Source: Candidatus Levyibacteriota bacterium
GTDB taxonomy: Bacteria > Patescibacteriota > Microgenomatia > Levybacterales > UBA12049
DNA: 64,000 nt
NCBI GenBank assembly: GCA_016186625.1
Contig: JACPLG010000008.1
Location: 80,689 to 144,688 of the forward strand
Direction of reading: 5' to 3'
Position 1 is the first letter of the stretch. Each line of letters begins with the position of its first letter. Both the position numbers and the translations under genes were made by a program. Positions 1-64,000 of this stretch are shown here, one piece after another. The notes below the pieces were generated by a model. The model saw only the letters and a program-made list of their open reading frames with translations, searched no databases and was not told the origin of the DNA.

Positions 1-8
1 GAGGTGGT

Positions 9-305
9 ATGCCAACAGAGGGACGCAGCACTAGATCGGAATATTTTGTGAAAGGTACAGAGCCAACAAGCGAATCCGGGGTTTATAAGAAAAAGGATGA
101 TAAAGTTTACATTTGGCTCCGTGAATCCGATCCCGTCTCAACCGACGGAAAAAATAGATGGCAGGAAGGAATAGACAAATGGATTGAGGAAGTGCATAAA
201 GATGACCCACTATATCATCCGCCCGGAGAAGTTATTAATCCTCCAAGTAGTAGTTCGGAGACTCCAACGCCAAGTCCCACCACTTCCCCCACGCCCGGGG
301 TGTAA
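9..305 (+). CDS. C-terminal part of a hypothetical secreted protein with a Pro/Thr/Ser-rich tail (the ORF probably starts upstream of the window)
   Basis: Open frame from the window edge; ends in TPTPSPTTSPTPGV, a linker typical of surface proteins here. No recognisable catalytic motif. Confidence 0.3.
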   Translation: MPTEGRSTRSEYFVKGTEPTSESGVYKKKDDKVYIWLRESDPVSTDGKNRWQEGIDKWIEEVHKDDPLYHPPGEVINPPSSSSETPTPSPTTSPTPGV

Positions 306-338
306 AGCTAAAACCACACCCGGGGTGGAATAGGGTGG
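303..338. repeat. Partial copy of REP-2 family (ACACCCGGGGTGGAAT...)
   Basis: Resembles TTTACACCCCGGGTGTGGATTTA repeats at 13318, 22176, 37848, 38588, 52316, 52824. Confidence 0.35.
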
Positions 339-344
339 AATATT

Positions 345-2411
345 TTATTTTACTCTTGCGTTAAACTTTGAGGAAATTGCACTGATTACTTGTTCTCTAA
401 TTTCTGAAACTTCTTTGCTTGTTAAATTTCTATCTTCAGCTTGATAAATAATGTGAAAAGTTCTGGCATTTTCAAACTGGTCCTTAAGCTTCACTTCTCT
501 TATCAAAAAACTCTGAAGAGATATCTCCTCAATAACATCTTGAGTTGAAACTGCCTCATCCAAAACAAAAGTAATATCCTCAAAAACTGCCGGAAATTTT
601 GCCAGAGGTTTGTAAACTTTTTTATTGGTTGCGTTTTTAAGCAAGATTTCAAAGTTAATTTCAAAATCTATGAGATTGCTATTTAGAATTTCAATATATC
701 CGACATTTTCGTTTTCAATTGAGATTTCTGCTCCTCCTTCTACTCTATTTTTAACTTTGTAATTTTTTATCTCCAAATCGTCAAATAGGGCTTCGATTAG
801 TCCTTTTACTTCAAAGAAAGAGACTCCCGTTTTTTTAATAAGTCCGGCAAGAGTTAACTTTTCTTTAGGCAGGTTTTGCCCTGAGCCGATTCGGTCTGAG
901 CGGGTTCGACGTCCTGAGCTCACCGTCGAAGGACTCACGGTCGAATGACTTGTCGAACGGGCTTTTTGACTTTTATGATAGGTATTGGCAAGTTCAAAGA
1001 TTTTGATAATTTCTTTTGCCTTATTGTTCTCAGCTACCTCGAGAAGGCTTGGAACAAGAGTATTTCGAAGATATACCATATCCGAAGTTAATGGATTTTT
1101 AAGCTTAATGGCATTATTAATTGGACCGTCAAATAAATCCTCAGAAACCAGGGAATATGTGTAAACCTCAGTGTATCCCCAGTATTTAAGTGCGCTTTTA
1201 ATTCTATCTTCCCAGTAGAAATTGTTGGCATATGGAATCGTTTTGTCACTTAAGAAAGATGGGATAATACTTGGTATCCTATGGTACCCATAAATTCTTG
1301 CTATTTCTTCAATGATGTCTTCTTCTATTTTTATATCATTAATCCGTTCTGATGGAACCTCAACCTTAAAAAAACCTAAATGAGCGCTGACTTTAAAACC
1401 AAGTTTTTGAAGAATTTCAGTTGCGATATTTGGATTTATCCCAACTCCAATTATCTTGTTAATCTTCTCAAGAGAAACCTTTACAGTTTGAGTTTTTGGT
1501 TTGTTAGGATAAACATCCAGGATTTTTGAGACAACTTTTCCCTGTGCAATTTGCTGATAAAGTTCAATTCCTCTTTTTAGCGCAAGTTCCATAAACTCCG
1601 GATCCACTCCCTTTTCGTTAACAATGGCCGCTTCAGTTCTAATTCCAAGACTCATTGAAGTTTGTCTGATACGATCGGGATTATTATTATCAAGAAAAAA
1701 TAGTATTCTTTTGGTTTTTTCATTAACAACAGAATTTGCTGTTCCCATAATTCCCAAAAGGTCGATTATTTCCCCTTCCCCATTGTCAGCAACTATATCT
1801 CCACCCAGTAATCGATACTCTTTCCCATCCAAAGTTGTAATAATTTCTCCTTTTTTTGACCCTCTTATTATCATCTCTTTAGTGTTTAATAAATCGTAGT
1901 CAAACACATGAGCGGGGTGGCCAATTTCGCGCATTACATAATTTGTGACATCAACCAGATTATTAAGACTTCTTATTCCGGAAAGTTCCAGACGATTGGC
2001 AATTTCTTTTGGGCTTTTGCCAATATTAACTTCCAAGACCACAGCCATAATTCTATTTACCAGTTTTGGGTCATTTTTGATTTCAATCGGGAAAGAAATA
2101 TCTCCTTCCGCAACTTTTGGTGTTTTTGGCGGAATGTATTTTGCCGCAATTCCATTCCCTGAAAGTGAAGCCGTTGCCTCTTTTGCAATTCCTGCAACAG
2201 ACATTAAATCCGGCCTGTTGGTTGTAACCTCGATATCATAAGTGTAATCATCTCCAGCTTTCCCGCCTGCAACGCCTGCGCTAGCATAGCGGGCAGGTTC
2301 TGTCTGCCCTACCGAAACAGAAGTCAGGGAAAGTTGCCGGGCAATTTCTGAGGCACTTGCTTTTGTTTCCAAAAATTCTCTTAACCAAGAGTCAACGATT
2401 TTTATTTGCAT
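345..2411 (-). CDS. pheT: Phenylalanine--tRNA ligase beta subunit
   Basis: 688 aa; N-terminal MQIKIVDSWLREFLE..., B3/B4 and B5-like regions, C-terminal FDX-ACB-like domain. Directly downstream of pheS on the same strand. ATG start at 2409-2411. Confidence 0.9.
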   Translation of the reverse strand: MQIKIVDSWLREFLETKASASEIARQLSLTSVSVGQTEPARYASAGVAGGKAGDDYTYDIEVTTNRPDLMSVAGIAKEATASLSGNGIAAKYIPPKTPKVAEGDISFPIEIKNDPKLVNRIMAVVLEVNIGKSPKEIANRLELSGIRSLNNLVDVTNYVMREIGHPAHVFDYDLLNTKEMIIRGSKKGEIITTLDGKEYRLLGGDIVADNGEGEIIDLLGIMGTANSVVNEKTKRILFFLDNNNPDRIRQTSMSLGIRTEAAIVNEKGVDPEFMELALKRGIELYQQIAQGKVVSKILDVYPNKPKTQTVKVSLEKINKIIGVGINPNIATEILQKLGFKVSAHLGFFKVEVPSERINDIKIEEDIIEEIARIYGYHRIPSIIPSFLSDKTIPYANNFYWEDRIKSALKYWGYTEVYTYSLVSEDLFDGPINNAIKLKNPLTSDMVYLRNTLVPSLLEVAENNKAKEIIKIFELANTYHKSQKARSTSHSTVSPSTVSSGRRTRSDRIGSGQNLPKEKLTLAGLIKKTGVSFFEVKGLIEALFDDLEIKNYKVKNRVEGGAEISIENENVGYIEILNSNLIDFEINFEILLKNATNKKVYKPLAKFPAVFEDITFVLDEAVSTQDVIEEISLQSFLIREVKLKDQFENARTFHIIYQAEDRNLTSKEVSEIREQVISAISSKFNARVK
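895..962. repeat. MITE-like TCGAA/CCTGAG-rich repeat inserted in-frame in pheT
   Basis: gttcgacgtcctgagctcaccgtcgaaggactcacggtcgaatgacttgtcgaacggg shares GTCGAATGACTTGTCGAA with the element at 32565-32596. Translated as the low-complexity peptide ARSTSHSTVSPSTVSSGRRTRSDRIGSGQ in a PheT linker. Confidence 0.45.
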
Positions 2412-2475
2412 ACGCTCATGTCATTCTGAGGCTTGCCGAAGAATCTTAAGATCCTTCACTTCGTTCAGGATGACA
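2412..2475. repeat. Related short palindromic repeat in the pheS-pheT spacer
   Basis: atgtcattctgagg...cttcacttcgttcaggatgacat; inverted repeat; shares the CACTTCGTTC motif with the element next to tRNA-His. Confidence 0.3.
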
Positions 2476-3510
2476 TTAAAATTGCTCGAGAAATTCTAAT
2501 TTATTTGAATAGAGTAAGCGCAAATCATCAATTTCGATCCCTTCTTTCATCATTAGAACTCGCTCAACCCCCCAACCGAATGCGAATCCGTTGTGTTTTT
2601 CCGGATCAATCTTGCAGTTTCTTAGAACTTGAGGATGAACCATCCCCGCTCCTCCCAATTCAAGCCAGCCTTCTTTGCAGAGCTTACAGCCCCGGCCTAA
2701 ACAAACACCGCATGTTACATCCACTTCAAAAGATGGTTCGGTAAACTCAAAATGATAAGGTCTTATTCTTGATTTTCGTTCTTCTCCAAAATATGTTTTA
2801 ACAAAATATTCTAGTACTCCCTTAAGGTTTGAGATCGATAAACTAGTATTAACAGCTAATCCTTCAAACTGGTGAAACATTGGGGTATGCGAAACATCAG
2901 ACTGTCTCCTGTAACACCTAGCGATATTTAGCATTTTAATAGGAAGCTTTCCTTTTTCCATCTCTCTAATTTGACCATTTGATGTGTGTGGAGTTAAAAG
3001 CATTGGCCCATATTTTGGATGAGGGGGTGCATCTATGAAAAAGGTTTCCCAGTCATCCCTAGCAGGATGATTTTCCGAAAAGTTGAGAGCTCCGAAGGGG
3101 TACCAGTCCCATTCCACTTCAGGATAGCGGACTCGCCCAAATCCTATTTTTTCAAAAATTGATGTTATTTCCCAAATTGCCTGAGTGATGAGATGTAAGT
3201 GTCCAAGGGGAGGCCTTATTCCCGGGTCGGTTACATCAATTTTTTTGATTCTTTTCCCTAATTCTTGATTCTTAATTCTTACTTCTTGTTCGATAATGGC
3301 ACTTTCAATTGATTCCTTAACTTCATTTGCTAAGATTCCCACCTCTCTTCTTTTCTCAGGATTTATTTTTGGAAGGCGTTTTATAACAAGAGTTAACTGG
3401 CCGCTTTTTCCCAAAAATTGCAGTTTAATATGTTCAAGTTCGTCCGGGTCCTTAGCGTCCAAAATAAGTGACACCGCATTATTTTTGATATTGATGAGTT
3501 CATTTTCCAT
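2476..3510 (-). CDS. pheS: Phenylalanine--tRNA ligase alpha subunit
   Basis: 344 aa; class II aaRS motifs (FRPSYFPFTEPS-like EFTEPSFEVDV, GWAFGLGLERL-like GFAFGWGVERV). ATG start. Confidence 0.9.
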   Translation of the reverse strand: MENELINIKNNAVSLILDAKDPDELEHIKLQFLGKSGQLTLVIKRLPKINPEKRREVGILANEVKESIESAIIEQEVRIKNQELGKRIKKIDVTDPGIRPPLGHLHLITQAIWEITSIFEKIGFGRVRYPEVEWDWYPFGALNFSENHPARDDWETFFIDAPPHPKYGPMLLTPHTSNGQIREMEKGKLPIKMLNIARCYRRQSDVSHTPMFHQFEGLAVNTSLSISNLKGVLEYFVKTYFGEERKSRIRPYHFEFTEPSFEVDVTCGVCLGRGCKLCKEGWLELGGAGMVHPQVLRNCKIDPEKHNGFAFGWGVERVLMMKEGIEIDDLRLLYSNKLEFLEQF

Positions 3511-3628
3511 GATGTTTTAAGGATATCAAATTTAAAGCCAAAATGCAGTCTGCCTGTTTTATAAACATTGTCAGAGCTTGACAAGTGTTTGTGGAAAATG
3601 ATTAGCTAATATCAGATAAGAATTTATT

Positions 3629-5860
3629 ATGCCCGATAATCAGGAGCAAATTGTTGTAAAAGAAAAATCAGGATTTATAAGAAGGGTTCTTGGACCAATT
3701 TTATCCCCCTTTGATAAGCTTTTTAGTATGCTTCCCAAGGATAAACGAAAACTAACACTCCTAATTATTACCCTGGCAATTCCCATAACTGTAATAGCTG
3801 CTCTTATTCAGCAGGAGCTAAGGGGAAGAGCTGCTGGAGAAAGACAGCTCATCATGGGAATGTCTAACAGAGGTGGTTATAGTAGTAAGGATGTTAATGT
3901 TCAAGGAATTAAAGAAGCAATAGAAACAATCAGGAGAGAAACAGGACGATATCCTGCCATTTATCCATTATGGGTAAATTTTGAAGAAAGTCCAGGAAGT
4001 GGTGACCCGAGAGCCTCTTTCCCTAGTAAAGAAATTACAGATTATTTAGATGCCAGAGGTATTGCTGTTGCTATTTTTATGCAGCCCGTTGGCCCTGGGA
4101 TTGGCAGAAATGACGGAAGGTTTATTTTCTCCTCTAATACCTCTTCGTCAGTACCAAATGGCCAGATTAAGTTTGATTCTTCAAATCCCTCAAGTATAAC
4201 AAGGATATATGTAAGTAAAACTTCTTCAGGCACTGAAAATCCTGCAGGGCTTGCTAATACCTGGGTTCCTGGCGCAAAGGCTTCTGTGTTCGGCTCTGAT
4301 TCAAGTGGGAATGTAGCCTATACTGATTCAAATTTTTTTGGTTTCACTGTTAACTCTAAGGCAGACAGCGGGACTTTCTGGACGCTCGGAGTAACTGTAA
4401 ATAGAGCTGGTAGTTTGTCCGGTATTTTTTCAAACGGAAGGCCTGTCTTCATTACGATGGCCGATACTTTTGCCAAAAAATACAGCAATCAATCAATCGC
4501 AAACGGATCGTTTGATCCATTTCTGCGGCAACTTGCACAGGCTGCAAGATCGTATGGGAAACCTGTTCTTCTTAGATATGCTCATGAAATGAATGCACAT
4601 TGGTTCCCATGGACAGTTGGACAACCAGACCCAAAAAAAAGTTATGGAAGATACGTGTATTTTAATCAGGGAAATACGCCTTCGAATTATGTAGCAGCAT
4701 GGAGACGTGTTTATACAGTTATAAAATTGGAAGCTCCGAATGTTAAATTATTCTGGGTTCCATCAAGAGTGGCTCCGACAAAACTTGATATATATGATGG
4801 TTTTTACCCCGGGAATAACTACGTTGATTATGTAGGGTTTGATGCTTATAGCGGTCTAGGCGGAAATAACCCTAAGAACTATATTTCTATGTATGACTCC
4901 TACAAAAGAGTTATGGAAAAGGTACTACAGCTTTCAAATAACAGAAAACCTGTTTTTATAGGTGAAACTGGAGTCAATTCTATAAATGTACCAAGCGGTT
5001 TTAGTAGAGCGGATTGGGTGAGGCGAGGATATAATGATGCATATAACGCATGGCCCAAGCTCGCAGGAATTATTTATTTCAACTTTGATATGAGAGATAC
5101 TGAGAACAATAACTGGTTATTATCTGCTTCTCCCGAAGCGTTGTCAGCATATAGAGATATAGCTTCAAGAGCCAAGTTTCAGGGTAAATTTGAGGAAGGA
5201 TCCACACCAACACCAACCCCAGTCCTTCCAACAGTTCCGCCAATTATAGTATCGCCTACCCCATCCCTAGGTATTTCAGCCTTCATAGAGTCAGGTGGAA
5301 GTGTGGTTATGGAAGCTGAGAATAATGACAAAAGATTTAATAGAGGCAATTATAGGTGGGCAGGTGCGGCACCGGATACTCCACTCACAGCAACCTCTGG
5401 ATATGTGAACGAAGGAACTAGAAAAGGATACACAGCAGTAAGACCAAATGATGATAAAGTAACTTATTTTGAAGGAGGATATAAAAAGGGTCCTGAAGTG
5501 GTGTATAACATTAATTTCTCTTCAACTGGAACATATTATGTTTACATGAGAAGCTCAGGTCCTGATAGCAAATCAGACTCAGCTCACTATGGTCTTGATG
5601 GCGCCTATGATGGCACTATAGCCTTATATTATAGAGGGGAGGGGGGTGCTTCAACTAATTGGCAGTGGAAAGGAAATAATAATGATGGAACAAAAGCTAG
5701 AATTAGAGTTACTACTCCTGGAATTCATACGTTCCATATATACATGCGAGAAGACGGGACACAAATCGATAGAATTCGACTTTTTAAAAATTCTTCCTGG
5801 ACTCCATCACCAGGTCCTGCTGCAGATGGTCCTTCAGAAAGTCTAAGAGGGAAATTCTAG
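3629..5860 (+). CDS. Membrane-anchored glycoside hydrolase family 26-like protein with PT-linker and C-terminal beta-sandwich (CBM-like) domain
   Basis: N-terminal TM helix; LLRYAHEMNAHWFPW matches the GH26 acid/base signature (AHEMN..W..W); FIGETGVNS matches the nucleophile GE.G region; TPTPTPVLPTVPP linker. Confidence 0.55.
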   Translation: MPDNQEQIVVKEKSGFIRRVLGPILSPFDKLFSMLPKDKRKLTLLIITLAIPITVIAALIQQELRGRAAGERQLIMGMSNRGGYSSKDVNVQGIKEAIETIRRETGRYPAIYPLWVNFEESPGSGDPRASFPSKEITDYLDARGIAVAIFMQPVGPGIGRNDGRFIFSSNTSSSVPNGQIKFDSSNPSSITRIYVSKTSSGTENPAGLANTWVPGAKASVFGSDSSGNVAYTDSNFFGFTVNSKADSGTFWTLGVTVNRAGSLSGIFSNGRPVFITMADTFAKKYSNQSIANGSFDPFLRQLAQAARSYGKPVLLRYAHEMNAHWFPWTVGQPDPKKSYGRYVYFNQGNTPSNYVAAWRRVYTVIKLEAPNVKLFWVPSRVAPTKLDIYDGFYPGNNYVDYVGFDAYSGLGGNNPKNYISMYDSYKRVMEKVLQLSNNRKPVFIGETGVNSINVPSGFSRADWVRRGYNDAYNAWPKLAGIIYFNFDMRDTENNNWLLSASPEALSAYRDIASRAKFQGKFEEGSTPTPTPVLPTVPPIIVSPTPSLGISAFIESGGSVVMEAENNDKRFNRGNYRWAGAAPDTPLTATSGYVNEGTRKGYTAVRPNDDKVTYFEGGYKKGPEVVYNINFSSTGTYYVYMRSSGPDSKSDSAHYGLDGAYDGTIALYYRGEGGASTNWQWKGNNNDGTKARIRVTTPGIHTFHIYMREDGTQIDRIRLFKNSSWTPSPGPAADGPSESLRGKF

Positions 5861-5922
5861 CAAGTACCACACATATTGACTTTACTTTCTTATTAATTCT
5901 ATGATCAAATCAGGCAACTTAT

Positions 5923-8900
5923 ATGTCTTATTATTATAAGTTCAATAACCGTCTTGAAGAAGTAAAAAGCAGATCTCAAAAACTCACCAAACTCCTCAAA
6001 AAAAATAAAAAATCCATAATTGCCGTTTTGATTTTAATTGTTTTTCCTGTCTTTGTTATTGCATCTCAGCAGAGACAAGAGACAAGACAATTCGCATCGG
6101 AAAAAAATAAAGAAGAGAAAACTCCTCCACCTTCCCCAAAAGGATATATTGTAGAATTTAGTTCTTCTCCTGCAATTGCTGTTTCATCGGATGAAGAGGA
6201 TGAGGATGAAGATGAAGATAAATTAGACAAAACACTCCTAGAATCTTCCTATGAGTCTAATAAAAATAAAGTTATTGCGGAGCACCAACGCGCAAAAAGT
6301 GATGTTCTTGAAAAAATTGGAAAGAAATCATTTGATTTATCCAAAAGTAAGAAGGGTGATAAAAAAGTTGTACTTCTGTCAGAGTTTCGAAGTATTTTTA
6401 ACGGTATAGCTATTGATGCAGACGAAGAAGATATTGAGAAAATAAAAAAATCCTCATATGTAAAAGCAGTTTATCCAAATCTGGCAGTTGAAACAACACT
6501 AATGGATTCTATCCCTCTAATAAAGGCAGATAAGGTCTGGCAGGATGTTTTAGACTCAACAGGTGCTCCTGTGACTGGGAAAGGAGTAAATGTGGTAATT
6601 TTGGATAGCGGGATAGATTATACGCATGTTGATTTAGGTGGGACAGTTATTGAGGAGAGGCCTCTTGAGAAAATCAGCAATAAACCGATTATCAATTCGT
6701 ATAATACTGACTCTGCATTTTCATATAATCAAAATAGAATTGCCTATGCCTCAGGAGCGGACCAGGTGACAATTTACTCCTTTGATACCAAAAGCAGCGA
6801 AGACGTTAGTTTGGGGACTTCTGATATAACAGATCCATCTCTTCGCTTGGTTCTTCTTGCCGCAGATGAGCTTTTTTACATAAGCGGTTCTTTTAAAGTT
6901 GTTAACTTGTACCTGAAAAATCTTTCAAGTGGGCAGGTAAAGAAAATTGCCAACTTAGTTCAGGTAGACCAACAGGGTCAGGAAGACCTTGCGCTCATTT
7001 CAGGAATTGCTAGTAAATTTACATTTTCCGCCGATAAGCTATACTATGAGCGCCAGACAGGAGCTGTGGATGGTAATAAAAATATTCTTTACGCTCTCTT
7101 TGCCTATGATTTGTCAACGGGACAGGAGACAAAAATCCTGGATGATTCACCCTACGTGAGATTTGCAAAAGCTTCGGAGAATAAGCTTGTTTATTCCGTC
7201 TATGATCCTCAAGCGGCAAACTTCACAAAAAATGTAGTTAGAGATTTAGACACAGGGGAAGAAGAAGATATTATTTTTCCTGGAGTCGGGCCTGCAATTG
7301 ATTTTAAAAATAATTTAATTTTGTCTAAATCTTATGGTTCTTCTAGGACTTATGATTTATATAATATTGAAACAAAAGAGCAAAGAAAGCTTGTCTTTGA
7401 CGATTCAGAATCCGCACAGATTAATTCTCCAAACATAAACGATCTTTATTATAAACTCCCCAAAGGGCTAATTGGAGATAATGTTATTTTCTTTGAAAGA
7501 AACGACTTAACCTATCAGATAGTTGCTTTTGATTTACAAAAAAATAAGTATTCAATTATAAATCTTAAAACTTTCTCGGGGAAAGTTGCGGGTGATGGTA
7601 AAAAAGTATGTTTTGCCGCAAAATTAGATTTTGAAATTTATTGTCACAACTTCGATACTGAGTTTGCCTACCCATTACCGTCCCAAACCTATAATGAAAA
7701 AGTAAAAGGAGGAATTAATTTTTTTGATTCCGGAAAGGACGGACTGGATGATCTGGGACATGGCACTAATGTAGCCGGAGTAGCAGCAGGTAGCGGCAGT
7801 TTAAAAGGAGCTGCCCCCGGCGCTTTCCTATATTCATATAAAGTTGTGTCTGGGGAAGGTTTTGGATATGTTGATAAAATAATTGCGGGTATTGATGCGG
7901 CTGTCCAAACTAATTTTGACCTAGATCCAACGAATGATATCAAAGTTATTAACATAAGCCTTGGAGCAACTTGCGCTGGAAAGTATTCCGATATTTGCGG
8001 GCCCGCTGACCCAATGTCACGCTCAGTTAATAATGCAGTAGGAAGTGGTCTTGTAGTTGTTGCTGGCGCCGGAAATGGCGGAGCATCTGGCGATCTAATT
8101 TCAAGCCCGGGAACAGCAAGAAGAGCAATAACGGTTGGAGCAATTGATAAATCTAAAAAAATTGCGCAGTTCAGCTCACGCGGTCCTGTTATTTGGAACG
8201 ATAAAGATCTTAAAAAACCGGATGTAGTTGCTCCCGGGGTAGAAATCTGCTCCGCTCAGCTGTTTTATATTTATCGTTCATTTTTCAGATGTTTTGATGA
8301 TAAACATATAAAACAATCAGGAACATCCATGTCAACTCCTCACGTCACAGGACTTGCGGCCTTAATTCTTCAGGCTCATCCAGACTGGAGTCCGGCCCAA
8401 GTTAAAAAAGCAATAAAAGATACCGCAGTGGATTTAGATTATAATTACAACAGACAAGGTGCAGGCTTAATTAACGGGACAAAACTTTTTAAGAAATATC
8501 CTCCAGCCACTCCTACCCCAACAGCCGCTCCAACACCTTCTTCAAGAAAAGTAAATTTATTTCCTACCGCTGATTCGTTTGTGAGAAAAGATAGGCCAAA
8601 AAGTAATTTTGGGACTCTTAAATATATTCAGACTGATTCCAGCCCTGATACAATTTCATTTATTAAATTTAATTTAAGAAGTCTTGCTGACAAAAATATA
8701 ATTTCGGCAAAGTTATATTTAAAAGTAGATGATCCAAGCCAAGCAACGCAGTCTCTAAAAAGAGGGGCAGGCAACAACTGGACACAGCGAAATATTAATT
8801 ACAACAACAAGCCTTCTTTTAATGCGACCATCACCACATTTAAGGCAAATAAAAGAAACAAAATTATAGAATTAGATTTAATAAATCTGGTTAGAAATAG

Positions 8901-9015
8901 GAAAGGAGAGGTAATTACCTTAGGAATTACCTCATCCGGCACAAACCCAGCAAAATACTATTCAGTAGAAGCCAATAGATCAAATAGGCCCAAACTTGAA
9001 GTAGAATATAATTAA
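5923..9015 (+). CDS. Large secreted subtilisin-like serine protease (peptidase S8) with I9-like propeptide, a ~350-aa beta-propeller-like insertion and a C-terminal beta-sandwich domain
   Basis: VVILDSGIDYTHVDL (Asp), GHGTNVAGVAAG (His), GAGNGG (oxyanion Asn), GTSMSTPHVTGLAAL (Ser). N-terminal TM; acidic DEEDEDEDED stretch; PPATPTPTAAPTPS linker. Confidence 0.7.
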   Translation: MSYYYKFNNRLEEVKSRSQKLTKLLKKNKKSIIAVLILIVFPVFVIASQQRQETRQFASEKNKEEKTPPPSPKGYIVEFSSSPAIAVSSDEEDEDEDEDKLDKTLLESSYESNKNKVIAEHQRAKSDVLEKIGKKSFDLSKSKKGDKKVVLLSEFRSIFNGIAIDADEEDIEKIKKSSYVKAVYPNLAVETTLMDSIPLIKADKVWQDVLDSTGAPVTGKGVNVVILDSGIDYTHVDLGGTVIEERPLEKISNKPIINSYNTDSAFSYNQNRIAYASGADQVTIYSFDTKSSEDVSLGTSDITDPSLRLVLLAADELFYISGSFKVVNLYLKNLSSGQVKKIANLVQVDQQGQEDLALISGIASKFTFSADKLYYERQTGAVDGNKNILYALFAYDLSTGQETKILDDSPYVRFAKASENKLVYSVYDPQAANFTKNVVRDLDTGEEEDIIFPGVGPAIDFKNNLILSKSYGSSRTYDLYNIETKEQRKLVFDDSESAQINSPNINDLYYKLPKGLIGDNVIFFERNDLTYQIVAFDLQKNKYSIINLKTFSGKVAGDGKKVCFAAKLDFEIYCHNFDTEFAYPLPSQTYNEKVKGGINFFDSGKDGLDDLGHGTNVAGVAAGSGSLKGAAPGAFLYSYKVVSGEGFGYVDKIIAGIDAAVQTNFDLDPTNDIKVINISLGATCAGKYSDICGPADPMSRSVNNAVGSGLVVVAGAGNGGASGDLISSPGTARRAITVGAIDKSKKIAQFSSRGPVIWNDKDLKKPDVVAPGVEICSAQLFYIYRSFFRCFDDKHIKQSGTSMSTPHVTGLAALILQAHPDWSPAQVKKAIKDTAVDLDYNYNRQGAGLINGTKLFKKYPPATPTPTAAPTPSSRKVNLFPTADSFVRKDRPKSNFGTLKYIQTDSSPDTISFIKFNLRSLADKNIISAKLYLKVDDPSQATQSLKRGAGNNWTQRNINYNNKPSFNATITTFKANKRNKIIELDLINLVRNRKGEVITLGITSSGTNPAKYYSVEANRSNRPKLEVEYN

Positions 9016-9028
9016 AATCTACCTAAAC

Positions 9029-9265
9029 CTAGCCCCGTTCTTTACCTCTCATGGTTCCGTTCCAATCTGTCCACGGCACATCAGTTCTAGGTGCTTCTTT
9101 GGTTTCTCGATCTGCCAAAGCGTCTCTATATGCTTTTCCTGCATCATAAACAGGGAAGACGTGTCTTGCACCTGTATGGTCCCTTACAACCTCTGTTCCA
9201 ACTGGTATCGATGCTGACAGTCCACTTTCATTAATTCCTCCTCCAATTGTTTGTCCTGTTTCCAT
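9029..9265 (-). CDS. Hypothetical small protein P1 (paralog of the ORF at 13544-13840)
   Basis: Internal ATG (METGQTIGGG...) preceded by SD AAGGGTGGTGA; TGARHVFPVYDAG and PWTDW motifs resemble RVGHAFAVDGG and PWTEH in P2. GC-richer than flanks. Confidence 0.35.
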   Translation of the reverse strand: METGQTIGGGINESGLSASIPVGTEVVRDHTGARHVFPVYDAGKAYRDALADRETKEAPRTDVPWTDWNGTMRGKERG

Positions 9266-9317
9266 AAATATCACCACCCTTTTGTACGGGTATACTAGTA
9301 TATCCGTAATAATATTC

Positions 9318-9347
9318 TTGTAGCTTTGCAAGGCCTGGCCTTGCAAA
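9318..9347. promoter_or_regulatory. 29-bp perfect palindrome AGCTTTGCAAGGCC-T-GGCCTTGCAAAGCT between leader hairpin and P1 RBS
   Basis: Read directly from the sequence; candidate operator or RNA hairpin. Confidence 0.35.
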
Positions 9348-9363
9348 GCTAATTTAAGACCAC

Positions 9364-9433
9364 AAAAAAACCTCCCGTTTGGGAGGCTTATTGCCGTTTC
9401 TTTTTTACAACAGCACCTTACCTCCCTAGATGG
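9364..9433 (-). promoter_or_regulatory. Conserved leader: intrinsic-terminator-like hairpin CCTCCCAAACGGGAGG + U-run preceded by GGGAGG-containing hairpin (possible attenuator)
   Basis: On the minus strand: ...CCCTCCATCTAGGGAGGTAAGG...GCCTCCCAAACGGGAGGTTTTTTT, ~80 nt upstream of the P1 start. Same architecture at 14477-14553. Confidence 0.4.
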
Positions 9434-9526
9434 AGGGTAAAGAAGAAATATACCGCTGTAACCCTATTCACTAAAATTATAATAGCAAACATCAAAATAA
9501 ATCGCAAGTGACTATCTTACACTTTA

Positions 9527-9551
9527 CCTTCCCACTTTCCATGTGGGAAGG
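9527..9551. repeat. REP-1 copy (CCTTCCCACTTTCCATGTGGGAAGG)
   Basis: Perfect hairpin palindrome; same family flanks RAYT at 31129-31776. Confidence 0.7.
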
Positions 9552-9558
9552 TAGATAC

Positions 9559-9996
9559 TTATTCCGGAAATAAGAATTCTAGAATTCTAGACTGGTCTTC
9601 TATTAAAGCCCTTGGCTCTGGAAACGCTAGTGTTGAAGTATTTAAAACATCTGGAGATGAAAAATCTGCATGACATGTTAGTATTGTTCCGTCAGGCAAA
9701 ATTACCCAATCCATACTTAATACGTCTCTCACGCGGCTTAAGCGTAAGATAGGCGTTTTTGATGTTACATCTGGGATTTCTCCATGTCCATCCTGAATTG
9801 GCTTGGACCCTTTCATGATGTGTGTTTTAAAACGGTCAGGATCAACGATTTGTATTCGCCTAATTATTGTGCCTAGATGCCAAGCAATCTGAGCAGCATG
9901 GTGAATATAAAATCCCTCTAGTCTTGTTCTGGAAGAATCGCGTCCGTCTAATTTAGGACGAGAATCTGGTGTCAGACCTGGTATTTCTCCTGCCAT
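9559..9996 (-). CDS. Hypothetical protein (weak DinB/YfiT-like HH..Q His-rich motif)
   Basis: 145 aa; GFYIHHAAQIAWHLG; no confident family. Confidence 0.35.
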   Translation of the reverse strand: MAGEIPGLTPDSRPKLDGRDSSRTRLEGFYIHHAAQIAWHLGTIIRRIQIVDPDRFKTHIMKGSKPIQDGHGEIPDVTSKTPILRLSRVRDVLSMDWVILPDGTILTCHADFSSPDVLNTSTLAFPEPRALIEDQSRILEFLFPE

Positions 9997-10043
9997 TGCA
10001 GAAAAAGTCTAACAAAAACAGGAATTCCTGTCAATTTCAGTCG

Positions 10044-10388
10044 CTACTTAACTGAGGAAACTATTTGTTTGAAAGTATCCGGATCGTTCTGGACAAGATC
10101 GTTTAAGATTTTTCTGTCCAATTCCACATTTGCCTTTTTAAGTTTATTAATCAAAACACTGTATGAAATCCCCTCTTTTTTTGCAGCCTGCGAAATTCTA
10201 ATGATCCAAAGTGCTCTATTTTCTCTTTTTCTTAGTTTTCTTCCATGATATGCGTACTTCCCAGCATGAAGAGCAGCCTCTCTGGCGTCTCTAACAAGCC
10301 TTGTTTTTGTACCGGTAAAGCCTTTAGTTTGGGCAAATAATTTTTTATGTTTTCTTCGGGACACAGTCCCTCGTTTAACTCTAGACAT
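10044..10388 (-). CDS. rplT: 50S ribosomal protein L20
   Basis: MSRVKRGTVSRRKHKK...; ATG start with AGGAG SD 7 nt upstream. Confidence 0.9.
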   Translation of the reverse strand: MSRVKRGTVSRRKHKKLFAQTKGFTGTKTRLVRDAREAALHAGKYAYHGRKLRKRENRALWIIRISQAAKKEGISYSVLINKLKKANVELDRKILNDLVQNDPDTFKQIVSSVK

Positions 10389-10467
10389 ATGTCAACTCCT
10401 AACTGCTGACTACTAACTTCTAACCTTTGACGTTTAGTTGTTAGTCGTTAGAAGTTATTAGTTGCAG
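10389..10467 (-). promoter_or_regulatory. Long imperfect stem-loop in the rpmI-rplT spacer, immediately upstream of the rplT SD
   Basis: mRNA: ACTAATAACTTCTAAC...GTTAGAAGTTAGTAGT, arms of ~16 nt plus CTGC/GCAG extension. Confidence 0.3.
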
Positions 10468-10671
10468 CTATGCTGCATTAAGTTGTTTCTTTATTTTCTT
10501 ACCAAATACTGGATTTAAAACTCCCGGTTCTTTGCCGCGCCTTAGGTGGCTTTTAGTTTTATTTTTCTTAAGATGTCCAACATTTTGGTGAGAAAACATC
10601 ACTTTTCCGGTTTTTGTGACCTTAAAGCGTCTGCTTACCGACTTCTTGATTTTTTTCTTGTTCTTCTTCAT
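10468..10671 (-). CDS. rpmI: 50S ribosomal protein L35
   Basis: 67 aa, very basic, KKSVSRRFKVTKTGKV matches the L35 core. Confidence 0.85.
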   Translation of the reverse strand: MKKNKKKIKKSVSRRFKVTKTGKVMFSHQNVGHLKKNKTKSHLRRGKEPGVLNPVFGKKIKKQLNAA

Positions 10672-11218
10672 GTTTTTTCTTTTTATCCGGAGAAAGCATT
10701 GAAATTAGCTGCCTTCCCTCAAAATGTGCCTCCTTATCTACTTTTGATATGTCGGAAAGACGTGAAATCGCTTTTCCTATCACTTGATGTCCAAATTCCG
10801 GATGTCCCATTTGACGTCCTTTGAATCTGACAACAAGTTTTACCTTATCATTTCCTTCAAGAAATTCCCTAGCGCGCCTTATCATTGTCTCCAAATCATG
10901 ATCGTCCATGAACGGGCCTAGGCGAATTTCTTTTGTTTCAGAATTTTTTGATTTCTTTTTTTCTTCCCGTCTCTTTTTTTCTTCCTGATAAAGAAATTTC
11001 TTAAAGTCAATAACGCGAGCTACCGGAGGCTTGGCAAAAGGGGCAATTTCTACCAAATCCATTTCCTTTTCCCGGGCAATTTCAAGCGCTTCCCTCTTAT
11101 TAAGTATTCCAATTTGCTTTCCTTTCAGGTCCAAAACCCGAAGCTCGTTTGCAAATATTCGCTCATTGGTTCTATAGAACTTACTGCGCGTTTTATTTTT
11201 GTTATACCTTTTTCTCAA
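10622..11218 (-). CDS. infC: Translation initiation factor IF-3 (apparent non-ATG TTG start, K/E-rich linker and C-terminal tail)
   Basis: NERIFANELRVLDLKGKQIGILNKREALEIAREKEMDLVEI (N-domain) and KVKLVVRFKGRQMGHPEFG (C-domain). The listed start codon reads TTG. Confidence 0.85.
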   Translation of the reverse strand: MRKRYNKNKTRSKFYRTNERIFANELRVLDLKGKQIGILNKREALEIAREKEMDLVEIAPFAKPPVARVIDFKKFLYQEEKKRREEKKKSKNSETKEIRLGPFMDDHDLETMIRRAREFLEGNDKVKLVVRFKGRQMGHPEFGHQVIGKAISRLSDISKVDKEAHFEGRQLISMLSPDKKKKHEEEQEKNQEVGKQTL

Positions 11219-12401
11219 TTTCCTCTTTAACCCTTATTAAAAAATTGGAAAGATTAAGTTTTCCTAAATCTTTCCCATCCCTAGTTCTAAGCGAAATTTC
11301 GTTTTTCTCAATTTCCTTGTCCCCAATTATAACTAAATATGGAATTTTTTGCAAAGTCGCTTCCCTAATTTTTGCCTGAAGGGTATCGGATTTGCCAAAA
11401 ACTTCGGTTCGTATTCCGGCATTTCTTAGTTTGTCAGCGATTTTTTTTGCATAGCCTGTATGTTTATCTGTGATCGGAAGAATGGCCACCTGGACAGGAG
11501 AGAGCCAGAGAGGAAATGCTCCCTGATAATGTTCGGTCAAAATTCCAATAAATCGTTCAAGTGAGCCTGTAACAGCACGGTGTACAATTACTGGCCTTTT
11601 TGGTTTTCCATCCTTGTCAATGTATTCAAGCTTCAGCTTCTGCGGAATTTGAAAATCCAGCTGGATTGTTGCCAACTGCCAGTCTCTTCCTTGCGAATCT
11701 TTAATCTGAATATCAATTTTTGGTCCGTAAAAAGCTCCGTCTTTTTCTTTGACGCCGTATTTAACTTTTGCACTCTTAAGAGCTTTTTCAAGATCTTTTT
11801 CTGCTTCTTCCCATAATTTTTCCTCCCCCATTGCATTATCCGGCTTAGTCGATAGGAAAAATTCTGAGGCGAATCCAAAAATTTTATAAAAATTTTCAAT
11901 AAAAACCAACAACTTCTCAATTTCGTCCTGGATTTGATCAGGTCTTATGAAGTGATGCGCATCATCGATTGTGAATTGTCGTACTCTGAAAAGTCCGCCA
12001 AGTACCCCAGACAATTCGTTTCTATGTAATACTCCAAAATCCGCAATTCTAAGCGGTAGATCAACATAGCTTCTTACTCTGGATTGATAAATAAGGCATG
12101 CCTCCGGACAATTCATTGGTTTTAGCGAATAGAACTCTTTGTCAACCTCAAGTTTAAACATATTCTTATTGTAAAAATCCCAGTGACCAGAACGCTTGAA
12201 GAGATCGTTTTTAACCATTACGGGGGTAAAAACTTCCAAATACCCTTCGTTTAAGAGGTTATTTCTAAGATATTCCTGAAGAATCCTGTAAATTATATAT
12301 CCTTTATGGTGCCAAAAAACTGCGCCGGGTGCCTCTTCATGGAAAGAAAAAAGGTCAAGTTCCGCTCCGATTTGTCTGTGATCCTTAAGCTGATTAGTCA
12401 T
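11202..12401 (-). CDS. thrS: Threonine--tRNA ligase, catalytic plus anticodon-binding domains only (no N-terminal TGS/editing domains)
   Basis: Begins DHRQIGAELDLFSFHEEAPGAVFWHHKGY, aligning to E. coli ThrRS from about residue 243; 399 aa vs ~640 aa full length. Confidence 0.85.
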   Translation of the reverse strand: MTNQLKDHRQIGAELDLFSFHEEAPGAVFWHHKGYIIYRILQEYLRNNLLNEGYLEVFTPVMVKNDLFKRSGHWDFYNKNMFKLEVDKEFYSLKPMNCPEACLIYQSRVRSYVDLPLRIADFGVLHRNELSGVLGGLFRVRQFTIDDAHHFIRPDQIQDEIEKLLVFIENFYKIFGFASEFFLSTKPDNAMGEEKLWEEAEKDLEKALKSAKVKYGVKEKDGAFYGPKIDIQIKDSQGRDWQLATIQLDFQIPQKLKLEYIDKDGKPKRPVIVHRAVTGSLERFIGILTEHYQGAFPLWLSPVQVAILPITDKHTGYAKKIADKLRNAGIRTEVFGKSDTLQAKIREATLQKIPYLVIIGDKEIEKNEISLRTRDGKDLGKLNLSNFLIRVKEEIEKKV

Positions 12402-12445
12402 TGAGTAGGTATTTTATCAATCTAGCTTTGTTTTAGCAATTATGT

Positions 12446-12670
12446 TCATCTTCCGGGAATTTGTAATCTGTTGGAAAGAATATAATTAATGACCCGAGAT
12501 ACAAAATCTCCAACAATCGGAACAAAGTCAATATTTGAGGCAATAAAGCCAAGAATAGCAATAAAAACAGACAAACCGACTGTTACTCCCAATCCCCAGG
12601 CCACTCCTCCAAGAAAATTGTTTGTGAATATTTGTCTTTTATTTTTGTGGATATTTAAGTGTTTTTCCAT
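12446..12670 (-). CDS. Small membrane protein (hypothetical)
   Basis: 74 aa with two hydrophobic helices. Confidence 0.3.
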   Translation of the reverse strand: MEKHLNIHKNKRQIFTNNFLGGVAWGLGVTVGLSVFIAILGFIASNIDFVPIVGDFVSRVINYILSNRLQIPGR

Positions 12671-12707
12671 AGACTGAGTTTAGTTTAGGCAGAAATCCAA
12701 AGAAAAG

Positions 12708-13277
12708 TCAAAGATTTAAGTCTGGTGCAATTTTTTGCATGGCAGAAAGAGCAATTTGGATAAACTGCGGAAGCGCAATGTTTAGTTTTTGCTCACAAAG
12801 TGCTATCTGTTCCCGGTCTGCTCCTTGGGCAAATCCTTTTTCATTATACCTTTTCATTACAAAGTCAGGCGTAAGTGAAGCAAGTTTTTTGTCAGGATGG
12901 ACGAGCGCTGCGGCAATAATAAGACCTGACAGCTCATCACAGCAGTACATGGCCCAATCCATTTGTGATTTTGGTTCTACACCTGTTTTTTGGAAGTTAT
13001 GGGCTTTTATAGCATACATTACATCACTATCCAAAAGGTTCCCAATTCTTTGCTCAAGAACAAGTGTGTGCTGTGTTGGATTATCCCTTGTCAGCTCATA
13101 ATCTGCGTCGTGTAAAAGCCCCACAGTCCCCCATTTATTAAGAGTCAGAGAATCGGCTTTTGGATTAAGCCTCTTGCAAAGTGAGAGCATTATTACTTCA
13201 CACGCAAGATGATGTTTTATAAGATTGGGATTTGAAATAAGTCCAGTTAAAGTTTGAAGCGCGTCTTGTCTGGTCAT
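12708..13277 (-). CDS. HD-domain phosphohydrolase
   Basis: VGLLHDADYELTRD (HD motif) plus upstream His residues. Confidence 0.6.
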   Translation of the reverse strand: MTRQDALQTLTGLISNPNLIKHHLACEVIMLSLCKRLNPKADSLTLNKWGTVGLLHDADYELTRDNPTQHTLVLEQRIGNLLDSDVMYAIKAHNFQKTGVEPKSQMDWAMYCCDELSGLIIAAALVHPDKKLASLTPDFVMKRYNEKGFAQGADREQIALCEQKLNIALPQFIQIALSAMQKIAPDLNL

Positions 13278-13317
13278 GCTTTAAGTTTAGCAGATTTTTA
13301 TCAGGCAATTCATTCGG

Positions 13318-13362
13318 TTTACACCCCGGGTGTGGATTTAAGTTTACACCCTAGGATTTGTG
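13318..13362. repeat. REP-2 copy (TTTACACCCCGGGTGTGGATTTAAGTTTACACCCTAGGA)
   Basis: Two-part repeat identical in structure to copies at 52316 and 52824. Confidence 0.65.
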
Positions 13363-13363
13363 T

Positions 13364-13434
13364 GGACCCGAGAGGTATCGAACCTCTGGCCTCTTCGATG
13401 TCAACGAAGCGCTCTACCACTGAGCTACGAGTCC
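13364..13434 (-). tRNA. tRNA-Val (anticodon GAC)
   Basis: Minus-strand sequence GGACTCGTAGCTCAGTGGTAGAGCGCTTCGTTGACATCGAAG...GGTTCGATACCTCTCGGGTCCA folds as a cloverleaf; anticodon loop TTGACAT. Confidence 0.8.
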
Positions 13435-13490
13435 ATTCAAAGTCGGGCAGGTGTCAATGCAACGCTCTAACCAACTGAGCTACAACTCTA
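13435..13490 (-). pseudogene. tRNA 5'-half fragment (acceptor + D-arm + anticodon-loop TTGACAC, no T-arm) abutting tRNA-Val
   Basis: AGAGTTGTAGCTCAGTTGGTTAGAGCGTTGCATTGACAC then no pairing partner and no GTTCGA box. Confidence 0.4.
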
Positions 13491-13543
13491 TAAAATAAAC
13501 GAGCCCGAAGGCCCGTTTATTTTAACAAAATAAGTTCATTGGA

Positions 13544-13840
13544 TCAAATACAGTTAGTTCGAGGTCTTGGCATGACTTTGGCCATATTCGGTGCCTCTTC
13601 CGGAGGCGGAACATGCATTATTCCTCCATCCACTGCAAATGCGTGACCAACACGCATTGTTATACTCTCTCCGTCAGGAGTTCTTCCTGTGATAAATTCT
13701 TGTGGTGTACCACCATCTATTAATAAACCCGCTCTTCTATGTTCTGTCCATGGGTTTGCTTGTGTTACGCCTGTCATTTTATCCGCTGCATCAGCCGCTG
13801 CCCTTGATTCTCCTGTTTCAAATCCTGTCTCCGTTACCAT
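13544..13840 (-). CDS. Hypothetical small protein P2
   Basis: 98 aa; strong SD GGTAGGGGGTGAT 8 nt upstream of ATG; immediately follows P3 stop; GC-richer. Confidence 0.4.
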   Translation of the reverse strand: MVTETGFETGESRAAADAADKMTGVTQANPWTEHRRAGLLIDGGTPQEFITGRTPDGESITMRVGHAFAVDGGIMHVPPPEEAPNMAKVMPRPRTNCI

Positions 13841-13857
13841 AATTAATCACCCCCTAC

Positions 13858-14463
13858 CTAAAATTTCCCCTTTCCTTTCATTCGCAATTTTCCATTAGTG
13901 GATTCTCTTATTCCGTATCCAACTCCAGCTAATTTAGCTAATTCTTGCCCGATCTCATCATTTCTGCGGAAGGCGTTGACTACCAATACAGTTACTTTTT
14001 TTCTGGGATCTCTTACATCCGGTAATTCGTCTCTTGCGAAGAATGATGTCATGTCACTACCCACTCCAGTTCCTCTAATTTGCGCCCGGTACATTGTTGC
14101 TAACTCTGGTGTGTCTGGAATTGTTGTTAACCCCTGCCTATGTCCTTCGTTATTTGCCAGCCTTTCACCGTCTCTTTTTACCGCTTCCATTAATTCTGGA
14201 ATTTGGTTTGGAGGAAGTCTCCTGGGGTTGATAGAGAAAGTTAAGCTTGCACGTAACGCATCGGCTATAAACCAGCTACCGCCGTTTCCAGATATTGGTT
14301 CTACGCTTATTTTATCTACCTTTGTAGGGTCTATGTATGGATGTCTAGGAGAGTCTGCAATCATTCGCGCAATCACAGCCGCATCATGGCGGGTAAACTC
14401 ACCGGCTCTAAAAAGATCAGGTCTTTGACCTGTTTGTCTTGGTTCAAAATCTTGTCTTCCCAT
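13858..14463 (-). CDS. Hypothetical protein P3 (start taken at internal ATG; listed ORF begins with TTG)
   Basis: 201 aa, Arg/Asp/Gly-rich, no recognised motif; preceded by terminator-like hairpin 27 nt upstream. Confidence 0.4.
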   Translation of the reverse strand: MGRQDFEPRQTGQRPDLFRAGEFTRHDAAVIARMIADSPRHPYIDPTKVDKISVEPISGNGGSWFIADALRASLTFSINPRRLPPNQIPELMEAVKRDGERLANNEGHRQGLTTIPDTPELATMYRAQIRGTGVGSDMTSFFARDELPDVRDPRKKVTVLVVNAFRRNDEIGQELAKLAGVGYGIRESTNGKLRMKGKGKF

Positions 14464-14476
14464 ATTCTTAAGCAAC

Positions 14477-14620
14477 AAAAAAACCTCCCGTTGGGGAGGT
14501 TTCTAAGTTAGTCTAACCTTAATTATGCGTCAGACTTACCTCCCCGTAAGGAGTTGATAAGGACGAGAATAAGGTTTTTAATCTTTTCTACCATAGACAA
14601 ATACTAACAACTGGAAATAC
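14477..14620 (-). promoter_or_regulatory. Conserved leader (paralog of 9364-9433) with candidate promoter TTGACT-N17-TAGTAT and anti-antiterminator/antiterminator/terminator hairpins
   Basis: Minus strand: TTGACTtgagtatttccagttgtTAGTAT ... CTCCTTACGGGGAGGTAAG ... AACCTCCCCAACGGGAGGTTTTTTT then ATG 27 nt later. Confidence 0.4.
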
Positions 14621-14760
14621 TCAAGTCAAGAGGGGAAAAGAAGCGGAGCCCTTAAATAGCTAGAATAGTTGAATGGGTAAAATGGCTATATCATTAAGAG
14701 ACAGAATTATTATAATCGATAAACCATGTAGCCATGAAACAATTTAACAATTTACTGGCT

Positions 14761-15405
14761 TTAGCCTGTTTGGGTTACAACGGCGCGCTCGCCTGATAGC
14801 ATAAATGAGGCACCGTGTTTTTTAGCCAGTACTCCGTATTGACGTGCCGCTTTTTTGCTCCTAAGGGCTTTAAACCAGGCAAGAGAGTCCTCAACGTTTA
14901 GTCTGGCATCTCTTATCCATTCAAGTATCATTTCAACAAAGTTAAGCTGGTATTTGCCCGGAGCCTCAGCCATTTGCTCAAGCGCTATGACTTCAACTTT
15001 CTCTTTAAGCTCCGTTGAGCTGTTTGCAAGCTGTTTTATTTCAATAAGAATCTCCTGGATTTTTACCTGAATTTCGCGACTTTCCTCCCCTGTTTTTCTT
15101 TTTCCTACCTCAACAATTTCTCTATGGTATTGACTTCCCGGTTCTGTCCTTACTTTTGCTTCCTGAATTTTTAAAGCTTCAAAATCAACTTCTTCTCCTG
15201 CTTCCATTTCTCCGCCGGATTCTGTATTACGGACGCCAGATTTTCCCAAGAATTGATCCCACGCGTCATAAACAGAATCCTTCCCTACGTCACGTACTAT
15301 GGATTTTGCAACTCCCTTACCCACTCCAATTAGGGCTTCAAACGGGTTTTCAGAAATATATTGTTTTGGCTCTCTTTTGCCGCTTTTTAATTTTGTATTT
15401 TGCAT
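14761..15405 (-). CDS. Hypothetical protein (coiled-coil, K/E-rich)
   Basis: 214 aa, no motif recognised. Confidence 0.35.
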   Translation of the reverse strand: MQNTKLKSGKREPKQYISENPFEALIGVGKGVAKSIVRDVGKDSVYDAWDQFLGKSGVRNTESGGEMEAGEEVDFEALKIQEAKVRTEPGSQYHREIVEVGKRKTGEESREIQVKIQEILIEIKQLANSSTELKEKVEVIALEQMAEAPGKYQLNFVEMILEWIRDARLNVEDSLAWFKALRSKKAARQYGVLAKKHGASFMLSGERAVVTQTG

Positions 15406-15423
15406 ATTGCGACCACTAATTTA

Positions 15424-16251
15424 TCATAGGTTTCTTAGGAAATCAAGCGTTTTTTGCTGTCTTAAAATAGAAGCGAGAAGATATCTGTTGGCTCGCAGGC
15501 TTTCGCGTTCTTCTGGTTTTGCGTTTTCTATGGTTTTCTCAATCTCCGCTTCCTCCACGGTAATTTTTTCCTCCTGCGCAACTTTCTGAAGAGCAAACTC
15601 AAGTTTTAAGTCTGCCTCGGCTTTTCCTGCGTACTCGGCTCTTAAAGCCTCTGCAGTTTTTCCGGTTGAGGAGAGATATTGATCAAGACTCATTCCGAGT
15701 CTCTTGATCTCATCAAGCGTTTGGCTAAGCAGCCTGTCAACTTCCCTATCAATAAGGACTTTTGGGATTGTGATTTCTGCATTTGCGAGCAAAGCTTTGA
15801 TTATCTCATCAAGTTTTGGTTTTTCCTCCTGTTTTCCAGGCACAATAATTTTACTCTTTGCCGTAACTTTTTTAACTTCTTCTTTATACCCATCTAGCCT
15901 GACTTCGGGCGCTTCAGAAGTTATTGCGTGAAACTGCCAGTCTTTCCCTTCCAAAAGCTCTCCCTCAACATGGATCCTCGGATCCATAATGGGTTTTAGA
16001 TTGTACTCTTTAATTGCCTCTGTATAGGCTCCCGGAAGAATTTGTCTTAAAACCTCATCTTTTACTCTGGCGTTATCCAACTTTTCCTCAACCAGTTTTT
16101 TTGGCGCTTTTCCTTTGCGAAACCCAGGCAGATTGGCATTTTTAACCATTTCCGCAAGAACAATATCCCGTTCTTTTTTGACAATTGCCCAGGGAATGGT
16201 AATTTTTAGCTCAATTGTCCCGTCTGCTGTTCTCTCAATAGTTGTTTTCAT
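15424..16251 (-). CDS. tig: Trigger factor (ribosome-binding N-domain + C-domain; PPIase domain apparently absent)
   Basis: GFRKGKAPKKLVEEK matches the TF signature GFRxGxxP; only 275 aa. Confidence 0.7.
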   Translation of the reverse strand: MKTTIERTADGTIELKITIPWAIVKKERDIVLAEMVKNANLPGFRKGKAPKKLVEEKLDNARVKDEVLRQILPGAYTEAIKEYNLKPIMDPRIHVEGELLEGKDWQFHAITSEAPEVRLDGYKEEVKKVTAKSKIIVPGKQEEKPKLDEIIKALLANAEITIPKVLIDREVDRLLSQTLDEIKRLGMSLDQYLSSTGKTAEALRAEYAGKAEADLKLEFALQKVAQEEKITVEEAEIEKTIENAKPEERESLRANRYLLASILRQQKTLDFLRNL

Positions 16252-16261
16252 AGTTTTTTAG

Positions 16262-16385
16262 TGTTTACACTGAGTGAACGAAGTGCGGACGAGAAGATTC
16301 TCCGCAAATGCACTCGCTTCCGCTTCACAAGCGATCTCCTTCCAGTCCGCTCCCCACGCCTTAAGTAGGCCGGAGAGGACTTGAA
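16262..16385. repeat. MITE-like repeat copy next to the tRNA-Leu 3' end
   Basis: tgagtgaacgaagtgcggacgagaag... contains GAACGAAGTG (reverse complement of the CACTTCGTTC motif seen beside tRNA-His). Confidence 0.3.
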
Positions 16386-16467
16386 CCTCCAAGGGTTTCC
16401 CCATATGGTCCTAAACCATACGCGTCTGCCAATTTCGCCACCGGCCCGCAAATGGTATTATACCTTA
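16386..16467 (-). tRNA. tRNA-Leu (anticodon TAG), class II with long variable arm
   Basis: GGGCCGGTGGCGAAATTGGCAGACGCGTATGGTTTAGGACCATATGGGGAAACCCTTGGAGGTTCAAGTCCTCTCCGGCCTA. Confidence 0.8.
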
Positions 16468-16488
16468 CCCTCCAAAGGCGGGCAAGTT

Positions 16489-17049
16489 TTATAAGGCTAG
16501 GGCTAGGGTAGACTTTCCGTTTCTGAGTCTATATGCTTCAATTCTATTCATAAAAAAAGTAACCCTCTGTGCCCATGTAGGTGATGCAGCATATCTATGA
16601 CCAATCAAATATGGGTTGGAATCTGGATTTTCTCCAAGATAGTTTTGTCTAAGTCCTTTTGAAATTGTTTCAATTCCCTCACTCCATGAGGCAAATCTTA
16701 TAACATTATTTCCATATACTCCCCAACCCCATCCGTTGTAAGAGTTGTAAGGGATATTTTTTCCAAAAGTTGATTCAAGTCCGGCAATTGAGGCAACAAG
16801 TCTCCAGTCAAGGCTGTATTTATCTGCGCTTTCCACAAAATCAGCGGCATAAGGTGCAAGAGGAGAGCCATAGCTTTCTAAAAAGCCCTCAAGAATTTCC
16901 GTCCTATTATCAACAGGTTTTTGAGTTATTGTGGGATTTAGGGTAGCAGAAGAGCCTGATGCCTGTTCAAAAGCATAGGAATCCCCAGATACTTTGGAAA
17001 GCATTAAAATAACTAAAACAAAAGAGACTATTGCTTGGAATTTCTTCAT
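16489..17049 (-). CDS. Secreted glucosaminidase-domain (FlgJ/LytD-like) peptidoglycan hydrolase
   Basis: Signal/TM then ASIAGLESTFGKN...NGWGWGVYG, resembling the glucosaminidase LESGWG...FGI motif. Confidence 0.45.
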   Translation of the reverse strand: MKKFQAIVSFVLVILMLSKVSGDSYAFEQASGSSATLNPTITQKPVDNRTEILEGFLESYGSPLAPYAADFVESADKYSLDWRLVASIAGLESTFGKNIPYNSYNGWGWGVYGNNVIRFASWSEGIETISKGLRQNYLGENPDSNPYLIGHRYAASPTWAQRVTFFMNRIEAYRLRNGKSTLALAL

Positions 17050-17247
17050 AGACGAATAATTAAAATCCCCCGCCAAGCGTTATACTTTGCGGGGAATTAA
17101 AAAATCCTAACGTATGCATTTGGAAAAGCACACCTTAGGATCTAGTTGCGCATTATACTACTAACTATAGGATTTGTCAAGTACTTACTAGAGGATAAAA
17201 TTGCTAATTTTGAGGCTAGAGACCGTAAGTTTGCCCCATGCGTGAGG

Positions 17248-17817
17248 TTACTTCAGCTCTTCCATGATGTGGGTTACGTTTTCAGCCCAATTATTTGTGT
17301 TTCTGGGGTTATATAGGGTGACAATTTCAAATGGCGTGACTAACCCCTTATCTCTATATTTTGTTGACAATGTTTTTGTAATTGTTTCTATCGCCTCAGG
17401 ATAATTATTAAATTTGATAACTTTTCCTCCATAAATTCCCCATCCCCAGCAGTTGTGAGAATTGGCAATTTCTTTTTTACAAAGAGTTGATTCTTGCATG
17501 GCTATTGCGGGAAGCAGCCTAAAATCAATATCATATCTTCGGGCTGCCGCAACAATATCGGCCGAGTATGGCTCAAGAGAAGATGAGTACTTGGCGAAAA
17601 ACTGTCTGACAATTTCTACTTTTGAGTCTTCTTCTTCAATTATATTTTGGATTGTAGTATCTGCGGGCGGAAGAGCAGCGTAAGCTATACCTTGTGTACT
17701 TTCCCCAAGCACCTCTCCCTTTTTACTCGAACTTATGTTAAGAAGAAGAGAAAGAGAAAAGATAAGAAGGAGCGGAGTGAGCGTAAAAAAACCTACAAGG
17801 GCAGCAATTTTCCTCAT
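17248..17817 (-). CDS. Paralogous secreted glucosaminidase-domain protein
   Basis: AIAMQESTLCKK...NCWGWGIYG; same architecture as 16489-17049. Confidence 0.45.
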   Translation of the reverse strand: MRKIAALVGFFTLTPLLLIFSLSLLLNISSSKKGEVLGESTQGIAYAALPPADTTIQNIIEEEDSKVEIVRQFFAKYSSSLEPYSADIVAAARRYDIDFRLLPAIAMQESTLCKKEIANSHNCWGWGIYGGKVIKFNNYPEAIETITKTLSTKYRDKGLVTPFEIVTLYNPRNTNNWAENVTHIMEELK

Positions 17818-18076
17818 GTAAATTATTCTGTCATTTCCCAGGTTTTGTGTCAACTGATCTCTACTATTTCAAACTACTAGACAATTGAGTAATTGAGGCT
17901 ATTCTGTTACAATGTCATTTGATCTTTTTAATTCCAAATAGTGCTCGCCTAGAGCGCTGGCATAGTTACCACCGCTCTAGAGCAACCTTATAGGAAGGAT
18001 CGTCGGGAAGCGGACCGAAGGGAGCTCGCCTGCTTGACAGGGGCGGGAACTGTAGGTTCTGTCCCGAGACTCACTC

Positions 18077-18148
18077 GCGGATGTAGTTCAGCGGTAGAAT
18101 GTCTCGTTGCCAACGAGAAGGTCGCCGGTTCGATCCCGGTCATCCGCT
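18077..18148 (+). tRNA. tRNA-Gly (anticodon GCC)
   Basis: GCGGATGTAGTTCAGCGGTAGAATGTCTCGTTGCCAACGAGAAGGTCGCCGGTTCGATCCCGGTCATCCGCT. Confidence 0.8.
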
Positions 18149-18150
18149 CA

Positions 18151-18645
18151 ATGAGAGCATTTCTGACAGAAGATTTAATTTGGGAGCTCATAAGAGTTAG
18201 TCTTGGATTTATAATGCTTTGGGCTTTTTTGGACAAGCTTTTGGGTCTTGGATTCGCAACTTCCAAGGAGGGCTCATGGCTTGAGGGTGTTTCGCCAACT
18301 GCCGGATTTTTAAAATTCGGAGCCGAAGGACCTTTTTCTCCCCTTTTTCAATCTTTCTCGGGAAGCCTTGTAATTGATTTGCTGTTTATGGCAGGACTTT
18401 TTCTTGTAGGAGCGTCCCTTATTTTGGGGATTGGAATAAAGATTGCAGGATATGCGGGAGCCCTAATGACGTTTTTAATATACTTGTCTCTTTTCCCGCC
18501 AGAGAACAATCCAATTATTGATGAGCACATTATTTACATTATTTTGTTTTTAGGATTGGCAAATACTCAAAAAGGAAGAAAATACAGCTTTTCCAAACAG
18601 TGGGCAACTCTCGATTTAGTTAAAAAATACCCGATTCTTGTTTAA
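18151..18645 (+). CDS. DoxX-family membrane protein
   Basis: ATG immediately after the tRNA; four hydrophobic segments; LDKLLGLGF...LKFG pattern. Confidence 0.45.
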   Translation: MRAFLTEDLIWELIRVSLGFIMLWAFLDKLLGLGFATSKEGSWLEGVSPTAGFLKFGAEGPFSPLFQSFSGSLVIDLLFMAGLFLVGASLILGIGIKIAGYAGALMTFLIYLSLFPPENNPIIDEHIIYIILFLGLANTQKGRKYSFSKQWATLDLVKKYPILV

Positions 18646-18653
18646 TGATTTTG

Positions 18654-18677
18654 CCTTCCCACATGGAATGTGGGAAT
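18654..18677. repeat. REP-1 copy (CCTTCCCACATGGAATGTGGGAA)
   Basis: Palindromic hairpin of the REP-1 family. Confidence 0.65.
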
Positions 18678-18703
18678 TCGGATTGAGCTGTTTATTCCCC
18701 TTC

Positions 18704-19510
18704 CTAGCCTCCCCAGCCGCGGGAGCGGGCGTGGTTAAGAGCAGCCTGCGTGTCACCACCGTAGGACTTTAGCCCCTGCTCCACCCCACCGTGCCTTGCT
18801 ATATAGTTTGCAGCTCCATGTATTGCGTCTACAGCGTTGTTTATATCTGCATTCCCGTTTCCATCTCCATCCACGCCATAAGCTGTCCACGTGCCCGGCA
18901 TAAACTGTAAGGGACCTTGAGCGCCTGTTCCATAGCCACTAGATATTGCTCCGTCCCTCCCTCCTGTTTCCATGATATGCAGGCCATACAGAATTTCCCA
19001 CGGCACGCCGTATTTTGAACCAGCTTGTTTATATACCTCGTCAAACGAGCCTGGCGCACCTTGGGCTTGAGTTGAGGCTCCGGCGACCGTGGTTTGGGCA
19101 GGTTCGATAGAAGGCGAGGGATCCGGTGCGGTTACCTCCTCGTAAATTTTTGCAAGTTTTTCAGAAAGCTTTTCTTCAGCATCTGGTTTAACAGCCAGCT
19201 TTATTTCCCAGCCAGTGTTAATTATTCGCGGGTCTTCAATCCAGGGATTATTATTCCAAAGAGTTGTCCAGAATTTTGAGGAGCCGTAATATTTTTGGGC
19301 AATACCATAAAGAGTATCACCGGAAACAACGGTGTGAGTTTTTGGTGGCTGTGGCGTAGGAGAAGGTGAGGTTGTAGGGCTTGAAATTTGAGAAATGTTG
19401 TTTTGAGGCGGCGGTGGAGGTTTGTTTTCGTCCTTTAAGATTGGCGAAATGATGGTTAAAAGAAAAATAGCTCCTACTACTACTCCTACCATAAAAGACG
19501 ATACTACCAA
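18704..19510 (-). CDS. Membrane-anchored LysM-domain lytic transglycosylase
   Basis: HTVVSGDTLYGIAQKYYG (LysM) and GPLQFMPGTWTAYGVDGDGNGNADI (SLT_2/MltB-like); SPTTSPSPTPQPP linker. Confidence 0.65.
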   Translation of the reverse strand: MVVSSFMVGVVVGAIFLLTIISPILKDENKPPPPPQNNISQISSPTTSPSPTPQPPKTHTVVSGDTLYGIAQKYYGSSKFWTTLWNNNPWIEDPRIINTGWEIKLAVKPDAEEKLSEKLAKIYEEVTAPDPSPSIEPAQTTVAGASTQAQGAPGSFDEVYKQAGSKYGVPWEILYGLHIMETGGRDGAISSGYGTGAQGPLQFMPGTWTAYGVDGDGNGNADINNAVDAIHGAANYIARHGGVEQGLKSYGGDTQAALNHARSRGWGG

Positions 19511-19564
19511 AGGGTAAATAATATGTCAAACCGAGGCTGAAAGGGTTTGTTTTATAGTTACATT

Positions 19565-19650
19565 TGGTGCGGATGAGAGGACTCGAACCTCCACGCTTTT
19601 TAGGGCACAGCCACCTCAAGGCTGCGTGTATACCGGTTTCACCACATCCG
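19565..19650 (-). tRNA. tRNA-Leu (anticodon GAG), CCA encoded
   Basis: GCGGATGTGGTGAAACCGGTATACACGCAGCCTTGAGGTGGCTG...GGAGGTTCGAGTCCTCTCATCCGCACCA. Confidence 0.75.
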
Positions 19651-19651
19651 C

Positions 19652-19777
19652 TCGCCACATGGGACAAACCTCACGGTTTTTCCCAACCTGCCCGCTAATG
19701 CTGCGCATAAGCGTTGCAGGCGGGCGATTTCCCTTTAGGGACCACAAAATCAGCACTCCCAATCCAACGATTTTGTG
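19652..19777 (-). repeat. Conserved tRNA-upstream element (copy 3, with a ~37-nt hairpin insertion)
   Basis: Minus strand: CACAAAATCGTTGGATTGGGAGTGCTGATTTTGTG...CCTAAAGGGAAATCG[insertion]GTTGGGAAAAACCGTGAGGTTTGTCCCATG; matches 20942-21023 and 34643-34730. Confidence 0.5.
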
Positions 19778-19815
19778 TCTTTTATTCTATCAAGATTAGG
19801 TTTAATTTGGAAGTG

Positions 19816-19898
19816 TACCGAGGAGAGGATTCGGACCTCCAATCTCTTGCGAGAACAGCGTTCTGAACGCTGCGCGTCTACCATTTCGCCACCTCGGC
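19816..19898 (-). tRNA. tRNA-Leu (anticodon CAG)
   Basis: GCCGAGGTGGCGAAATGGTAGACGCGCAGCGTTCAGAACGCTG...GGAGGTCCGAATCCTCTCCTCGGTA. Confidence 0.8.
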
Positions 19899-19971
19899 TT
19901 GAATTGATTATATCAAAAATGAGCGTAAAAAGTTGTTATACAAGGCTATCTTTGATAAAATTAGAGCACAT

Positions 19972-20042
19972 TGCCGAGTCGTCTAATGGTAGGACAACGG
20001 ACTTTGGATCCGTTTATTTTGGTTCGAATCCAAGCTCGGCAG
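19972..20042 (+). tRNA. tRNA-Gln (anticodon TTG)
   Basis: TGCCGAGTCGTCTAATGGTAGGACAACGGACTTTGGATCCGT...TTTGGTTCGAATCCAAGCTCGGCA; perfect 7-bp acceptor. Confidence 0.7.
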
Positions 20043-20074
20043 CGAGAAAACCATCCTATATAATTGCTACCTCT

Positions 20075-20578
20075 ATGGCTGATAATATAGAGCGAGTATT
20101 AAGACAAGTTGACAGAGAAAACCCTGGATCTAGAGATACTTCTGATCAGATAAGGGCAATCATGTGGCCTGCTGTTGTGGAAAAAGGGTTTCCTAGACAG
20201 GCTGTCCTTATTGATAACGAACCTTCAGTTTATAGACATCCTCTTTTTGATTTCGTGAATTCAGATGCAAGGTTAGCGATTGGAGAAGATGTTGTCCAGT
20301 TAACATTAACAGAAAATAGATTATTGATTGCATTATGTAGGGAGATTAATAGAGCTGTTTCAAGAGAAAGTTTATTGTCTGCTATAAGCACTGACCCTGC
20401 TTTAGACACAGACCCTAAAACCGTAAATGTTCATATAGGTCACTTGAGAAGAAAGATAGCGAATGGAAGGGAAATAGATAGTCCTATAGAAACCGTTAAG
20501 GGAATTGGATATAGACTTGTAGACCCAACAGTGCCAAACGGTTATGGCTATAGCCATCCGCAGCCTTCCTTGGGTTAA
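20075..20578 (+). CDS. Winged-helix transcriptional regulator (OmpR/PhoB C-terminal DNA-binding domain-like, no receiver domain)
   Basis: LTLTENRLLIALCREINRAVSRESLLSAIS...VNVHIGHLRRKIA...IETVKGIGYRL. The listed ORF start overlaps the tRNAs, so the start is placed at the internal ATG. Confidence 0.5.
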   Translation: MADNIERVLRQVDRENPGSRDTSDQIRAIMWPAVVEKGFPRQAVLIDNEPSVYRHPLFDFVNSDARLAIGEDVVQLTLTENRLLIALCREINRAVSRESLLSAISTDPALDTDPKTVNVHIGHLRRKIANGREIDSPIETVKGIGYRLVDPTVPNGYGYSHPQPSLG

Positions 20579-20941
20579 TCAGGCTAAGGCGGACAAGTCC
20601 CTCAGTGCCTACAATAATTATCTGATTCGAGAGGGAGACCCAGATGATGGATCGGCCGTAAGATCTCGCCCTCTTGGAATTTGAGGATCTGGTCTTCTTC
20701 CTGTAAGAAAAAAATATCTTATTGCTTCAGTCTCATGAGCGATTGCCCTTGGGCTCCCTGGTAAACCAGGATATCTGGGAGGCGGGCAACCAACGAGTGC
20801 GCGATCAGCAACAAATCTTTCTGGCATTTTCAATATACATAATACTTTATTACCCTTTTCAAATCAACTTCCTTGCCTCTTCCCCACGACTTTTGTATAA
20901 TTGTTTTCGATATAAGATAATTGCTCGCCTAATAAAGAGGA

Positions 20942-21023
20942 GCGAAATCGTTGGATTGAGAGTGTCGATTTCGCTACCCCTAAAGGGAAATCGTTGGGAA
21001 AAACCGCGAGGTTTGTCCCATTT
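20942..21023 (+). repeat. Conserved tRNA-upstream element (copy 1): two hairpins directly 5' of tRNA-Phe
   Basis: GCGAAATCG-TTGGATTGAGAGTGT-CGATTTCGC ... GGGAAAAACCGCGAGGTTTGTCCC. Confidence 0.5.
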
Positions 21024-21096
21024 AGCCGAGTTAGCCAAGTTGGTCAAGGCATCCGCCTGAAGAGCGGACTATCTCAGTTCGATTCTGAGACTCGGC
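21024..21096 (+). tRNA. tRNA-Phe (anticodon GAA)
   Basis: GCCGAGTTAGCCAAGTTGGTCAAGGCATCCGCCTGAAGAGCGGACTATCTCAGTTCGATTCTGAGACTCGGCA. Confidence 0.8.
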
Positions 21097-21161
21097 ACAA
21101 TTCGTTTATCCTGACGAGGTCGGAGGAGCTCACATCCTCAGCACAGTTCGAATTAAAATAA

Positions 21162-22115
21162 ATGAATTTAGAATTAGCCGCTGAGAGGTACAACCGCTTG
21201 CCCGAAGCTTCTTATCGCGACACGCGATATATTGATCTCTCTCACTGGGCAGATGGAGAAAGAACAAGAAGAGCTGCGCAAAGAGATCTTGGCCGAAGAA
21301 CTGCCAGAGCAACATTTTCAGCTCTTCCTTCAAATATTCGTGATCGAGAATTTATAGATAGGCCCGTTACCATCCTATTTCCGGGTACTTTAATTCCAGC
21401 AAGTGCTACTTTCAGAGAACAGTTACCGGTAATTGAAGATTCCTCAAAACCTGTACTGTTAGACTATTCAGATAGAAGATTTTCCCAGGAAATACTAAGG
21501 TCTCAGGTTGTAGATTTTATTGAATCGCCTCCCGTAAACGGAAGAGACGTCAATCTCATAGGTTTTTCTTTTGGAGCAGCCAATGTTATTGATCTATTAA
21601 GCCACGAGCCTAGCGTGCGTGAAAGAATCCGTAGAGTAATTTTGATGGGAGCTCTTTTTTCCTCCCATGATCTTAAAAACAGCTTAGGATATAGGGTTGT
21701 AAAAGCTCTTCATCCTGTTGTTCGAGAAGGAACTCTTTGGCCAGTTGTTCCTCTTCTAAGACGCCGGGTTAAGGTAAATGATGACCCAATGCTTTTAGGG
21801 CAAGAAGGAGGCATTCATGGGTCTAAAGCAGCTGTTAGCCACAAAGCGTTCGCTGAGAGGGCTGCTTCAGTTGTATCAAGAGATCCAATTGAAACTCTAG
21901 GACAGATAACGGATATTCCCACTCTATTTTTTTATTGGGAAAACGACGAGTCTGATCCGGGAAGGAGATTAGTTTTGGCAAAAGCATTCCCTAATTCTGA
22001 AACAGTACATGTTTCAGGAAATCACGGACACACCATATCTGAGTCCCATGAAATAAATCCTGAAATTGGCAGATTTCTTGAACCTTCCCACGAAGAGTTG
22101 TTAGCTGCGGCTTAA
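21162..22115 (+). CDS. Alpha/beta-hydrolase fold protein
   Basis: LIGFSFGAANV (GxSxG nucleophile elbow), C-terminal GNHGH; GC-richer than flanks. Confidence 0.5.
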   Translation: MNLELAAERYNRLPEASYRDTRYIDLSHWADGERTRRAAQRDLGRRTARATFSALPSNIRDREFIDRPVTILFPGTLIPASATFREQLPVIEDSSKPVLLDYSDRRFSQEILRSQVVDFIESPPVNGRDVNLIGFSFGAANVIDLLSHEPSVRERIRRVILMGALFSSHDLKNSLGYRVVKALHPVVREGTLWPVVPLLRRRVKVNDDPMLLGQEGGIHGSKAAVSHKAFAERAASVVSRDPIETLGQITDIPTLFFYWENDESDPGRRLVLAKAFPNSETVHVSGNHGHTISESHEINPEIGRFLEPSHEELLAAA

Positions 22116-22127
22116 TTTATTTCTTAT

Positions 22128-22262
22128 TTTCAATGGGGTCGGATTTGGGATTTTGGGAAATCGAAACCACCCCCGAAACCACCCCGGGGGTGGAATTAGG
22201 TTTACACCCTAGGAATTTTCTATAGATTTTTCCTCAATGGGGTCGGATTTGGGGTTTTGGCG
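22128..22262. repeat. REP-2 copy (22176-22218) flanked by ~30-bp direct repeats CAATGGGGTCGGATTTGGGRTTTTGG
   Basis: The second direct repeat encodes the MFS C-terminus (QNPKSDPIEEKSIE); the first is a duplicate downstream of the stop codon. Confidence 0.5.
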
Positions 22263-23474
22263 GCGGGCAAGGTATATAAAAGGAAGAGCTGCTAACTGAA
22301 AGACTGAAGATATTCCGTAAGATATAGGATAACCATAAATATCTGCCGTTTTCCCCAGGGCCGGCTGGATAACAACTCCTCCGCTTGATCCGAGAAGAGT
22401 ATCAAAAGAAAGAACTGTTGCCCTTTGTTCGCTTGGTATTAATCCATTAAGATACGCTTGGCGAATTGGCATTAGTGCAGCAAAAAGCAGTCCCCATAGG
22501 AAAATCAAGCCAATTACCAGCCAGAAATTATTGGCAAAAGCTACCAGAATAAGAATAAGGCCTGTTAAAAATGTTCCCAAAATTAAGGCTGAAGTCCGCT
22601 TTTTAAAAAGTCTTCGGATTCTTGATGCTGCAATTCCTCCTGCAATTTGTGAAAGTCCGGTAAGTGCGGCAATAATCCCTGCTATTGCATATGCTTCTTT
22701 ATCTCCATAAAGCTGCAGTAAAAATGGCTGAAGCGCATAAAAAATATAAAAGCTCACGCCTGTTGCAAAAGGAGCTGTAAACATGATGTAGCGAACAGGA
22801 GGATTCCGCAGCCCGTGGTCAATTGATCTTGAAAAGATTTTTTTCATTTCCAAAAAAGGCTGTTTTGTTTTTTTAGGCGAGAACCCAAGATCCTGCATTA
22901 AAACAAAAGCCGTTGCAAAGTTTATTAATAACACTACGGAGCGAAGAATATAGGGGACTCCAAGGTTAGTTACTTGAGCAATAACTCCCCCACTGATTGC
23001 ACCCGCAAGCATGGCCGTACCTCCAACAATTTGACCTTTTGCAAAAACTCCTTCAAGATGCCCTTTAAAATTTGTTGCATGGAGCGCATCCACCAGCCAC
23101 GCCTCAGTTGCGCCTGAGAAAAAGGTATATCCAAGTCCCAAAAGAACAGATGAGGCAGCCCATCCCCAAAACGGGCCTTGAATTTGCCACATATAAAGAT
23201 ATAGCGCGGTTGATACTGCAAGCGTGAGTGCCCCTAAAAGATAAGAAATACGGCGGCCGTAAGTATCTGCAACAATTCCGGTTGGTATCTCAAATATTAC
23301 GTAGCCTAATGAAAAGAATCCGTTTGCAAGAAATGCTTCAAAGTTAGACAGTCCAGCATCAAGAAGAAATATTGTATTTATCCCCCAGATAAAAGAAGTG
23401 GCCAGGGTGTTTCCTAAGATTAAATAAAGATAGATTGTTTGGATATTACTTGGTTTTCTTAACAATCGAAGCAT
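22209..23474 (-). CDS. MFS transporter
   Basis: 12 TM segments; GIVADTYGRRISYLLG (MFS loop 2-3 motif). Confidence 0.7.
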   Translation of the reverse strand: MLRLLRKPSNIQTIYLYLILGNTLATSFIWGINTIFLLDAGLSNFEAFLANGFFSLGYVIFEIPTGIVADTYGRRISYLLGALTLAVSTALYLYMWQIQGPFWGWAASSVLLGLGYTFFSGATEAWLVDALHATNFKGHLEGVFAKGQIVGGTAMLAGAISGGVIAQVTNLGVPYILRSVVLLINFATAFVLMQDLGFSPKKTKQPFLEMKKIFSRSIDHGLRNPPVRYIMFTAPFATGVSFYIFYALQPFLLQLYGDKEAYAIAGIIAALTGLSQIAGGIAASRIRRLFKKRTSALILGTFLTGLILILVAFANNFWLVIGLIFLWGLLFAALMPIRQAYLNGLIPSEQRATVLSFDTLLGSSGGVVIQPALGKTADIYGYPISYGISSVFQLAALPFIYLARRQNPKSDPIEEKSIENS

Positions 23475-23510
23475 TAGATATTAATATAAATTTTCCAGCA
23501 TATTGTCAAT

Positions 23511-23545
23511 GACCGATTTTAAAAATGTTATAATAACAACTCCAA
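23511..23545 (+). promoter_or_regulatory. Candidate sigma-70 promoter TTGTCA-N17-TGTTATAAT upstream of alr
   Basis: ttgtcaatgaccgattttaaaaatgttataat, read directly from the sequence. Confidence 0.45.
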
Positions 23546-24670
23546 ATGGCAAGGATAATAGATAAACTCCTCGGGAAAAATTATGTACCTCTAAATGTTG
23601 TAGAAGTTTCAAAAAGCTCTTTAATTCATAATTACAAATACCTGACTAAACTTGCCGGGATTCCGGTTGCGCCGGTTCTTAAAAGCAATGCATATGGACA
23701 CGGAATTGAACTGGTTGGAAAAATACTTGACCCACTATCTCCTCCAATGTTTTGCGTCGATAGCATATTCGAAGCATACCAGTTGTTAAAAATTAAAATT
23801 AAAACACCCGTCCTTGTTATGGGATATGTTAGCGGAGAGAATTTAAAAATTAAAAAACTCCCCTTCTCTTTTTCTGCCTATACAAATGAAATGCTTGAAA
23901 ATGTTGCCAAATTTCAGCCACAAGCTCCGGTTCATATTTTCGTAGATACCGGAATGCATAGAGAAGGAGTTCCGCTCGAACATCTTGAGCGGTTTATAAG
24001 AAAAGCACAAAAATTCGGTTTAAAAATAGCAGGTCTTATGTCCCATTCTGCCAAGCCTGACGACCCATTTCATATAAATACTGTGCGGCAAATTAAAAAT
24101 TTTAAAGAGGCTTTTAATATTGGAAAAAGACTGGGAGTCGAGTTTGCCTATATTCATCTCTTTGCATCAGTTGGAGTAATGAATATCAAAAATTTTTCAA
24201 TGAGGGGAAATATGGCAAGGGTTGGAAAAGCACTTTATGGAATTGATGTTGTTGAGAACAGCGAAGAACTAAGGCCTGCCCTAGAGCTTAAATCAACAAT
24301 AATCCAGGTTAAAGACTTGAAAAAAGGAGAAAGAGTCGGGTATGATCTTGTCTTTAAGGCTCCAAAAGATATGGTGACAGCTGTTCTTCCGATTGGATAT
24401 AATGACGGAGTTGATAGAAGGCTTTCAAATAAAGGATTTGTCCAGGTTAATGGAATTTATTGTCAAATAATCGGAAGAGTCAGTATGAATATTACAGTAA
24501 TTGATGTGACTGATGTTAAAAATCCCCGCGTTGGACAAAAAGTTATTATTTTTTCAAATAGACCGAAAGATAAAAACTCAATATTTAATGTGTCCCAAGT
24601 TTGTGATGCAATCCCGTATGAGCTGATGTCTCATATTTACCCAACAACAAGAAGGGTATTGGCCAATTAA
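23546..24670 (+). CDS. alr: Alanine racemase
   Basis: VLKSNAYGHG (PLP-binding Lys motif); two-domain length 374 aa. Confidence 0.85.
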   Translation: MARIIDKLLGKNYVPLNVVEVSKSSLIHNYKYLTKLAGIPVAPVLKSNAYGHGIELVGKILDPLSPPMFCVDSIFEAYQLLKIKIKTPVLVMGYVSGENLKIKKLPFSFSAYTNEMLENVAKFQPQAPVHIFVDTGMHREGVPLEHLERFIRKAQKFGLKIAGLMSHSAKPDDPFHINTVRQIKNFKEAFNIGKRLGVEFAYIHLFASVGVMNIKNFSMRGNMARVGKALYGIDVVENSEELRPALELKSTIIQVKDLKKGERVGYDLVFKAPKDMVTAVLPIGYNDGVDRRLSNKGFVQVNGIYCQIIGRVSMNITVIDVTDVKNPRVGQKVIIFSNRPKDKNSIFNVSQVCDAIPYELMSHIYPTTRRVLAN

Positions 24671-27600
24671 ATTACGTACTCATCCCATGACCTTATTGGT
24701 AGATCCTCGATCCTTTTGGTAGCAATCGTTTTTATAAAAAGCTCTGCTTTTTTTAGATTTGTAAAAAGAGGAATATTGTGATCTACCGCACCTCTTCGCA
24801 TTAAGTAGTCATCGCTTAAGTGCTTGGCCAAATAGATATCTGAAATATTTATGGCCAGATCAATGAATCCTTTTTGGAAATAATCCAAAATATTTGGGTT
24901 TTTGCCCTCATAAATTTTATAGATTCTTTTAACCGTTATACCATTTTGATTTAAGAAATTAGCGGTTTTCTCGGTGGCATAAATTGGAATACCTAGCTTT
25001 AAAAGATATGGGATTGAATCTAGAAATTTTATTTTATTTTCATCTCCTCCAAGAGTAACAAATACTCCTTTTTTTGGGATTTTTCCTCCAACGGAAAGCT
25101 CTGCCTTAAGGAAAGCTTCTTCAAGATCCTGTCCAAAACATGCCACTTCTCCAGTTGAAGTCATCTCAACATCAAGCACCGGATCCGCACCCGCAAGTCT
25201 GGCAAATGAAAATTGAGCAACTTTAGTTGCAACATATGGATAATCCATATGGCCTATTATTTTTTCGTCTTTGCATTTGCCAAAAAAAGAGTCAATTGCA
25301 ACATCCATAAAGTTTATTCGAGTCACTTTTGAAATAAAAGGAAAAGTGCGTGAACTTCTAAGATTAATTTCAATAACAGAAATATCATTATCCTTTGCAA
25401 GACACTGAATGTTAAAAGGGCCGGTTATTAGCAAATTTTTTGCAAGACCCTCGGAAACTGCCCGCAGTTTTCGAAGAGTTTCTATATAAATTTTTTGTGG
25501 GGGAAAAACAATTGATGCATCGCCCGAGTGAACTCCTGCATTTTCAACGTGCTCTGAGACCGCAAAAACTTTTATTTTTCCGTTCTGTGCCACAGCATCT
25601 ATTTCAATTTCTTTCGCATCCTCAATAAATTTGGAAATGGTTACCGGGTACTCTTTTGAGATCACGGAAATTTTTTCAAGAAATGATACCAGTTCTTCAT
25701 TTGAATGAATTATTCTCATGTTGCTTCCCGAAAGCACAAATGACGGACGAACCAATACCGGAAAGCCGACTTTTTTTACAAAATTTAGGGCATCGGAAAC
25801 ATTGGTAAAATTATTCCATGGAGGCTGTTTTATATTTAATTTGTCAAGAAGAGAGGAAAATTTACCCCTGTCTTCTGCTTGATCAATATTTTTAGGATCT
25901 GTTCCCAAAATGTTAAATCCGTAAGCTTTAAGTTCTTTTGCCCTGTTATTTGGGGTTTGTCCCCCAACAGATACAACTGTTCCAAGAGGTTTTTCAAATT
26001 CCAAAATATCCGCAATCCTCTCAAAAGTCAGCTCTTCAAAATATAATTTATCAGAGATATCGTAATCTGTTGAGACAGTCTCAGGATTGCAGTTTATAAC
26101 GATTGTCTTCTTCTTATGTTTTTTAAGAGCTTTAATTGCAGCAACACTTGTCCAGTCAAACTCAACAGAAGATCCAATTCTGTACGGGCCAGATCCTAGC
26201 ACAACAACCCCCAATTTTGCGGAAGGCTTTATGTCATTATGGGAGGCATTGTATGTAAGATATAAGTAATTAGTTTGCGCTGGGAATTCTCCCGCTAGGG
26301 TATCTATTTGAAAAACTGACGGGATAATTCCAAATTTTTTCCTGATTCTTCTAATTTCAAGTCCCAATTTGTCGGTAAGTTCTCCTATTCTTTTGTCTGA
26401 AAAGCCGAGCTGTTTTAACTCAAGGAGCTCGGATTTATCAAATATTAATTTTTTGTTTTTCCTAATTTTATCTTCATGGTTTGTGATGTTTCTGATCCTA
26501 TAGAGAAACCAAGGGTCAATACCGGTGAGTTTATAAACTTTATTGACGGCAGAATTCCTCTTGAAGCTTTCAGATATGGCAAAAATTCGCTCAGGCGTGG
26601 GTTTTTCCAAAGCTTCGGTTAGTCTTCCATTTGAAAAATCAGCAAACATCTCATCGTTTACAACTCCTTCAAAGTCAAGATCCAGCATTCTGATTGCTTT
26701 TTGATATGCCTCACCAAAAGTGCGGCCTATTCCCATCACTTCCCCAACGGACTTCATACTGCTTCCTATTCTGGGATCTGCATTTTTAAATTTATTTATA
26801 TCCCAGCGGGGAATTTTTATGGTTACATAATCAAGAGCCGGTTCAAAGCAAAATTGTGTTGCTTTGGTAACTTTGTTAGTAAGTTCCACTAGATTCATCC
26901 CTAAGGCCAGTTTTGCCGCAACATAAGCCAAAGGATAGCCCGTTGCCTTACTAGCAAGGGCTGAGCTTCTAGAAAGCCTTGCGTTTAGTTCAATTACATA
27001 GTATTCAAGCTGCCCGTTTTTTGGGCGGGGATTTAGCGCAAACTGCACATTACACTCCCCTACAATCCCTAGACTTCTTACTATTTTTATAGAAACGCTC
27101 CTAAGCTTATGGTATTCATTGTTTGTAAGAGTTTGAGAAGGGGCAATTACAACTGATTCTCCGGTATGGATTCCCAATGGGTCCATATTTTCCATATTGC
27201 ACACCGTAACCGCGTTATCAGCGCTGTCCCTAACCACCTCGTATTCAACTTCTTTATAATGGTGAAGATATTTCTCAATTAAAACCTGCGGAACAAATGA
27301 AAACGCTTTTTCCAAAATCCTCTCAAGCTCTTTTTGGCTATTTGCAATTCCTGAGCTCTGACCTCCTAGTGCAAAACCCGCTCTTACCATAACCGGATAT
27401 TTAATTTTGGAAGCAATTTTAATTGCCTCTTTTATGCTTGTTGCAGCTTGACTCGGAGGAGTAAACACATTGATTTTTTTAAGATGTTCAACAAATTTTT
27501 TTCTGTCTTCTGAAATATCAACTGCTGAAATTGGAGATCCTAGAATTTTAACTTTATTTTTTCTAAGAATTCCTTTTTTATTTAGCTTAAGCCCGCAATT

Positions 27601-27885
27601 GAGAGCGGTTTGTCCTCCAAAAGAAATCAAGATTCCGTCTGGCTTTTCTTTTTTAATTATTTTTTCAACAAAAAATGGACTAACCGGGAGAAAATAGACT
27701 TTATCTGCAAGGTAATCTGATGTTTGGATGGTAGCAATGTTAGGGTTTACCAAAACAGTTTTTATTCCCTCTTCCTTAAGTGCTTTTATGGCCTGAGAGC
27801 CAGAGTAATCAAACTCCCCCGCCTCCCCAATTTTTAATGCACCTGAGCCTAGTATCAAGACTTTCTTAATGTTTGCTTTGTTCAT
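24667..27885 (-). CDS. carB: Carbamoyl-phosphate synthase large subunit
   Basis: 1072 aa; duplicated ATP-grasp halves; C-terminal MGS-like domain; conserved CPSase signatures throughout. Confidence 0.95.
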   Translation of the reverse strand: MNKANIKKVLILGSGALKIGEAGEFDYSGSQAIKALKEEGIKTVLVNPNIATIQTSDYLADKVYFLPVSPFFVEKIIKKEKPDGILISFGGQTALNCGLKLNKKGILRKNKVKILGSPISAVDISEDRKKFVEHLKKINVFTPPSQAATSIKEAIKIASKIKYPVMVRAGFALGGQSSGIANSQKELERILEKAFSFVPQVLIEKYLHHYKEVEYEVVRDSADNAVTVCNMENMDPLGIHTGESVVIAPSQTLTNNEYHKLRSVSIKIVRSLGIVGECNVQFALNPRPKNGQLEYYVIELNARLSRSSALASKATGYPLAYVAAKLALGMNLVELTNKVTKATQFCFEPALDYVTIKIPRWDINKFKNADPRIGSSMKSVGEVMGIGRTFGEAYQKAIRMLDLDFEGVVNDEMFADFSNGRLTEALEKPTPERIFAISESFKRNSAVNKVYKLTGIDPWFLYRIRNITNHEDKIRKNKKLIFDKSELLELKQLGFSDKRIGELTDKLGLEIRRIRKKFGIIPSVFQIDTLAGEFPAQTNYLYLTYNASHNDIKPSAKLGVVVLGSGPYRIGSSVEFDWTSVAAIKALKKHKKKTIVINCNPETVSTDYDISDKLYFEELTFERIADILEFEKPLGTVVSVGGQTPNNRAKELKAYGFNILGTDPKNIDQAEDRGKFSSLLDKLNIKQPPWNNFTNVSDALNFVKKVGFPVLVRPSFVLSGSNMRIIHSNEELVSFLEKISVISKEYPVTISKFIEDAKEIEIDAVAQNGKIKVFAVSEHVENAGVHSGDASIVFPPQKIYIETLRKLRAVSEGLAKNLLITGPFNIQCLAKDNDISVIEINLRSSRTFPFISKVTRINFMDVAIDSFFGKCKDEKIIGHMDYPYVATKVAQFSFARLAGADPVLDVEMTSTGEVACFGQDLEEAFLKAELSVGGKIPKKGVFVTLGGDENKIKFLDSIPYLLKLGIPIYATEKTANFLNQNGITVKRIYKIYEGKNPNILDYFQKGFIDLAINISDIYLAKHLSDDYLMRRGAVDHNIPLFTNLKKAELFIKTIATKRIEDLPIRSWDEYVI

Positions 27886-27991
27886 TCAATTGTTTGAATA
27901 ATATTAAATATCAAATATAAAATAGTAAATATACATAGAAAATTTTAAATATATTTTATTTTTGATTTGTATTTTTTAAATTTCATTTTTA

Positions 27992-29047
27992 CTATTTAAT
28001 ATGTTTTAAGAAATAATCAAAGATCCACTCTGTGTCTTCGGGGCCCGGTGTTGCTTCAGGATGAAATTGGACCGACATGACTGGTTTTCTTTTATGAATA
28101 ATCCCCTCGTTTGAATTGTCATTTGCATTTGTAAACCAAGGATAAAAATTTGGCGGAATTTTACTTACTTCAAATCCGTGATTTTGAGTTGTTATAAAAC
28201 ACCGCTGAGTTGGTTTCCCCTTTTCAAATAATAGGCATGGCTGATTTTGACTCCTGTGGCCGTATTTAAGTTTTGCAGTGTCTCCGCCTGAAGCTAAAGC
28301 TAAGAGCTGATTTCCCAAACAAACTCCGAGGATTGGAATGCTCAGAGACATTAATTTCTTAATGTTTTCAATAGTTCGGAGGACAAACTTGGGATTTCCC
28401 GGACCATTTGAAATCACAACTGCGTCAATTCTCATTCTTAGTTCTTCATTTGTCAAATCAAAATCCCAAGGTACAGTGATTACATTTACCTTTCTTTTTA
28501 AAAGAGCCCTCTGAATATTTCTTTTTGCACCGCAATCAATCAGAAGAATATTTTTGGAAGACTTAGAATAAGTCTCCCTGTTAATTTTTTTCGTTGAAAC
28601 TTTCTCTACCAAATTTTCATGGTCAGGATCATAGAACAGTATGTCTTGTTCTAAAACGATTTTTCCAAGAAGCGTTCCTTTTTTTCTTATCATCTGCGTA
28701 AGGAGTCTAGTGTCTTTAATTTGTAACCCGGGAATATTTTCTGAGACCAGCCAATCAGATAAAGATTGCTTACTCTGAAAGTGATATGGTGTGTCTATGT
28801 AGTTACTCACAATGAGTCCAGATACCATAATCTTGTCAGCTTCCCAGAATTTTTTGTCAGGAATTCCATAATTTCCTACCAGAGGATATGTAAGGACAAG
28901 AATTTGTCCTTTGTAAGATGGATCAGTAAGGCTTTCAGGATAACCCATCATTCCGGTTGAAAAGACAACTTCCCCGGCGGAGGATATATTTGCCCCAAAA
29001 CTCTCACCTTCAAAAGTTAAGCCATTTTTAAATACTAACTTCCCCAT
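27992..29047 (-). CDS. carA: Carbamoyl-phosphate synthase small subunit (glutamine amidotransferase)
   Basis: GVCLGNQLLALASGG (class I GATase Cys) and CPSase small N-domain. Confidence 0.9.
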   Translation of the reverse strand: MGKLVFKNGLTFEGESFGANISSAGEVVFSTGMMGYPESLTDPSYKGQILVLTYPLVGNYGIPDKKFWEADKIMVSGLIVSNYIDTPYHFQSKQSLSDWLVSENIPGLQIKDTRLLTQMIRKKGTLLGKIVLEQDILFYDPDHENLVEKVSTKKINRETYSKSSKNILLIDCGAKRNIQRALLKRKVNVITVPWDFDLTNEELRMRIDAVVISNGPGNPKFVLRTIENIKKLMSLSIPILGVCLGNQLLALASGGDTAKLKYGHRSQNQPCLLFEKGKPTQRCFITTQNHGFEVSKIPPNFYPWFTNANDNSNEGIIHKRKPVMSVQFHPEATPGPEDTEWIFDYFLKHIK

Positions 29048-29057
29048 TTCGTTTTAC

Positions 29058-30032
29058 TCACTTACTTTTTCCTAAAATCAAAGCAAGGAGTGCCATTCGG
29101 ATATACATACCGTTTCTAATTTCCGAGCGAAGGTACACCGCATTTGGATTTTTATCAACTTCCGGAAGTATTTCGCCAACGCGGGGCAAAGGGTGCATAA
29201 AAATCGTGTTTTTACCAGCCCTCTCTTTTATAAGTTTGTTATCAAGTACAAAGCGATTTTTTACCTTTTCATACGCGCTTTCGGACTTAAACCTTTCTTT
29301 TTGAACTCTTGTCCAATACCAAAAATCCGCATTTTTTGGAATATCTTTCTCCGATTCAATTTCTACCAACTCTAGCTTCCCACTTTCCATGTGGGAACTC
29401 AGATCTTCCCTGCTTAATCGAAGCTCTTTTGGGGAAAGAAGATAAAGTTTATTACCATTGAACTTTGAGAGACCCCGGATTAATGAATGGATTGTTCTTC
29501 CATTTAACATATCTCCTGCCAAAACTCCTATTAAATTATCTAGTTTTTTTGTTCGCTCATAAATTGTATAAAGGTCAAGCAAAGCTTGTGTGGGGTGTTC
29601 TCCGATTCCGTCACCTGCATTGATAACAGGAACAAACCCAGCTGCCTGGGCTGCCTTAAGCGTCGCTCCTTTCTTTGGATGCCTGAGGACAATTACATCA
29701 CAGTAAGCCTCAAAAACCCTGATCGTATCCTCAAGACTTTCCCCCTTTGAAACCGATGAAAAATGTTCTGGATCAAGAATTTCAACAGTTGAGCCTCCAA
29801 GTTGTTTTACTGCTGCGACAAATGATCCGAAGGTTCTACTTGACGGTTCATAAAAAATAAGGGTAACAATGTTACCCTTAAGAAGATCCGAAGGTCTTGC
29901 GTTTTTGGCAATTAGAAGCATGCCCACGGTTTTCTTAAAAAGAATAGATATGTCCTTAGGGGAAAATTGATCCAGAGAAATAATATCTTTACCTTTGTAT
30001 TTACCATTTATGGGCTCAATCGGACTGACCAT
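29058..30032 (-). CDS. pyrB: Aspartate carbamoyltransferase catalytic subunit
   Basis: FYEPSSRTFGSF (STRTR-type motif), MHPLPRVGEI (HPLPR, ATCase-type rather than OTCase HCLP); adjacent to carAB. Confidence 0.8.
   Translation of the reverse strand: MVSPIEPINGKYKGKDIISLDQFSPKDISILFKKTVGMLLIAKNARPSDLLKGNIVTLIFYEPSSRTFGSFVAAVKQLGGSTVEILDPEHFSSVSKGESLEDTIRVFEAYCDVIVLRHPKKGATLKAAQAAGFVPVINAGDGIGEHPTQALLDLYTIYERTKKLDNLIGVLAGDMLNGRTIHSLIRGLSKFNGNKLYLLSPKELRLSREDLSSHMESGKLELVEIESEKDIPKNADFWYWTRVQKERFKSESAYEKVKNRFVLDNKLIKERAGKNTIFMHPLPRVGEILPEVDKNPNAVYLRSEIRNGMYIRMALLALILGKSK
29376..29397. repeat. REP-1 copy lying in-frame inside pyrB (encodes ...SSHMESGK...)
   Basis: CTTCCCACTTTCCATGTGGGAA within the pyrB ORF. 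Confidence 0.6.
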
Positions 30033-30139
30033 AAAAAAATCCTTCGACTAGCTTAGGATTAACCAGCGAACTCTGGGACTAAAGTCTAACAAAAAGAATA
30101 TCTTGCGTCAATGAGAAAATAGTTTGGTAAAATATCTTT

Positions 30140-31093
30140 GTGAAGAAACACTTCGTTTTCTTTGTTTGCATACTGATAATAGCAGGGAGCGGTTTTGGTC
30201 TTTTTGTGTATCACCAAAAATCACTAGCCAGAAATATTTACTCCCCTCTTCCGGACTCATTGAACAAAAAGGAAAATCCAGAGGTTATGAGTCTTGATTT
30301 TTGGCTGCCGAGTCTGTTTGGTTTTTTTGACAGCGATGATGTCCCCGCGCTTAGTGCAAAATCGGTGTTGGTTTATGATCTTTCGGAAGAAAAGACAATT
30401 TATGAGAAAAATTCCAAAGATCGGCTTCCTATGGCATCTCTCACTAAAATTATGACTGCAATGGTGGCAATTGACCACAAAAGAGAGGATGATCGCTATA
30501 CTATATCTTCAGAGGATCTGGTTGGAGAAAATACAATCGGACTCTCGGCTGGAGAATCAATGAGTTTGGAAGAGCTTCTTTATGGTATTTTTATGTATTC
30601 TGCAAATGAAGCCGCTGAGGCACTTGCATCTAATACTTTAGGCCGCGAAAGTTTTATCAAGGCCATGAATGACAAGGCAAAAGCGCTCGGCCTTGAAAAC
30701 ACAAATTTCACCAACCCAACGGGTTTTGAAGGCGATGGAGACCAATATACTACAGCTTATGACTTACTCGTACTCTCGCGATATGCTGTCACAAACTATC
30801 CTCAAATCATAAAAGCATCAAGCACTGAGAAAATTTTTATTCCGCAAACAGAAGATCACTATGCATATGATATGTATAACCAGACAAATTTAATAACTTC
30901 CTATCCCGGTGTAAAAGGTTTAAAAGATGGATATACTCCCGAAGCAGGGCTTTGTCTGGTTACATATCTTGATTACGGCGGACATAAAATTATAGGAATT
31001 ATTCTGGGAAGTGAAAACAGAAGGCAGGAAATGAAGTCGTTGCTTGATTATTCTCTCCGCCAACAAGGCATCGAACCCCCACCCCACAGCTAA
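30140..31093 (+). CDS. D-alanyl-D-alanine carboxypeptidase (peptidase S11, PBP5-like)
   Basis: SLTK (SxxK), SANE (SxN), KDGYT (KTG-like); N-terminal TM anchor. Confidence 0.8.
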   Translation: MKKHFVFFVCILIIAGSGFGLFVYHQKSLARNIYSPLPDSLNKKENPEVMSLDFWLPSLFGFFDSDDVPALSAKSVLVYDLSEEKTIYEKNSKDRLPMASLTKIMTAMVAIDHKREDDRYTISSEDLVGENTIGLSAGESMSLEELLYGIFMYSANEAAEALASNTLGRESFIKAMNDKAKALGLENTNFTNPTGFEGDGDQYTTAYDLLVLSRYAVTNYPQIIKASSTEKIFIPQTEDHYAYDMYNQTNLITSYPGVKGLKDGYTPEAGLCLVTYLDYGGHKIIGIILGSENRRQEMKSLLDYSLRQQGIEPPPHS

Positions 31094-31097
31094 TGTA

Positions 31098-31120
31098 CCT
31101 TCCCACATGGAAAGTGGGAA
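31098..31120. repeat. REP-1 copy flanking RAYT-1
   Basis: CCTTCCCACATGGAAAGTGGGAA. Confidence 0.7.
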
Positions 31121-31128
31121 CACAGAAT

Positions 31129-31776
31129 TCAGTCATCGATGTCGATTAGAGAATCAAAAAGCGCCGGGTCAATATCATTAGTTTCCTCGACAAAACTTTG
31201 ATAGTCTCTTTCTGGATTCGATCGCGCAAAATAAGAAAGAATAAAACCTGTATCACAAAAAACATGTTTTTCCCCATAAATATAGTTACAATAAGACGAA
31301 TATGGGTAAACTCTACATTCACACATGGAAAGTGGGAAAGGGTTTCGGTGAATATATTTTGACAGTTGCAGAAGATGCCCATCGCTTTCAATATACTTTG
31401 CTTTAAAACTTCCTTGAAACAGTGGTCCTACTCTATCGTACTTAGTATTGAAATACCTTGTATAACTGTCTGATAATTTTCTTAGAAAGTGTGTAATGCC
31501 ATTATCGGTTAATTGTTTGACTAGGAGATGAAAATGGTTAGGCATCAAGCAAAAACAAAAAATACTTACTAGTTCTGTTTGGCTGTCTACTTTCTTAAGT
31601 TTAACGATTCCCCTTCTGTAGTCAGATAGTTTCATGGGCTGAGGAGATTTTCGATAAAAGTCCAGAGTTTCTAAAAATCTAAGATAGTCCCACCTATCCA
31701 AAAAGATATCTCTTTTTTCCACACCTCTATTATAAATGTGGAAGAATCCGTCGGTGATAAAAGGAGGATTCTTCAT
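31129..31776 (-). CDS. REP-associated tyrosine transposase (RAYT; IS200/IS605 TnpA-like HUH Y1 transposase), family 1
   Basis: HIYNRGV, MPNHFHLLV (HUH), YIHRNP (catalytic Tyr); flanked by REP-1 copies on both sides. Confidence 0.8.
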   Translation of the reverse strand: MKNPPFITDGFFHIYNRGVEKRDIFLDRWDYLRFLETLDFYRKSPQPMKLSDYRRGIVKLKKVDSQTELVSIFCFCLMPNHFHLLVKQLTDNGITHFLRKLSDSYTRYFNTKYDRVGPLFQGSFKAKYIESDGHLLQLSKYIHRNPFPLSMCECRVYPYSSYCNYIYGEKHVFCDTGFILSYFARSNPERDYQSFVEETNDIDPALFDSLIDIDD

Positions 31777-31806
31777 AAGCGTAATATATTAATTTAACCA
31801 TAAGTA

Positions 31807-31831
31807 CCTTCCCACATGTCAAGTGGGAAGG
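31807..31831. repeat. REP-1 copy flanking RAYT-1
   Basis: CCTTCCCACATGTCAAGTGGGAAGG. Confidence 0.7.
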
Positions 31832-31896
31832 TAAACTTTCCCTCTGGAGCTTGGGTTTGATATGCGCTTCTTATCCTTGTATAATATTAGCTACGC

Positions 31897-31979
31897 GCCG
31901 CGGTGGTGGAATGGTAGACACGAAGGCCTTAAGAGCCTTTGCCCTCACGGGTGTGAGAGTTCGAGTCTCTCTCGCGGTA
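31897..31979 (+). tRNA. tRNA-Leu (anticodon TAA), preceded by a TTGTATAAT -10
   Basis: GCCGCGGTGGTGGAATGGTAGACACGAAGGCCTTAAGAGCCTT...GAGAGTTCGAGTCTCTCTCGCGGTA. Confidence 0.8.
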
Positions 31980-31981
31980 CC

Positions 31982-32015
31982 GGGGACTAGCTCAGTTGAA
32001 GTAGCGACTAATTTT
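31982..32015 (+). pseudogene. tRNA 5'-fragment (acceptor + D-arm only)
   Basis: GGGGACTAGCTCAGTTGAAGTAGCGACTAATTTTC then intact tRNA-Pro begins. Confidence 0.3.
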
Positions 32016-32089
32016 CGGGGTGTAGCGTAGTTGGCTAGCGCGCCTCGTTTGGGACGAGGAGGTCGTCGGTTCGAATCCGACCACCCCGA
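32016..32089 (+). tRNA. tRNA-Pro (anticodon TGG)
   Basis: CGGGGTGTAGCGTAGTTGGCTAGCGCGCCTCGTTTGGGACGAGGAGGTCGTCGGTTCGAATCCGACCACCCCGA. Confidence 0.8.
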
Positions 32090-32099
32090 CTGGAAGTAT

Positions 32100-32411
32100 T
32101 TAAGGTTGGCCTTCTTCGAGATATGGGACGGGAATATCAGTTTCTAGTGCCCTATTTGATAATGCTACTTCTATGGCTCCAATTTGCTCATCAGTTGGAT
32201 CAGGTATGTCTCTCTTTGCAGCAATTGTTGCTGTGCTCCATCTTACATCAGCATGAAACCTTCGATCAATTTCAGCAACAAAACTTGGGTCAGGACCATC
32301 TAATTCTTCCGTTGTGTGGGATTGCTCATTTAGCCCAGGTCCATTAACTACTCGTGGAATAAAGGGAATCGGTCCTAAAAATGCCTCGTGTCTTGAAGAA
32401 CTATTTGCCAT
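32100..32411 (-). CDS. Hypothetical acidic protein
   Basis: 103 aa; GC-richer; weak RBS; no motif. Confidence 0.3.
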   Translation of the reverse strand: MANSSSRHEAFLGPIPFIPRVVNGPGLNEQSHTTEELDGPDPSFVAEIDRRFHADVRWSTATIAAKRDIPDPTDEQIGAIEVALSNRALETDIPVPYLEEGQP

Positions 32412-32466
32412 AATTAATCCGCAATATAAATCATCTATAGCTATAAGTCAAGAAAGCAGAATCTGA

Positions 32467-32598
32467 GCGGGTGAAGGGAATCCCATTCGACTTCGCTCAG
32501 GGTAAACTTCTCATCCCTTCACGCTGGATTCCACCAGCCCACCGCGAATGGTGAGCAATTCGTCATGAGCTCATTGTCGAATGACTTGTCGAATCCAG
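32467..32598. repeat. MITE-like element at the tRNA-Gly 3' end, bounded by a partial duplicate of the tRNA 3' end (GAGCGGGTGAAGGGAATCCC)
   Basis: Intact tRNA 3' AGAGCGGGTGAAGGGAATCGAACCC at 32598-32621 and partial copy at 32467-32488; between them ATTCGAC...GTCGAATGACTTGTCGAA. Confidence 0.5.
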
Positions 32599-32669
32599 AG
32601 CGGGTGAAGGGAATCGAACCCTCGTATCCACTTTGGAAAAGTGGTGTTCTGCCATTGAACTACACCCGC
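32599..32669 (-). tRNA. tRNA-Gly (anticodon TCC)
   Basis: GCGGGTGTAGTTCAATGGCAGAACACCACTTTTCCAAAGTGGATACGAGGGTTCGATTCCCTTCACCCGCT. Confidence 0.8.
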
Positions 32670-32862
32670 GCGCGAAGCGTGGGACGAAACCAAGGGTTTC
32701 TTCCCAACGATCTTCCTTTAAGGATGCACGAGGCCGGTAAAATCATCAAGCGAGCGGCCCTGACGTGCAATATCTAGCGTTTTGCGTAATCTTAATTCTA
32801 TCAAACTTGAGTGGTTATATTCAATTATTTCACGGCGCGGAGGACGAAAGCGCGGTTGATTA

Positions 32863-33534
32863 TTATTCTTTTGGAGTTGGAGTTACGGATGAGAGATCGC
32901 TTCCTACAATAACTAATACTTCCCCATCTTCTCCAGTGGCAAATTTTTCAATCTTACCAACCGGCCCTCTTTCTTCAAGAACTTTTGTGAGTTCTTCTAT
33001 AAATTCTTCCGCAACGTCACTATTTACAGTTATAATTGTTTCCGTATAGTTTGAATTGTCGGCATTCCCTACGGTAGAAACTACAAATCCAGCACCTTCA
33101 AGAAGCTCTTTTACCCGTGCTCCCTCTCCGGCTATGCCGCTGCCGTTTTGCACTTCAATTTCATAAGCTTTCCTGTCTACATCTACTTTCGTTGGGGTTG
33201 GTGAAGTTTGCGGTAGTTTGATTGACTTTTCAGGCTTATCACTTAAAAAGCTGGGATTGAAGTTCTGGCTGAAAAAAAGAAAACCCCCAAACATCAAAAA
33301 TCCTACGGGAACGACAACCAGTATTATTAAAAGGATTTTTTTCCAGCTGATTCCTCCCGAGCTCTCAATTTCATCGAGGCTGTCTGCGGTTTCCTCAGGC
33401 TTAACCTCAGCCGGAGCCTGGTCTGTGGTCTTATCATCACCGGCTTTTTCTTCGTTTTCTTCCACCTCAATAGTAACTTTTGCTTCCGGTATTTCAGTTA
33501 CTTTTTTTATTCTTTTAGGTTTTTTCTCGGCCAT
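32863..33534 (-). CDS. LytR_C-domain membrane protein
   Basis: Acidic N-terminus, one TM, EIEVQNGSGIAGEGARVKELLEGAGF...TETIITVNSD (LytR C-terminal domain pattern). Confidence 0.5.
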   Translation of the reverse strand: MAEKKPKRIKKVTEIPEAKVTIEVEENEEKAGDDKTTDQAPAEVKPEETADSLDEIESSGGISWKKILLIILVVVPVGFLMFGGFLFFSQNFNPSFLSDKPEKSIKLPQTSPTPTKVDVDRKAYEIEVQNGSGIAGEGARVKELLEGAGFVVSTVGNADNSNYTETIITVNSDVAEEFIEELTKVLEERGPVGKIEKFATGEDGEVLVIVGSDLSSVTPTPKE

Positions 33535-33585
33535 TTAAAATCCGCCTACTTATATAGTAAATATACTTTGTAGCAAATGTCAAAC

Positions 33586-34566
33586 TTATTTAAATGAGCG
33601 GATGGTTATTATTGCGGCGGAGACAAACGGAATTGAGAGAAGAGCGCCCATTACCCCAAATAATCTTGCCCCAATTAAAATTGCAACAATTATTACAACA
33701 GGATTAAGTCCTACTGCTTTTTGCATTATTTTGGGTACCAGAATATTATTTTCCGCAAGCTGAATGCCAATGTAGGCCAAAACCACAGAAACAGCCATAA
33801 CGGGCGAGATTGCAAGGCCAACTATTACAGCTGGAATTGCGGCAATTATCGGTCCAAGTGTTGGAATAATTTCCAGTATTCCTGCCAAAATTGCCAGGGG
33901 AAGCGCAAAGGGAACTCCAAGAACAGTTAGGACAATCCAGGTAATTGTCCCAACCACTAAAGATAATACAATCTGACCCCTAAGCCATGCTCCGAGCTTT
34001 TGTTCCACCAGATGAATTGTCAGAATTATCTTTTGCCTATATCTCTCCGGTAAGAGATTTGGAATTTCCCTTCCAATTTTCTCCCGCTCAATCAGCATAT
34101 AAAAACTTAAAACAAATATTGAAATAACAGTAAATATTCCTCCAAAAAACCGTGTTGTAAAAGACAGAGCATTTTGTCCAATCAGGCCTGTTAATGGTGA
34201 TAAATAGTTTTCTATCTGAGCATTACTAACCTGAAATCCTAAGACTTGGCTAGCCAAATTTAGATACGTTGGGATTGCCTTAAATAATGCCTGGATTTGG
34301 GAAATGAAAAAAGGAAGGATCGGGACTACCAAAAGAACAATTGCGGCTATTACAAGGCTATATACAACAGTTACTGTAAGAAAGTTTGGAAGTCTAAAGC
34401 GTTTCAGGCCGCGAACAATAGGAGTTAGTGCTGCCATTATAATGTAGGAGATGAAAAGCGCAAGAAGGATACTTCTTATCTGGTAAAGAAAAAGGGCAAG
34501 AGCTACCAGGAGAACTGTAGCTAAGATATGGTTATTGAGTACGTATTTAACTATAGGATTTTGCAC
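33586..34566 (-). CDS. AI-2E family transporter (PerM/UPF0118)
   Basis: 326 aa, 8 TM segments, family-typical topology and loop motifs. Confidence 0.55.
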   Translation of the reverse strand: MQNPIVKYVLNNHILATVLLVALALFLYQIRSILLALFISYIIMAALTPIVRGLKRFRLPNFLTVTVVYSLVIAAIVLLVVPILPFFISQIQALFKAIPTYLNLASQVLGFQVSNAQIENYLSPLTGLIGQNALSFTTRFFGGIFTVISIFVLSFYMLIEREKIGREIPNLLPERYRQKIILTIHLVEQKLGAWLRGQIVLSLVVGTITWIVLTVLGVPFALPLAILAGILEIIPTLGPIIAAIPAVIVGLAISPVMAVSVVLAYIGIQLAENNILVPKIMQKAVGLNPVVIIVAILIGARLFGVMGALLSIPFVSAAIITIRSFK

Positions 34567-34642
34567 TGCTTCAATTATAGCATATTTTGTTTGATTTTGA
34601 GCGGATTTCGAGGTAAAATAGTATGGTAACCTTTTAGATTAA

Positions 34643-34730
34643 CGCAAAATCGCTGGATTGGGAGTGTCGGTTTTGCGAATCAATAAAGGGAAAATCGTTG
34701 GGAAAAAACCGTTAGGTTTTGTCCCATTTA
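34643..34730 (+). repeat. Conserved tRNA-upstream element (copy 2)
   Basis: CGCAAAATCG-CTGGATTGGGAGTGT-CGGTTTTGCG ... GGGAAAAAACCGTTAGGTTTTGTCCC; stem changes relative to copy 1 are compensatory. Confidence 0.5.
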
Positions 34731-34772
34731 GGCCCTGTAGCTCAACGGATAGACCTGCCCGCTAAGCAGCAT
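34731..34772 (+). pseudogene. tRNA 5'-fragment (acceptor + D-arm + degenerate anticodon arm)
   Basis: GGCCCTGTAGCTCAACGGATAGACCTGCCCGCTAAGCAGCATG; no T-arm. Confidence 0.35.
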
Positions 34773-34845
34773 GCGCCCGTAGCTCAACGGATAGAGCAAG
34801 ACGGTTCTAACGTCAAGGTTGGGGGTTCGATTCCCTCCGGGCGTG
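34773..34845 (+). tRNA. tRNA-Arg (anticodon TCT)
   Basis: GCGCCCGTAGCTCAACGGATAGAGCAAGACGGTTCTAACGTCAAGGTTGGGGGTTCGATTCCCTCCGGGCGTG. Confidence 0.75.
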
Positions 34846-34855
34846 CAAGTATGGT

Positions 34856-34911
34856 AGGCAGGGCGAGTGCGTTCTAAGCACCAGGTTGGGGGTTCGATTC
34901 CCTGCCTGCCG
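34856..34911 (+). pseudogene. D-arm-less partial tRNA-Arg(TCT) copy
   Basis: GGCAGGG-CGAGTGCGTTCTAAGCAC-CAGGTTGGGGGTTCGATTCCCTGCCTGCC; same anticodon loop GTTCTAA as the neighbouring tRNA. Confidence 0.4.
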
Positions 34912-35072
34912 GCAGGCAGGCCTCCGGGGTCGCACTTCGGCATCAGTCCGGCAAACTCATGACAAGAGCTCAGTGCAAGCTGAGTTTGACGAAGCGACCT
35001 GAGGGATGAGAAGTTTACCCTGAGTACTTCGGTTTACTCAGCATAAACGAAGTCGAAGGGATTCCCTCCAGG
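34912..35072. repeat. MITE-like repeat with partial tRNA 3' duplicate (GATTCCCTCCAGGGTC)
   Basis: cgaagtcgaagggattccctccagggtc; CCTGAG and TCGAA motifs as in the other copies. Confidence 0.35.
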
Positions 35073-35073
35073 G

Positions 35074-35541
35074 TCACAGATGTCTTCCCCTGAGGTAAGC
35101 TTCGGCAGCCTCTCTCATTGAGTGTTCAGGGAATTCTCCTGTACGATTATGCGCAAACCGTTGATAAATACTGCCACGTAAAAGCTCGAGTTTTTCGGTT
35201 GTTAAAAATCTGAAGTCATTTGCTAAAGCAAATCCCTCTCCAACAACTTCTATTACTTTTTCCATAGGTACATCGTGAGACGCCCGAACATTATCTGGAT
35301 GAATTCTATCAGCCACAGATTTAATTGCTTGCAGCTTTGATTGATCTTCCAATAAAGCTTCTCGTAACTCTAAAGGATTTTCACCAGTTTCTCTGACTAT
35401 AAGGGCTATAACTGCTCCTTGCGCAGTAACGGAAGCAGGACAAGCCATGCTAGCTCTAATGAAATAAAAATAGGCTATTTCCGCCATACTCCTTGGGAAG
35501 CCTTCACTCATGTCAGTTTGCGCAGTTTCAGCTGTACTCAC
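35074..35541 (-). CDS. Hypothetical protein
   Basis: 155 aa, GC-richer; no motif. Confidence 0.35.
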   Translation of the reverse strand: MSTAETAQTDMSEGFPRSMAEIAYFYFIRASMACPASVTAQGAVIALIVRETGENPLELREALLEDQSKLQAIKSVADRIHPDNVRASHDVPMEKVIEVVGEGFALANDFRFLTTEKLELLRGSIYQRFAHNRTGEFPEHSMREAAEAYLRGRHL

Positions 35542-35572
35542 AGGTGAATTCTAAATTAAGCCATGTTAAATT

Positions 35573-36379
35573 TCAATTACCCAGTAGGTATTGGGCCGCT
35601 TCTTGGTCAAGTACAGCCGTTACTCTTGGATGGATGCGTAAAAACGAGGCTGGAGCGTCTGATGAAACTGGACCTTTCAGTGTGCGATTTACACCCCAAG
35701 CCTTATGTACTCCTTTTGCAATTAATATAATCCATCGAGCTCTTAGTATGTCCCCTATACCTTGAGTTAATGCTCCTTCTGGAATTTGACTTGGATCTTC
35801 AAAAAGTCTTGCGTTTGCTTCTCTGGTTTGAAGGTCTAGTGTGACATATCTTACAGTTGAGTCAGGTTCTGATCCTTTTTCGTTAAAACCAATATGACAC
35901 GTTGTGCCAGGGCCAATACCCACCACCGCAAGATCTACCGGTTGTCTTGCCTCAAGTAACGCTCTGTATCGCTGGGCTTCTTCATCTGCGCTTGGGGCTC
36001 CCCCGTTTGGAATATTCCATTCACCAACCGGAACGTGATCCATTAAATGCCTCCGCATAAAGCTAGCATAACTATCTAGGCTAGCTGGATCGATTGGATG
36101 GTATTCGTCCAGATTAACTATCGTAGTTTTACTTAAATTCACTATTCCCTCTTGAGCGCTAGCTACGATTAGTCCGTACATACCAATAGGTGTGTTCCCA
36201 GTAGGTAAAGTCAATACTGAAGTAGGTTTTGTTCTAATTTGTTCGATAATCAAACCAGCTGCATATGCGTCTACAGCTTCCGCGTTTGGGAGTACAACTA
36301 ACTCAGGTGGATAAGTAACTGAGCTAGGCTCAGGAAAGCGCCCCTCTGGTACTACAATCCTACTTTCAGCTGCTGTCAT
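35573..36379 (-). CDS. Glucosamine-6-phosphate deaminase/6-phosphogluconolactonase-family protein (NagB-like)
   Basis: LTLPTGNTP and VGIGPGTTCHIGFNEKGS resemble NagB GLPTGSTP and GIGPDGHIAFNEP; GC-richer. Confidence 0.55.
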   Translation of the reverse strand: MTAAESRIVVPEGRFPEPSSVTYPPELVVLPNAEAVDAYAAGLIIEQIRTKPTSVLTLPTGNTPIGMYGLIVASAQEGIVNLSKTTIVNLDEYHPIDPASLDSYASFMRRHLMDHVPVGEWNIPNGGAPSADEEAQRYRALLEARQPVDLAVVGIGPGTTCHIGFNEKGSEPDSTVRYVTLDLQTREANARLFEDPSQIPEGALTQGIGDILRARWIILIAKGVHKAWGVNRTLKGPVSSDAPASFLRIHPRVTAVLDQEAAQYLLGN

Positions 36380-36531
36380 TTTTAGTATAAAAACTTATTG
36401 CGAAGAATTCTACATAATAATATTTCTTTTTGCAAGTAAATTAAAAAATTTACACTAGATTGTCTAGATTGTAGAATATAGTCATTACTGCAGGTTTGAA
36501 GACTCGGGAGAGGCTGTGATATACTTTTTGA

Positions 36532-37098
36532 ATGAAGTTGGCAGTTTTGGGGGGAAGATTTGATCCTATTCATACTGGTCATATTTTGGTTGCTCGTCAG
36601 GTTTTAGAACTTGTTCCTGACATTGATAAAGTTCTGTTTATCCCAGCAAACAAGCATCAGTGGAAATCAACAGTTGCTGATGCCAACGATCGGATGGAGA
36701 TGATCAAACTTTGTCTTGAATATAAAATGGAGGTTTCAGATATCGAGTTGAAAAGAAAGGGAATAAGCTACTCAATAGATACGATAAGAGCATTAAAGCA
36801 AGAAAGAGGAGCACAAATTTTTTGGATAATAGGTTCTGATATAGTTACGGAGTTTGACCGGTGGAAAAAAGCAGATGAACTGGTAAAAGAAGCTACTTTT
36901 CTTGTTTTTCCAAGAGACCCTTATGATCTTCCCACGAACCTACCGGTTGGATTCGAACTAATTTCAGGACCAAATCTTTTGGTAACTAGCTTCTCAGGGA
37001 CTGCAATTAGAGAGAGAGTAAAAACGGGAAAATCAATAAAGTATCTTGTACCAGAACCGGTTGAGCGATATATTAAAGAAAATAAGCTTTATGTTTAG
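36532..37098 (+). CDS. nadD: Nicotinate-nucleotide adenylyltransferase
   Basis: GGRFDPIHTGH (HxGH nucleotidyltransferase motif), ISSTAIRERV-like SGTAIRERV. Confidence 0.85.
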   Translation: MKLAVLGGRFDPIHTGHILVARQVLELVPDIDKVLFIPANKHQWKSTVADANDRMEMIKLCLEYKMEVSDIELKRKGISYSIDTIRALKQERGAQIFWIIGSDIVTEFDRWKKADELVKEATFLVFPRDPYDLPTNLPVGFELISGPNLLVTSFSGTAIRERVKTGKSIKYLVPEPVERYIKENKLYV

Positions 37099-37846
37099 TC
37101 TACCCCAAATTAATCCCGAAGCAGAAGAAAAAAAGATCGTCTCTTTTTTGAGAAAAACGTTTCACGAACAAAAGATTGAAAAAGCAGTAATTGGAGTTTC
37201 AGGAGGAATTGATTCGTCGGTAAGCTTGACACTGCTTGCTAAAGCTATACCTGCAGAAAATATTTTAGCCCTAAACCTTCCCTATTTTAATGAAATTGAT
37301 AAAGACATTCCAGAACTTGAGAAAACACTTAATATGCGAATAACTACTGTATCGATCAAAAAAACAACGGATGAAGTAATCTCTCGTTTAGAAATTTCTG
37401 AGGAAGAGGCACTTCGCCGCGGCAATATTTCGGCAAGAGTCCGAATGATTGTCCTCTATGATTTTGCTAAAAAACATAGCTCTCTTGTTGTAGGTACTGA
37501 AAACAGATCTGAACACCACATGGGCTATTTTACGCGCTTTGGTGACGAAGCGTCAGATATTGAGCCAATCCAGCATTTGTATAAAACCCAGGTTTATGAA
37601 TTAGCAAGATATCTTGGAATTCCGCGTTCGATTATTGACAAATCTCCTTCTGCTAATCTTTGGCAACAGCAGACTGATGAAGGCGAATTCGGGTTTTCTT
37701 ATGCTGAAGCTGACCAAGTTCTTTATCGTTACTTTGATAAAAAGGAAAAGACCGAACAAATCGAAAAAGATTTTCCAAGTGCAGGAAAAATTATCGACTT
37801 TGCCAATAAAAACTCCTACAAACACCACGTCCCATACCACCTTTAG
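37091..37846 (+). CDS. nadE: NH3-dependent NAD+ synthetase
   Basis: VIGVSGGIDSSV (PP-loop SGGxDS); internal ATG at 37091 chosen because the listed ORF overlaps the nadD end. Confidence 0.85.
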   Translation: MFSLPQINPEAEEKKIVSFLRKTFHEQKIEKAVIGVSGGIDSSVSLTLLAKAIPAENILALNLPYFNEIDKDIPELEKTLNMRITTVSIKKTTDEVISRLEISEEEALRRGNISARVRMIVLYDFAKKHSSLVVGTENRSEHHMGYFTRFGDEASDIEPIQHLYKTQVYELARYLGIPRSIIDKSPSANLWQQQTDEGEFGFSYAEADQVLYRYFDKKEKTEQIEKDFPSAGKIIDFANKNSYKHHVPYHL

Positions 37847-37847
37847 C

Positions 37848-37903
37848 TTTACACCTTTACACCCCGGGTGTGGATTTACCTTGACACCCCAGGGATTTAG
37901 ATT
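37848..37903. repeat. REP-2 copy flanking RAYT-2
   Basis: CTTTACACCTTTACACCCCGGGTGTGGATTTACCTTGACACCCCAGGGA. Confidence 0.65.
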
Positions 37904-37917
37904 TAAAGTTAGTTTAT

Positions 37918-38580
37918 ATGCCAAGAAGGAGATTTGTTTTAGCTACCAATGAAACTTACCACATATATAACAGGTCTGTTGCTAAGGAGTCGATATTTTC
38001 TTCAGCTACTTGTTTAAACAAGATAATCGAGATATCAGACTATTATCGATACCATCAAGAGCTTAGGCTGTCTAAGTTTAAAAAATTACCCGTTGATCAG
38101 AAAAAGAGCTATTTAGATTCGATTAAGAACAGGGAGAAACTTGTAGACATCTATTCATTTGCTTTTATGCCTAATCACTACCATTTCTTATTGAAACAAC
38201 TGGTCGATAATGGAATCGTAAATTTTATTTCTAATTTTCAAAATAGTTTTGCTAAATACTTTAATATAAAAAATGATCGAAACGGTGCTTTATTTCTGAA
38301 CCCCTTTAAAGGAAAAAGAATAGAGTCTGAAGACCAGTTTGTTCATGTCTCAAGATATATTCACCTAAATCCTGTCACTTCATACTTGGTTGAGTTTAAA
38401 GACTTACCAGATTATCCTTGGACTTCTTTTAGAATCTACCATTACGGTTTAAATTTATTTGTAAATACTAAGCTGATACTGGAGAGTTTTAAATCCATAA
38501 AGAGTTATTACAATTTTGTGGAAGATCAAGTAGATTATCAAAGAAGTCTTGCTTTAATAAAGGATTTAGTTCTTGAGTGA
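37918..38580 (+). CDS. REP-associated tyrosine transposase (RAYT), family 2
   Basis: HIYNRSV, MPNHYHFLL (HUH), YIHLNP (Tyr); flanked by inverted REP-2 copies. Confidence 0.8.
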   Translation: MPRRRFVLATNETYHIYNRSVAKESIFSSATCLNKIIEISDYYRYHQELRLSKFKKLPVDQKKSYLDSIKNREKLVDIYSFAFMPNHYHFLLKQLVDNGIVNFISNFQNSFAKYFNIKNDRNGALFLNPFKGKRIESEDQFVHVSRYIHLNPVTSYLVEFKDLPDYPWTSFRIYHYGLNLFVNTKLILESFKSIKSYYNFVEDQVDYQRSLALIKDLVLE

Positions 38581-38587
38581 TTTACCT

Positions 38588-38630
38588 AATATCCTAGGGT
38601 GTAAACCTAAATTCACCCCCGGGGTGTATG
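38588..38630. repeat. REP-2 copy (inverted orientation) flanking RAYT-2
   Basis: CTAGGGTGTAAACCTAAATTCACCCCCGGGGTGTA. Confidence 0.65.
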
Positions 38631-38682
38631 CGGGACGATATTTGCTTGATTTGGGGTTCAGTTAGTTTTAAGATTGTAGTCA

Positions 38683-39363
38683 ATGATTCCTATTGCTGAT
38701 TCTGTAAAAGCCAAGCGTTTCCCCATTTTCAATATAGGAATAATTATTCTCACAGTTTTTGTTTTTTATCTTCAAATAACCAGTCCTGAATCATTCACCT
38801 ATCAATATGCCTTAATTCCTTCCCAAATCGACTTTGCTAACTTCTCAACTTTGTACCCTTTTGTTACCTCAATATTTCTTCACGGCGGATTTTTACACAT
38901 TATTTCCAATATGATATTTCTCTGGGTATTTGGAGATAATGTTGAGGGACACTTTCCTTTCTTAACCTACCCCTTTTTATACATTGGGTCAGGAATAGTG
39001 GCTAGCCTTGCACAGTACATTATTAGCCCAGCGTCAAATATACCCATGCTGGGGGCATCCGGTGCTGTTGCAGGGGCATTGGGCGCATATTTTGTGTTAT
39101 TTCCCCACCATAAAATAAAGACCTTTGTCCCTTTCTTTGGCTTCTTTACTATGGTAAATATAAGCGCAGTTTTTATGCTTGGGTATTGGTTTGTTTTGCA
39201 AATCTTATCAGGAGCGGCAAGTTTATCCGGACCATCTGATATTGGTGGTGTTGCTTTCTGGGCACATGTGGGAGGATTTGTCTTTGGCGCAGCCGCAGCG
39301 AAACTCCTTGACCTATTCAAACACGAAGAACAACACACAGATCATGCCGAGCTTTCCCCATAG
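38683..39363 (+). CDS. Rhomboid-family intramembrane serine protease
   Basis: HGGFLHIISNM, GASGAVAGALGAY (GxSG), later His in FWAHVGGF. Confidence 0.75.
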   Translation: MIPIADSVKAKRFPIFNIGIIILTVFVFYLQITSPESFTYQYALIPSQIDFANFSTLYPFVTSIFLHGGFLHIISNMIFLWVFGDNVEGHFPFLTYPFLYIGSGIVASLAQYIISPASNIPMLGASGAVAGALGAYFVLFPHHKIKTFVPFFGFFTMVNISAVFMLGYWFVLQILSGAASLSGPSDIGGVAFWAHVGGFVFGAAAAKLLDLFKHEEQHTDHAELSP

Positions 39364-39392
39364 CCTCAGAAGATGATATAATTAGCAAGAGT

Positions 39393-39467
39393 GGTGGATG
39401 TAGCTCAGTGGTAGAGCTCCTGGTTGTGGTCCAGGTGGCCGCGGGTTCGATCCCCGTCATCCACCCA
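39393..39467 (+). tRNA. tRNA-His (anticodon GTG) with G(-1)
   Basis: gGTGGATGTAGCTCAGTGGTAGAGCTCCTGGTTGTGGTCCAGGTGGCCGCGGGTTCGATCCCCGTCATCCACCCA. Confidence 0.8.
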
Positions 39468-39898
39468 TTCGACTCACTTCGTTCGCTCATGGCTGTAAGC
39501 CGGAGTCGAATGTCCTGAGTTCATCGAAGGACAAAATGTCTTTTTTCATTTACATTCTCCGTAGCTCATCCAATCAACTATATATTGGACAAACGAATAA
39601 TTTTGAAAATCGGACAAAGCAACATATTGCAAAAGATTGTAAAGCAGCGAAATTTACTAAAGATCATGAAGACTTCAAGCCCGTTTATAAAGAGGAGTAC
39701 CCTACAAGATTAGAAGCAATGAGAAGAGAAGCACAGATTAAAAAATGGTCAAGAGCAAAAAAAGAAGCGCTTATTGCAGGAAATTTGAAAGAACTTAAAA
39801 ATTTAAGCAAAAAGAAATAGTAAGTGAGATCATCGAGCCTGAGCCTGAGGTTCACTTCAGAGTCGAAGACCTGTCGAACCATCCCCGTCATCCACCCA
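39468..39898 (+). mobile_element. Minimal tRNA-integrated cassette: GIY-YIG nuclease gene bounded by a 16-bp direct repeat of the tRNA-His 3' end and ATTCGAC.../...GTCGAACC termini
   Basis: CCCCGTCATCCACCCA at 39453-39468 and again at 39883-39898; left end ATTCGACTCACTTCGTTCGCTCA, right end GAGTCGAAGACCTGTCGAACCAT. Confidence 0.55.
39536..39820 (+). CDS. GIY-YIG nuclease-domain protein (UPF0213/YhbQ-like)
   Basis: FFIYILRSSSNQLYIGQTNNFENRTKQH matches the GIY-YIG core. Confidence 0.7.
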   Translation: MSFFIYILRSSSNQLYIGQTNNFENRTKQHIAKDCKAAKFTKDHEDFKPVYKEEYPTRLEAMRREAQIKKWSRAKKEALIAGNLKELKNLSKKK

Positions 39899-40068
39899 AA
39901 TTAAATGCGCTCGGACTCACAAATGCAGTTTGGCTTGCTATAACAGGCAAATCATATCTTTTTCATCTTCACTTTTTCTGATTTGATTGGAAACTTTCTG
40001 AATGTATGCAAATGGAGTTCGGATATCTATGGTGAGCTTTTCCATACTTATACCTAGCAAGACGTAGC

Positions 40069-41019
40069 TCAATAACCTAAGTGTTTACCAAATGTAGTTG
40101 TGTCAATTGGTAAACTGGCTACATATTGGTTTATGCAATATCTTAAAGTTTCTCTCTTATTTTGCCATCTATGGTTATTGCCCAGTTTCTTAGCTATTTG
40201 TTTCTCAAAAGAAGTTTCCCATATGGCCTTAAGCAATACCATATCATCTGTAAAACTTGATAGATCCTCTAACTCAAGATCGCTGGCCGTAGCATCAATT
40301 GTATCTAAATATTTTCTTATCTGTTTTTCACTGAAATCATAAGCTAACTGACTAGTACCATCAGGTGCTGTGAAGTTCCAGAATCGGCCAGTGAAAGGGC
40401 TAGTGATTACATCGAATCCCACAGGAGCGATAAACTTATGCTCAAAATCCATGACTCCACCTGGCAACATATTAAATGGTCCTAAATCACCGTGCGTTAA
40501 AACTTGTGGTAGATTGACGACTCTTGCCTCTGCCATAGCGAATGCTTTCTCGAGATCTTCTATGCTAAGGTCAGGATTTTCCTCGATAACATTATCTAAG
40601 TTAACCCCGTCACGCAAATTACCTTGTTCTCTAAATGAAGGAGCAGATTTTAACTGTGCAACTAAAAATAGACTTGCAATACGGCAGTATTGATCAAAGG
40701 AAGTCTCTTCTATGACGCCGGTGGCCGCGTATTCTTCCCTAAATATATCGCCAAAAGTTCTAGTGCCTAGAGAGGATTCGGTAAAATAGTATGTATCAGC
40801 ATCAATTTCTCCATCACTTAATACTTCTGGAGTAGGAAATCCCATATCATGCAGAGTTCTTGCAAACTCTACTTCATCACGGATACTATTCTTAGACCCA
40901 GTTTTTAAATATCTGTCGCCATAGATAGATAGGTAGACAATTCCTTGACTTATAGTACGTGCCTTTACAAAATGCCAATCAGTATTCTCGAGTTGCAGCT
41001 GTTGTTTTAATACTTCCAT
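40069..41019 (-). CDS. Aminoglycoside/choline-kinase-like phosphotransferase (APH fold)
   Basis: THGDLGPFNML (Brenner motif HGDxxxxN) and VMDFEH (D-F/W-E metal-binding motif). Confidence 0.7.
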   Translation of the reverse strand: MEVLKQQLQLENTDWHFVKARTISQGIVYLSIYGDRYLKTGSKNSIRDEVEFARTLHDMGFPTPEVLSDGEIDADTYYFTESSLGTRTFGDIFREEYAATGVIEETSFDQYCRIASLFLVAQLKSAPSFREQGNLRDGVNLDNVIEENPDLSIEDLEKAFAMAEARVVNLPQVLTHGDLGPFNMLPGGVMDFEHKFIAPVGFDVITSPFTGRFWNFTAPDGTSQLAYDFSEKQIRKYLDTIDATASDLELEDLSSFTDDMVLLKAIWETSFEKQIAKKLGNNHRWQNKRETLRYCINQYVASLPIDTTTFGKHLGY

Positions 41020-41224
41020 CGTTAATTAGACCATAAACGAATAATTATTACATATACGTAGACGAGGCGGTAAGGTGCAATCTTACTATTTACAAAATAG
41101 ATTTTATACTATTAATTCTAATAGTCAATATCAGGGAGTTTATGCAACTTATGGAAACTCCTAATCACATAACTCAAAAAGCCTTGAGGCTATATAACTA
41201 GGCAAAATAAAACTTAATCATCCT

Positions 41225-42385
41225 CTACATTAAACTGAGGAGGTTGGGCCTTATTCCAAATGTTGAATAAAGATCGTTGAGCGTCATTTCGGGATGTTTT
41301 TTACGCCGAGACTCCGACTCAGAAAGTATTTTACGCATTGAACTCTCCTCACCCGATATAGCTTCCGCAACTCTGGGCGTAGACATGGATCCATCGATGA
41401 AAGACTGTAAAACACTTTGGACATTCACAAAACCCTCCGACTGCAACCAAACTTCCTCTATCAGGGAGCGAACAATTTTTCTAAGTACGTACGAGTGCCT
41501 CTTATTTCCGGGCATTAACCCTTCTGCTGTTAGCTCATCTATCACGCGACAAAGATTCGCCATGTAATGAGCATCCAAATCAGAGATATGACCAAATGTA
41601 CCCTTGAATTGCTCCGCTAGCTTTCTCCATGGCATCAATGAAAATTTATTTTCACCTGTTAGTGCACGTTCAACCCTGCCCATGCCCAGGCCCACATCAA
41701 ATGCCGTGTGTTCAAAAGGAACTACTGATGTGCCTTCGGAAATTCCATCAATGTCCACAATCCTACCAATCTGCAGACAATCAGATAAGTCTTGATTCTG
41801 ATCATAGCCTTCTGAAGCGAACCACGCGATTACCCCACGCCCGTGCAGGTCCCCTTCTCCAAAGCTCCATTCATGCTTCAATACTTCAGGGTCTTCAATG
41901 ATACGAACCTGATTTGGGTCTAGAGAGGCAGACCTTAGTGCCGACTCTAGAGGATGACCTCCAATTGTAGAGAATATTAGGTTCTTTTTGTTAAGCCCCA
42001 GTGCACTTAACATATCAACAAAATATTCCATTGCCTTATCATGACTCACATTGAAAAGACCGCTGCCAAGCATGTGAAATAATGATGTATAATTTATATC
42101 TACACGAGCAGTGTCAAAAGTGCCGCCAGTTCCACCTAAGCGAAGACATTTTTGTATAAAAGCAAAATTGGAAGGGGTCGTATCACCGGAGAACATCGAT
42201 TTGAACGGAGTGATTGTCGCATTAGTAAACAAAACTGTGGGATCGTCAATGACTAATGGGAAAGAATCGTGCGTCGTAAATCCATTGTCTTGATGATATT
42301 CCAGAAATGAAGATTTTATAGATTCTACTACAGCGACTTCTTTATCTTGATGATATTCCTGAGGTGAAGATTTTATAGATTCCAT
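41225..42385 (-). CDS. Standalone alanyl-tRNA synthetase catalytic-domain paralog (no editing or C-Ala domains)
   Basis: DPTVLFTNATITPFK, IQKCLRLGG...TSLFHMLGSGLFN, DVGLGMGRVERAL, HSYVLRKIVRSL align to AlaRS residues about 1-370 (LLFTNAGMNQFK, CVRAGG...HTFFEMLGNFSFG, DTGMGLERI, RGYVLRRIIRRA). Confidence 0.7.
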   Translation of the reverse strand: MESIKSSPQEYHQDKEVAVVESIKSSFLEYHQDNGFTTHDSFPLVIDDPTVLFTNATITPFKSMFSGDTTPSNFAFIQKCLRLGGTGGTFDTARVDINYTSLFHMLGSGLFNVSHDKAMEYFVDMLSALGLNKKNLIFSTIGGHPLESALRSASLDPNQVRIIEDPEVLKHEWSFGEGDLHGRGVIAWFASEGYDQNQDLSDCLQIGRIVDIDGISEGTSVVPFEHTAFDVGLGMGRVERALTGENKFSLMPWRKLAEQFKGTFGHISDLDAHYMANLCRVIDELTAEGLMPGNKRHSYVLRKIVRSLIEEVWLQSEGFVNVQSVLQSFIDGSMSTPRVAEAISGEESSMRKILSESESRRKKHPEMTLNDLYSTFGIRPNLLSLM

Positions 42386-42509
42386 TACAGCGACTCCTTA
42401 GATGCTGGGCAAGTTTTATAAAAGTACAGTATAGTATCATAATGAACTAATCTTGTAAAATAATTAAAACTACCTTCATTAAATGAGAACAGACCATGAA
42501 GGGTATCTA

Positions 42510-43142
42510 TCACTCGTGATCGCCCAGTCTCCATACGTTACCGCGGCCCACTTTATGCTCACCCGTTGAGTCTATACGCAAGGCAGCACCCTCGCCAATT
42601 GCCACAAAAGGGCATGTGCCAACCTTATGAAAACTTGTCCATGCAGACCTGGCTTTATCGAAGGAATCTTGATTTGCGTGCACCTGCACACAAGCAGAAA
42701 CGATCCCCCAACCTTTCCTCACCTCAAATACGTCGCTACCTTCGTGAATATACCAAGAAGATAGAGCCTGAGCCCCGGCGCTCATTCCAGCAATGTGAGC
42801 ACCTCGCTCAAAAGCCGCAATTAAAAGCCCCACAATGTCCCATTCAGAAAATAATCGCATTAACTGATCAGTATCACCACCACCTAAATATATCACCGAT
42901 GAAGACTTGATCGCATTGATCGCATACTCACGACCCTTTTTCTCCGTAGGGACCAAAACCTTAAATTTATCGCCAAAAACAGATGTAATGGAATCAGAAT
43001 ATGCAACGCTATCTTGTGCCGCAAAGCCAAAAAAAGCGAAGGTAGATCCTTCAGACGCAAGAGACTTTATATCCTCATCGATCTGATATGTCTCACCGTC
43101 TCTAATTTCTCCACCACCGATTAAATAAATTGAACCTATCAT
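42510..43142 (-). CDS. Peptidase S51 family protein (dipeptidase E/cyanophycinase-like)
   Basis: HIAGMSAGAQAL (GxSAG nucleophile), downstream His/Glu candidates; 210 aa. Confidence 0.65.
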   Translation of the reverse strand: MIGSIYLIGGGEIRDGETYQIDEDIKSLASEGSTFAFFGFAAQDSVAYSDSITSVFGDKFKVLVPTEKKGREYAINAIKSSSVIYLGGGDTDQLMRLFSEWDIVGLLIAAFERGAHIAGMSAGAQALSSWYIHEGSDVFEVRKGWGIVSACVQVHANQDSFDKARSAWTSFHKVGTCPFVAIGEGAALRIDSTGEHKVGRGNVWRLGDHE

Positions 43143-44626
43143 ATCGACATACGAATCAAAGGATTTTTATTAGAGCGTATATTTGCGCTAGACTGACACA
43201 CCCCACTCATTAGCTTAACTGAAACAGCATGAGTATCAATATTTGATTTCACATCACTTATATTGATTCGTCCAAGGATAAACTCAATAAACTCACGTAT
43301 AACACGATCTTTGGCTTTCTCCCCCGTAAGTCCAGTAACGTCAGCCTGCTGTTCTAGATCACGAGCAGATATCCTAAAGAAGGCTTTGCCTTCGCCAAAC
43401 ATACCAACATTGCGAAATACGTATATTTCAAAATGATTGTTACCGCCAACCTCAAATTCATCGGAATTATCAACATCATGCTGATGCTTGGATTGATAGT
43501 TATGAATCTGAATACACTGAAAAGGACCTTGTTGAATAATAAATTGCTGATGCTTTACCCTACCATTGCCTTTATACAGATCAGCATTTGGCGCAGCCCA
43601 TGAACGCCTCGAGAAGCTACTGTGCATCAAATTCACAGAGATATTGCAAATATTCTCACCGCTCCTAAGCAGCCGAATAATGTTAAACGAATCCACCTCG
43701 CCATAATCAGAAATTTTGTCTAGGTATTGCTTCGAAGAAAGACCAGTCCGCTCGTAATCAGATCCAAAATATCTAATGTAGTCTTCCTCATTTAAATTAA
43801 GAATGAGTCCACTCGGAGTCAATGGAGATGAAAAAATCTCTAATTGATCAGGTTGCTTATCATCAACAAGGCCAGACTGATACATTTGCCAGGCCATATC
43901 GAACAAGTGATACCCACTAAATGCTACTTTTCCAAAACCATCCTTAAGACCATGAGATTCTTGGGTTATTACCTCCTGCGGAAACCTCCACGAACCATCA
44001 GCATGCATAATCTGCATCGACGTTACGGGTACATTAAATTTTTTCGCTGTCCCTGAAATCAGTTCTCGGACTTTATCGAAGCCATACTCGTATCTTCGCT
44101 GAACATCTATAGAAAAAATGGTTGGTTTGTCGGCCAGATGCAACTTGTACAGATCCAGAAGTTCACTGTAATCATCAATTAAACCCATAGCTTGAGAACG
44201 ATCAACACTGATCGCCTTCCTAGCTGTAATGGGCTTATCCATAAGAATATGCAACCCTTTGCGAAGAGCCCATTCGGCATATGCCTTATGAGCTGTAGGC
44301 TCTGTAGCAATCACAACCCCTTGTATATCAAATTTATTAACCAAAGCATCTAACATCGCCCTAGAGTGATCAGGAATGCCATCAGCTGTATCAAAAGAGT
44401 CAAGATATAACATCTCCAAATCATACCTCTGATCTTTAAGGTATGAATCCACAGTATCCATTTGCCGCTTCAGATCTACAGCTGCAATTAAGCGTATAGG
44501 ATAATCTGCAGCCAACCTAAAAAAGGCAGGGACATAGATCCGCTTCGCATGAGGCCCAACTCCAATTAGCAGTAAATTTACAGTTTTCATATTGTTATCT
44601 TTTATCATATTATCAATCTTATACAC
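43139..44626 (-). CDS. Gfo/Idh/MocA-family NAD(P)-dependent oxidoreductase-like protein
   Basis: VNLLLIGVGPHAKRIYVPAF (Rossmann), GVVIATEPTAHKAYAEWALRKGLHILMDKP (EKP-type motif). Its 3' end overlaps the start of the S51 gene by 4 nt. Confidence 0.55.
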   Translation of the reverse strand: MYKIDNMIKDNNMKTVNLLLIGVGPHAKRIYVPAFFRLAADYPIRLIAAVDLKRQMDTVDSYLKDQRYDLEMLYLDSFDTADGIPDHSRAMLDALVNKFDIQGVVIATEPTAHKAYAEWALRKGLHILMDKPITARKAISVDRSQAMGLIDDYSELLDLYKLHLADKPTIFSIDVQRRYEYGFDKVRELISGTAKKFNVPVTSMQIMHADGSWRFPQEVITQESHGLKDGFGKVAFSGYHLFDMAWQMYQSGLVDDKQPDQLEIFSSPLTPSGLILNLNEEDYIRYFGSDYERTGLSSKQYLDKISDYGEVDSFNIIRLLRSGENICNISVNLMHSSFSRRSWAAPNADLYKGNGRVKHQQFIIQQGPFQCIQIHNYQSKHQHDVDNSDEFEVGGNNHFEIYVFRNVGMFGEGKAFFRISARDLEQQADVTGLTGEKAKDRVIREFIEFILGRINISDVKSNIDTHAVSVKLMSGVCQSSANIRSNKNPLIRMSI

Positions 44627-44673
44627 AACTGCAAGAATGCACTTCTTGTCAATTCACTTCTTTCTATGATACG

Positions 44674-45561
44674 ATGAGATCCTTTAAGTTACAAATTAGG
44701 AGCAATGGACAGAATATGAACCACATAGAGAATCGAGAGAATATGAACCACATAGAGAATCAATGGGGAGTTGAACGTCTGAGTCCAGATAACTCAGCCG
44801 AAGCATGTGAGCTCCTACCTGCACTCGCATCAAACGAAATTGCAGCTATTCAAATTGCTCAATTCTTAGGTAGACAAGACTTGGATATCGTCATTCAGAA
44901 CATGAGCCGACAAAATATACAATGGTACGAAAACAGAGAGTTCCAACAGGGTAGAATTGGCATAAACGCCACAGGATTTGGTTATGAATCTGGCGGCAAG
45001 CAAAGATACTTTGACCTCACCCCAGAAGCCGCGAAGGTTCGAGATGAAATATTTAAGGGAGCTTCAAACCCAATTGATAAAATTATTAAATTCTTTTCAT
45101 CAAATGGATATAATGCATCCATAGCGACTGAACCAGGCATGCAAAATGCGCAGTACTTCGCAGGCCTCATTAGAGCAATGGGAGCAAAAAGCACGCTGCA
45201 TTTTGACTATGCTCCAAACCAGCTTCCAGGCTGGAGCGTCTCTGATGCAGATGAACAATATGGTCTCGTTTTATACCTTCAGATGCCAACTGAAGGAGGG
45301 GAATTAACTGTCTACAATCGCCCATGGCAGCCAGAAGATGAGTCCCACAACAATGATATTGGACAAAAGGGAAGATACGGATTCGCAGAGGATTTCCTAG
45401 AAGACACACCGCATGCCACAATATCGCCTAAAGCGGGAGACTTAGTAGTATTTAAAACACGCAACTTCCATCAAGTAGCGGCTATCAACTCAGATAAACC
45501 AAGATTAGGCCTTACCACCTTCATGACATTGAAAGATGGGTCGCTATCGTTGTGGAGCTAA
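44674..45561 (+). CDS. 2-oxoglutarate/Fe(II)-dependent oxygenase-like protein
   Basis: LHFDYAP (HxD), GGELTVYN, TRNFHQV (distal His). In-frame 24-bp tandem duplication at the N-terminus (MNHIENRENMNHIEN). Confidence 0.5.
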   Translation: MRSFKLQIRSNGQNMNHIENRENMNHIENQWGVERLSPDNSAEACELLPALASNEIAAIQIAQFLGRQDLDIVIQNMSRQNIQWYENREFQQGRIGINATGFGYESGGKQRYFDLTPEAAKVRDEIFKGASNPIDKIIKFFSSNGYNASIATEPGMQNAQYFAGLIRAMGAKSTLHFDYAPNQLPGWSVSDADEQYGLVLYLQMPTEGGELTVYNRPWQPEDESHNNDIGQKGRYGFAEDFLEDTPHATISPKAGDLVVFKTRNFHQVAAINSDKPRLGLTTFMTLKDGSLSLWS

Positions 45562-45575
45562 CTACACACATTTAC

Positions 45576-46409
45576 TTACCAAAGATCTGACTCGAAAAAA
45601 CTGCGAAACTTCCTCATAACCTCTTTAGTAAAGGGCCCAACTGATCCGTCCCCCACGGGAACGTCATTCAACTTGGTCACGGGCATTATGTCCATTCCGG
45701 TAGCGGTGATAAACAGTTCCGACGCACCTAGTAGCTCCTGTACAGAAAAGTCACAAGCCTCAGCCCGAACAGAAAGTTGTAATTTATTAATTATGATATC
45801 GCGCGTAATCCCCTCCAGAATCCCTGTTTTAGGAGTCACAAGAGAACCATCTATTGCTGCAAATACATTACTCATCGTTCCTTCGCGTACCATACCTTCG
45901 GAATGATAGATAACCTCATCTATGTCATTAGGGATAGAATTGAATTGACGAATCGCCTCTATGTAATTATTCGTTTTGGCTTGTGGTTTATACCTTTGAA
46001 ATTCGGAAAGTAAAACATGGACTCCGTTAGCATAATCTTCAGAGGGGCGCGGAATACGCTGGTCAACCATAATAACTATTGTAGGTATTTTCGTTGTAGA
46101 GAGTGTCATTGAGGGCCCACCAGAAATAGTGACACGCATAACCTTTTCGCCCTCAACAGACTCATTCGCTTTAAGTGTTTGTACCACCCACTCAGTAATC
46201 AGCTCTTTTGGCCAAGGCAAATTCAGTGATATTTCCTGACAAGATCGATAAAGCCTATCTATATGTTTTTCTAACATAAACGGACGCCCCTTTGAAGTCA
46301 TCATAAACTCAAAAACAGCGTAGCCACGCGAATAGCCTAAATCACGTGGAGATATAAGCAGATCATCTTCATTGACAAGTTGACCATTTAAGAAATGCAC
46401 ACTCTTCAT
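45576..46409 (-). CDS. Class IV (fold type IV) PLP aminotransferase (BCAT/DAAT/ADCL family)
   Basis: AKTNNYIEAI (catalytic Lys..NYL), EGTMSNVFAA, GILEGITR. Confidence 0.7.
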   Translation of the reverse strand: MKSVHFLNGQLVNEDDLLISPRDLGYSRGYAVFEFMMTSKGRPFMLEKHIDRLYRSCQEISLNLPWPKELITEWVVQTLKANESVEGEKVMRVTISGGPSMTLSTTKIPTIVIMVDQRIPRPSEDYANGVHVLLSEFQRYKPQAKTNNYIEAIRQFNSIPNDIDEVIYHSEGMVREGTMSNVFAAIDGSLVTPKTGILEGITRDIIINKLQLSVRAEACDFSVQELLGASELFITATGMDIMPVTKLNDVPVGDGSVGPFTKEVMRKFRSFFESDLW

Positions 46410-46577
46410 AAAATAAATTACCTCTTATTATACACCCCTCCATGTCCCACCCTACGGTACTGCAAGGATGAGCGGAACACTTAGAGCCCGAGGCGTGCAA
46501 TGATACTAGATGGAGAGTAAGCTATACGAATTCAGTGAAAGAGGTGCGATAAAATGCTAGTTCTTGTGCTTGGAGAG

Positions 46578-46614
46578 TGCTATAATAGGTCCGAACATCA
46601 TTCGGTAGGCTACC
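46578..46614 (+). promoter_or_regulatory. Extended -10 promoter TGCTATAAT followed by palindrome CCGAACATCATTCGG (copy 1)
   Basis: Near-identical 37-nt block repeated at 47259-47296. Confidence 0.5.
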
Positions 46615-46681
46615 CCAAGTTTTTTGGCCTCGATTTTTGACACCCAGATTCGCAAGTTCGAACCTTTGGTATAATACTTTT

Positions 46682-47194
46682 ATGCAGAAAACTAGCAAAC
46701 CATTAGCACATATTATTATTGGATTTGTAGGTTCTGGAAAGACAACATTTGCTCGTAAACTTGAAAAAGAAACAGGAGCCGTTCGGTTTACCAAAGATGA
46801 ATGGATGGTAAGAGTATTTGGAAATACTCCTCCTAAAGACAAATTTGAAGAATATGATAGTAAAATGACATCGCTTGCAACAGAAATGGCGCTTAAATGC
46901 TTAAAAGCAGGAATAAGTGTCATTATTGACGAAGGATTTTGGGTAAAAGAGCACCGAGAAGCAATCAGAGAAAAAGTAAATAGTGTGGGTGCTATCCCAA
47001 AACTTTATTATATTGAAGCACCTTTTGAGACGATGAAAGCAAGAACTTTAAGAAGAACAGAAAATCCTCCTGTTGATTCTTTTACGATTGACGAAGAATC
47101 TTTTAATCAATACTGGAGACATTTTCAGCCTCCCGATAAAGATGAAGAATTTAAATTAATAAGTCAAGAAGATTTAAACCAACCGCTACGATAA
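46682..47194 (+). CDS. P-loop NTPase/kinase (AAA_33, zeta-toxin/CPT-like)
   Basis: IIIGFVGSGKTTFARKL (Walker A), DEGFW (Walker B-like); start at internal ATG. Confidence 0.6.
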   Translation: MQKTSKPLAHIIIGFVGSGKTTFARKLEKETGAVRFTKDEWMVRVFGNTPPKDKFEEYDSKMTSLATEMALKCLKAGISVIIDEGFWVKEHREAIREKVNSVGAIPKLYYIEAPFETMKARTLRRTENPPVDSFTIDEESFNQYWRHFQPPDKDEEFKLISQEDLNQPLR

Positions 47195-47258
47195 AGTCTT
47201 TTTCAATATAGAACCGCAAACGCGGTATTGTAAAGCTCTATTTCCTGAAGTTGCAGTT

Positions 47259-47296
47259 TGCTATAATAAGTCCGAACATCGTTCGGCAGGCTACCC
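47259..47296 (+). promoter_or_regulatory. Extended -10 promoter TGCTATAAT followed by perfect palindrome CCGAACATCGTTCGG (copy 2)
   Basis: tgctataataagtccgaacatcgttcggcaggctaccc. Confidence 0.5.
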
Positions 47297-47349
47297 ATTT
47301 TTAGCCCTATAGTTTATTTAAGGCTCATTTTTTGATATAATTCCTCCTT

Positions 47350-48429
47350 ATGCCGCAAGACAGACAATTTGAGGAACGACAAAGAGAAAGCGAGCCATCG
47401 CCTTTGATATCAATTACAGCTGTAGGATTTGAACACAGATTTTATAATATTCAATGTTTAGGATCTGTTTTTGAACAAACACACGTAGCCCTGTCGGCGA
47501 ACAGATCGGCAAGAAATATAGTCTATTTAGAAGATGCAGGGAAGACCGTAGTAGTCGCAGATGCACGAAAAAGAGACGTTGAGGTATTTGGACTTGCAGG
47601 TTTTTTAGTAAAGGAAGCTTTTGTGGCACAATTCAGAACCGAGCCCGACAGGACCTATGTTGCAGCTATGGTAAGAAAAATTGGGACGGAAATTTCAAGA
47701 GGCGACTTCTCGAGTCTGCCCGTAACAAGCGTCCAAAATTTTGTTCTGAATCTAGGTCTTGATGATATAAGGACAGACAGATATTTTGATGTTGAATTTG
47801 AAGCTCATACGCCAGGAGCTATTAGAAACGATAATAAATCCCAAGAAAGATTCCAGAGACTATCAGCAGAAGCCATTAGTAAGTGGGAGAGTGGTCAATT
47901 TGATGAGTCTTTAAGTGCTTACAAACGTGCTAAAGCTGTAATCCACGCATCCGGAGCAGCAAGAAATCCAGAAATTGTCCAACAAATTAGAAGATTAGTA
48001 AAAGAATTAGCTAATAATCCTCAAGGCGGAAATATCGTTTTACTTTTAGGAGAAAGTCATTTGCCGGTCATTGACATGCTTCAAAGACAAATTGGCAATA
48101 TGCCATCTGTCACGTTCGACAAGAAAAGAGGAAAAGTTTTTGCTGACAGCCCAGAAGGAAAATTGGATAAAGCTATGTTATCTAAAGAACAAGCACCTGA
48201 TTTAACCTATGTCCAATCTCTTTTACTTGTTCATGCTATTGGCGAGTTGGCTCAAATGTATATGGCGAGCCAAGATATGGGAACTTTTATGACAAATTAT
48301 GAGGATGTTTATAAAAAATGCGCAGAGATTACAGAACGGTTAAGCATCGATGAGATTAGACAATTATGTGAGAGTAGAACTCAAATTGGCCAATACTTTC
48401 TAAGAAAAATATTACCCAATCTCCGTTAA
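47350..48429 (+). CDS. Hypothetical protein (GC-richer, 359 aa)
   Basis: No recognisable motif; follows operator copy 2. Confidence 0.4.
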   Translation: MPQDRQFEERQRESEPSPLISITAVGFEHRFYNIQCLGSVFEQTHVALSANRSARNIVYLEDAGKTVVVADARKRDVEVFGLAGFLVKEAFVAQFRTEPDRTYVAAMVRKIGTEISRGDFSSLPVTSVQNFVLNLGLDDIRTDRYFDVEFEAHTPGAIRNDNKSQERFQRLSAEAISKWESGQFDESLSAYKRAKAVIHASGAARNPEIVQQIRRLVKELANNPQGGNIVLLLGESHLPVIDMLQRQIGNMPSVTFDKKRGKVFADSPEGKLDKAMLSKEQAPDLTYVQSLLLVHAIGELAQMYMASQDMGTFMTNYEDVYKKCAEITERLSIDEIRQLCESRTQIGQYFLRKILPNLR

Positions 48430-48654
48430 TTTCGACTGAGGAAATATCGGTTCCGATACCTGATTTGTACGTAATTGTTCTAAGAACTCATCCCTTAGAT
48501 TTCACTCCCTCCAAAGGCGGGCAGGCAGGATAAACATCATGGACTTGCTTCTTTTTAGCCTCAAATCTGCTATAATCCCCTCTTATGGGAGTCGAGGATT
48601 ATTTTCCAAACATCCAATTTCCCATAGCCTAGCTTATTTGTTATACTATATTTT

Positions 48655-48888
48655 ATGTTTCTGTTGACGCTTCCAGTAAAAATTCTCGGAATCACGGGAA
48701 CAATAATCTTAATTACAGTTGTTTACTGGCTGTTTGTAGGAGTAGGGCTAAATTTTGGAGTAAAGAATGAGCCATGCGCACAAGTTATGGCAAAGGCAAA
48801 AAATCCCATCTCAGGAGTGGAGCGTGAATTTTCCAGTCCGTGCAAAGTGCCAGTGGGCTGGCAGATAACAGAAGAAGGAAGGTTATAA
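48655..48888 (+). CDS. Small membrane protein
   Basis: 77 aa, one TM; TGCTATAAT -10 at ~48567. Confidence 0.3.
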   Translation: MFLLTLPVKILGITGTIILITVVYWLFVGVGLNFGVKNEPCAQVMAKAKNPISGVEREFSSPCKVPVGWQITEEGRL

Positions 48889-49401
48889 TCTTTCTACAGA
48901 ATGAAGAAGTAGAACTGATCCCTCAGACCATCTTCCAATACCGCTATCATCAAGAGCAATATCCTTCCCGTCCAGAGGAAGTCCGATGGCTCGCTCAAGT
49001 TCAACTCTATCCATGATCCTTACCCTTCCTTTAAGATGAACATTCACAGTTTCTCCGAGCCCAACCTCGCCTTCTACCGTGTCTTTTGGTAGCACAAATA
49101 TTGTTTTTGAGATGATAAGAAGACGTCCTTGCTGACCGAGTAATCCTTGCCCACCTGCATTAACAAAAAAAACTCTTTTTGTCACCCAGTCGGTGATCTG
49201 AGAATCCACTTCAACAGTTAGCCCATCATATACCAACGGGTCCTTTATAACATTTGCAGCCTCAACTGTTATCTTGACAGTCTCTTTGTCTCTTGCGTCT
49301 TCCTTTGCAGGCTGTGTAGCCCGGCTTAGTATAAAAAGCAGTATAAAAATAACCGCAAAAATTATTACGACAATTGAAATTAATATGGATCTTTGTCCCA
49401 T
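48883..49401 (-). CDS. Membrane-anchored hypothetical protein
   Basis: N-terminal TM then a soluble domain; start at the internal Met. Confidence 0.4.
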   Translation of the reverse strand: MGQRSILISIVVIIFAVIFILLFILSRATQPAKEDARDKETVKITVEAANVIKDPLVYDGLTVEVDSQITDWVTKRVFFVNAGGQGLLGQQGRLLIISKTIFVLPKDTVEGEVGLGETVNVHLKGRVRIMDRVELERAIGLPLDGKDIALDDSGIGRWSEGSVLLLHSVERL

Positions 49402-49450
49402 AGTGCTACGTATTATAGGATATCTTTTGTGGAAATGCAAGCGTGGTTAA

Positions 49451-50620
49451 TTAGATTTGACGTTTTATAAATGAGGTCAGCTTTTTTACTTTCTCAATCC
49501 CACTCTGCCCTTCTTTTAAAATCTCAAACTCATCATGAATTTCCCCAACCAGACTTTCAACTGCGTCTTCAAGCGTAACAATTCCCTGAGTTTGCCCTTT
49601 CTCATTCCTAACTGCCGCCATATGAATTCTCCTTGCTCTCATCATAAGCATAACATCGTCTATTTTTTCGCTGCCAAATACTTTAGGAAGACTTCTAATT
49701 ATTCCAAGTTCTCCAAGTGTTTTGTCTCTATTCCTTAAGACAAAGGTCCTATACAAGTCTTTTATCAGTTCAATTTTAGGTTGGGAGACTAGATTTCTAA
49801 AGACATCTTTGATGTGAATGAAGCCTACAACATTATCTATTGTCCTCTCATAGATAGGAAAACGGCTATGTGGATTTTGCTGTAAAGTTTTGATGACCTC
49901 TTTTAGAGGAGTTGACCTTTCAAACGCAATGACTCTTTCTTTAGGAACCATAATTTTTTCAACCGGAGTATCTCCAAGCCGCAGCACCGAATAGACCATT
50001 TCAGCTTCTTCCTTTTCAATTGCACCCTCCTGCGCGCTTTGAGCTAGTATCATTTTTATTTCTTCTTCTGAGTGAACCAGCTGATGTCCGGATGGCGCTT
50101 TAAAACCGATTGCTTTTAAAACAAGTATTCCAGCGCCATTTAATATAAAAATAAAAGGTTTGAAAATAGTAGTAAAAATGCTAAGTGGTGTGATTATAAG
50201 AAAAGAGGTTTTTTCGGCACGTTGCAGAGCAATTGACTTTGGAGCTAGCTCTCCCAGGACTATATGAAGAAAAGTTATAGCGGAAAAGGCTATTGCAAAT
50301 GACAGTCCGTGCGCGGAAAGCGAGACTACGCCATTCGGCAAAAAGCTTTGAAGAGATGGTTCAATAAGTCGGGCTAGAAACGGCTCACCAACCCATCCAA
50401 GACCAAGGCTGGCAATTGTAATTCCAAGCTGGGTTGCGGAAATAAAAGTATCAAGATTTTTTAGGGATTTCTGGACAAGTACCGCTGTCTGATTTCCCTC
50501 TTTTACCAGCTCATCAATTCTGGTTTTTCTAACACCAACAAGGGCAAACTCAGAGGCTACAAAAAATCCGTTGAGAAAAACTAGAAAAATAAGAAACAGA
50601 AGCTGGGGAATAACGTCCAT
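49451..50620 (-). CDS. HlyC/CorC-family transporter (DUF21/CNNM + CBS pair + CorC_HlyC)
   Basis: LLFLIFLVFLNGFFVASEFALVGVRKTRI (DUF21), CBS-like repeats, C-terminal transporter-associated domain. Confidence 0.75.
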   Translation of the reverse strand: MDVIPQLLFLIFLVFLNGFFVASEFALVGVRKTRIDELVKEGNQTAVLVQKSLKNLDTFISATQLGITIASLGLGWVGEPFLARLIEPSLQSFLPNGVVSLSAHGLSFAIAFSAITFLHIVLGELAPKSIALQRAEKTSFLIITPLSIFTTIFKPFIFILNGAGILVLKAIGFKAPSGHQLVHSEEEIKMILAQSAQEGAIEKEEAEMVYSVLRLGDTPVEKIMVPKERVIAFERSTPLKEVIKTLQQNPHSRFPIYERTIDNVVGFIHIKDVFRNLVSQPKIELIKDLYRTFVLRNRDKTLGELGIIRSLPKVFGSEKIDDVMLMMRARRIHMAAVRNEKGQTQGIVTLEDAVESLVGEIHDEFEILKEGQSGIEKVKKLTSFIKRQI

Positions 50621-50663
50621 TGAGAAATAAGTATAACACTTAGTTATACTTGGAGCAATTAAG

Positions 50664-51725
50664 TTATGCGAGTAAATCCTCGGGAGGGAAGCGGTTGGGA
50701 GAGCTAACGGTTGCCAGATTTGAAGCGTTAGATGAGATATCCTGTCCTTCTGGGGGTAATGGATGTGGAGCTCTAAGCGTAACAATTCCGTTTACATTTG
50801 CAGTTTGTGAATATCCCTTATAGGATCTAGCTAGAGTGGGAACTCGTCTAGCAATAGGGGACATAATTTGCGATTTCATCTCACCAGGGATGTTAAAAAA
50901 AGTATCAGAGGCTTTTATTAGATCCCTCAGCGAAATACTACCATAGTATGGTAAAGAATCATTGCTTCCGGTATAAATATTGCCATCGCTATTCAGTTGA
51001 ATACTAACAGAAGCAGTTGTTATGGACGGATCATCCTGATCAGCAACTTGTATTGCAAAACTCCAAATTGCTGATTCTGGATCAAATAAATTTCTTGTCT
51101 CCGGAAAAATATAATAGATAACTCCTCCTTCATAGTACTCATAATCTCTATAGCCTAAACTATCCAAAATTTCAATGTGTTTGGAGGGATTTACCACAAT
51201 TCTTGCGTATGTTTCCTGAATAAATGGATCCGAGTTTGTCTGCAGAAACTCTCCCATCACGTCAATAGCAACTTGATATTTTCCATTTTGTTGTTCTCGT
51301 TCTTCTTGCGCTTCATTCTCTGCGTCTGAATTACCAGAGGTAACCTCCGCTGAAATATTTTGTGTTCTTAGAGAGGGTATTTCGCTGGCTGTTTCTATTG
51401 CCGGAGGGAAAGTTATGTCTTCTCTGAATTCCGAAGATTGAAACGGATTTTCTGCGGCAAACACATGTTTTTCACCAGATATTCCAGGATTCAGCGCTGA
51501 TCCATCTGCTGGAAGAGAATCTTGAGGGAAAGTTATGTCAACTTGATAGGCGCCGGTGTGAGCTGAAACTTTTTGTCCGGTTGTGCGTAACTCTCCTGAT
51601 TCGACAATTGGCGGAGGGAATGGTGGGAGTGACTCTTGTTGAGAGGAAACAGGAGCGGCAACACCAGTAACCCCAGCGGCAGTTGCTAATAAAGTTTTTA
51701 ATAATCTCTCTCTTCCCGCGCTCAT
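50664..51725 (-). CDS. Secreted hypothetical protein
   Basis: Signal peptide LLKTLLATAAGVTGVAAPV; no motif. Confidence 0.4.
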   Translation of the reverse strand: MSAGRERLLKTLLATAAGVTGVAAPVSSQQESLPPFPPPIVESGELRTTGQKVSAHTGAYQVDITFPQDSLPADGSALNPGISGEKHVFAAENPFQSSEFREDITFPPAIETASEIPSLRTQNISAEVTSGNSDAENEAQEEREQQNGKYQVAIDVMGEFLQTNSDPFIQETYARIVVNPSKHIEILDSLGYRDYEYYEGGVIYYIFPETRNLFDPESAIWSFAIQVADQDDPSITTASVSIQLNSDGNIYTGSNDSLPYYGSISLRDLIKASDTFFNIPGEMKSQIMSPIARRVPTLARSYKGYSQTANVNGIVTLRAPHPLPPEGQDISSNASNLATVSSPNRFPPEDLLA

Positions 51726-51805
51726 CCCCGAACTTAAACCATCTTTAAAACTATAACACAACATAACAAATATATCTATAGGGTAGAATTTTGGGCAACT
51801 TGAAA

Positions 51806-52177
51806 TTATATTAGGGAGCCGTGTTTTGATACAAATTGCCGGGTAGGCTCGGATAAGTGAAGCTTCTGCACTTCACCAAGCGTAAAAAAATCCAGGAGCT
51901 GTCCCTCACCCCGTTCTATTTTGTTTACATTATCATCAGTTAACCTTGCGTGATAACAATTTTCTGAGATAAACTCCACTTCTTCTATTTTTATGCTTGC
52001 TTCTTTTTCAACGCGCCGCGCCATGGCTTCTTCAAATGATTCTCCGCCGTCTTTTTCTCCACCAATAAAACACCATTCATGCTCTTTGGCATCAAGTGGT
52101 CCGCTCATTTTATACATAAGAAGCGCTTTTCCTTTGTAAGTTAGAAGAATTAAGCAGGTTAGGGTCTTATCATCCAC
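51806..52177 (-). CDS. NUDIX hydrolase
   Basis: GGEKDGGESFEEAMARRVEKEASI (Nudix box GX5EX7REUXEEXGU). Confidence 0.7.
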   Translation of the reverse strand: MDDKTLTCLILLTYKGKALLMYKMSGPLDAKEHEWCFIGGEKDGGESFEEAMARRVEKEASIKIEEVEFISENCYHARLTDDNVNKIERGEGQLLDFFTLGEVQKLHLSEPTRQFVSKHGSLI

Positions 52178-52315
52178 AACTTTATTATAGACTTATTTAA
52201 CAAGAAAAGTTGGAGGAAAAAGTATGTCAGGGGTAATTATAGCAGAAGATACCATATTTTAAGAACAAGAAAATCCTTAAGATTACATCCAAGCGTAAAT
52301 TCAAGCTTACACAGT

Positions 52316-52358
52316 TTACACCCCGGGGGTGGATTTAGCTTTACACCCCAGGATTTAA
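52316..52358. repeat. REP-2 copy upstream of C39-like gene
   Basis: TTTACACCCCGGGGGTGGATTTAGCTTTACACCCCAGGA. Confidence 0.65.
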
Positions 52359-52404
52359 TTTAAGTGCGCAAGGCACTTGTTAATAAAATTATAAATTCTA
52401 CAAT

Positions 52405-52806
52405 GTGTCTATGAAAGCCGTGAGACAAGAGCATTTTTCAGGATGTGCTGTTGCTTGTGTTGCATTTGTTTTACGAACAAACTATAAAAGCGCACTTAAG
52501 AGTTTTGATAAAGGTTCGGAAAGAGCCCGAATTCGTGGTTTTTATAGCCGCGAGATTATTGTTGCACTTGAAAGAAATGGGCTTAAATACGCTCTTAAAT
52601 ATGTGGGAAGAAAAAAGAATGATGATTACCCTAAAGGCACAATTGTCTTTACCAAGAGAGACTCAAAACGACCTTTCGGACATTATCTTTGCAAAACAGA
52701 AAAAGGATGGATGGATCCATGGATAAATTTCCCAAGACTGAGTGCTAAAGCCGGCTTTCGCAAACACCTCCCCGGAAAAGCAGTTTATGCAATAATAAAA
52801 CATTGA
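52405..52806 (+). CDS. Small peptidase C39-like (papain-fold) domain protein
   Basis: SGCAVACVAFVL (Cys) and FGHYLC...GWMDPW (His, Trp), in the order expected of C39-like peptidases. Confidence 0.45.
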   Translation: MSMKAVRQEHFSGCAVACVAFVLRTNYKSALKSFDKGSERARIRGFYSREIIVALERNGLKYALKYVGRKKNDDYPKGTIVFTKRDSKRPFGHYLCKTEKGWMDPWINFPRLSAKAGFRKHLPGKAVYAIIKH

Positions 52807-52823
52807 AATTTCCGCTCCTAGGT

Positions 52824-52866
52824 TTACACCCCGGGTGTGGATTTAGCTTTACACCCCAGGAGTTTG
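52824..52866. repeat. REP-2 copy downstream of C39-like gene
   Basis: TTTACACCCCGGGTGTGGATTTAGCTTTACACCCCAGGA. Confidence 0.65.
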
Positions 52867-52893
52867 TTAGAGTTGTTGAGAGTTGTTGGATCA

Positions 52894-54084
52894 TTACTTC
52901 CTGACAAAGAGGAGGGCGTTGGGGATTGCGCGGCCGGGCCCGACTTTATATCCTCCGCTCCAAAGAGCGGTTGAGCCGCCAGAGTCTAAGTTCAGGGCAT
53001 TTTGAATGCCCATTGCGTGTAAAACGCGTGCCATCTGTGCTGCGTTTACTCCGTGTACTACTCCGATGTAAGCAGTTGAACCGGTTGCTCCTGCAAAACT
53101 TCTGCTTCCTGCACCAGCCCGTTTTACTTCATCATCTCCTCCAAAAACCACATTCCCACCGGAGACAAGAAGTGGTTGATTTGCCAAAACGCTATCTACT
53201 CCAGTATCTCTTCCCCACCCAGAACTTGCTCCAATAAATCTCGCAGAATTTCCTGAGAAAATTACAGCCGGAACACTGCTATAAACATTGTTATCAGAAT
53301 TAAAATAAACCTTATTCTTATTCATAAGAAGAGTGTCAAATGAGTTAGCCTTACCCGCGCAGCTTGGGTATGAAGCCGGACAAAAATACGAACCGTTAAC
53401 TCCGGCAAATGCTCCGCTTCTTGCCACATAATCGCCCAGAGCAAGGACTGGACAATTGTCGCGGCAGTCCCCGTCTGATGCTGTATCCACAATTACTCTT
53501 GTTGAGGCAAGATCCGCTGCGACGACGTCAACTATAAATTCTCCAAAATCAGTTTTGACTTTTTGTCTTGAGTAACCGGAGCCAGGCACGGCATTACTCA
53601 CTGGAACGCTTGCTGAAGAAGCAGCAATATTTGAAGAGGTAGGCGTCTTTGGTGCTTCCTGATCGATCTTTAAACTAAGCTGGGAAAACTGGGCAGAGGC
53701 AGATGAATAGTTTCTTTTTGAGAGAAGACTAAGCGCATTTGCAAATGTTTTTTCGTAATCGGAAACATTCCTCTTTGCGTCTTTAGCATCTATTATTTTC
53801 TCATAAAGCAAAACCGCCTGGATATAAGTTTTTTCAATGTTGCTAATTGTTTCCTCAAGTTCTTTATTTTTTTTGTACTGATCTTCTGATTTAAGTTTTG
53901 TTAGCTCTTTTTCAATATTTTGGTTTGTGGTCTTTAGGTTCTTATTTTCTTTTTTTGTTTGGGCTGTTAGGGCGGTTAGGGATATTAGGGCTATTAGGGA
54001 TATCGCAAGTGCGAGCCCTGGAAGGCTGAGGTGTTTAGGGAGAATGGAAAGATTATTGAAATAAGACTTTATCCTGGGATTCAT
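52894..54084 (-). CDS. Phosphodiester glycosidase (NAGPA/DUF2233) family membrane protein
   Basis: NALNLDSGGSTALW (NAGPA signature), N-terminal TM, coiled-coil spacer. Confidence 0.6.
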   Translation of the reverse strand: MNPRIKSYFNNLSILPKHLSLPGLALAISLIALISLTALTAQTKKENKNLKTTNQNIEKELTKLKSEDQYKKNKELEETISNIEKTYIQAVLLYEKIIDAKDAKRNVSDYEKTFANALSLLSKRNYSSASAQFSQLSLKIDQEAPKTPTSSNIAASSASVPVSNAVPGSGYSRQKVKTDFGEFIVDVVAADLASTRVIVDTASDGDCRDNCPVLALGDYVARSGAFAGVNGSYFCPASYPSCAGKANSFDTLLMNKNKVYFNSDNNVYSSVPAVIFSGNSARFIGASSGWGRDTGVDSVLANQPLLVSGGNVVFGGDDEVKRAGAGSRSFAGATGSTAYIGVVHGVNAAQMARVLHAMGIQNALNLDSGGSTALWSGGYKVGPGRAIPNALLFVRK

Positions 54085-54404
54085 TTTTTGCTTTCTTCAA
54101 TATCTTTATGAAGCTGCCGTTTTAATTCTTCTGCTGTTTTTTTAATCTTATCTTCTATGTTGTCAACGCTTTTTGTAAGAAGTTTCCAGATTTTTTGTTG
54201 TTCATCTTCTGCCAGAAGCTTTAAAAATTCCTGTTTATCAATTTCAGTGAGCTCTGAAAGGACAACGTCTAGAATCGCATGGTGCAGATTGTCCTGCGCC
54301 AGTTCAATCAAGTGCTTCCTTTCTTCCTGGCTTAGATCCATGTCTGCCAAAGCAAGGCTAAGCGAAGAAGTTTCTATAACATGTGAATAAAAATGCGTTT
54401 TCAT
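54081..54404 (-). CDS. Hypothetical protein
   Basis: Start at the internal Met; coiled-coil-like; ATGA overlap with the downstream gene. Confidence 0.3.
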   Translation of the reverse strand: MKTHFYSHVIETSSLSLALADMDLSQEERKHLIELAQDNLHHAILDVVLSELTEIDKQEFLKLLAEDEQQKIWKLLTKSVDNIEDKIKKTAEELKRQLHKDIEESKK

Positions 54405-54441
54405 AAAATGAGAATTGTTCGATTGCTCGATTGTTTCATTG

Positions 54442-55311
54442 TTAAATTGGATCAACTGGTCCCAATGGTATAGTATCATTAGGATCGTCAATAAAAAAAT
54501 ATAGCACAGGTCCAACTCCCCCTCCGTCAACACGCTCCAAATATTTCATTACCTCAGGGGAGCCTCCCAAATGTTTTCCTGTCCACTCAGCCGGGCCTGC
54601 ATCCCCAATAACAGCAACCATTGCCCTGCCGTTTTGCGGATTTACAACAAGCATTTTTCGGAATTTAAAAAAATCCCGATACTGGGCAATCCTTTGATTG
54701 AACTGCGGAGCAAGAAAAGTTTGGACAGCAATATAATACTTCTCTTGTGCTACATCTTGTTGAGTCATGTTTGCCCTGGATGTGGTGAAATAACCCCACG
54801 CGCCAAGGCCGGGAGCCATACCGGATGAATAATAGGCTGAAGCTTCCTGCCTGTTACCGTCAAAATGGGAGGACATATTGTCACCCGGGTAGCGGGCTAG
54901 GTGCTGCTCTGCTCCTATTAAGCCATAACTTCTATTAAGTCGCAAGCCAGAAAGTTGGGCGCTTACCTTCATCCCATATTTTTTTGAAAGAATTTGGCCA
55001 ATCTCCTCTTCTTCCTGGGAAGTTAAGGGTCTTACTGTATTAGGCAGTATTGATGACAAATCTGAAATCACAAAGGCTCTATCAACAACTTCTTCTGAAA
55101 CTTGATTTTGGGGGACCTGGGCAGGCGTTGTACTTTTTTGAATAGGGGAAGTGAGTAACACCAAACTCCCAAGAGAGCCCACCGCCAGTTGTTTGGTATT
55201 TCGGCTTAGCCATTCAAAAGAGTTTTTATGTTTTTTAATGAGGGTTTTTTGAAGATTTTTGTGTTTTTTTACCCACCTCTGCCTGAGGAATTGGTAATTC
55301 TGAGACTGCAT
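54442..55311 (-). CDS. Membrane-anchored RlpA-like double-psi beta-barrel protein
   Basis: MLVVNPQNGRAMVAVIGDAGP...GSPEVMKYL resembles RlpA vrVtN.eNGksvvVrVnDRGP. Confidence 0.4.
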   Translation of the reverse strand: MQSQNYQFLRQRWVKKHKNLQKTLIKKHKNSFEWLSRNTKQLAVGSLGSLVLLTSPIQKSTTPAQVPQNQVSEEVVDRAFVISDLSSILPNTVRPLTSQEEEEIGQILSKKYGMKVSAQLSGLRLNRSYGLIGAEQHLARYPGDNMSSHFDGNRQEASAYYSSGMAPGLGAWGYFTTSRANMTQQDVAQEKYYIAVQTFLAPQFNQRIAQYRDFFKFRKMLVVNPQNGRAMVAVIGDAGPAEWTGKHLGGSPEVMKYLERVDGGGVGPVLYFFIDDPNDTIPLGPVDPI

Positions 55312-55435
55312 ACAAAAATTGTAACAAAAAAAAGACTAGTCAAGCAATTTTTGTGTATAATTGCATGGTTGTCCCGTTAGATATTTAGCGGGCTAAATTA
55401 AGAATGATTTGTGATAATAACAAGATATCTAACGG

Positions 55436-55570
55436 GATGAAAGAGAAAATGTTTGAAATCGTTTTGTTTTTAGTGGGTCTTGCTGGTCTTTTAATTCTTT
55501 TTACATTGCTTTACGCCGGGCCAAGATTTATTTTTAATAAGGTTTTAGATATCCTTAACATAACCTTATG
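55436..55570 (+). CDS. 44-aa membrane peptide translationally coupled (ATGA) to the next gene
   Basis: MKEKMFEIVLFLVGLAGLLILFTLLYAGPRFIFNKVLDILNITL. Confidence 0.25.
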
Positions 55571-56026
55571 AAGTTTAAATTTATTATAGCTGTGGCTCTT
55601 ATCGTATTGGCAGTCGCGGCGATTATTTTAAACAAAGAAAAGAATAATAAATCTTTAGTTGATTCAACCAAATCTCATCAGGATTTAAAAAAATCTGAGA
55701 GCTTTTCTATAGTTCTTAATGAGCAAAACGCTTCTGGTCAAAGTGGACTTGCAACCATTGAAGCAAAAAATGATGTAATTGAGGTAAGAATTCTATCAGT
55801 CGGGTTTTCTCCAAACATTAATCAAGGATCAAATATTCACTCAGGCAGTTGTCAAAATGTGGGAAAAGAAATATATAAATTAGTTCCCGTGGCTAATGGC
55901 AAATCAGAAACAGTTATTATTGCTACGTGGAAAGAGTTTGAGGATCAGCTTCCGCTTGTTCTAGTTATTAATAGTCCAGAAGAATTACCAAGCATTTCCT
56001 CATGCGGTGAAATCAGTATTCAATAA
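55568..56026 (+). CDS. Secreted CHRD-like domain protein
   Basis: Signal/TM; SGQSGLATIE...NIHSGSC pattern reminiscent of the CHRD AHIH.G motif. Confidence 0.3.
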   Translation: MKFKFIIAVALIVLAVAAIILNKEKNNKSLVDSTKSHQDLKKSESFSIVLNEQNASGQSGLATIEAKNDVIEVRILSVGFSPNINQGSNIHSGSCQNVGKEIYKLVPVANGKSETVIIATWKEFEDQLPLVLVINSPEELPSISSCGEISIQ

Positions 56027-56110
56027 AAACCCACTCTCTCATAAAACGATCTTTAAATCATTAGTAGAAAGAGTGGGATAATAATAACTGCGTAAATAAG
56101 CCTAACAGGT

Positions 56111-56341
56111 TTATCTTTTGGACATTTTTGTCCAAGCGTCATAGCCGAGCCAAAGCCCTGATGCTCCTACTAATACGTATACCAACCATTCAACTTGTGG
56201 CCACGCGCCAAGAACCAAATTTACAACGTTCCAGTTAGCTCCTAAGAATCCTCCAAGTCCAACAAGTCCCCAGTTGACGGCTCCTACTACAACAAGAAAT
56301 GTCGCAGATGTTTCTACCCATTTCATGCTTTGTGCGTTCAA
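56111..56341 (-). CDS. DUF378-family small membrane protein
   Basis: VGAVNWGLVGL...GYDAW typical of DUF378. Confidence 0.55.
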   Translation of the reverse strand: MNAQSMKWVETSATFLVVVGAVNWGLVGLGGFLGANWNVVNLVLGAWPQVEWLVYVLVGASGLWLGYDAWTKMSKR

Positions 56342-56397
56342 ATTATTTCACCCCCTTTCGCCCTATATATCTAGTTATGCATATCCCAAAAATTCTG

Positions 56398-57972
56398 TCA
56401 AGAGCCTATATTTAGTGTGAAGCCAAGAGGCTTAACGCTATTCCACTTCTCTTTGGTTATCTCTTTAAGTGTTGAGTTTTTTATTAAGAGACAGGATGGG
56501 TTTCCATTTATCGAGAGTCTCTCATAGTTTTGTTCAATTTCTAGCAAATATGCTCTATGTTTTTTGTTCTGCCCAAAACAGGCATCAAAGTAAAAATCAG
56601 GCGGCTTGCTTTCAAACATAAGCAATCTATCTTCTTTAAATCTATCAATTAATGGCATATGGGCTGTGTACCACGTATGCTGATATGCGGAGGGCCTATT
56701 TGCAATCCAATAAATTAAGTCATCTCTTTCTTCAACAAATATTGTGTCATTTTCTTTTGATAATAACTTAATAGCACTACCGTACGTAAATTCCTGGGCA
56801 TAATTAGTATTAAATTCCGAAACACGGTCAATCTTTTCCCAAATAAAAAAACTAGGAGAGATAAAAATAAAAATTGCCATAACAAAAAAAGGCATCAAAA
56901 AATTGAATCTGAGCTTTTTATTCCAAGCGTTAAATAATTCAAAAACGATTAGAAAAGTAACAAAGATAAAAAGGCCATACCAAACATTCATATGGTATGC
57001 CTCATAAAACATTTTCCCAGGCACCGTTGGTCTAATATTTGAAATTGCTAGAATTATAAACATAATAATAAATCCAACCCTTTTTAATTTAAAAGAATAA
57101 AAGATACCGGCCGATAGAAAAACGGCACTGAAGAAAATTAAAATTTGCCTTAGTAAATTATTTTCACCTTCAGTAAAAATACGAAGAGGATATGAGAGGG
57201 TATTTAAAATTCCCAGGCCATAAACATTATTTCCCCTCAGCTCTTGTCCGATTATTTCTTTATTATAAAAATAGACATTTAATAAGAAATCCTTAACGGA
57301 AACAGTCAGTATTGATACGAGCGAAAGCGTTACAAAAATTGCCAAGGAATAAGCTTTCTTTTTTAAGTCTTTTCTGCCAACAAGGACCATTAGTAACAAG
57401 ATTATAGAAAGAGGCGCATACGGCTCTCGTATTGCCGCACAAAACCAGCCAAATACTCCAGCTAGTATATAGTCAAGCTTAGATAATTCTCTTTCGTTTA
57501 CTTTCTCCCAAACTATACCCACCAAATACATTAAAGGGTATATTATGAAACTTTCTCCTAAGAAATGGTCGCCAAAAACGTAAAATTTTGTTGCCTCAAA
57601 AAAAATTAATGCCAAAGCAGCTTTAATCCTAAATCTTAAAATGAGTAGAATTCCAAATGCAAAAGAAAATAAAAATAGAAAAATTTTGTGTATAAGAATT
57701 AAAGAATAAATTGTGCTCGGCTGGGAAATTTTTTGAATTAAAAAACTAATAAACGGAAGCAGAAAACTGTGGTTAAAGAAAAAATCTACATAGATTTCCT
57801 TGCCATTTAGTAAGAAATACCCTCCCATGTAGTTAAAACAATCATCAAAACAACCAAAAGCCGCTAAGCGCTGATAATAAAAATAAGTGAAGAAAAGAAA
57901 AACTCCGCAGTATGCTATAAATGCCGTTAGGAGAGTCTTGTTGTCTAAAACAATTTTTTTAAGCCTATCCAC
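56398..57972 (-). CDS. Polytopic membrane protein (possible GT-C-type glycosyltransferase)
   Basis: More than 12 TM segments and a C-terminal soluble domain; family assignment uncertain. Confidence 0.35.
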   Translation of the reverse strand: MDRLKKIVLDNKTLLTAFIAYCGVFLFFTYFYYQRLAAFGCFDDCFNYMGGYFLLNGKEIYVDFFFNHSFLLPFISFLIQKISQPSTIYSLILIHKIFLFLFSFAFGILLILRFRIKAALALIFFEATKFYVFGDHFLGESFIIYPLMYLVGIVWEKVNERELSKLDYILAGVFGWFCAAIREPYAPLSIILLLMVLVGRKDLKKKAYSLAIFVTLSLVSILTVSVKDFLLNVYFYNKEIIGQELRGNNVYGLGILNTLSYPLRIFTEGENNLLRQILIFFSAVFLSAGIFYSFKLKRVGFIIMFIILAISNIRPTVPGKMFYEAYHMNVWYGLFIFVTFLIVFELFNAWNKKLRFNFLMPFFVMAIFIFISPSFFIWEKIDRVSEFNTNYAQEFTYGSAIKLLSKENDTIFVEERDDLIYWIANRPSAYQHTWYTAHMPLIDRFKEDRLLMFESKPPDFYFDACFGQNKKHRAYLLEIEQNYERLSINGNPSCLLIKNSTLKEITKEKWNSVKPLGFTLNIGS

Positions 57973-58084
57973 TTATTCATTATAATACTTTTAAGTTTTT
58001 TAAAAACTGATCTATTTTGAGCATTTGTATTCTACTTTTGTTCTATTGATATTCGTAAAAATTTCTCATATATTGGTTAGGTAT

Positions 58085-58200
58085 GCCCTTTACTGCTCAG
58101 AATACATTTTTCGCCTCGTTCTCTTCGATTCCACTCAGGGTAAACAGGGTAAATCTTGTTCGTATACTCAGAAAAATCTTCAAAATGTATATGTTCTGGT
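58085..58200. repeat. MITE-like repeat copy upstream of dinB
   Basis: cgattccactcagggtaaacagggtaaa shares CTCAGGGTAAAC with the element at tRNA-Gly. Confidence 0.3.
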
Positions 58201-58216
58201 TTTTGGCTTAAAGTAG

Positions 58217-58239
58217 CTTCCCACATGGAAAGTGGGAAG
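58217..58239. repeat. REP-1 copy
   Basis: CTTCCCACATGGAAAGTGGGAAG perfect palindrome. Confidence 0.7.
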
Positions 58240-58253
58240 CAAGTTCTTATTAT

Positions 58254-59528
58254 TTGTTTATGAAACGAGTGATTCTTCATATTGACTTCGATTCGTATTT
58301 TGCATCTTGCGAACAGCAGTTTGACCCAACGCTGCGAGGCAAACCGATTGGAGTTACCGCAACAAACGGCAGGACTTGTATTATTGCCGCAAGTAGAGAA
58401 GCTAAAAAGCTTGGAATTCCCAGCGTTTCAAGAGTTTGGGAGGCGCGGAAGGTTTGCCCGCAGCTAATTACAGTTGGGGCTCATTTTGAAAAATATTGGG
58501 AAATAACCAAGCTTTTCTTAAATATTTGCAAAGATTACTCCCCTTATGTTGAGCTATTTTCACTGGATGAAGTATTTATTGACATAACTGGGACAGAAAA
58601 TTTGTTCGGCGGAAGATATAAGATTGTTGGGACAATAAAAAGCAGAGTGGAAAAAGAAATTGGTGAATATATTACTGTTTCAGTCGGACTTTCTTACAAC
58701 AGACTTCTTGCCAAACTTGCTTCAGGACTGAATAAACCTAATGGTTTCGTTGAGATTGGCCCAACGGACGTTGAGAAAGTTTATTCAAAAATAAAATTAA
58801 CAGATTTTTGTGGGATTGGGGCTCGTATTGAGCGGCGCTTAAACAAGATTGGTATTTATACTCCTTTACAGCTTCGTGCCGCCTCTTTGGAAGTTTTGAT
58901 TGCCGAATTTAAAGACGTTGAAGGTCATTTTTTGAAAAAATTAGGTTTGGCCCAAGATGATTCGGAAGTTATCCCCTATTATTTAGGAGGAGAAACCAAG
59001 TCTGTAGGTAGAAGTTATTGTCTTCCAAAGAACGAATATGATCAAAGGGTAATTTTACAAAACATATATGAACTTTGCGAAGAAATAGGGATAAAGCTTC
59101 GCCGGCTAAACAAAAAAGCAAAAACCATTGGGCTGTATTTGGGAGGAGGACAAAATCATCACGGTAGAAAAACGGTAACCGATTATATTGACTGGGGTTC
59201 TGATATTTTTGGTTTGTGCAAGGCTTTATATAACGAATGGGAGTTTGAAAAACTATCTCGCGAGGAAGGAATGGTAAGGCAAATCAGTGTTTGGGCCGGA
59301 AATTTAGAAGACGGTTCGAACCTAACCCTATTGCTTTTTGATCAGCCCAAAAGTTCAAAACTCCAAAAAGCAGTAGATCAAATAAATGAAAGATTTGGGG
59401 ATCACACAATTAGAAATGGTTTTGTTCACAACTGCCCAAATCTTAAGACTGTACCCAATGGCTATATGGCAGATAAATTTGAAAGACAAAAATTAGCGAA
59501 GGAGTTCAGAGACTACATACAAAATTAG
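58254..59528 (+). CDS. dinB: Y-family DNA polymerase IV
   Basis: ILHIDFDSYFASCE (Y-family motif I), SVGLSYNRLLAKLAS, HhH region. Confidence 0.85.
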   Translation: MFMKRVILHIDFDSYFASCEQQFDPTLRGKPIGVTATNGRTCIIAASREAKKLGIPSVSRVWEARKVCPQLITVGAHFEKYWEITKLFLNICKDYSPYVELFSLDEVFIDITGTENLFGGRYKIVGTIKSRVEKEIGEYITVSVGLSYNRLLAKLASGLNKPNGFVEIGPTDVEKVYSKIKLTDFCGIGARIERRLNKIGIYTPLQLRAASLEVLIAEFKDVEGHFLKKLGLAQDDSEVIPYYLGGETKSVGRSYCLPKNEYDQRVILQNIYELCEEIGIKLRRLNKKAKTIGLYLGGGQNHHGRKTVTDYIDWGSDIFGLCKALYNEWEFEKLSREEGMVRQISVWAGNLEDGSNLTLLLFDQPKSSKLQKAVDQINERFGDHTIRNGFVHNCPNLKTVPNGYMADKFERQKLAKEFRDYIQN

Positions 59529-60315
59529 CCTCTTTTATAATTTCTTCAATTTTATTTTTAGGAATATTTATTTGATTTAAAAAATTTGGATTTTCGCAGA
59601 TTTGCTTGATGAGGACTACATCTCTTGAGAGGAGTTCCTGTTTTTGAGTTAGTGATAGATATGAAAGCTGGGTTATAGGATATAATTTGTATTTCTCAAT
59701 GAGCTCTCTTAGGCTTGAGTCTTCCGGATAAGTCCAGCTTATCACATCAATTCCTTCACAAAGTGCGTAGGAGAGGGCATCTGAGGTAATTTTAGTATTT
59801 GTGACAAGAAGCGCTTTTGAAAAGTTGTGCTTTTGCCTGATGTCATCAAATCTTGCTTTCGTATACAAAGAAACATGTATTTGGGATTTAATCCCAGGTC
59901 TGTTATGAAATTTACACTCGACAAATATTTTTTTATCTTTTGATTTTGCAACTATATCTATTTCATGGTTTACACATTTGCCAACAAGAAATGTACCGAT
60001 CTCTGTTTGAAATCCCTGGGCTTTTAAAATCTGGGCAACGTAAACTTCAAAAGGAAAACCAGTGGGACCAAGTTGCATAATTGAGCTTTTAAGGGAATAT
60101 TTAGTTCTGACATAGGGTTCATTGTTTTCCTCCAAAAATTCCTCAATATGACGATAGATCTCATAGGTTGGGATGTTGTCGTAAATGCGTTTTTTTATAT
60201 GCTCTAGGACAAGACTATGCAGCCTTGAAGGAACACCTGCTCTTCTAATTGATGAGAGCAGTTTTTCTTCTGAAAAATCCTCGCTCGTCCCATCCGCTTT
60301 AATTACCTGGAGCAT
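59506..60315 (-). CDS. ATP-cone domain fused to Mrr-like restriction-endonuclease (PD-(D/E)xK) domain
   Basis: N-terminal MLQVIKADGTSEDFSEEKLLSSIRRAG (ATP-cone), then FEVYVAQILKAQGF...DIVAKSKDKKIFVECKF. Confidence 0.55.
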   Translation of the reverse strand: MLQVIKADGTSEDFSEEKLLSSIRRAGVPSRLHSLVLEHIKKRIYDNIPTYEIYRHIEEFLEENNEPYVRTKYSLKSSIMQLGPTGFPFEVYVAQILKAQGFQTEIGTFLVGKCVNHEIDIVAKSKDKKIFVECKFHNRPGIKSQIHVSLYTKARFDDIRQKHNFSKALLVTNTKITSDALSYALCEGIDVISWTYPEDSSLRELIEKYKLYPITQLSYLSLTQKQELLSRDVVLIKQICENPNFLNQINIPKNKIEEIIKEANFVCSL

Positions 60316-60329
60316 ATAACTATATTAAT

Positions 60330-61757
60330 CTAACGGTTAATTCTTTTAAATACATAAAAGCCTCCTGACTTAAAAATCGGTATAAAGTCAGGATCAGATT
60401 TAATTTTTTCAAAAGCAGCCTTCTCACCGCTATTCATAGACCTACTTGTCAGAAAAATTGCTTTATCTGCAATATCCAGTCCCCTTGGGATAACATAAAC
60501 ATGGCGTCTTTGAGAAAGCTGAGCCCCAATATTATTTGTGGCTGCAATCTTTTCATCGGGAGTAAGCAATGAAATGTAGCTATAAATTTCCATTTTCTCA
60601 GGAAGCGCTCTTTTGTAGGTTTTAAGGCTTGGATGACGGGAATAAGGAAGAGGTCCATAGTCATAAGCGGAAATGATTGAGAAAATAATAATCATTGCTC
60701 CAAACGCGTTGTATGAAATCTGAGGAATTTTTGATTTTAGAAATTTAATTCCAAATATTGCGGAGATAAAAATAAAAGGAGTGATAGCTGCTGAGTATTG
60801 GTAATAAATCTGGTGAAGCGGATTACTCGCGCTTAAAAGATTAATTACAAGGTCTGGCCCGGCAAAAATTAAAAATAGCGGAGCAAAAAATGAAAGATAT
60901 CCAAGAGGAATAAATAGCTGTTTTATAAATAAAATTCTGTCGGGCATAAGAAGAGTTTTAATCGTTTTTTGCGGTTCAAGAAAAATGTTTGCAGCAATCT
61001 CAAGCGGAGAATCTCCAAAGCTTGAGTAATAAGGAATTGCAAAATGTTGTTTTCCTAAATTCTGAGGCATCAAATGCCAGATTAATAGGTAAAAAATAAA
61101 GAAAGAAGAAAGAGTAATAAATGTTCCAAGCATTTTCTTTTTGTGGGCAAAAAACAAATAGATTCCAACAAGTCCGGTTATAAGCCAAATTTGCTCTTTG
61201 GTAATCGCGGCAAGAATTAGAAAAATAAGCATGGATCTCCAGTTTTTTTTAAACATAAAATAAAAAGCGCACAGAAAAAATGTTGTCGCAAGAGTTACAG
61301 AATGAAAATCAAAAAGGTTTGTAAAGTGGACGGCAGGGCTTAAAAAATAAGAAAGCGCAAAAACCAAAGATATGTTTTTATTTTTCAAAACATGGTTTGA
61401 TATTAAATATACAAATAATCCACCGAATGAGAGAACTATTGTTTGAATTAATAAAAGAGTACGCGGGTCTTCCCAAATTAAGTAAAAAGGAGCAAATAAG
61501 ACAAGTATAAAATCCGAATGGAAGGCAAGCCGGGATACTTCCCGCGTTGCATTTGGATCTGTGAGCATAAAAATATTTCCGTGGGCGCTGTTCCATACGG
61601 TCTGCACCATATTGCCGAGGTCAAACTTGCCGGCGTAGAAGTTCTCGTATCGAAGAAACGTTGCATACGTAAAATAGCTCAAATAGCTAATTGTCAGAAT
61701 AGCTAAAATTATTTCGTGGGCGTATTTTTTTAGATTTTTCGGTAAGACTTTTCCCAT
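60330..61757 (-). CDS. DUF2079-family polytopic membrane protein
   Basis: RYENFYAGKFDLGNMVQTVWN (hallmark FDLG..Q..WN). Confidence 0.55.
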   Translation of the reverse strand: MGKVLPKNLKKYAHEIILAILTISYLSYFTYATFLRYENFYAGKFDLGNMVQTVWNSAHGNIFMLTDPNATREVSRLAFHSDFILVLFAPFYLIWEDPRTLLLIQTIVLSFGGLFVYLISNHVLKNKNISLVFALSYFLSPAVHFTNLFDFHSVTLATTFFLCAFYFMFKKNWRSMLIFLILAAITKEQIWLITGLVGIYLFFAHKKKMLGTFITLSSFFIFYLLIWHLMPQNLGKQHFAIPYYSSFGDSPLEIAANIFLEPQKTIKTLLMPDRILFIKQLFIPLGYLSFFAPLFLIFAGPDLVINLLSASNPLHQIYYQYSAAITPFIFISAIFGIKFLKSKIPQISYNAFGAMIIIFSIISAYDYGPLPYSRHPSLKTYKRALPEKMEIYSYISLLTPDEKIAATNNIGAQLSQRRHVYVIPRGLDIADKAIFLTSRSMNSGEKAAFEKIKSDPDFIPIFKSGGFYVFKRINR

Positions 61758-62698
61758 ATTAACACTGAAAAAAGGAAAATTAACTCGGAAATTACCAAGA
61801 TTATTCTTGAAAAAATTGAGACAGCCCCGGCATCTTGGACACTTAAGATTTGAGATAACCCTAAAGTCACAACAAGTTCCCTTACCCCAAGACCCATCGG
61901 GGTTATAAAACTAAGATACCCTATTAAAAGAGAAAATACAAAAAAAGAACCAAGTATTAAAAAAAGATTAAGTCCAAGTGAAAAAATTGAGATAAAAATA
62001 AAATAATTACCTGTCCCAAAAATAAAATATGTTAAAACCGAAAATAGTATAAGTTTGATTTTCGATTTTCCGCTGAATCCCGGAAGAAGGTAGTTTGATA
62101 CTCGTTTTGTAGCTGAATATTTTTTATTATAGATTATGCCTGTTACTATGAAGAAGATAAAAGTCGCAATAAGTACTAGCGGTAAAAGGGATATTAGTTT
62201 TGTTTGCAATGTCCCCGGGTTAAGAAACCACGGAATCGAAAATATTGAAACAATACCGCAGCCTATTATGACAAGCTGAATATCCGCAATAATTGAAACG
62301 CCGAGAGTTTTTTTATCAATTCCAAGAGCGCTAAATTGCTCCGCACGGCCTAAAAATGACCAGATGTTGCCGGGCGTATACCTTTTTAACTCCGAAAAAG
62401 AAAATCTATATGTGTTTTCTCTAAAATTTATTTTATATCCAAGTTCGGCAAGTTCCAGCTGCCAGAGAAAGCTTCGCATAAGAAAATAAATAAAAAATGC
62501 AAAAATTCCCAGGATTAGATAGAGGAGACTTATATTGCCAAGATTTATGTTAAGCTCGGTACTTTTATCGGCAATAAGTTTGAGAATAAATAAAATTGAA
62601 ACAAATGAGATCGGCCAACCGATTAAAAACTTCCCCCAGGAAATTAGTTGATTTTTGTTTACGCCCACCAAGTTTATTATATATTTTTTATGGAGCAA
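61730..62698 (-). CDS. Flippase-like/lysylphosphatidylglycerol-synthase-TM-family membrane protein (UPF0104)
   Basis: YTPGNIWSFLGRAEQ motif; 8 TM segments. Confidence 0.45.
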   Translation of the reverse strand: MLHKKYIINLVGVNKNQLISWGKFLIGWPISFVSILFILKLIADKSTELNINLGNISLLYLILGIFAFFIYFLMRSFLWQLELAELGYKINFRENTYRFSFSELKRYTPGNIWSFLGRAEQFSALGIDKKTLGVSIIADIQLVIIGCGIVSIFSIPWFLNPGTLQTKLISLLPLVLIATFIFFIVTGIIYNKKYSATKRVSNYLLPGFSGKSKIKLILFSVLTYFIFGTGNYFIFISIFSLGLNLFLILGSFFVFSLLIGYLSFITPMGLGVRELVVTLGLSQILSVQDAGAVSIFSRIILVISELIFLFSVLIWEKSYRKI

Positions 62699-62713
62699 TT
62701 GTAGGCCTCCGGC

Positions 62714-63295
62714 CTAGAGAGCCTGTTGTACGGTGGGAGTTGGGGTAAAAGTTGGGGTTGGAGACGACTGGGCCCCACTATATACAAAATTTCTCGTGAG
62801 TGTTTTTTGAGCGTTACCCACAACGCTTTTTACCCTTAGATCAAATTTAATATTTCCGTTTGGAAGATTATAAAGAGCGATTGATCTGTCATCATATGAA
62901 GACCAAGTGCCATTGCTTATTCGATAAGACCAAACAACTGCGCAATAATCTCCGGCAATATAATCTATATCAACCATCACTGGATTATCCGATACGTTTT
63001 CATTTTCATCAGGATTTGAAATTGAAATATCACCGATTCCGCTTTTGCACGCCTCTTTAGTTACAATGATTTCTTTTTCGTTTGGCGCAGCCTGTGTGAT
63101 AACAATAGTTTCATTTTTAGCGTTATCCTTTTCACTGCCCTTACTGCCTGTTAAATTGTTTAGATTTAGAATAATAACGGTTAAAAGAACTGGAATAGTA
63201 AGAAGAGCAGTGAAAAATTCAATGTGCGGTTTTTTGGTATGAAACTCCTTAATTGATCTCTTTAATCTCGTCCAGCTATGCTTAATGCCTTCCAT
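62714..63295 (-). CDS. Membrane-anchored hypothetical protein with PT-linker
   Basis: TM, then SPTPTFTPTPT tail. Confidence 0.35.
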   Translation of the reverse strand: MEGIKHSWTRLKRSIKEFHTKKPHIEFFTALLTIPVLLTVIILNLNNLTGSKGSEKDNAKNETIVITQAAPNEKEIIVTKEACKSGIGDISISNPDENENVSDNPVMVDIDYIAGDYCAVVWSYRISNGTWSSYDDRSIALYNLPNGNIKFDLRVKSVVGNAQKTLTRNFVYSGAQSSPTPTFTPTPTVQQAL

Positions 63296-63357
63296 GTGAT
63301 AAAAAATGACCCCTCCGAGCCATTATCATTGTATCAGATTGATCCATTTTTGCAAAT

Positions 63358-63390
63358 TTGTTGAGGATTATGAGGCTATCTGATAAAATG
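63358..63390 (+). promoter_or_regulatory. Candidate promoter TTGTTG-N17-TGATAAAAT driving the tRNA-Arg locus
   Basis: ttgttgaggattatgaggctatctgataaaat; the tRNA fragment starts ~8 nt downstream. Confidence 0.4.
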
Positions 63391-63396
63391 AATGCG

Positions 63397-63438
63397 TGCA
63401 CCCGTAGCTCAATGGATAGAGCACATCGCTTCGGATCA
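63397..63438 (+). pseudogene. tRNA-Arg(TCG) 5'-fragment (acceptor + D-arm + anticodon loop CTTCGGA, no T-arm)
   Basis: GCACCCGTAGCTCAATGGATAGAGCACATCGCTTCGGATCAC; no matching 3' half downstream. Confidence 0.4.
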
Positions 63439-63478
63439 CAAATTGATTTCAAAGCACAAATAACTTATAATTTGAGCT

Positions 63479-63916
63479 ATGAAGAGATGTAGTAGGTGTA
63501 AAAAAGAAAAGTCTATTGAAGATTTTAATTTTAAAAATAGAGCTAAGCAGACTCGGCAATATCAGTGCAAAGATTGCAGCCGAATATATATAAGGTCACA
63601 TTATGAAAGAAACAAGAAGTACTATCTTTTAAAAGCAAAGCTCAGAAATGAAGCAAACAGAAAGGAAATCAAAGCATATATATGGAATTTTCTCAATAGT
63701 AATCCATGCGTAGACTGTGGGGAGAAAGATCCGATAGTTTTAGAATTCGATCACTTATCGGACAAGATAGCAGATATCTCCGCAATGTACAGAAATTATA
63801 ATTTGCAAAAAGTTAAAAGTGAAATTGAAAAGTGTCAGGTCAGATGCGCAAATTGTCATAGAAGAAAAACGGCAAATGAGCAGGGATGGAATAAAAATTT
63901 TGCCTCTGTAGCTTAA
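63479..63916 (+). CDS. HNH endonuclease with N-terminal CxxC...CxxC zinc finger
   Basis: CVDCGEKDPIVLEFDHLSDK...CQVRCANCHRRKT (HNH). The 3' end overlaps the tRNA-Arg 5' end by ~15 nt. Confidence 0.7.
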   Translation: MKRCSRCKKEKSIEDFNFKNRAKQTRQYQCKDCSRIYIRSHYERNKKYYLLKAKLRNEANRKEIKAYIWNFLNSNPCVDCGEKDPIVLEFDHLSDKIADISAMYRNYNLQKVKSEIEKCQVRCANCHRRKTANEQGWNKNFASVA

Positions 63917-63973
63917 CGGATAAAGCGCTGGTCTTCGGAACCAGTAATGCGGGTTCGATTCCTGCCAGGGGCG
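63902..63973 (+). tRNA. tRNA-Arg (anticodon TCG)
   Basis: GCCTCTGTAGCTTAACGGATAAAGCGCTGGTCTTCGGAACCAGTAATGCGGGTTCGATTCCTGCCAGGGGCG. Confidence 0.75.
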
Positions 63974-64000
63974 CAACGTATTGCTGCAAGGTAGCACGTT

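Follow-up and report, generated by a model that had tools for sequence, protein, structure and literature searches.

Organization of the locus

The DNA analyzed here, referred to as the window, is a stretch of 64,000 nucleotides from a Candidatus Levyibacteriota bacterium. Close to its 3' end, and all on the + strand, lie a promoter (P1), the 5' half of a tRNA-Arg(UCG) gene, a second promoter (P2), a gene encoding a 145-aa putative nuclease and an intact tRNA-Arg(TCG) gene. A promoter scan placed P1 at 63361-63389, as TTGAGG-N17-TAAAAT with a TG extension. The first-pass annotation had also recognized a promoter here, but its TTGTTG hexamer is 3 nt too far upstream and leaves a 20-nt spacer. 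The tRNA 5' half, hereafter called the stump, occupies 63398-63435, corresponds to tRNA positions 1-38 and reads GCACCCG-TA-GCTC-AATGGATA-GAGC-A-CATCG-CTTCGGA. It comprises the acceptor 5' strand, the D-arm and the anticodon loop CTTCGGA, as originally described, and also the 5' strand of the anticodon stem; the tRNA-likeness ends after A38, giving a length of 38 nt instead of the 42 nt first proposed.

The end of the stump forms part of a junction motif, CTTCGGA-N12-TTCAAAG (63429-63454), in which the first copy is the anticodon-loop remnant and the second overlaps the -35 box of P2. This second promoter (63443-63471; TTGATT-N17-TATAAT) is near-consensus, with a 10/12 match in the promoter scan, and was absent from the earlier annotation. 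It ends 7 nt before the ATG of the nuclease gene (63479-63916), so the nuclease mRNA is probably leaderless, and its transcript is predicted to read through the gene into the tRNA that follows. The nuclease gene encodes a zinc ribbon and an HNH (beta-beta-alpha-Me) domain. Its 3' end overlaps the intact tRNA gene by 15 nt, the last five codons and the TAA stop lying within the tRNA. This nuclease-linked tRNA, designated tRNA* (63902-63974), was identified by ARAGORN and scores 67.4 bits with the Rfam tRNA model. It has the same anticodon loop as the stump, CTTCGGA, and a different sequence, in agreement with the initial description.

A tRNA gene that breaks off in its anticodon loop could be the 5' exon of a tRNA-Arg that is split or interrupted by an intron, with the nuclease gene inside a group I intron or with the two halves joined in trans. 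Group I introns, some of them carrying HNH genes, are in fact common in the tRNA anticodon loops of Patescibacteria, but the survey that describes them found insertions at nearly all loop positions except 37/38 (PMC13011429), which speaks against an intron here. The stump's 3' half, that is, a T-arm followed by CGGGTGC, is absent from the 64-kb window, from the 389 nt beyond its end and from locus L001. Permissive Rfam scans of positions 62600-64000 and of L001 returned the intact tRNA alone, with no group I or group II intron or other RNA family. There is also no room for a ribozyme core, as only 43 nt separate the stump from the open reading frame, which itself runs into the complete tRNA. 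In addition, the stump of a related locus (L085) is decaying. The first-pass annotation had argued that the fragment lacks a 3' partner and that this is not a group I intron; both points hold, and the intron or split-tRNA explanation is largely refuted and very improbable.

An HNH-free relative and the origin of the stump

Using the upstream neighbour protein as a guide, we reached a syntenic locus in other Levybacteria (L093/L094) in which P1 is followed by an uninterrupted tRNA-Arg(TCG) gene that directly abuts tRNA-Lys(CTT). No HNH gene is present, and neither an HNH nor a GIY-YIG homologue was found at this locus. The same locus is thus polymorphic among relatives for presence and absence of the nuclease gene. 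Four further relatives (L095-L098) are uninformative, since synteny is broken and there is no tRNA nearby. The P1 block, GGCTATCTGRTAAAAT, is conserved in two loci (L082 and L089) and in L093, where it stands upstream of the intact tRNA-Arg; P1 can accordingly be regarded, from its conservation, as the original promoter of the resident tRNA-Arg gene.

The stump matches the intact L093 tRNA-Arg(TCG) at 34 of 38 positions and the tRNA-Arg of L029 at 35 of 38, which rules out a chance match. The possibility raised at first that the fragment might be an unrelated degenerate tRNA is therefore set aside, the L093 match being to a tRNA-Arg gene behind the same promoter. Over the same 38 nt, tRNA* agrees with the L093 gene at 29 positions (29/38), against 34/38 for the stump, so the fragment in the window is the counterpart of the resident L093 gene and tRNA* is a different tRNA-Arg. 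The 3' part of tRNA* is closer to L093 (30/33), and the difference from its 5' half is not significant (p=0.12 in a mosaic test). The L093 tRNA thus has a 5' half that resembles the stump and a 3' part that resembles the HNH-linked tRNA, a pattern that fits gain or loss of the nuclease gene: L093 could represent a secondary loss, in which the HNH gene would have been deleted as the stump recombined with the 5' half of tRNA*.

Partial tRNA gene copies can also arise as att-site duplications, when an island or prophage inserts into a tRNA gene by means of an integrase. After such an integration the host promoter and 5' part usually regenerate the tRNA, and what is displaced is a 3' fragment, whereas in the window the 5' half has been displaced together with its promoter. 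The segment from the stump to tRNA* is moreover only about 470 bp long and has one open reading frame and no integrase; nor are the two copies an exact repeat, with 11 mismatches in 38 positions (27/38 identical). Partial tRNA gene copies are a known product of integrative elements (PMC9897764), and in L093 a large serine recombinase gene overlaps tRNA-Lys, but an att-site origin of the stump is largely refuted by the comparison and has a very low probability.

Decay of the stump and conservation of the junction

tRNA* is identical in L001, L082 and L083. Between the window and L082 the stump differs at 4/38 positions and the intact tRNA at 0/59 (Fisher p=0.02), and the stump of L085 is visibly decayed, with a 7-nt deletion and substitutions. 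By these comparisons the stump appears to be a non-functional pseudogene remnant of the resident tRNA-Arg gene that is decaying in some lineages. It nevertheless changes more slowly than synonymous sites (4/38 vs 18/77, P=0.04), so some constraint or gene conversion is possible. A metagenome scan for the orthologous locus yielded one contig, which terminates within the stump, and the Logan contigs of the window's own strain also terminate there.

Whole 5' halves ending at about position 38-43 precede the open reading frame in the window and in L082, L083, L006, L011, L038 and L055, and their sequences are lineage-specific. Partial stumps were found in five other loci (L012, L014, L035, L046 and L076). 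The Planctomycetota loci L038 and L055 have another spacer that lacks the P2/TTCGAAG block, and there too the break falls in the anticodon arm, at about position 43.

Many loci of Patescibacteria retain CTTCGGA-N12-TTCGAAG even where the remaining fragment has decayed, and the order -35 box, TTCGAAG, -10 box is kept across the loci of this phylum; against L082, the P2 stretch is identical at 31/31 positions. A regular expression for the block (C/A)TTCG(G/A)A-N11-13-T(T/C)CGA(A/G) gave 22 hits, two of which were judged spurious, leaving 20 of the 33 scored tRNA-Arg-linked loci with a block that ends 22-26 nt 5' of the start codon; in these 20/33 the anticodon-loop heptamer stands at a constant 12-nt distance from the P2 block. 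The background expectation is 0.006 per 90 nt, and the density of TTCGRA is 13.5 vs 0.9 per kb. A hairpin between CTTCGGA and TTCGAAG was also considered: 138/154 positions pair, but shuffling of the partners equals this in 597/2000 trials, so the pairing is no evidence for covariation. Because TTCGAA is palindromic, two direct sites are as plausible as a stem.

These data bear on another explanation, in which tandem duplication placed one tRNA-Arg(UCG) gene on either side of an HNH gene and the redundant upstream copy lost its 3' half by deletion, with no cut in the anticodon loop, no homing, and a junction inherited from that one deletion. The near-identity of CTTCGGA-N12-TTCGAAG in many Patescibacteria is what shared descent would produce, and the common CTTCGGA-N12 junction of this phylum could indeed go back to one ancient, vertically inherited event and not to repeated homing. 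Phages and some bacterial loci have the order expected before such a deletion (a full tRNA, about 35-50 nt, the HNH gene and a tRNA), and isoacceptors are often adjacent anyway (26% of neighbouring pairs). An old pseudogene, however, should be decayed everywhere, whereas intact-looking, lineage-specific 5' halves occur in lineages as distant as the clade of the window, L006, L011 and the two Planctomycetota loci, and in the latter the break is in the anticodon arm without the shared block. The window stump is also contiguous with the resident promoter and matches the gene of the HNH-free relative. We consider duplication and decay unlikely, while it is the strongest of the competing explanations.

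The nuclease family

The 145-aa protein matches PHROG 2255, "HNH endonuclease" (E=1e-35), as well as PHROGs 3106 and 4234 (HNH endonuclease) and 1035 (endonuclease VII). No significant match was obtained in Pfam, NCBIfam or a PDB sequence search, and only 5 of 40 relatives touch PF01844, weakly. The paired CxxC...CxxC, C77xxC80, D91-H92 and C123-x-N125-C126-H127 are invariant, and in 40 homologues C77, D79, C80, D91, H92, C119, C123, N125, C126 and H127 do not vary. These residues agree with the hallmarks of the HNH (beta-beta-alpha-Me) superfamily, namely a catalytic His after Asp/His, a downstream Asn/His metal ligand and paired CxxC zinc ligands, and the protein is assigned the beta-beta-alpha-metal fold. 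The initial identification of a zinc-finger HNH protein is supported by the PHROG 2255 match and by this Cys/His/Asn pattern. The gene is free-standing, with its own promoter and start codon, outside any intron or intein and with no ribozyme.

The family is very large (33,471 clusters at 50% identity) and its distribution is patchy, with members in Patescibacteria, Chloroflexota, Actinomycetota, Acidobacteriota, Planctomycetota, Dependentiae and phages. Such a patchy spread across phyla is what mobile nuclease genes commonly show. Some copies are tandem, fused or frameshifted (L019, L028, L069 and L081), and two-domain representatives are numerous. At the loci compared, no conserved partner genes were seen around the HNH gene. 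The dN/dS of the open reading frame is 0.11-0.18, values that point to strong purifying selection.

Linkage between the nuclease gene and tRNA genes

Counting as linked any tRNA on the same strand that starts between -30 and +80 nt from the stop codon, 65 of 80 genome loci have a tRNA at the end of the HNH gene: 49 Arg-TCG, 9 Gly-TCC and 4 Trp-CCA. As the background tRNA density is 0.19 per kb, fewer than 1 in 80 loci would be expected to show such linkage by chance. In 48 of the 65 linked loci the stop codon lies inside the tRNA. The best matches of tRNA* are other HNH-linked tRNAs (64/73). The nuclease gene and the downstream tRNA stay together as a unit in hundreds of genomes. About 10 of the 80 loci depart from this architecture, in that their intact tRNA precedes the HNH gene and no tRNA follows it. 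Phage homologues (237 records) begin some 50 nt downstream of a tRNA and extend into the following one, and a tRNA is directly adjacent in 52/80 loci on IMG/VR contigs.

G-U or mismatched acceptor-stem pairs, examined as a sign of chimeric tRNAs, are not enriched in the HNH-linked tRNAs (22/67, vs 41/122 in other tRNAs; p=1.0). Flanking tRNAs of the same isotype were considered as a hallmark of the family, given that they occur in 9 of 25 phage loci (36%) against 1.8 in shuffles; the hallmark was dropped because ordinary neighbouring tRNAs of the same arrays match as often (26%, p=0.34). In the phages JimJam and Jada the two flanking tRNAs are very different in sequence. Both the acceptor-stem test and the isotype test were negative for a piece of tRNA arriving with the nuclease gene.

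Constraint and linkage of this kind could also mean that the protein is a domesticated cellular factor with a part in tRNA-Arg(UCG) expression or in conflicts that target tRNAs (anti-phage or anti-defence, for example), that it is not actively selfish, and that the stump is a historical accident. Besides the low dN/dS, the very wide conservation of the overlap between open reading frame and tRNA and the conserved promoter with its anticodon-loop-like motif would fit such a role, and SegB, a phage tRNA-cluster nuclease, benefits its phage by amplifying tRNA genes (PMC13096335). Against it stand the patchy distribution together with the HNH-free syntenic relative, the tandem, fused and frameshifted copies, the presence in unrelated phyla and phages, and the lack of conserved partner genes. 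Domestication is improbable on balance, and somewhat more so than duplication and decay.

A proposed homing-type cassette in the resident tRNA gene

Our preferred explanation, to which we assign a probability of roughly 0.7, is that the resident tRNA-Arg(UCG) gene is occupied by a free-standing, homing-type HNH cassette that travels with a tRNA copy. The first-pass annotation had suggested an HNH element that disrupted the resident tRNA and supplied a replacement, or homing with partial duplication, and had pointed to tRNA-Arg(TCG) loci of relatives for comparison; the L093/L094 locus, with its uninterrupted gene behind P1, the orthology of the stump and the fixed nuclease-tRNA unit agree with it. 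The ancestral order would be that of L093, with P1, tRNA-Arg(UCG) and tRNA-Lys(CUU). The cassette would consist of P2, the leaderless 145-aa HNH gene and, abutting this gene, a tRNA-Arg(UCG) of another sequence type. Its fusion point with the resident gene would lie directly after the anticodon loop (position 38). P1 and the resident 5' half would be left behind as a non-functional stump, and the cassette-linked tRNA would take over the function.

The scheme that follows is inferred, including where the nuclease cuts, whether the gene was gained or lost, and how the break is repaired. The nuclease would nick or cut tRNA-Arg genes that lack the HNH gene, within the anticodon arm or close to it; this putative target site is a guess drawn from the end point of the stump. 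On the left of the break, tRNA positions 1-38 would then pair with the stump of the donor locus; on the right, pairing would be with the intact tRNA of the donor or with sequence past it. Repair would fill the break with a copy of P2, the HNH gene and the tRNA. tRNA* may be brought in with the nuclease whole, or only as its 5' two-thirds. With the duplicated tRNA half serving as a portable homology arm, an essential tRNA gene could be occupied without an intron.

A broader and rather doubtful extension is that the whole family acts as a self-contained, intron-free homing cassette that recognizes the anticodon-arm DNA of tRNA-Arg(UCG), carries a replacement tRNA or its 5' part, and leaves a displaced half that is usable as a homology arm in any genome. 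Its expression would be limited by operator sites in the promoter and by the stop codon within the tRNA. The two anticodon-loop-like TTCGRA sites 12 nt apart in the promoter would be a putative operator for the nuclease. Because of where the stop codon lies, RNase P would sever it from the rest of the co-transcript, and the product of the resulting non-stop mRNA may be destroyed via tmRNA.

Comparison with known systems

Free-standing homing endonuclease genes in mitochondria, for instance that of Allomyces atp6, arrive together with part of the host gene, and the corresponding resident part is pushed aside as a pseudogene. As proposed for the window, the nuclease carries a replacement piece of its target gene, an essential gene is invaded without need of an intron, and the displaced piece stays adjacent. 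In that case the target is protein-coding and its 3' end is duplicated, whereas at the present locus a tRNA gene would be the target, and its 5' half has been displaced along with the promoter.

T4 SegB is a free-standing GIY-YIG homing endonuclease encoded in a phage tRNA gene cluster; it recognizes a conserved motif of tRNA genes, the T-psi-C stem-loop, and drives the inheritance of itself and of neighbouring tRNA genes, SegB-less relatives exist, and its homologues are significantly co-localized with tRNAs (PMC2330249; PMC13096335). Like the HNH gene of the window, segB lies between tRNA genes and outside an intron. SegB differs in its GIY-YIG fold and in belonging to a phage instead of a bacterial chromosome, and a truncated copy of its target is not reported; the HNH gene, in turn, is physically joined to a specific tRNA at that tRNA's 5' end, and the break falls in the anticodon loop.

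HNH genes have been reported as the most widespread CDS in the tRNA arrays of actinophages and of mycobacterial plasmids and chromosomes, and have been implicated in changes of the tRNA repertoire (PMC5966550). The tRNA-array genes of phages encode the same protein family as the window gene (31-45% identity, full length) and likewise start some 50 nt downstream of a tRNA and end at the following one or within it. They lie in multi-tRNA arrays of mobile replicons with whole tRNAs on both flanks, whereas the HNH gene described here occupies a single chromosomal tRNA-Arg locus in a Patescibacterium with a small genome, where half a tRNA gene remains as a stump and the anticodon-loop junction is conserved. 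With the group I introns of Patescibacteria tRNAs this locus shares the host phylum, the anticodon-loop target and an HNH-type nuclease. Unlike these introns, it has no ribozyme and no 3' exon, tRNA function is kept by a second, complete tRNA and not by splicing, and its protein lacks a significant match to the Pfam HNH domain (PF01844).

Implications for tRNA genes and small HNH nucleases

The locus is a variation on the known theme of homing nucleases among tRNA genes, represented by T4 SegB and the HNH genes of phage tRNA arrays. Homing nucleases in essential genes normally need an intron or intein, and otherwise sit harmlessly between genes. The locus suggests a third route into tRNA genes, namely to bring in an extra copy of the target, or half of one, and to abandon the resident half. 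If true, this would explain why small HNH genes are, in thousands of cases among Patescibacteria and other phyla, welded to the 5' end of tRNA-Arg(UCG), why tRNA half-gene stumps adjoin them, and why metagenome assemblies break at HNH-tRNA loci, three independent contig sets ending in the stump. It would also provide a compact putative nuclease of 145 aa with a predictable natural target, and it points to one way in which tRNA genes may be replaced in organisms whose tRNA sets are minimal.

Organization of the tRNA-Arg locus

The locus lies on the forward strand and begins with a promoter identified by promoter scan (P1, TTGAGG-N17-TAAAAT with a TG extension, 63361-63389), followed after an 8-nt spacer by a 38-nt tRNA 5' half at 63398-63435 (GCACCCG TA GCTC AATGGATA GAGC A CATCG CTTCGGA), hereafter the stump. 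A 12-nt spacer leads to the heptamer TTCAAAG, which overlaps the -35 element of a second promoter (P2, TTGATT-N17-TATAAT, 63443-63471) ending 7 nt before the ATG of a 145-aa HNH ORF (63479-63916). Downstream is an intact tRNA-Arg(TCG) (63902-63974; ARAGORN, Rfam 67.4 bits), whose positions 1-15 encode the last five codons of the ORF and its TAA stop. Sequence and promoter scan agree with the overall description in the first-pass annotation, with corrections of detail: the tRNA fragment was given as 42 nt, the -35 hexamer ahead of it was displaced by 3 nt, and although the nuclease ORF and the following tRNA-Arg were recognized, their overlap and P2 were missed.

Neither the window nor the next 389 nt, covered by a near-identical Logan contig (L001), contains a tRNA 3' half to match the stump. 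Permissive Rfam scans matched the intact tRNA only, and the space at the locus is too small for a ribozyme. Both a split tRNA and a group I intron were therefore rejected; the first-pass annotation had already excluded the intron because there is no 3' exon. A survey of tRNA introns in Patescibacteria reports group I introns in the anticodon loops of other tRNAs, some of them carrying Pfam-HNH genes, and does not describe the present arrangement (PMC13011429). Duplication of an integrase attachment site was also rejected: no integrase is encoded in the roughly 470-bp element, what has been displaced is a promoter-bearing 5' half, and the copies are only 27/38 identical, in contrast to the usual exact 3' repeat.

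Two GIY-YIG genes were seen near tRNAs. Just beyond the window end, L001 encodes a 93-aa ORF (639-920; PF01541, E=2e-11) between the tRNA-Arg(TCG) and the start of another tRNA, which at its 5' end agrees with the tRNA-Lys(CTT) genes of loci L002 and L093. The tRNA-Arg and tRNA-Lys genes abut with no spacer in L093 or are separated by 9 nt (L002) or 48 nt (L085), so this gene looks like a second, independent insertion into the same tRNA pair. Within the window, a 94-aa ORF (39536-39820, forward strand; PF01541, E=2.2e-19) starts 70 nt 3' of tRNA-His(GTG) (39394-39466).

The resident gene and its empty allele

The upstream neighbour of the locus encodes a 193-aa protein with 100% identity to HYW63_03315 of NCBI (Candidatus Levybacteria, Patescibacteria). 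With this protein as query, contigs encoding its relatives were retrieved. Two Levybacteria loci, L093 and L094, with a neighbour protein 80% identical to that of the window, have a homologous promoter (cTTGAGTccaacaagcctatcaggTATAAT) followed by an intact tRNA-Arg(TCG) directly abutting tRNA-Lys(CTT), and no HNH or GIY-YIG homologue is present at this locus. The corresponding P1 stretch is cTTGAGTccaacgaggctatctggTAAAAT in the close relative L082, of which GAGGCTATCTGATAAAAT is kept in the window. The stump is 34/38 identical to the 5' half of the L093 tRNA against 27/38 to the window's own intact tRNA, so that, by sequence comparison, P1 and the stump are remnants of the original tRNA-Arg gene, the functional tRNA being a distinct copy joined to the nuclease. 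The intact tRNA matches L093 at 29/38 positions over the same span, and its best match among other HNH-linked tRNAs is 64/73. This comparison of tRNA-Arg(TCG) loci, proposed in the first-pass annotation, supports its view that an HNH element disrupted the resident gene and that another copy accompanies it.

Three relatives (L082, L083 and L084) are arranged like the window, with an identical linked tRNA and slightly different stumps. The stump of L085, whose HNH protein is 73% identical, carries numerous substitutions and a deletion of 7 nt. Relative to L082, the stump has changed at 4/38 positions and the intact tRNA at 0/59 (p=0.02); the stump is therefore free of tRNA-like constraint. Synonymous sites have changed somewhat more than the stump (P=0.04, small numbers).

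L093 also carries a 520-aa serine recombinase gene (257-1819, forward strand; Resolvase/Recombinase domains) overlapping the 3' end of the opposite-strand tRNA-Lys(CTT) (1755-1830), which suggests an integrated element at that tRNA. Independent short-read assemblies end inside the stump (contig ends of L089 and L090-L092, contig start of L001). It seems that the repeated half-tRNA causes assemblies to break, so metagenome bins probably hold fewer of these loci than occur in nature.

The HNH family and its association with tRNA genes

The 145-aa protein has no significant match in Pfam, NCBIfam or a PDB sequence search, and its residues 1-139 match PHROG 2255 "HNH endonuclease" (E=1e-35). An AlphaFold model built with 40 homologues as input has a pLDDT of 92. 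In 40 homologues an N-terminal CxxC...CxxC, C77xxC80, D91-H92 and C123-x-N125-C126-H127 are invariant. With the PHROG match, these residues identify the ORF as an HNH nuclease, and the family to which it belongs is very large. A word-indexed search returned more than 3,500 relatives, mostly from Patescibacteria; a profile search against 1.84 billion representatives clustered at 50% identity gave 33,471 matches with E<=1e-3, of which 13,502 reached E<=1e-10; tandem or fused doubles are frequent among the matches. Many database proteins contain two to four HNH domain copies per chain, and tandem family genes adjoin tRNAs in L019, L069 and L081. The dN/dS values of 0.11-0.18 against the closest relatives, L082 (92% amino acid identity) and L083 (86%), indicate purifying selection. 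One Patescibacteria copy (L028, 3001-3432) is degenerating, its reading frame interrupted past residue 103 by a frameshift or a stop codon; it has an intact tRNA-Arg(TCG) upstream and a TTGATTCCGAAG...TATTAT promoter block.

Of 80 loci drawn from species-representative genomes, 65 have a tRNA gene on the same strand whose start falls at -30 to +80 nt relative to the stop codon. These comprise 49 tRNA-Arg(TCG), nine tRNA-Gly(TCC) (Solirubrobacterales), four tRNA-Trp(CCA) and three others. An intact tRNA lies 0-110 nt upstream instead in 10 loci, only three have a tRNA on neither side, and two reach a contig end. As the background density in the same loci is 0.19 tRNAs per kb, fewer than one such adjacency would be expected by chance. 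The stop codon is within the tRNA in 48 of the 65, usually as the universal U8-A9-G10 read as TAG or as a D-loop TAA, and homologues end in ...PL or ...(A/S)PVA because these residues are translated tRNA. In Solirubrobacterales and related Actinomycetota (L040, L052, L053, L060, L062, L063, L067, L072, L074 and L075) the family occurs between a divergent tRNA-Pro(GGG) and a tRNA-Gly(TCC), and a conserved GAACGTCTGTTCG motif, about 20 nt ahead of the start codon, replaces the TTCGRA pair; in L075 the tRNA-Gly is upstream of the HNH gene.

Homologues with 31-45% identity are carried by 237 phage GenBank records. In the eight inspected, with one exception, the gene begins about 50 nt 3' of one tRNA and extends up to or into the next same-strand tRNA (upstream/downstream: JimJam, Pro/Pro; Jada, Met/Met; ArcherS7, Pro/Trp; Mildred21, Lys/Phe; Francesca, Pro/Phe; Wc4-1, Cys/Leu; PaoP5, Arg/none directly adjacent); in Sebata, the exception, the end of the ORF overlaps an opposite-strand tRNA-Asn. 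A same-strand tRNA is directly adjacent in 52/80 loci of IMG/VR contigs. Set against ordinary neighbouring tRNAs, same-isotype flanks in phage arrays gave no signal for part of a tRNA being brought by the nuclease gene.

A recurrent junction in the anticodon loop

Whole 5' halves ending at about tRNA positions 38-43 are found upstream of the ORF in the window clade, L006, L011, L038 and L055, with a sequence that differs per lineage, and partly deleted halves in L012, L014, L035, L046 and L076. The junction (C/A)TTCG(G/A)A - 11-13 nt - T(T/C)CGA(A/G) is kept in 20 of the 33 tRNA-Arg-linked loci scored (22 regular-expression hits, two judged spurious), even where the rest of the tRNA half is beyond recognition. 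Its chance rate is 0.006 per 90 nt, and TTCGRA has a density of 13.5 per kb in the junction region and 0.9 per kb in flanking sequence. Of its two heptamers, the first is the tRNA-Arg(UCG) anticodon loop and the second is the reverse complement of the first, or nearly so. The second heptamer overlaps the -35 region; 22-26 nt separate its end from the start codon, and a TAtAAT box comes after it. The heptamers could pair into a 7-bp stem, for which no covariation signal was found; since TTCGAA is palindromic, they could equally be two candidate protein-binding sites.

Origin of the arrangement

The tRNA-Arg gene is occupied from position 39 onward by a nuclease and tRNA unit with its own promoter; the nuclease gene is kept by selection and the stump decays in some lineages, and linkage of the family to tRNA genes extends over several phyla and phages. 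From the sequence comparisons we consider it probable (about 70%) that this unit entered the tRNA-Arg gene by cut-and-repair homing. In this scheme, tRNA-Arg(UCG) genes that lack the HNH gene would be cut by the enzyme in the anticodon arm or close to it. Of the two broken ends, the left would pair with the donor-locus stump and the right with the donor's intact tRNA or downstream sequence, and repair would copy P2 together with the HNH gene and the tRNA. Each event would turn the 5' half of the recipient gene into the new stump, which would explain fresh-looking, lineage-specific stumps beside a conserved junction. Alternatively, an old tRNA-HNH-tRNA array could have lost the 3' half of its upstream copy once, the junction being inherited thereafter. 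This would account for the shared junction by descent, but we regard it as unlikely. In Planctomycetota (L038 and L055) the spacer is different, without the heptamer block, and the stump is still broken in the anticodon arm, which argues for a mechanistic preference for this arm and not random deletion.

L093 could be a naive site, or it could reflect precise loss, the stump having recombined with the linked tRNA's 5' half. In the L093 tRNA the front resembles the stump and the rear the linked tRNA (30/33), a front/rear difference that is not significant (p=0.12), and this mixed likeness suits both readings. A search for G-U excess in acceptor stems, as a sign of a tRNA part brought with the nuclease, was negative. 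The analysis confirms the original observation and supports its interpretation.

Relation to known systems

Some mitochondrial homing ORFs bring a partial copy of the host gene, the resident part being displaced as a pseudogene, and these are the best conceptual parallel. The closest characterised system is T4 SegB, a free-standing GIY-YIG nuclease encoded in a tRNA cluster. SegB recognises tRNA genes by their T-psi-C motif and drives the inheritance of its own gene together with adjacent tRNA genes (PMC2330249); recent work has shown that it amplifies tRNA segments and that its homologues are co-localised with tRNAs (PMC13096335). HNH genes have been noted as the most frequent CDS in the tRNA arrays of mycobacteria and phages (PMC5966550), and the window protein is homologous to those of phage arrays. 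In the literature we found no description of a chromosomal, single-locus form in Patescibacteria, a near-exclusive tie to tRNA-Arg(UCG), a half-gene stump with a conserved anticodon-loop junction, or a stop codon inside the tRNA. That selfish nucleases live among tRNA genes and drag them along is an established principle; the present locus is a clean case with an empty allele, in a large and barely annotated family whose proposed target is open to direct test.
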